A stretch of DNA of 63,912 nt, the filler included, from Octopus bimaculoides (lineage: Eukaryota), in the NCBI RefSeq assembly GCF_001194135.2. It is 5 parts of 5 records of this genome, joined end to end, with 100 filler letters (N's around TTAATTAATTAA, not from the genome) between each part and the next. Parts side by side here need not be neighbours in the genome. Positions count along the whole stretch, not along the records: positions 1 to 30,691 come from NC_069005.1; 4 more parts are not named here. The stretch is one strand, 5' to 3'. The translations under genes and the position numbers were made by a program. How positions within the stretch are numbered: position 1 is the stretch's first letter; the number at the start of each line of letters is the position of its first letter. Shown piece by piece: positions 1 through 63,912 of this stretch. The notes beneath the pieces are model-generated. The model was not told the DNA's origin, did no database searches, and saw nothing but the letters and a program-made list of their open reading frames with translations.

Positions 1-206
1 AATAGTGGAGGAGATATTATGTTGCCGTGGGCTCGAACTCTGCAAGAAGTTAAAAAATTTTTTTGACTAAAACACAACTGGAACTCTAAGTAAGGCATGT
101 GTAAAATTTGAATGAAATTGGTTGCGTAGTTCTCGAGTTTTAGGGATACACACACACACACACACACAGACAGACAGACACACATTCTCATTTTTATATA
201 TATAGA
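1..206 (-). mobile_element. 5' end of a non-autonomous Helitron-like element (runs off window start)
   Basis: Minus strand reads A^TCTATATATATAAAAATGAGAATGTG-(TCTG)n-(TG)n-TATCCCTAAAACTCGAGAACTACGCAACCAATTTCATTCAAATTTTAC. An A/TC junction followed by a microsatellite and a 'CCAATTTxAxxxAAATTT' block resembles Lep1-type short Helitrons (from memory). The 3' CTRR end is outside the window. Confidence 0.55.
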
Positions 207-515
207 TGGTGACAATGATCATAACAATGATAAGGATAATGATGATGGTGGTGATGATGATGATGATGATGACAACAATAATGATGATGATGACGACTGA
301 TGATGATGATGATGATGATTATGATGGTGATGACAATGATGATGGTGATGACAACGATGATGATGATGATGATGAAAGTGGCAATGACGACTGATGATTA
401 TGATGATGAGGAGGAGGAGGAGGAGGAGAGGGGCAATGACGACTGATGATGATTATGGTGATGATGATGATGATGACGATGACGACGATGATGATGAAAG
501 TAGCAATGACGATGA
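207..515. repeat. Compound (GAT/GAC/GAG)n trinucleotide microsatellite
   Basis: Directly visible; explains the poly-D and poly-M pseudo-ORFs at 206-715. Confidence 0.95.
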
Positions 516-897
516 TAATTTGTTCCTACCAAGTAAAAGTTCACTTCACCTGTATAACACACCATTCAAGCTACAGGTACACACTTTTTTTTTTTTATAT
601 TCTCCAAGTAATACTTCCAATCCCCACCTCCTTTCATGACTTCTTTTGTCTGAAGCCATCTTACTTTCTAGTTTTCCTTCCTTCCTTCTTTCTTTCATTC
701 TTTCATTTCTTTTAATGTTAATGTTTTCATCTTTCTTTTTTCTTTCTTTCTTTCTTCTTTAATTAAGAAAATATTCTTTAAAATAAGATTGCACCAGCAA
801 ATAGCTGAGGTAGAAGAAAAACATTGCTTCCTTTTTGTTTATCTAACTCTCTGAATTCCTCAGTTTATCGTCTGCAGCCATTTACCGTTTTGTGTTT

Positions 898-942
<45 letters not shown>

Positions 943-1239
943 ATATATATGTATATATANNNNNNNNNNNNNNNNNNNNNNNNNNNNNNNNNNNNNNNNN
1001 NNNNNNNNNNNNNNNNNNNNNNNNNNNNNNNNNNNNNNNNNNNNNNNNNNNNNNNNNNNNNNNNNNNNNNNNNNNNNNNNNNNNNNNNNNNNNNNNNNNN
1101 NNNNNNNNNNNNNNNNNNNNNNNNNNNNNNNNNNNNNNNNNNNNNNNNNNNNNNNNNNNNNNNNNNNNNNNNNNNNNNNNNNNNNNNCTGTTACCTAAGT
1201 GTACATATGTGTATGTGTGTATGCATGCAAGTGTGTGTG

Positions 1240-1280
<41 letters not shown>

Positions 1281-1413
1281 TTGCTAATATAACGTAGTGA
1301 GCTAAATATCTACATACCTTCCAATCTACCCTACATGCCTGCTTGCCAACCCACCAAGCTGTCTATCTGTCTGTCTATCTAACTATCAATCTCTCTATCT
1401 ATCAATCTGTCTG

Positions 1414-1490
<77 letters not shown>

Positions 1491-1796
1491 ATCTCGTGAG
1501 CTAGCTTTCTGTTTATCTAACTGTCTATCTGTCCGACCATCTGTTTGTCTGTCAGTCTGTCTGTCTGTTTGCCCATGTGTCTGTCTGTCTGTCTGTATTT
1601 CTTTATCTATTACCAACCAACCAACCTCCCTACCAGTCCATCTCTCATTTTTGCTGAAAGATGCCTTGCTACAACTAATTATGATGTACCTCATGGAGCG
1701 TGTGTGTGTGTGTCTGTTACCTTGTATGTACATGTACCCAGGTATATACATTTGTGCATCAGTATATTTCTGTGTGTGTGTGTGTTTGTGATTATC

Positions 1797-2200
1797 GTCG
1801 TCGTCGTCATCGTCATCATCATCATCATTTAGCATCCGTTTTTCATGCTGGCATGGGTAAGACAGTTTGACTGGAACTGCACCAGGCTCCAGTCTGTTTT
1901 GGCTTGATCTCTATGACTGGCTGCCTTTCCTAAGAGTGTACCAGATGTCTTTTATGTGCCACCAGCATGTGTGCTTTTCACATTTCACCGTCACAGGTGC
2001 CTTTTATGTGTCACCAACACAGGCGCCTACTACATGTCTCCAGCACGAGTGCCTTTTACATGTCACCAGCACAAGTGCCTTTTACGTGTCTCATCAAAAT
2101 CATCATCGATGGTGGCGGCCTCATCGTCGTTGTCATCATCATTTAACATCCATGTTCCACACTGATATGGGTTGGACAGTTTGACAAGGGACCAATGGAC
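1797..2200 (-). mobile_element. Retroposon family C 3' ends ((GAT)n-tailed; two copies) with internal ~26-bp minisatellite
   Basis: Plus strand CATCATCATTTA(G/A)CATCC(G/A)T...CATGCTGGCATGGGT... motif recurs at ~12440, 16430, 23965, 28270-28487 (+) and ~60960. The internal GTGCCTTTTA(C/T)(A/G)TGTCACCAGCAC-like unit is repeated about 6 times at 1940-2090. Confidence 0.7.
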
Positions 2201-2333
2201 CCAAGGACTACATTGTGCCTTTACTTAAACAGACTCCACTCTCTCTATCATATCTCTGCATATCAGCAATAGTGACCCCCCACCCTGAATACTTTAGATC
2301 GAAATCTCCCAACCTCATTCCCCAAATACATCT

Positions 2334-2563
2334 TATTTCTTTATTGCCCACAAGGGGCTAAACATAGAGGGGACAAACAAGGACAGACAAAGGGGTTACG
2401 TCAATTACATCAACCCAGTGCGTAATTGGTACTTAATTTATCGACCCCGAAAGGATGAAAGGCAAAGTTGACCTCGGCGGAATTTGAACTCAGAACGTAA
2501 AGACAGACGAAATACCGCTAAGCATTTCGCCCGGCGTGCTAACGGTTCTGCCAGCTCGCCGCC
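2334..2563 (-). mobile_element. tRNA-derived SINE family B, tail type 1, full length with TSD
   Basis: Head GGCGGCGAGCTGGCAGAA, B-box GAGTTCAAATTCC, central GCCTTTCATCCTTTCGGGGTCGATAAATTAAGTACCA, tail ...CCCCTTGTGGGCAATAAAGAAATA. Direct repeat CAAATACATCT at 2323-2333 and 2564-2574. Confidence 0.9.
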
Positions 2564-4669
2564 CAAATACATCTGTACCCTCATTCCCCAAATACATCTG
2601 CCCCTTCTAATCACTGGCTCAGGAACGAAATTTGCTTAAGGGGTGGAAACCCAGGTCCAAAATTTTTTACAAACAAAGTCTTGTTTTTTTTTATAATTAT
2701 TTTTGTTGTTTGTTCCTTGGGAAGAAACCTAACTTCAACCTACTTTTTACAGATCACTTTTTACTCATAGTTTTCTGACCCTGAGAAAAGTAAGTAGGGG
2801 TACAAATTTTGATTTTGCACCCCACAAAAATTCTAGGGTTACACCTGCACTCCCTGCAACCTTTTCCCTGGGCCCATACCTCTAATGTTCTCCTAACAGC
2901 TCAAACCACCAGCATCACTTTGATTACATCTCATCCTACATGGAGGGCACATGTATTACTTCATTCCTCTTTGAAGTCATTGATAAATGCCACATTCACA
3001 GCTCCTTGTGCCTCCTTCATTCATCTCATACTGATGTTACAGGTACAGAAGAAAAATCTTTCGCACTCTTCAACTTGCTTCATTAACCTGTCTCATTATC
3101 TACATTCATCTTAATTCAACACTTAAGTCCTCAAAACCCCTTGATCTCATTTTCCCTACCAAGTTTAATCTATACCAAACCCTGTCTTTGCAGTTATTGG
3201 ATCATCTAACTACCACTTCACATTTGCATATCACACAACCCCCACCCCCTACTCAATGGCACTTCATGTTAGCCAACTAGCTGGACCTTTGAGTTTGATC
3301 CCTAGGAGCCCTGGTAGCATATGTCCTTCACTCCCGACCCATAATAAATACCTGGGCAGTGACTGAAATTTTCCCACTTGTCATATCTCCCCACTTCCCA
3401 CACATAACAAAAATCAATGTCCATGTCCACCAAGTAGTGTAGCCATAGTTGTGCTGAAGACGTTCAGGGGAAAAAATAATGGCCTACAACATCTGTTGAA
3501 ACTCACCCACCTCAGAAAACTGGGTGGTTTTTATCCAGCAGTGCAACATCTGCAAGTCCAATACCAAACTTGTAGACAACTTCTTTCAAACTGCAGTCAA
3601 TCTTTTTGGTTGCTATCCAAAAGAATTTCCATCGACGTTGTTGAATCTTCTTTCCTTCCAGTTCACAACAGACTTCAGTGAGCATTACCTCTCTACCACA
3701 GAGAAAGCCTTTACCTTCACTGCCTGCTTGGCAGCCAACATCACACTTCATACTCTTTATTAAAATTCAAACATCTACCACCCATGATCGTTGTTAGCTT
3801 TCTATGCCAACCAGTGATTTTCCCATCACTACCTTGGCAAAAATGGCTAAGTCAAAGCTTTACACAATGAGATCATAATAAAATCAAAGCATTTTAGAGT
3901 TTACTAATATTTGGCATTTTTCAATGACTAATATTCTTTTCTACTCAGCCTGGTCTCTTTATCTATGTCACGCGGAAAGGTTGTTTGCGAGAACGATATC
4001 GTGTACAGATACCGAAGGATTGACTCTGTTGAGCACCGATTGATTGATTGACCTTCGATGTGACTGAACCACCAATTCTAACCAGTTAGGATTCACCAAA
4101 ATTTGAAACAATATACTGTTGATATCGTTTATTAAAAAGAAATGCTTTAAAAGATTTAAAAGAAATGTTTTTAAATAAACTGTACATCATTTTAACGGTT
4201 ATGTTAGCGTTATTTTAAATGATATATTGGTCGAATGGTCACGACTGGACGCCTTATTATTATTTCCTACAACAGAATTTATGGAAACGTAAAATTTAGA
4301 AATATATATATTCTCGTGACAGCTTAAAGAGATAAAAAGTACGCTTTTTCGATTCAACTATTCCAATGAAAATGTGTAACGTTCATGCCATTCTCATGGA
4401 ATAATCATATTTGAAAATACAGCACTATAATTAAAAATGAACGACAGGGAATGTTTAAAAAAATTGAGTCCCTAATAATTAACAGTTATTGTGTGTGAAA
4501 AATCAGCCATCAGAAATGAAACAGTTATGAAATAAAATGTACGAAAATAAAACAAACATACGTTATTGGAATTATATCTTCAATATATTTAGTAGGAATA
4601 CAGAATAAAACGAAAAGAATCTATAGACGGGAAAAAAAAGGTAACGAAAAAAACATATAGAGGAATTTT

Positions 4670-4676
4670 AAAAAAA
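4670..4676 (-). terminator. Pol III oligo(T) terminator of tRNA-Pro
   Basis: A7 on + strand immediately 3' of the tRNA on the minus strand. Confidence 0.75.
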
Positions 4677-4683
4677 CAACGAT

Positions 4684-4755
4684 GGGCTCGTCCGGGATTC
4701 GAACCCGGGACCTCTCGCACCCAAAGCGAGAATCATACCCCTAGACCAACGAGCC
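4684..4755 (-). tRNA. tRNA-Pro-TGG: tRNA-Pro(TGG), apparently intact
   Basis: GGCTCGTTGGTCTAGGGGTATGATTCTCGCTTTGGGTGCGAGAGGTCCCGGGTTCGAATCCCGGACGAGCCC: 72 nt, all stems pair, T7 run begins 7 nt downstream (4676-4670). Confidence 0.97.
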
Positions 4756-5390
4756 TCATACATTTTGGTGCTGAAAAAAATATATTATAAACTGTTAAAC
4801 ATTTATTGATGTTTTAATCTCTCATAATTTTGTAATTATTTAATTATTTTGATTATATTTAATGAGTTTCGACGTTTTCTTGATGCTCTCAACATTCAGG
4901 ATGTCGATATTTAGCCTACGATTGGCCACTGGCCTCTGGGCAAACCTTGTTTTATCAGTATAAACAACTCCTTACGTTGACTATAGTCACTCGAGAAGCT
5001 AGAAAGAGCAGCCAAAAAATAAAAAGATAACCGTTTAATCACATGATATTACCTTCTTTTAAAGATCACATTGAATAATGTAATTCGAGATTTCTAAAAA
5101 TTCCAAAACATAAACAAGTTATGACGGAGTTATATCTATAGAGTACCTAAAAATGAATTCCGTCTCGAGATATACTGTCGGCAATTAAGAAAAAAAAAAG
5201 AAAAGGAATCCGTCACGGATGGAAAGTCTTTCTTAAAGGCTTTTTTGATAGGAGGTGACCTGGTGGCTAATGTCGTCCATGATACAGAAAAACAACAGGA
5301 TAGTCAAGGTTGTAGCGCCTTTGATTGTGTAGTTTTGTTGGACTGAGGATTATATGTCAACGAAATTAAAGCGTGAACTTTGACTGGCCA

Positions 5391-5826
5391 TACCTACACA
5401 AGTGTGCCCCACCACACACACGCACACACACACAAAGGCACCCACGCACACACACACACAGACGACTCTGTTTCCTCATAACTTCAGAAAAAATTAATAT
5501 TTTCTGATGAAATTTTCCACTAAAACCTTTCAGATGGGGTACATTACAACACAATCAGATGTTTAATGTGAGAAAAATAAACTGCTGGCCACGCACGCAT
5601 ACATACTAACCCATGTATTTTATTCCTTGTACAAAATTTCAGATTTCATTTTGTACATATATATGAGTGCGCGCCTACCAATTTTTTTTTTCACATTTTT
5701 CTTTTCTTCTGATATAATCGTAATCTACACAACCTGAAAGGTTCTTATAGAAAATTTCAATCAAAAAGTATTCATTATTTTCAGAAAATTACGAGGTGAC
5801 GAAGTCGGATCACAATTGTGTAGGTC
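5391..5826. mobile_element. Decayed foldback/MITE with long imperfect inverted arms
   Basis: 5477-5560 (CATAACTTCAGAAAAAATTAATATTTTCTGATGAAATTTTCC...ACCTTTCAG...ATTAC...ATCAGA) is roughly 70% complementary by eye to 5710-5792. Outer ACCTACACAAGTGTG (5391) pairs with CACAATTGTGTAGGT (~5811-5826). Confidence 0.55.
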
Positions 5827-6290
5827 GGGTCACAGTTGTGTACGTCTGCTTCGTTTCTGTAATGGCATCTAGTTCATAATGATTGACTGATGTACAGAGT
5901 GTTTGGAAAGTCACTGCGCGCTTATATTTTTTATTAATATGTCTGTCGCAATATACAATGCAAGAAAAGAATGTGACTGAAAATTATAAACAATGTTGAT
6001 AGTGATGTTTGTGTGTGTACCACCTTTTCCAAATACACTTCAGGGATCTGTACAAGATCCCATTACAGTTGTTAAAACCATATTGAGGGTAGCGATCTGA
6101 AATAGAAAAAGGCAAAATACAATTAGACAAGAATACCCTGTACTATAAAGAGTCCTAGTGATTGTTTATGGAAGATAACTATCCGAATGATTTAGATGTG
6201 AAATTTGAAAGCAGATTATATGAAATTAGACCAGCAGTCTCCAACCGTTATTTCACCACACAAACCGCCAATGTTACCAACAGACTTAAA

Positions 6291-6347
6291 TTTTTTTTTT
6301 TTTATAGCTTCAGCTTAGAGCTGCGGCCATGCTAATACAGCGCCGTT
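6291..6347 (-). mobile_element. Isolated retroposon 3' tail with A13
   Basis: AACGGCGCTGTATTAGCATGGCCGCAGCTCTAAGCTGAAGCTATA13, a variant of the family-A tail (AGCATGGCCGCAG core plus CAG..CTG hairpin). Confidence 0.7.
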
Positions 6348-6356
6348 AAAATACGT

Positions 6357-6438
6357 TAGTAGCAATGAGATTCGAACCCACGCCTCCGAAGAGACTGGTG
6401 CCTAAAACCAGTGTCTTAGATCACTCAGCCACGTTGCC
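6357..6438 (-). pseudogene. tRNA-Leu-TAG: Degenerate tRNA-Leu(TAG)
   Basis: 82 nt. Anticodon arm CTGGT-TTTAGGC-ACCAG, variable arm TCTCTTCGGAGG and T-loop TTCGAAT are intact, but the acceptor stem has two mismatches plus wobbles and the D/T stems are altered. Confidence 0.85.
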
Positions 6439-6673
6439 AACTGCTTTAAAAAAATATGTACACGTTTTTTTTTTTTCATTTTCTTTATTCAAAAAATAAA
6501 AACTATATCCATTTCATAAATGGTGAATCCTCTAGAATATCATAAAGAAATTGGTTTCAAAGCAATGCCCTCACATATCTACCCGCCGCGCGCACACACA
6601 CATACACACACACCTCCCAGCTACTCCATTTTCTCTCATCATCACTTGTTACAGTCATGTCATCCCCCATCTC

Positions 6674-6748
6674 TACTACTTATACTCTCCCTACCCCTCG
6701 CTCTTCTCTATGGGAGAACAGCGAGGGGTAGGGAGAGTATAAGTAGTA
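6674..6748. repeat. Near-perfect 75-nt palindrome/hairpin
   Basis: 6674-6702 is the exact reverse complement of 6720-6748 (29 bp), then one C.C mismatch, TTCTC/GAGAA, 5-nt loop TATGG. Confidence 0.97.
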
Positions 6749-7334
6749 TTATATTATACTTATTTATTGTACTTTTAATTATAATTTTCTTTCTATATGC
6801 GACACTGGTTTTTCATCGATGAGTTCATAAACCTTGGTTCTTTTCCCTAATACTATATATTTATATATATTTTATACTGTGAAACTTAATTTAATTTTAA
6901 TTTTTAATGAATTGATTTTAATTGAGTTTTAACCTGTAATTTTGGATTTTATCCCTAATATTATTAATATACATTATTATTATATATATATATATAGAGA
7001 TAGATAGATAAAGATATACATATATGGACCTTTTCTGTATGGTTGCTTGCGATAGTCAATAAAACAGAAACAAATTTTTAAAATTTATTCTTCCTGTGCG
7101 GCCTGATACCAAACGAACCTCGACATAGCAGTGGTGAGGATTTTACTGGTCCAAGGGAAATAAATCCTACAACTACAGTTCAGGCGGTGTATCATTAAAA
7201 AAGTTTCCAATAGGAATAAGTCTTAACCTTCGCTTTCCAATGGTATCTTCGACTCTCTAACAACGCGCACTTGTTACATTAATGCAACGTCAAGACGTAA
7301 ATAACATAAGTTAGGAGTGATAGAAGAGAGAGAG

Positions 7335-7697
7335 ATGGCTTCGAGTTATAGACGATTTCTAACCCTCTGTAAAAACTGGCCCATAGACACCAGCAAAGCA
7401 GCTGATAAGGACCTCGCCGTCTTCATACGCGAGAATATAGCTAAAACCTTTAGACATGGTGACGCTACACGAATTGAAGAATCGGCAAAATGTGAGAATA
7501 TTTATGAGAGTCTTCAGAGGATATCTGCAGACTACCATCTGAATAAATACCAATTGGATAAGCCTTATGTAACAGCTTCCTGTAAGGCCACTCGAGATGA
7601 ATGTAGAGTGGTACTATCCAAGGAAGGCAGCGATATTATCTTCGAAAATGATGCCAATGTCTTTGACAAAGTGAAATCGAAATTCGAAACAGGGTAA
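7335..7697 (+). CDS. UQCC2: Ubiquinol-cytochrome c reductase complex assembly factor 2 (120 aa), intronless
   Basis: MASSYRRFLTLCKNWPIDTSK..DLAVFIRENIAKTFRHG..CENIYESLQRISADYHLNKY aligns by eye with human [59 protein letters not shown]. Similar length; open frame from ATG 7335 to TAA 7697. Confidence 0.92.
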   Translation: MASSYRRFLTLCKNWPIDTSKAADKDLAVFIRENIAKTFRHGDATRIEESAKCENIYESLQRISADYHLNKYQLDKPYVTASCKATRDECRVVLSKEGSDIIFENDANVFDKVKSKFETG

Positions 7698-7700
7698 CCA

Positions 7701-7772
7701 AAGGAGACTGTATGAATTCTAGTATTCAATGTAAGGAGACTGTATGAATTCTAGTATTCAATGTAAGGAGAC
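7701..7772 (+). repeat. 32-bp perfect tandem duplication (2.25 copies) in presumed UQCC2 3' UTR
   Basis: AAGGAGACTGTATGAATTCTAGTATTCAATGT at 7701 and 7733, plus AAGGAGAC at 7765. Confidence 0.95.
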
Positions 7773-9269
7773 AGATTAAAGACTTCGTGAGTGTTGTGTC
7801 TATTGGCTTCCTAAAATATGTACTTTTGCTGTCCTGTACCAGTTATTGTATTGTGTTGGCTTACATAACGTTCCTATATTTGCGTAACATTCTTGTCTTT
7901 TACATAGTTGCTTAGATTGCTAGAAATAGTAGCCAACAGCCCTACCTCAAATCACGAACTATCGTCTCAAACAACAACGAATAGGACAATTTGGTTAATA
8001 AGCTTGCTTCCTAACCATGTGGTCTTGGGTTCAGTCCTACTGCACGACAAGTATCGTGGGAAATTATCTTACACTATAGCCTCGGATCGACCAAAGTCTT
8101 GTGAGTCGATTTGGCAAACAAAGAAGCTCGTCAGTTTAGAATCAGTAGTTCTTTGACTGTTATTTCCAAATTTTCAGTATGTTGGAGAAGCAACTCTAGC
8201 TAATCCCTGTATATTTATTATATATATATATATATATATNNNNNNNNNNNNNNNNNNNNNNNNNNNNNNNNNNNNNNNNNNNNNNNNNNNNNNNNNNNNN
8301 NNNNNNNNNNNNNNNNNNNNNNNNNNNNNNNNNNNNNNNNNNNNNNNNNNNNNNNATGCTGTCGGACGAAATCCAAAGAAAACTAAATGACATCTGTCCA
8401 AGGTTGACAACTGCAACACAACTCACTGCAAGTTTTAACATAGCCTTCATCAATCATTTTGTGCAGAAGATGCCTGGCAATAATCAACACTAATGGTGAT
8501 CACACGAGATATTGAGTTCATCTCTTTGGATCCAGGACACTGTCATCACGTGACACCATCTGATGTCAAACATGTTTCAGGAAATGACATTTTATCATTA
8601 AAAAAGAAGGGTTTCTTAATTAGCATTCTTAATCAATGCTATGACAGTCTGTTAATAAAGCAGTTTCTATTTAGTATGTATGTAACGTTTCTTTTGTGGT
8701 TCAGTTTATATATATAAAAAGATCTCCAACCAATCTCTTCTAATATTTGGTGACATGTTCCATACACGACTCAGAAACAATTGGAAAAGATACCTGGATG
8801 ATTGCTTTATCTTGACAAGCCAAGTGAATTTAAAAACATGTTAAACAACCTCAACAATAACATGTGGTTGGGAAGCTATCTTCTTATCACACAGCCAGCC
8901 ATAAATATTTTGTTACATAGTTCAATGTTACAGGTTCAAATCTGCTCTGTAAATTTGACCAAGTTCTTTTTTTTTTCTTCATATTTCAGAAGAATTAACT
9001 GGTTGTCAGAACCAAGGCCTTACAAGAGAAGTCATTCAAATGCATATTGAGAACACCCTGATGCACAGAGGTTGTTTACAACTTTATGACCACAAAGAAA
9101 ATCATGGCAGACTGTGAAGTGAAGATCCTTACCCAAGGCCTTCATCCCTTCAAATTTTTTTCTTTGTAAACTTATTTATTGGCTTTAGTTTGTATCAAAC
9201 AATAAAATTTTTATGCCAGAAACCTTATGAACTATCCTTGCTTTTTCTATTCATTAGCTGAAGGTTTGT

Positions 9270-9640
9270 GGGTAGATTTCTCTCAAACTACCCATACACT
9301 CTCTGTCTCTCTCTCTCTTTCTCTCAAACTATCTGCACTCTCCCTGTTTTCTTCTCCCCCAAACTACCCTACCATACACACACACACACATTTTCTTTCT
9401 CTCTCTCTCGCCCTCTCTTAAACTACCCATACACACATTCTCTCTCAATTTATCTACTCACACATACATACACACACACACTCTCTCTCTCTCTATCTGC
9501 ACTTTGTTTTCCTCTCCCTCAAACTACCCTACCATACACACGTTTTCTTTCTCTCTCTTTCTCACCCTCTCTCAAACTACCCATACACACATTCCCTCTG
9601 AAATTATCCACTCACATACATACACATACAATCTATCCAA
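9270..9640. repeat. Compound CT/CA-rich minisatellite with recurring CTCAAACTACCC(T)A(C)CATACAC motif
   Basis: Motif recurs about 5 times; a block of roughly 170 bp is duplicated. Confidence 0.7.
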
Positions 9641-10004
9641 ACCCCTAAAATTACTAAAACAAATTTCTTAAATAATCCATGCATTTACACACATACACTG
9701 TATGAAGTTACATATATGCTCACGCTCAGGCAGCCATGTAGTTTAATGTGAGTTACAAAAATAAAAAAATAAAAATCTAACGAGAAGCTTTCACCAACTT
9801 AAAACCATCAGTGCAAGATTCAAAAGAATGAAAATTATGTCTAACAGACACACAAGGAAGAAGAAGAGAGTTCTATACAATAGATGTTGAAAGAACAGAA
9901 CTATAGCAATTCGTTTTACGAGAGGAGACAACAACAGTGAGAAAATGAGAATTTGTTGAAAGACAAGCCACTTATAAGAGAAAAGGATTGACAGAATAAT
10001 CCTT

Positions 10005-10398
10005 TCTACTATAGGCACAAGGCCTGGAATTTTGGGGGAGGGGATGAGTCGATTACATTGACCCCCCAGTACATAACTAGTGTTTAGTTCATCGACCCCG
10101 AAAGGATGAAAAGCAAAGTTGACCCTGGCAGCATTTGAACTCAGAACTTGAAGACAGACGAAATACCTATTTCGTTATTGCCCACAAGGGGCTAAACATA
10201 GAGGGAACAAACAAGAACAGACGAACGGATTAAGTCGATTACATAGACCCCAGTGCGTAACTGGTACTTAATTTATCGACCCCAAAAGGATGAAAGGCAA
10301 AGTCGACCTCGGCGGAATTTGAACTCAGAACTTGAAGACAGACGAAATACTGCTAAGCATTTCATCCGGCGTGCTAATAATTCTACCAGCTCGCCACC
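10005..10398 (-). mobile_element. Two abutting SINE family B copies (type-1 tail full copy plus headless type-2 tail copy)
   Basis: The central domain ATCGACCCC(G/A)AAAGGATGAAA occurs twice (~10091, ~10277) with different tails and only one head. Confidence 0.85.
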
Positions 10399-11735
10399 CT
10401 GAAGTTTGACAGAATAATGACCATGTAAACAGGGGCCATCTTAGCGTTATAGACACCTGGGCAGATCAATGCACTGGACCCTATAGTATTTATTTATTGA
10501 TAGCCAGTCATAACACATATCGATCAAAGTTAGACCCTGGGATCCTTGAGGGGTCTAGGCAGATCAGTTGAGTATTTATTAACAGCAGGCCACATGACAC
10601 CCACTGATCAGAATTAGGCCCTATGTTCATGAATTTCCCAGGCAACCTTCCAGTATGTCCATGCCTTAAGATGACACTGCATGGAAGTATTTATAAAGGT
10701 TATATACTACTACAAAACAGTCATGAACTCTATAATAAATGGAGGGAATTCTATTGAATGCCATTAAGTTTACACTCAACAGATCTTGTTGCCAACACCA
10801 ACCTTTGGATTTCTGATTTTTGCCACGTATCATAAATGTTCTGATTACAAGATGTTTTCTTATAAATAGTCTTTTATATGCTTGTGCATTATTTAATCCA
10901 TTAGGAATGAATGGACGAATCCATTCATCCAGGTTAGGTGACTTGCCTGGACCAATGTAATCCTTCCATGCCAGTCATCCCATTTGAGCGACGAGGCATG
11001 AATGCCTAGTCTGTTTTTTAGTTACATTGGTCTTTTGCTGGTTGAAATATCTCATTTGTGAATGCCTTAACTGTTGGCGATAGCAGTAGTTCACTAATGG
11101 AATTGGTTGATCCTGGCCATTGACAGGTTTGTTGTCTATGCACCTGCCTAGCATCTAGTAACATTCATCGTTGATTCAGTAAGTTCATCCCCCAAGCTAC
11201 ATCTCATGATTTCAACACACCCAGACTCAGAACAACAGGCAATAATAGGACACTTTAGTCTTGGCACAGACAATGTCTCTCGGACTGATGGTCTGATAAA
11301 ATCATGCAGTCCACTCTATTAAATGATTGGTGACAGGGAAGAGTATCTAGCTGTGAAAGAAACTTATGCCAAGAGAGAATGAACAAAGGTATGGACACGC
11401 CATAAGCTGTGGAGTAAGATACCTGTCTAGGAAGGAAGTAACTTTGAATAAGAACCTGATACAGGTAGAGGAGACTCGCTGAGAGCTTCTACGGGCATCA
11501 TCCTTGCTAGTACCAGCATCAGGGCTAGCTGGTATTCAGTTTGTTTTGTAAAGTGATTGATATCAGGAAGGGGCTTTCGAGTGATAAAACCCAATCCATG
11601 GCATGCACAACAACACAATAGGCTGGTTTTCATTGTTGGTGTGTGTGTGCTAGATAATATAGAGCCATGGTGAGATGTTATGGGTCCCATCCAACCCAAG
11701 CTGGGATGGTAATAAAATAAACAGATGTACAATAT

Positions 11736-12076
11736 GTGTGGTAAGTAGCTTGCTTACCAGCCACATGGTTCCGGGTTCAGTCCCACTGCGTGGCACCTTG
11801 GGCAAGTGTCTTCTACTTATAGCCTCAGGCTGACCAAAGCCTTGTGAGTGGATTTGGTAGATGGAAACTCTGTGTGTCTGTGTTTGTCCCCCCACCATCG
11901 CTTGACAACCAATGCTGGTGTGTTTACGTCCCCGTAACTTAGTGGTTCGGCAAAAAGAGACCGATAGAATAAGTACTAGGCTTACAAAGAAAAAGTCCTG
12001 GGGTCGATGTTCTCGACTAAAAGCGGTACTCCAGTATGGCCGCAGTCAAATGACTGAAACAAGTAAAAGAGTAAAA
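11736..12076 (+). mobile_element. tRNA-derived CORE-like SINE family A, near full length
   Basis: GTGTGGTAAG...GGTTCAGTCC (A/B boxes), CORE-like GCACCTTGGGCAAGTGTCTT, internal microsatellite, tail GCGGTACTCCAGTATGGCCGCAGTCAAATGACTGAAACAAGTAAAAGAG. Further copies or fragments at ~8000-8140, 13841-14152, 14450-14595, 18180-18290, 23760-23925, 29602-29890, 32440-32652, 33983-34190, 37540-37720, 42860-42985, 54670-54780, 62401-62636. Confidence 0.9.
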
Positions 12077-12789
12077 TAAACTTGTTGAACAAGCAATACA
12101 GATTAATCTCGAAATAACAAATAAAATAGCTATATAAATGAACAGCGGAGCCATCCACATGATCATTCAACCTGTAGGAAATAGCAGTCACAGCTCCCTC
12201 ATACACTACCACCTTAAGAAAGACAGGGTAGTCACAGAATACTTTTGATTTTAGACATACTGGGTAAGGGAAGCTAATCAAAAACTACGTCTACTTAATG
12301 TCTTGGAATTGTCTCCCTTTGTCCATGTTTGTTAACAATTACCGGGTTCTTGCGGAAAACGATTGAAAATGTTTTCGTACTCATTATATATACACGTTTA
12401 TGTGGTGGCTGTTGACTTATAGACGAATATAGCCACCGCTACCATCATCATCGTTTAACATCCGTTTTTCATGCTACCATGGATTGGACGTTTGACAAGA
12501 GCTGATATTCCACAGGACTGTACCAAGCTCTATTGTTTTGTTTTGGCACGGTTTCTATGACTGGATGACCTTCCCAATGTCAGCCACTTTACAGAGTGTA
12601 CTGGATGTTCTTTCTTCTTTTTTTTTTTTTCGTGGCATCAGCGGGGTGACCAAGTAACTTGCAAGATAAGATAATGTATCCTTGACTGTGCGAAGTAGTA
12701 TTGATGGAGGTCGCTTTGTGCCAATTGAGAAGAGGCTAAAAGAATAATACATGGATATAGAGATTAGGTGTCTTTCTGTTGGAGAGATA

Positions 12790-13330
12790 CAAAGATATCC
12801 CAGTGGAGAAGCGAGAGAAAGATAGAGAGAGTGAGAGAGATGGTTGTGGATATGTGTCAGGACATTCCATCAAGGTACAGTGATGGGTGAATACCAGTGA
12901 AGTGATACAGAGGATAGGACTTGGTGAGTGGGTGGGAGTGGGACAGAGGGGAACGTTTCATAAGAATGTGAGGAGAGATATAGTTAGATGGGATTGAGTT
13001 GACTGTAGTAATTGATGGTGAGAGATATAGGTGTGGTTCATTGGTGGGGATATGTTAGATATGCGAGGACACTGAGAGCGATAGAGGATAAAGGTGGAGT
13101 TAAGGATGGGGTATAGTAGAAGGGAGAGAGAGTATGGCTGGAGGAAGATAATTAGGAATGGATGTGGTTCTGGGGTGGGGGAAAATAGCAAAAGGGAAGG
13201 GATGTAGTATGTGTCTATTCTGCTCTCAGGTGATTATGGTAATCGAATGATATCAGAGATAGGGAAGTGATGAGTGTTAGGGAATGAGGCGGAGAGGAGA
13301 AGCTTCATGGGAAAGTGAGAATGGAGGAGG
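12790..13330 (-). mobile_element. Highly decayed LINE AP-endonuclease region (I/Nimb-like)
   Basis: Frame-broken minus-strand remnants 'SIPNYLPP', 'NSTFIL', 'NEPHLYLSPS' match the order of the SxYLPP / PFIILGDFN / EPTYxSPS motifs; strongly pyrimidine-biased coding strand. Confidence 0.45.
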
Positions 13331-13619
13331 GGCAGAGCTTTGCACATACATACCGAAGTGGTTTTAAGATACCAATTCTGTTATGGTGGATGGGTCTTCT
13401 CAAGCACAGATAAGGCTCACTATCTTGAAATCAATCTTCAGTACTTCATTTTCAGCATTACACTACAACTCAGAAAAAGTAACCCAAACTGCATGCACAC
13501 TAAATAGAATATTATTATTCACTTCCTGTGCATATTCTATGTACTGTTCATGCAGTTTTGGTTATATTTTCTGATGAGTTGCAGTGCACCTAAGCACTGT
13601 GTACAATAAGTTCGTTATA

Positions 13620-13831
13620 CAGGGTGTCCACAAAGTCTGGGTACATGGGGATTAACATATACTTTAAGAAATTATAATTTCTTATATTTAATTGCTTATG
13701 TAATTATTTTATTTACTCCATGTACCCACATGGGGATTAACATATACTTTAAGAAATTATTATTTCTTATATTTAATTGTTTATGTAATGATTTTATTTA
13801 CACCATGTACCCAGACCTTGTGGACACCCTG
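13620..13831. mobile_element. Tc1/mariner-type MITE, 212 bp, TA TSD, two internal 85-bp units
   Basis: TA|CAGGGTGTCCACAAAGTCTGGGTACATGG ... CCATGTACCCAGACCTTGTGGACACCCTG|TA; internal units start at 13643 and 13728. Confidence 0.92.
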
Positions 13832-14164
13832 TATAGATACAAGTAGCTTGCTTACCAACCACATGGTTCTGGGTTCAGTCCCACTGCGTGGCACCTTGCG
13901 TAAGTGTTTTCTACTATAGCCTTGGGCCAACCAAAGCCTTGTGAGTGGATTTAGAGTAGACAGAAACTGAAAGAAGTCCATTGTGTATATGTGTGTTTGT
14001 GTGTCTGTGTTTGTCCCCCCACCCCATCATCGCTTGACAACCGATGTAGGTGTGTTTATAACCCTATAACTTAGTGGTTTGGCAAAACAGACCGACAGAA
14101 TAAGTACTAGGCTTACAAAGAATAAATCCTGGAGTTGATTTGTTCAGCTAAAAATGTATATCCT

Positions 14165-14375
14165 ATGTTTCCCTGGGTATCCCTCTGCCACAAGTTCCAT
14201 CCACTTTAAATGATTGGCACTTTCTATGCAACTGTCCTCTTCCATATGTGTCACATGATCGAAGCAGCACAGTCTTCTCTCTTGCACTCTACATCTAATT
14301 CCTTTTATGCCTAACTTATTTTTCAATACACGAACACTCTGTCATACATGCATGACCGCCACTGACAAATTATCT
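14165..14375 (-). mobile_element. RTE-clade LINE ORF2 C-terminal fragment
   Basis: KNKLGIKGIRCRVQERRLCCFDHVTHMEEDSC..GYPGKH matches the RTE 'RRLRWxGHVxRM...GRPRKTW' region. Confidence 0.8.
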
Positions 14376-15544
14376 TATCCTAGATCAGGGATCAGAGAAC
14401 TTTTTTTAACCAATAACCCCAAAATATATTTATCTATGCCAACGTTTTTTTTCAGTGTCCGTTTACCAAACCCACTCACAAGGTTTTTGGTAGTGCAAGG
14501 CTGTTGTAGAAGATGGCCGAGTTGCCACACAGTGAGACCGAGCCCCAAAAGCATGAGGTCGGGAAGCAAACTCCTTACCATGCAGCCACACCTGATTAAT
14601 TTCTCGATTAGGGATTCAGTTGAGCAAACACCTTGAATGCTCGTCATGGAAATCAAACCAACAACTGATGGAGAACCAGCACCGCCACCGCCACCACCAC
14701 CACCACTACCACCATTGTTTNNNNNNNNNNNNNNNNNNNNNNNNNNNNNNNNNNNNNNNNNNNNNNNNNNNNNNNNNNNNNNNNNNNNNNNNNNNNNNNN
14801 NNNNNNNAGGATAGGGTGGCATTTGTCACACCAATTGTTCTGTTGGAAATATTTTATTGTTAGTTTAATTTCACTAAATAAAACCTTTCACTGTCACTGA
14901 GATCAAATTACTGAAAATAACAAAAACAGAAAAAGAAAATTAGCACCTATTACACTAATTTTTTTTTCGTTTTTGAGCTCGGGTCAAACACGATAGTTTA
15001 GAGGCCATGGGATTAACGATGTGTGACGATGTGAATGTTCCGAGTCCTCTCCCCACCCCCACCCCGTTCGCGAGCGCGCATTTTTTTTTTTTTTCAGTCG
15101 TTCTCAGCAAGCTGTTTTACACCTATTACACTAAATTTTTTTTTGAGCTCGGGTCAAACGCTTTAGTTTGACCAAATTTTTTTTTTTTTATCCCTTCGGA
15201 ACTCGAAACCTCAAAAAGCGAGACGTTGTGGCGAGAGTACAGGACCCCTACATATAAATAGCAGAAGTCTTACGTAAGTCGGCGGGAAAACATGAACTTT
15301 CTATGTTTTGTCTGTTCTCCCTCTTGGATATGCCCAGAGTGGTAAATAAAGAAAAAGTTCGTAGTTTGATCTTCGAAGTCCAGGTACAGTTCGATTTAGT
15401 TTGTTGGAAATATTGATTGTTGATTCATTACGTGTTTGTTACTGCCGCTGTTTCTATTTTGTATTGTTATAACCCTATTACAATGTATTCTTCATCTATT
15501 GTCGACAATTTCAATCGTACTTCCGATATTGGAGACGTAAGGAT

Positions 15545-16420
15545 ATAAACAGACACCTGCCTTTACACTAAATTCATCACTGAAGTCATTTGCCAATTCT
15601 TACTTTACTTCGTGTATCATTGTACGTAACTTGTTCAAGCTATGTAACATGAACATCTGCACAAGCCATTCGCCAATTCCTGGCTTCTGTCGTGCCCACC
15701 AGATAACTGAACATGGTACCCTGTCAAATGCTTTCTCCAAATCAACAAAAATCAGAAACAGTGGCTTATTCTTAGCCTTGTATTTCTGTAGTTGCCACAG
15801 GGAAGATTTCGTTTGTAGTGTCTCATCTGCATCACATCCAGGTAGATTCTATGATGGATCGATTGGGCCATGGCTTTCTCTGTGACCTTCGTAACTTGAT
15901 CTACAGGTCTGATTCCTCTATATAGTTGCTCCTCTCTAAGGCATCGCTTTTGTCCTTGTAACAGTTTATGATAATGCTGCAATGCCAGTCATAGGGAATG
16001 ACAACCTCCTGGATGGTTATATTGACTATCCAAATGGCAATACTGTATCCCACTTCATGAACCTGTGACTTTCCCCACTCTTCATATTCTTGATCACTTT
16101 ATCTACCACATTGCTGTTAACTTGAATCACTGTTCCCTCTGTTGGATCAGCATGGGATAATCCGTTTGTCCCATGCATTCTCCTCATTCAAAAGCCTTTC
16201 ATTATAGCACTTCCACACCACTTACTTTTGTTCCAATCAATGGCAAGTTTGCTGTCGTTATTTCAAACACACTTCTTACTAATGTCAACTTGTTTCTCTC
16301 TTACACATTGTCTCGTAGTCCTGAACACTTCTCACCTCTGATCCTCAAGCTGCAGAACATATGCAAACGTCTTCTTTTCTGCCTCATCTTAAGCCATGCA
16401 CATCTAATGCCTAGATACCC
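15545..16420 (-). mobile_element. RTE-clade LINE reverse transcriptase fragment (pseudogenised)
   Basis: Across frameshifts: VIPYDW..IINCYKDKSDALERSNYRGI..DQVTKVTEK..QKYKAKNKPLFLIFVDLEKAFDRVP..WW..GIGEWLV, i.e. the typical RT domain 0-3 motifs. Confidence 0.88.
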
Positions 16421-16559
16421 TTCTAGTCATGATCATCGTTTAACGTCCGCTTTCCATGCTAGCATGGGTTGGACTTTTGACTGAGGACTGGTGAACCAAA
16501 TGGCTACACCAGGCTCCACTATGTTAGTTTTAGCTTGGCTGGGACTTTACTCCAGTCAT

Positions 16560-17060
16560 GTCAGATCTGTAGCCCTGATCAGTTTATCTTGTTGAAATAC
16601 CTAGTCAGCTATGCAACAGGTATATAAATCTCATCTACAGGCATGAATGTCATTTATAATTTTCCTAAACCGTTTCCCAATCGTTGGATCGTTTAATTTC
16701 CAAATCCTTTTCCATGCTGTGTCTACATAGCTCTGACACAGAAATCACCAGCCACTAACCTATGTTATATAGGGGCATTCTTTGCTAGGAAAGGTTTTGA
16801 TATTCACAATAATCCTTCTGTCTTGTTCCCTGGTGAGAATGTAAGCTAAGCTAACTTATGTGTTCACCAGATTGGTAATTGATGAGGTAGTTGGATGGTT
16901 TCTTAAAGAGTATGTTACAAATTGTTAAGACCAGTTGCATCACAAAACTTCAGAAGCCTTACACCTACCTGTCTCAAGCCATAACCATAACCTTTCTGTA
17001 CATCACAAAAGCCATCAATGTGTTGACCATCATGTCCCTTGAAGACACCAGCAACAATAA
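16560..17060 (-). mobile_element. Possible decayed L1/Tx1-like post-RT region
   Basis: Only weak remnants ('SMEKDLEIK..DWETV') in stop-riddled frames. Confidence 0.25.
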
Positions 17061-17612
17061 TGAGGATGCTGTCACTCATTGGTGAGGTAGTCTACAGAAG
17101 GTCTCATAGAAGTGATACTTCTGACAGTCCCACCTGTGGGGAGTATGTCGAGGTGCTGCCTATAATTAACCATGACTTAATTATGCTATCACATACTCTG
17201 ACAACTTCTGTTATTTTATCTATCCATCTCTCATCTCACAGTATACCTACCCCACTACTGCTCACCAAGAAGAGTTTGAACTACTGTTTTCTACCCATGA
17301 GTAGTTTGGTTGAAGATCCCATCCCTTCCATCTTATTTCTTGCACACAGTATACTCCATTCCAGCATCTCTGCAATTTCACTAGACCTACTTTTTATTGT
17401 GCCTACATTTAAAGTTACTGCCCTATTTTGGTACCTGCAGAAGAAAACAGCCTGGCTTATGTGGTAAAGCTTCTTGGTTTTTAGTTGTTCACAATCTGCC
17501 TGTGTCTGTGAGGAATATGAGAAGTCTATTTACCTGGTACGGAAAGACTTTCAAACTTCGTATACTTATCTATTTTGTGTTATAGAACAGAAAAATATTT
17601 TTGTATTCGAAT

Positions 17613-17906
17613 TTATTTCATGTAAAAAAATTGTCTTATTTCGATAATTTCAACCAATCACTGACAAGTATTCAGTTGTTTGCATTTACTCCTTTGCTAA
17701 TTAAGCGATGTAAAGCGTATTTAATCGCCATACCTTCGTTTTATTTGCTTTTTTCATTTTAAATTTGCTTTAACCCTAACCCTAAGGTTAGGGTTAATTG
17801 TTTCAGAATCGTTTGTTTATGTAGTCGGCACTTAATGTATATCGGCTGAATGGACGTCAGTGATTGGTTGAAATTACAGAAATACGACAACTTTCACATG
17901 GAATAA
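17613..17906. mobile_element. Foldback MITE-like element with central telomere-repeat hairpin
   Basis: 17613-17665 versus 17856-17906 are ~50-bp imperfect inverted repeats (core TAATTTCAACCAATCACTGAC exact). Centre TTAACCCTAACC-CTAA-GGTTAGGGTTAA at 17770-17797. Confidence 0.75.
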
Positions 17907-18336
17907 CTTAGTCTTCTTTAAAAAAAAAGAAATCCCTAAGAGAAAAAGATGTTTTATATGACACATTCTACCAGTGTTCCAAGTTTCAAAGTGTTTCGTT
18001 AATGAAAAATGTGGCCCCCGTTTTAAAAAAGATCCGAAGTCTATTTACCATCTGCTAGCAAAAGCAGATGGTAGATTGACAAACATGATTAATTTTTCCT
18101 TTCATCAGAGCTGCCCTCATTCAGCCATTCATTTATTCCCCAACATGCATAACACAGAGAGAGTTTGAATCAATTATACACAATGGGCTTCTTTCAGTTT
18201 CCACCTGTCAAATCCACTCACAAGGCTTTGGTCGGCCCAAAGCTATTGTTAAAGACACTTGCCCAAGGTACCATGCAGTCGGACTGTCGTGTGGTTAACC
18301 AGAAACTCCAAAACCCTCCCCACCAATACACACTTG

Positions 18337-18723
18337 TGTTGTTGGTGGCACTCTGTTGCTTACGACGTCGAGGGTTCCAGTTGATCCGATCAACGGAACA
18401 GCCTGCTCGTGAAATTAACGTGCAAGTGGTTGAGCATTCCACAGACACGTGTACCCTTAACGTAGTTCTCGGGGATATTCAGCGTGACACAGAGTGACAA
18501 GGCTGACCCTTTGAATTACAGATACAACAGAAACAGGAAGAAAGATTGAGAGAAAGTTGTGGTGAAAGAGTACAGCAGGGTTCGCCACCATCCCCTGCCG
18601 GAGCCTCGTGGAGCTTTAGGTGTTTGCGCTCAATAAACACTCACAACGCCCGGTCTGGGAATCGAAACCGCGATCCTATGACCGCGAGTCCGCTGCCCTA
18701 ACCACTGGGCCATTGCGCCTCCA
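18337..18723 (-). mobile_element. tRNA-derived SINE family D, young-looking full copy
   Basis: Head TGGAGGCGCAATGGCCCAGTGGTTAGGGCAGCGGACTCGCGGTCATAGGATCGCGGTTTCGATTCC (A and B boxes); older relative at ~54825-55110. Confidence 0.8.
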
Positions 18724-20087
18724 CTTCACACTTATATTTGAAAAGAAACAAGACAAAAAAATATATATCTCTCAAAACTTTTTTTTTATTTAAATTGTAA
18801 AATTTTTGATATCAACAAAAAAAAAAAGGAAAAAATAAAAACAACAGATTTTGTGTGTGAAATAAAAAAAAAACATGACAGTCTTTCATTTTTTTTATAA
18901 TACTAAAGAAATGAGACATGATAATTTACAATGGCTTCTGTTTAAGTCTGGCTGCAGTAATAAGAAACAGTTTGTCCTTCAATAAAGAGTAACTATTTAA
19001 ATGGAGGTGGTGTTCAGTGTCTTCATTATGGTAGACAGAACGTTGTTCTTCACCGGATATGAAACATTTCAAATGCCATAGAAAGAGGCCTTTGTGTGGT
19101 TGCTTGACCTGCTAGAAGTAGCAGTTAAACCTCTTTCAAATCACACACCTATTGTCTGTAAGACGGAAAAAGGAGAATGTGGATGTTACAGACCTAGGTG
19201 TGAAATGATTAAGGCATCAATGCCTTTTTGTTCTTGGGGGTTTATTCAACCAGGATCAACCTGGGGTTTTATTTCTAACAACAACATTCAACTTTCAGAA
19301 ATTCACCGGATTTTTTTCACAACTGAAACTGACTAGACATAGATTCCTTATAATGAGACCGAATCTACAAAGTCACACCACCAACCAATTCAGATTTGAT
19401 TTAAGATACAAAAAAAAAAAAAAAAAANNNNNNNNNNNNNNNNNNNNNNNNNNNNNNNNNNNNNNNNNNNNNNNNNNNNNNNNNNNNNNNNNNNNNNNNN
19501 NNNNNNNNNNNNNNNNNNNNNNNNNNNNNNNNNNNNNNNNNNNNNNNNNNNNNNNNNNNNNNNNNNNNNNNNNNNNNNNNNNNNNNNNNNNNNNNNNNNN
19601 NNNNNNNNNNNNNNNNNNNNNNNNNNNNNNNNNNNNNNNNNNNNNNNNNNNNNNNNNNNNNNNNNNNNNNNNNNNNNNNNNNNNNNNNNNNNNNNNNNNN
19701 NNNNNNNNNNNNNNNNNNNNNNNNNNNNNNNNNNNNNNNNNNNNNNNNNNNNNNNNNNNNNNNNNNNNNNNNNNNNNNNNNNNNNNNNNNNNNNNNNNNN
19801 NNNNNNNNNNNNNNNNNNNNNNNNNNNNNNNNNNNNNNNNNNNNNNNNNNNNNNNNNNNNNNNNNNNNNNNNNNNNNNNNNNNAAATGATGCACACTTAT
19901 AGTGCAGATTTCTACACTTTACATGTTTCCCCACTTCTGCAGAGTTCACAATTTGTGCTGTTGAAAATCTGCTTGATCAATCATTATGTTATATTATGTA
20001 ATAAGCAATCATCTAAGTGTAACTACAAGAAAAAAAACAAAAAGATCTTATATTTTGTTTAAATAGTTTGAGTACATTAATTTCATT

Positions 20088-20123
<36 letters not shown>

Positions 20124-20132
20124 ATATTTATA

Positions 20133-20345
20133 CAGGGTGTCCACAAAGTCTGGATACATGGGGATTAACACATACTTTAAGAACTTATTATTTCTGATAT
20201 TTAATTGTTTCTGTTATGATTTTATTTACTCCATGTACCCACATGGAGATTAACACATACTTTAAGGAATTATTATTTCTTATATTTAATTGTTTGTGTT
20301 ATGAATTTTTTTACTCTATGTACCTAGACCTTGTGGACACCCTAG
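20133..20345. mobile_element. Second copy of the 85-bp-unit Tc1/mariner MITE
   Basis: TA|CAGGGTGTCCACAAAGTCTGG ... AGACCTTGTGGACACCCTAG|TA; units start at 20156 and 20241. Confidence 0.88.
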
Positions 20346-20529
20346 TATATTTATTGTACCAATATTAATTTGCCACATATTTTTTTTTTCTTTTTCTAAT
20401 AATATAGTTTCCTGAATAAAACATTTGTGTGTGTGTGTAGTATGTGTAGACGAAGGACATCTCATGTTAGACCAAAATGTAGTCACTAAAGAGTAACTGG
20501 TTTTTTAAATTTTTTTACAAGCCTGTGTT

Positions 20530-20563
<34 letters not shown>

Positions 20564-21694
20564 CAAGCAGTAATAATAATGAACAGGAGCAGCAATTTAA
20601 TTTAAATAGCCAAGTATATACAAAGTTCATCTCCATCTCTTTATCCTGTGTCTCTCAAATAACAAAAGGCAGCATAGCGTCATCTTAAATAAGATATGGC
20701 AACCTTTTTCACAGATTAGATTCATAATTGCATAGCAATTGCGTATGGCTATAACCATTGTGTCGTGAAAGATTCTAAACATGGAAACAGTATAACTTCA
20801 CATGAGAATAAATAAGTGACAGTTTGGCAGCAGAGATTCAATTTCCATGGAGTAGAGATAGTTATATCAGCATTAGAGGCCAAGCTAGCCCAATATATGT
20901 ATATATAAATATACGGAATGGTGGAGCAAATCACAGAAGATTTATTTGCCAGTCATGTTATTTCGTGTAAAATAGAGTATCAAAGAAAGAAATAGCACAT
21001 CAAAGAAAATATTTTTTGTTCATTGGTAAACTATCACCTTAAGACACAAACAGTTTGTCCGTTGAAGCATATGAACCAAGAATATATATAATATATATAT
21101 TTATATGCACACATACATACATGCTTCAATAAAGCTTGGAACGGAGATTGATTAAAACACTGCTTAAATTTCCAACTGTCCAAAGACAATTATATATTAT
21201 TAATTTCAAAACAGGAGTAACTATGAAACAACCAGTTACTTTGAAGCAAGTAGTTTTCACACTCGCTTGTTAACCATAGTGACAACATGATTTTGCACAT
21301 GCGCACCCTGCATGCAGAAGAGAAGTTGCTGGGTCAGCATGAGGTCTTTGAAATACTGTGTGATGAGGATGTCTTATCAAAAATCACATAAAACTGTGAT
21401 CAAAAACTACATAAAACCGTGATCTAAAATCCTCTCACGTTTTATGCCGCCACATCTACTACACACACACACACACACATACAGAGAATCTGCAGAGTAT
21501 TTACTTCATTTGTTGCAACAGGACATAAATACTTTGTGTGTGTGTTATTTTCTGAATTAGTATCAATCCACACATAACACATAAACAGATTTTTTTCAGA
21601 TCACCGAAANNNNNNNNNNATATATATATATAAATAAATATATATATATAAATAAATAAGAATAATAAATAAATAAAACAACAATAATAATGAT

Positions 21695-21915
21695 CCTTTT
21701 TGCTATATGAACAAGGCCTGAAATTTTGAGGGAAGATGGGGGGTAGTTGACTACACTGACTTCAGTGTTCAACTGGTATTTATTTTAGTGACCCCTGAAA
21801 GGATGAAAGGCAAAGTCGACCCCAGTAGAATTTGAACTCAGAACATATAAAGATGGATGAAATGTCGCTAAGCATTTTGCCCAGTGTACTAATAATTCTA
21901 CCAGCTCACCATCTT
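21695..21915 (-). mobile_element. SINE family B, type-2 (ATT) tail, older copy
   Basis: Central domain ACCCCTGAAAGGATGAAAGGCAAAGTCGACC, (AAT)n on both sides. Similar copies at ~28590-28808, 43040-43260, 45925-46100, 50980-51190. Confidence 0.8.
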
Positions 21916-22516
21916 AATAATACTAATAATCCCGAATTTCATTTTGCACTTATATAAATTATTTCTTTCAGTAATATCTCCTGCCGCTATCAGAACTTTT
22001 CTTCCAAAAAAAAAAGACTTATTTTTCTGAGATTCCTAATAGATTTTTCGTTCTTAGTTTTTGCTGTTTTTTTTATTATTTAATTCTATTTCATAAAAGC
22101 AATTTACACACAGGAACAAGACCAAAATGCTACAGTAAAGTATGAAAGAGAATTGATCCATGGAATTTACTTTTTCATATCACCCATCCCTTTCTATAAA
22201 CTCCTGGTTAATTCTCACCGCAGTTTTAATGTCAAGCTAATATAACTTTAAAAAAAAAAATTGCTATTTCCAATAGAGTGCATGTGTGTTGATAAAAGTG
22301 TGTGTATGTAAACATACACATACTCTTTCTCCAGATTAATTTAATTTTATAAAGGATTCTTTTTCCCTCTTTAAACAGAAGCAAACATCATTTGGAAGTT
22401 CCATAAACAACAACAAGAACAAAAACTATATACAAAAACAACTGCCTGTATATGCGGTTACAAGCGCATATACATATACTCTTTTTACAAAAATAGAAAT
22501 AAATAAATAAAGAACT

Positions 22517-23061
22517 CTAAAACTGAAAAAGTTTGTGATGGTCCCAAAAATGACATACACTGTTCTGGGAATCAGGAGCAACTGAGACAACATGGTCAAC
22601 ATCTTTATGGCCAAGGGGGCCAGAAGGATGCTGTTTGGTTACCAGTAAGAATATGTCATTCCACAAGAGACGGAGATCAGCTTTAGCATTTATTACTTTT
22701 GACGTTTTAGTGGAGAGTTCCTTGTGTAAGTTATTGGAGCACAGAAATGACGAGCTGAGTTTTCTGTTGCTGCTGCTGCTGCTACTGCAACCATGGACTA
22801 GAGAGTTTCTGGGAAGGGAAACCAAATAATAGTTTGGGAAGTTAGCACTATGTAAGAGTTTCTCAGTCTGACACATTTTGATATCAAATGCCATTTCGCT
22901 GACAATATCAGCTTTGGTCTTTATTCTGTCTTTTTGTGCATTGTAGAATTTCATAGCGCGTTGCATTGTCTTTGGTTCCATGTTGAACATCTGGCCAATA
23001 TTCTTGGCATGGCTGTTTGGTTTGTCTTTTCCAGTATCACAGAAATGGCGACAAACTTGTC
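22517..23061 (-). CDS. Carboxylesterase/neurotactin-like gene, terminal coding exon
   Basis: Acceptor TCTTTTCTATTTCCAG at 23062; only the phase-1 frame is open (G-QVCRHF...IVSEMAFDIKMCQTEKLL...VCHFWDHHKLFQF*). Phase matches the previous exon, and the C-terminal CxFW is typical of the family. Confidence 0.72.
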
Positions 23062-23134
23062 CTGGAAATAGAAAAGATGACAAAGTTTTACATAAACATA
23101 TAGACACACACACACACACACACATATAAATATA

Positions 23135-23362
23135 GGCGAGCTGGCAGAAACGTTAGCACGCCGGGCAAAATGCTTAGCGGTATTTCGTCTGCCGCTACAT
23201 TCTGAGTTCAAATTCCGCCGAGGTCGACTTTGCCTTTCATCCTTTCAGGGTCGATTAAATAAGTACCAGTTACGCACTGGTGTCGATATAATCGACTTAA
23301 TCCGTTTGTCTGTCTTTGTTTGTCCCCTCTGTGTGTAGCCCCTTGTGGGCAGTAAAGAAATA
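23135..23362 (+). mobile_element. SINE family B, type-1 tail
   Basis: GGCGAGCTGGCAGAAACG...CCCCTTGTGGGCAGTAAAGAAATA, flanked by ATAAATATA-like repeats; lies in the last intron of the esterase gene. Confidence 0.9.
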
Positions 23363-23607
23363 ACACATAAATATATATATATAACAAATAAAAGGGTAAA
23401 GGAATATTAATTTATGAATTACAAATAAAAGGATAAAGGAATATTAAGGTGAAACGCGTCTATGATTAACTAAGAGTGGTTAGTTTCATTGTTTTTTCTT
23501 CTTGTTTTGCCTTTGTGAGTTATAAGTACTGCTATCTGTTGGAGTTTTAGCACTTTAGCTGCTATTTCTGAACTTCGGCATGTGGTGAAGCAACTGTTGC
23601 TGATCCC

Positions 23608-23638
<31 letters not shown>

Positions 23639-63912: not shown

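What the first reader, a model, noticed from the sequence alone, without database searches (positions are those of the whole stretch)
6273..6450. Pre-tRNA-Leu plus trailer plus TTTT fused to tail variant and poly(A), flanked by a decayed 18-bp direct repeat (chimera 2 of 3)
Seen (minus strand): tRNA-Leu(TAG) 82 nt, trailer ACGTA, TTTT, then AACGGCGCTGTATTAGCATGGCCGCAGCTCTAAGCTGAAGCTAT-A13. The flanks GTTACCAACAGACTTAAA (6273-6290) and GTTGCCAACTGCTTTAAA (6433-6450) match 14/18, the second overlapping the first 6 nt of the tRNA. Inference: the whole unit inserted as one retrocopy with a TSD and 5' microhomology; the retained trailer and terminator point to an unprocessed pre-tRNA as template. 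Structurally this is a minimal proto-SINE (tRNA promoter plus LINE tail).
Basis: partly seen in the sequence, partly recalled or inferred. Interest (0 to 1): 0.72.

Follow-up and report, generated by a model that had tools for sequence, protein, structure and literature searches.

The report
Pre-tRNA-Leu fused to retroposon tail
An octopus-family genome carries a dead 163-base retrocopy in which an unprocessed leucine tRNA precursor is joined to the last 44 bases and poly(A) of a SINE/LINE-type tail; a sister species has the empty site, so it is a clean but ordinary example of the chimeras thought to give rise to SINEs.

Summary
On the minus strand lie an 82-nt tRNA-Leu(TAG) (6438-6357), ACGTA, TTTT, a 44-nt tail, A13, and 14/18 direct repeats.

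The window is octopod DNA. Its UQCC2 protein is 89% identical to that of Octopus sinensis. The O. sinensis orthologous locus lacks window 6288-6450 and carries the repeat once. Deleting the insert plus one repeat restores colinearity. The tRNA, trailer, terminator, tail and poly(A) therefore arrived in one retrotransposition event with a 14-18 bp target-site duplication.

The tail resembles the 3' end of an abundant octopod SINE. They share the 13-mer AGCATGGCCGCAG, a two-hairpin fold, and a second hairpin kept by compensatory changes. The partner LINE was not identified.

The tRNA is a pseudogene (27.8 bits, below Rfam's 29), though its A and B boxes are 10/11 intact.

The best mechanism is reverse-transcriptase template switching from a retroposon tail RNA to a 3'-unprocessed pre-tRNA, as in U6/LINE chimeras. 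The main rival is a read-through transcript from a master locus. Distinguishing them needs a genome-wide copy count, which these tools cannot do.

The internal TTTT would stop Pol III before the tail, so the copy is probably dead on arrival. It is a new member of a known kind.

The parts
6433..6450 (-). Left (5') copy of the target-site duplication, TTTAAAGCAGTTGGCAAC. Its last 6 nt (GGCAAC) double as tRNA positions 1-6, so the exact junction is ambiguous and is a zone of microhomology.
   Evidence: The sequence is single-copy in O. sinensis, as TTTTAAAAGTTTGTTGGGTTAT.
6357..6438 (-). tRNA-Leu(TAG) pseudogene, 82 nt, class II with a long variable arm. The A box TGGCTGAGTGA and the B box GGTTCGAATCT each match their consensus at 10/11 positions. 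There are mismatches in the acceptor and D stems.
   Evidence: ARAGORN. Rfam tRNA 27.8 bits against a gathering score of 29. Twelve transitions relative to real insect tRNA-Leu genes. Absent from the O. sinensis orthologous site.
6352..6356 (-). 3' trailer ACGTA. It is not CCA, so the template was not a mature tRNA.
   Evidence: For comparison, the resident tRNA-Pro gene has the trailer TCGTTG followed by T7.
6348..6351 (-). TTTT. A minimal Pol III terminator or oligo(U) end of the nascent pre-tRNA, and the junction to the tail.
   Evidence: The role of T4 as terminator rests on established knowledge, as cited in PMC4758252.
6304..6347 (-). 44-nt retroposon 3' tail variant. It has two hairpins (CGGC..GCCG and CAGCU-cua-AGCUG) followed by AAGCUAU.
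   Evidence: It shares the 13-mer AGCATGGCCGCAG with the abundant SINE's 3' end. The local alignment score is 28, against a maximum of 24 in 5000 shuffles. The two-hairpin fold is shared, with compensatory changes in hairpin 2.
6291..6303 (-). Poly(A) tract, A13.
6273..6290 (-). Right (3') copy of the target-site duplication, TTTAAGTCTGTTGGTAAC.
   Evidence: It continues colinearly into the O. sinensis sequence.

Best explanation
This is a bipartite chimeric retrocopy made in one target-primed reverse-transcription event in an octopod lineage, probably after its split from O. sinensis; no outgroup covers the site to fix the direction.

The proposed sequence of steps is as follows. A non-LTR retrotransposon enzyme nicked an A/T-rich site about 885 bp upstream of UQCC2. 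It began cDNA synthesis on the poly(A) and 3' tail of a retroposon RNA, a variant of the tail carried by the abundant octopod SINE. It copied only the terminal two-hairpin module of 44 nt. It then switched template onto the 3' oligo(U) end of a nascent tRNA-Leu(UAG) precursor that was 5'-matured but still carried its 3' trailer. It copied that precursor to, or nearly to, its 5' end. The cDNA end was joined to the target through microhomology (target GGTAAC..., tRNA GG[C/T]A[A/G]C...), which produced a 14-18 bp target-site duplication.

Shown: the anatomy, the single-event insertion with an empty site in a sister species, the tail's homology to a SINE 3' end, and the pseudogene state of the tRNA. 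Inferred: the template switch itself, the identity of the enzyme, and the processing state of the pre-tRNA.

The copy has near-intact A and B boxes. Its own TTTT lies before the tail, so Pol III transcripts would lack the tail. It is most likely a dead-on-arrival snapshot of how a SINE could be born, not a working SINE.
For: - **Anatomy.** Exact as described.
- **Empty site.** blastn aligns window 6230-6287 to L001 7579-7637 and window 6451-6675 to L001 7640-7865, so window 6288-6450 is missing from O. sinensis. Removing the insert and one repeat restores a colinear alignment. O. sinensis has a single copy of the repeat.
- **No tRNA-Leu in relatives.** None lies between tRNA-Pro and UQCC2 in O. 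sinensis or Argonauta.
- **Repeat significance.** P = 0.0004-0.0024 against shuffles.
- **Tail.** Homologous to the SINE 3' end, with the same two-hairpin fold and compensatory hairpin-2 changes.
- **No CCA.** Trailer plus T4 resembles a genuine tRNA gene terminator.
- **Precedent.** U6/LINE chimeras formed by template switching are documented for the L1, L2 and RTE clades. The same mechanism is the proposed route by which stringent-LINE tails are transferred to tRNAs (PMC4476161; PMC5786205).
Against: - The parental tRNA-Leu(TAG) gene, the source element of this tail variant and the partner LINE were not found. No tool here searches eukaryotic genomes by DNA.
- A unique junction, which template switching predicts, was not demonstrated.
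- The nick site (5'-CTTTAAA/AAAAAA on the primed strand) is not the L1 TTTT/AA consensus, so the enzyme is unknown.
- The abundant SINE ends in ...AAGTAAAAGAGTAAA rather than pure poly(A). The tail therefore comes from a different, unseen subfamily.
- The tRNA part is more diverged (14.6%, all transitions) than expected for a post-split copy of a canonical gene. This could mean the source was already a decayed master copy.
- The polarity (insertion rather than precise deletion) lacks a nucleotide-level outgroup.
Confidence: 0.68

Rival explanations
1. The unit is a copy of a low-copy proto-SINE or master locus. Somewhere in the genome a tRNA-Leu-like gene is directly followed by a 5'-truncated retroposon tail. 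Pol III reads through the weak T4, and the tail lets the LINE enzyme retrotranspose the transcript. This unit is one offspring.
For: - The A and B boxes are intact at 10/11 each (sequence).
- The tRNA part carries 12 transitions, about three times the per-lineage divergence. That fits an already decayed source.
- Some mollusc SINEs carry internal T4-T5 runs and are still thought to be transcribed (PMC4758252).
Against: - No second copy of the tail variant or of the fusion exists in the 30.7-kb piece or in about 60 kb of O. sinensis and Argonauta DNA.
- None appeared in the protein-index search with junction-spanning peptides, though that test is weak.
- T4 followed by A is not the read-through context (T-run followed by C) described in PMC4758252.
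Confidence: 0.2
2. Two successive insertions at one spot. First a tailless pre-tRNA-Leu retropseudogene inserted. Then a 5'-truncated retroposon tail with poly(A) inserted at its TTTT/AA end.
For: A short TTTAA is present both at the left edge of the tail (TTTTAAC) and right after the poly(A) (TTTAAG). Tailless and pre-tRNA retropseudogenes are known in mammals (Schmitz 2004, as cited in PMC4476161).
Against: - It needs two independent hits at the same nucleotide in one lineage.
- A 5-nt A/T match is expected by chance in DNA with 31-36% GC.
- The 14-18 bp duplication brackets the whole unit, and the right copy abuts the poly(A). That is what one TPRT event predicts.
Confidence: 0.04
3. The tRNA-Leu is a resident gene and a retroposon tail landed beside it. 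The empty site in O. sinensis is then a secondary precise deletion between the direct repeats.
For: Argonauta does not align at the site, so polarity is not fixed by an outgroup. The repeats differ at 4 of 18 positions, which is rather old for a post-split event.
Against: - Direct repeats that bracket the tRNA plus tail plus poly(A) are themselves the signature of retro-insertion of the whole unit.
- No tRNA-Leu lies in the tRNA-Pro to UQCC2 interval of O. sinensis or Argonauta, whereas the real tRNA-Pro is conserved in all three.
- The tRNA fails the Rfam threshold.
Confidence: 0.03

Closest known systems
U6/LINE bipartite chimeric retrogenes made by RT template switching (Buzdin et al. 2002/2003, cited from references and not read here; Doucet et al. 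2015, PMC4476161)
   Same: - The 5' part is a full-length Pol III transcript in sense orientation, retaining its own 3' T-run.
- The 3' part is a 5'-truncated retroposon 3' end.
- One target-site duplication flanks the whole chimera.
- Such chimeras are reported for stringent LINE clades (L2, RTE) as well as L1.
   Different: - The 5' partner here is a pre-tRNA-Leu, not U6.
- The host is a cephalopod.
- The 3' part is only 44 nt, and its source LINE is unidentified.
- The nick site is not the L1 consensus.
tRNA/LINE-1 chimeric insertions in mammals (bioRxiv 10.1101/2025.02.02.635956)
   Same: A tRNA sequence and a LINE sequence are inserted together, with 9-19 bp duplications.
   Different: The mammalian cases are mostly tRNA halves in antisense orientation, attributed to twin priming. 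Here the tRNA is full length, in sense orientation, and carries its trailer and terminator.
tRNA-derived SINEs with a LINE-type tail, including the octopod CORE/Ceph-like SINE in this window (11730-12075)
   Same: A head with A and B boxes plus a 3' tail module homologous to the SINE's own tail. The template-switch origin model for SINEs predicts exactly this architecture.
   Different: - There is no body domain.
- The tRNA is almost unmodified.
- An internal TTTT lies before the tail.
- No evidence of multiple copies.
- The unit ends in pure A13, not the SINE's AAGTAAAAGAGTAAA end.
Pre-tRNA and tailless retropseudogenes (Schmitz et al. 2004, as cited in PMC4476161)
   Same: An unprocessed tRNA precursor served as the retrotransposition template, which implies recruitment in the nucleus.
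   Different: Those lack a LINE tail and poly(A). This unit has both.

Membership tests
Template-switch chimeric retrocopy (U6/LINE type) | The 5' part is a small Pol III RNA, in sense orientation, complete to its 3' end. | tested here: met
   An 82-nt tRNA-Leu plus trailer plus T4, in the same orientation as the tail.
Template-switch chimeric retrocopy (U6/LINE type) | The 3' part is a 5'-truncated 3' end of a retroposon or polyadenylated RNA. | tested here: met
   A 44-nt tail homologous to the SINE 3' end, followed by A13. The exact source element was not found.
Template-switch chimeric retrocopy (U6/LINE type) | A single target-site duplication brackets the whole chimera, and the site is empty in a relative. 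| tested here: met
   14/18 repeats. The O. sinensis site is empty and carries one copy.
Template-switch chimeric retrocopy (U6/LINE type) | The two parts come from separate loci, so the junction is unique in the genome. | not testable with these tools
   No eukaryotic genome DNA search is available. The indirect searches were negative or uninformative.
Template-switch chimeric retrocopy (U6/LINE type) | An L1-type endonuclease site (TTTT/AA) at the nick. | tested here: not met
   The nick is inferred at 5'-CTTTAAA/AAAAAA on the primed strand. This feature defines L1-made chimeras only, not those made by L2 or RTE.
tRNA-derived SINE | An internal Pol III promoter (A and B boxes). | tested here: met
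   TGGCTGAGTGA and GGTTCGAATCT, each 10/11 to the consensus recalled from established knowledge.
tRNA-derived SINE | A 3' tail shared with a partner LINE. | tested here: inconclusive
   The tail is shared at about 70-76% identity with another SINE's tail. No LINE with this tail was found. The RT fragment at 15603-15988 is unlinked.
tRNA-derived SINE | A multi-copy dispersed family. | not testable with these tools
   One copy in about 90 kb of octopod DNA. Genome-wide count not possible.
tRNA-derived SINE | The transcript reaches the tail, with no Pol III terminator before it. | tested here: not met
   TTTT at 6348-6351 lies between the head and the tail.
Functional tRNA-Leu(UAG) gene | A cloverleaf above the model threshold, with intact stems. 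| tested here: not met
   27.8 bits against a gathering score of 29. C3·A70 and A5·C68 are mismatched, there is a D-stem mismatch, and G19 is lost.
Functional tRNA-Leu(UAG) gene | Conserved at the orthologous locus. | tested here: not met
   Absent in O. sinensis and Argonauta, whereas the neighbouring tRNA-Pro is conserved.
tRNA-gene-targeting retrotransposon insertion (TRE/Ty3 style) | A pre-existing tRNA gene next to which the element lands. | tested here: not met
   The tRNA itself is part of the insertion.
U6 snRNA-derived sequence (tail) | A significant match to the U6 model. | tested here: not met
   14.3 bits against a gathering score of 44, E = 0.32 in a 201-nt search. Only the 12-mer ATTAGCATGGCC is exact. 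The related SINE tail gives no U6 hit.

The most novel reading that the evidence does not exclude
Octopod genomes may harbour a recurrent class of pre-tRNA/retroposon-tail chimeras, that is, an observable and ongoing SINE-birth pathway. Under this reading the unit descends from an already diverged tRNA-Leu-like master that reads through its T4. The all-transition excess in the head would then reflect either that older history or deaminase editing of retrotransposition intermediates.
Probability: 0.15. Interest if true: 0.65.

Novelty: new member of a known kind. Interest (0 to 1): 0.42.

Why it matters
The template-switch model of SINE origin holds that a LINE reverse transcriptase jumps from a LINE or SINE tail onto a tRNA. 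It rests mostly on finished SINEs and on U6/L1 chimeras in mammals.

A dated, single-event chimera with these properties is a direct picture of the postulated first step, in a lineage whose genome is rich in SINEs:
- the tRNA is still almost canonical;
- it keeps its trailer and terminator;
- it is fused to just the minimal two-hairpin recognition module of a tail.

It also shows why most such births fail, because the retained terminator cuts the tail off any Pol III transcript. If a genome-wide survey found many such chimeras, octopods could become a system for studying SINE genesis. As a single locus it is a neat textbook example rather than a surprise.

Tried and rejected
1. **Other chimeras or tail copies in the piece.** blastn-short and mismatch searches found none. 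The poly(A) tracts at 585, 12618, 15081, 15177, 19410 and 24977 have no tRNA upstream.
2. **tRNA-Pro 4684-4755 as a chimera.** Rejected. It is conserved and syntenic in three species and has no tail.
3. **Window species in the protein or contig index.** The exact UQCC2 product is not on record.
4. **Partner LINE.** A decayed RT fragment (15603-15988) used as a protein query gave no hits. Pfam scan of 37 of the window's 55 long reading frames (six of eight packed query sets) found only a carboxylesterase.
5. **More copies of the fusion via junction-spanning peptides.** Only insect tRNA-antisense ORFs came back. Those loci were reused as real tRNA-Leu references.
6. **Metagenome DNA scans.** The exact tail core gave 0 hits. 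A degenerate tail pattern gave 120 hits, whose similarity to the unit and to the SINE 3' end did not extend beyond the seed.
7. **Tail as U6.** Sub-threshold, and not shared by the related SINE tail.
8. **Argonauta as a nucleotide-level outgroup.** The site does not align.
9. **MAFFT two-sequence alignment of the locus.** It mis-placed the gap and was replaced by an explicit empty-site reconstruction.

Full report
**What is in the sequence**

Read on the minus strand, window 6450-6273 contains the following parts in order:

| Part | Coordinates | Sequence or size |
|---|---|---|
| Left repeat | 6450-6433 | TTTAAAGCAGTTGGCAAC |
| tRNA-Leu(TAG) | 6438-6357 | 82 nt |
| Trailer | 6356-6352 | ACGTA |
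| T-run | 6351-6348 | TTTT |
| Tail | 6347-6304 | 44 nt, AACGGCGCTGTATTAGCATGGCCGCAGCTCTAAGCTGAAGCTAT |
| Poly(A) | 6303-6291 | A13 |
| Right repeat | 6290-6273 | TTTAAGTCTGTTGGTAAC |

The repeats match 14/18, and the left one overlaps tRNA positions 1-6. ARAGORN calls tRNA-Leu(tag). Rfam's tRNA model scores it 27.8 bits, just below the gathering score of 29, with non-standard pairs in the acceptor and D stems.

**Is the repeat more than chance?**

With the right copy anchored at the end of the poly(A), a match of at least 14/18 occurs in 0.04% of shuffled flanks. At any offset it occurs in 0.24%. In real pairs from this low-complexity window with the same geometry the figures are 0.9% and 2.6%. 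The repeat is suggestive alone but not conclusive.

**Where the window comes from**

The ORF at 7335-7697 encodes UQCC2. It is 89% identical to the Octopus sinensis protein and 68% identical to that of Argonauta hians. The window is therefore octopod DNA. Aligned non-coding sequence differs from O. sinensis by about 9% in substitutions.

**The decisive test: the orthologous site**

The O. sinensis locus (L001, CM016883.1) was fetched through UQCC2.
- blastn aligns window 6230-6287 to L001 7579-7637 and window 6451-6675 to L001 7640-7865. Window 6288-6450 has no counterpart.
- On the same strand O. sinensis reads ...ATATATTTTAAAAGTTTGTTGGGTTATATTGGCGG..., which is one copy of the repeat.
- Removing the insert plus one repeat from the window gives a colinear alignment across the site.
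- No tRNA-like sequence lies between tRNA-Pro and UQCC2 in O. sinensis or Argonauta. The real tRNA-Pro(TGG) (window 4684-4755, 56.7 bits) is conserved and syntenic in all three species.

The tRNA, trailer, terminator, tail and poly(A) therefore entered together, flanked by a 14-18 bp target-site duplication. Argonauta does not align at the site itself. Insertion rather than precise deletion thus rests on parsimony and on the duplication, not on an outgroup.

**What the tail is**

The tail has no second copy in the piece. It does share the exact 13-mer AGCATGGCCGCAG, plus flanking similarity, with the 3' end of an abundant octopod SINE. Copies of that SINE lie at window 11730-12075 and in L001 near 9430, 12876, 15248 and 17065.
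- The local alignment score is 28. Shuffles average 12 and reach at most 24 in 5000 trials.
- Both tails fold into two adjacent hairpins followed by an A-rich end.
- The second hairpin is CAGCU-cua-AGCUG in the unit and CAGUCA-aa-UGACUG in the SINE. The outer pairs are kept and the inner pairs are changed on both sides.
- The SINE body contains CCTTGGG, a CORE/Ceph-type motif. Kojima (PMC5786205) links Ceph-SINE tails to RTE LINEs.

The 44 nt are therefore a diverged variant (about 70-76% identical) of a retroposon 3' recognition module. The abundant SINE ends in AAGTAAAAGAGTAAA, not A13. The actual donor is thus an unseen subfamily, and its LINE was not identified.

A weak resemblance to the 3' half of U6 was found: an exact 12-mer, 14.3 bits against a gathering score of 44, and E = 0.32 in a 201-nt search. 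The SINE tail does not share it. I treat it as chance.

**State of the tRNA**

I compared the unit with real insect tRNA-Leu(AAG) genes fetched as references. Besides the anticodon it differs at 12 positions. All 12 are transitions, 11 are G/C to A/T, and 4 lie at CpG.
- Five of the changes turn G-C pairs into G·U pairs.
- Others create mismatches: C3·A70, A5·C68 and one in the D stem.
- One removes G19.
- The A box (TGGCTGAGTGA) and B box (GGTTCGAATCT) each keep 10/11 consensus positions. The consensus is recalled from established knowledge.

The unit is a pseudogene with a near-intact Pol III promoter.

The background ts/tv ratio between the two species is 1.26. Twelve out of twelve transitions therefore has a probability of about 0.001. 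The 14.6% divergence is about three times the per-lineage 4.7%. The right flank is also unusually diverged, at 21%. This excess remains unexplained. Possible causes:
- an already decayed source copy;
- deaminase editing;
- a locally high substitution rate;
- a poor proxy for the true octopod parent.

**Mechanism**

The absence of CCA, and the 5-nt trailer plus T4, match the 3' end of a nascent Pol III pre-tRNA. The neighbouring tRNA-Pro gene has the trailer TCGTTG followed by T7. There is no 5' leader. The tRNA's first bases coincide with the end of the duplication. The target sequence (GGTAACATTGGCGG) resembles the tRNA 5' end (GGTAGCG-TGGCCG in the reference genes). The 5' junction is therefore a zone of microhomology whose exact breakpoint cannot be fixed.

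The simplest account is a single target-primed reverse transcription. Priming occurred on a retroposon tail RNA, 44 nt were copied, and the enzyme then switched template to the oligo(U) end of a pre-tRNA-Leu. This mirrors U6/LINE chimeras, which are documented for L1, L2 and RTE. It is also the proposed route by which stringent-LINE tails reach tRNAs to found SINEs (PMC4476161; PMC5786205). Mammalian tRNA/L1 chimeras differ: they are mostly antisense tRNA halves (bioRxiv 10.1101/2025.02.02.635956).

The inferred nick (5'-CTTTAAA/AAAAAA on the primed strand) is not the L1 consensus. That fits a non-L1 enzyme but does not identify it.

**Rivals**

- **Master locus.** A tRNA-Leu-like gene followed by this tail is read through at T4 and retrotransposed. 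This would also explain the decayed head. It predicts many copies with the same junction. I could not count copies, because no eukaryotic DNA search is available. The indirect attempts were negative or uninformative. I give it about 0.2.
- **Two successive insertions.** About 0.04.
- **A resident tRNA with a later precise deletion in O. sinensis.** About 0.03.

The last two are much less parsimonious, given that one duplication brackets the whole unit.

**Is it a proto-SINE?**

Structurally it is: a promoter-bearing tRNA head plus a tail recognition module. Functionally it probably is not. The TTTT between head and tail is a Pol III terminator and is followed by A. Read-through in mollusc SINEs is associated with a C after the T-run (PMC4758252). 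Transcripts from this copy would therefore lack the tail.

**Verdict**

The object is a new, cleanly resolved member of a known class, the template-switch chimeric retrocopies, found in a cephalopod. Interest is moderate. It would rise if a genome-wide survey showed many such chimeras or an amplifying family.

Noticed in passing
window 6673-6749: A near-perfect hairpin of about 75 nt (35 base pairs, -63.9 kcal/mol, z = -12.4). Its arms are 98-100% identical to O. sinensis L001 7911-7955, while surrounding non-coding DNA is about 79-92% identical. Rfam gives only sub-threshold miRNA-like hits on both strands. It may be a conserved miRNA-like precursor or a palindromic element, 230 bp from the unit.
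   Followed up: partly
window 4684-4755 (-): A genuine tRNA-Pro(TGG) gene (56.7 bits) with trailer TCGTTG and T7. It is syntenic with UQCC2 in O. sinensis (L001 5771-5842) and Argonauta hians (L002 8783-8855). It served as the control for what a resident tRNA gene looks like.
   Followed up: yes
window 6357-6438 (-): All 12 differences from canonical tRNA-Leu are transitions, 11 of them G/C to A/T and only 4 at CpG. The background ts/tv is 1.26 and per-lineage divergence is about 4.7%. The excess is unexplained: possible causes are an older source copy, deaminase editing, a local rate effect or a poor proxy.
   Followed up: partly
window 6304-6335 (-): The tail contains ATTAGCATGGCC, an exact 12-mer of the conserved U6 snRNA 3' half. 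The Rfam U6 score is only 14.3 bits (E = 0.32 in 201 nt), and the related SINE tail shows no U6 hit.
   Followed up: yes
window 11730-12075 (+); also 2334-2572 and 10047-10415; L001 many copies: Abundant octopod SINE families. The copy at 11730-12075 has a CCTTGGG (CORE/Ceph-like) motif and the 3' end ...AGCATGGCCGCAGTCAAATGACTGAAACAAGTAAAAGAGTAAA. It is orthologous to L001 16570-17090. O. sinensis has extra SINE insertions (L001 about 8010-9450) that are absent from the window.
   Followed up: partly
window 15603-15988 (-) and 8686-8841 (+): Decayed reverse-transcriptase fragments. One has the LINE motif FVDLEKAFDRVP and one has a YLDD motif. Neither is linked to the tail. A protein search with the first returned nothing.
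   Followed up: partly
window 15177-15215 (-): The sequence ...CTCGC TTTTT GAGGTTTCGAGTTCCGAAGGGAT A13 TTT... ends much like the unit's ...CTGAAGCTAT A13 TTT. No known RNA family lies upstream, and the region is beyond the O. sinensis locus that was fetched. It may be another short retrocopy tail.
   Followed up: partly
window 25470-25799 and 26640-27674 (-): Exons of a carboxylesterase-family gene (Pfam COesterase, E = 1e-49).
   Followed up: no
L002 10482-10554 (+) and 7854-7925 (+): Argonauta hians carries tRNA-like SINE heads (Rfam tRNA 37 and 29.7 bits) beside UQCC2. They are unrelated in sequence to the tRNA-Leu unit.
   Followed up: no
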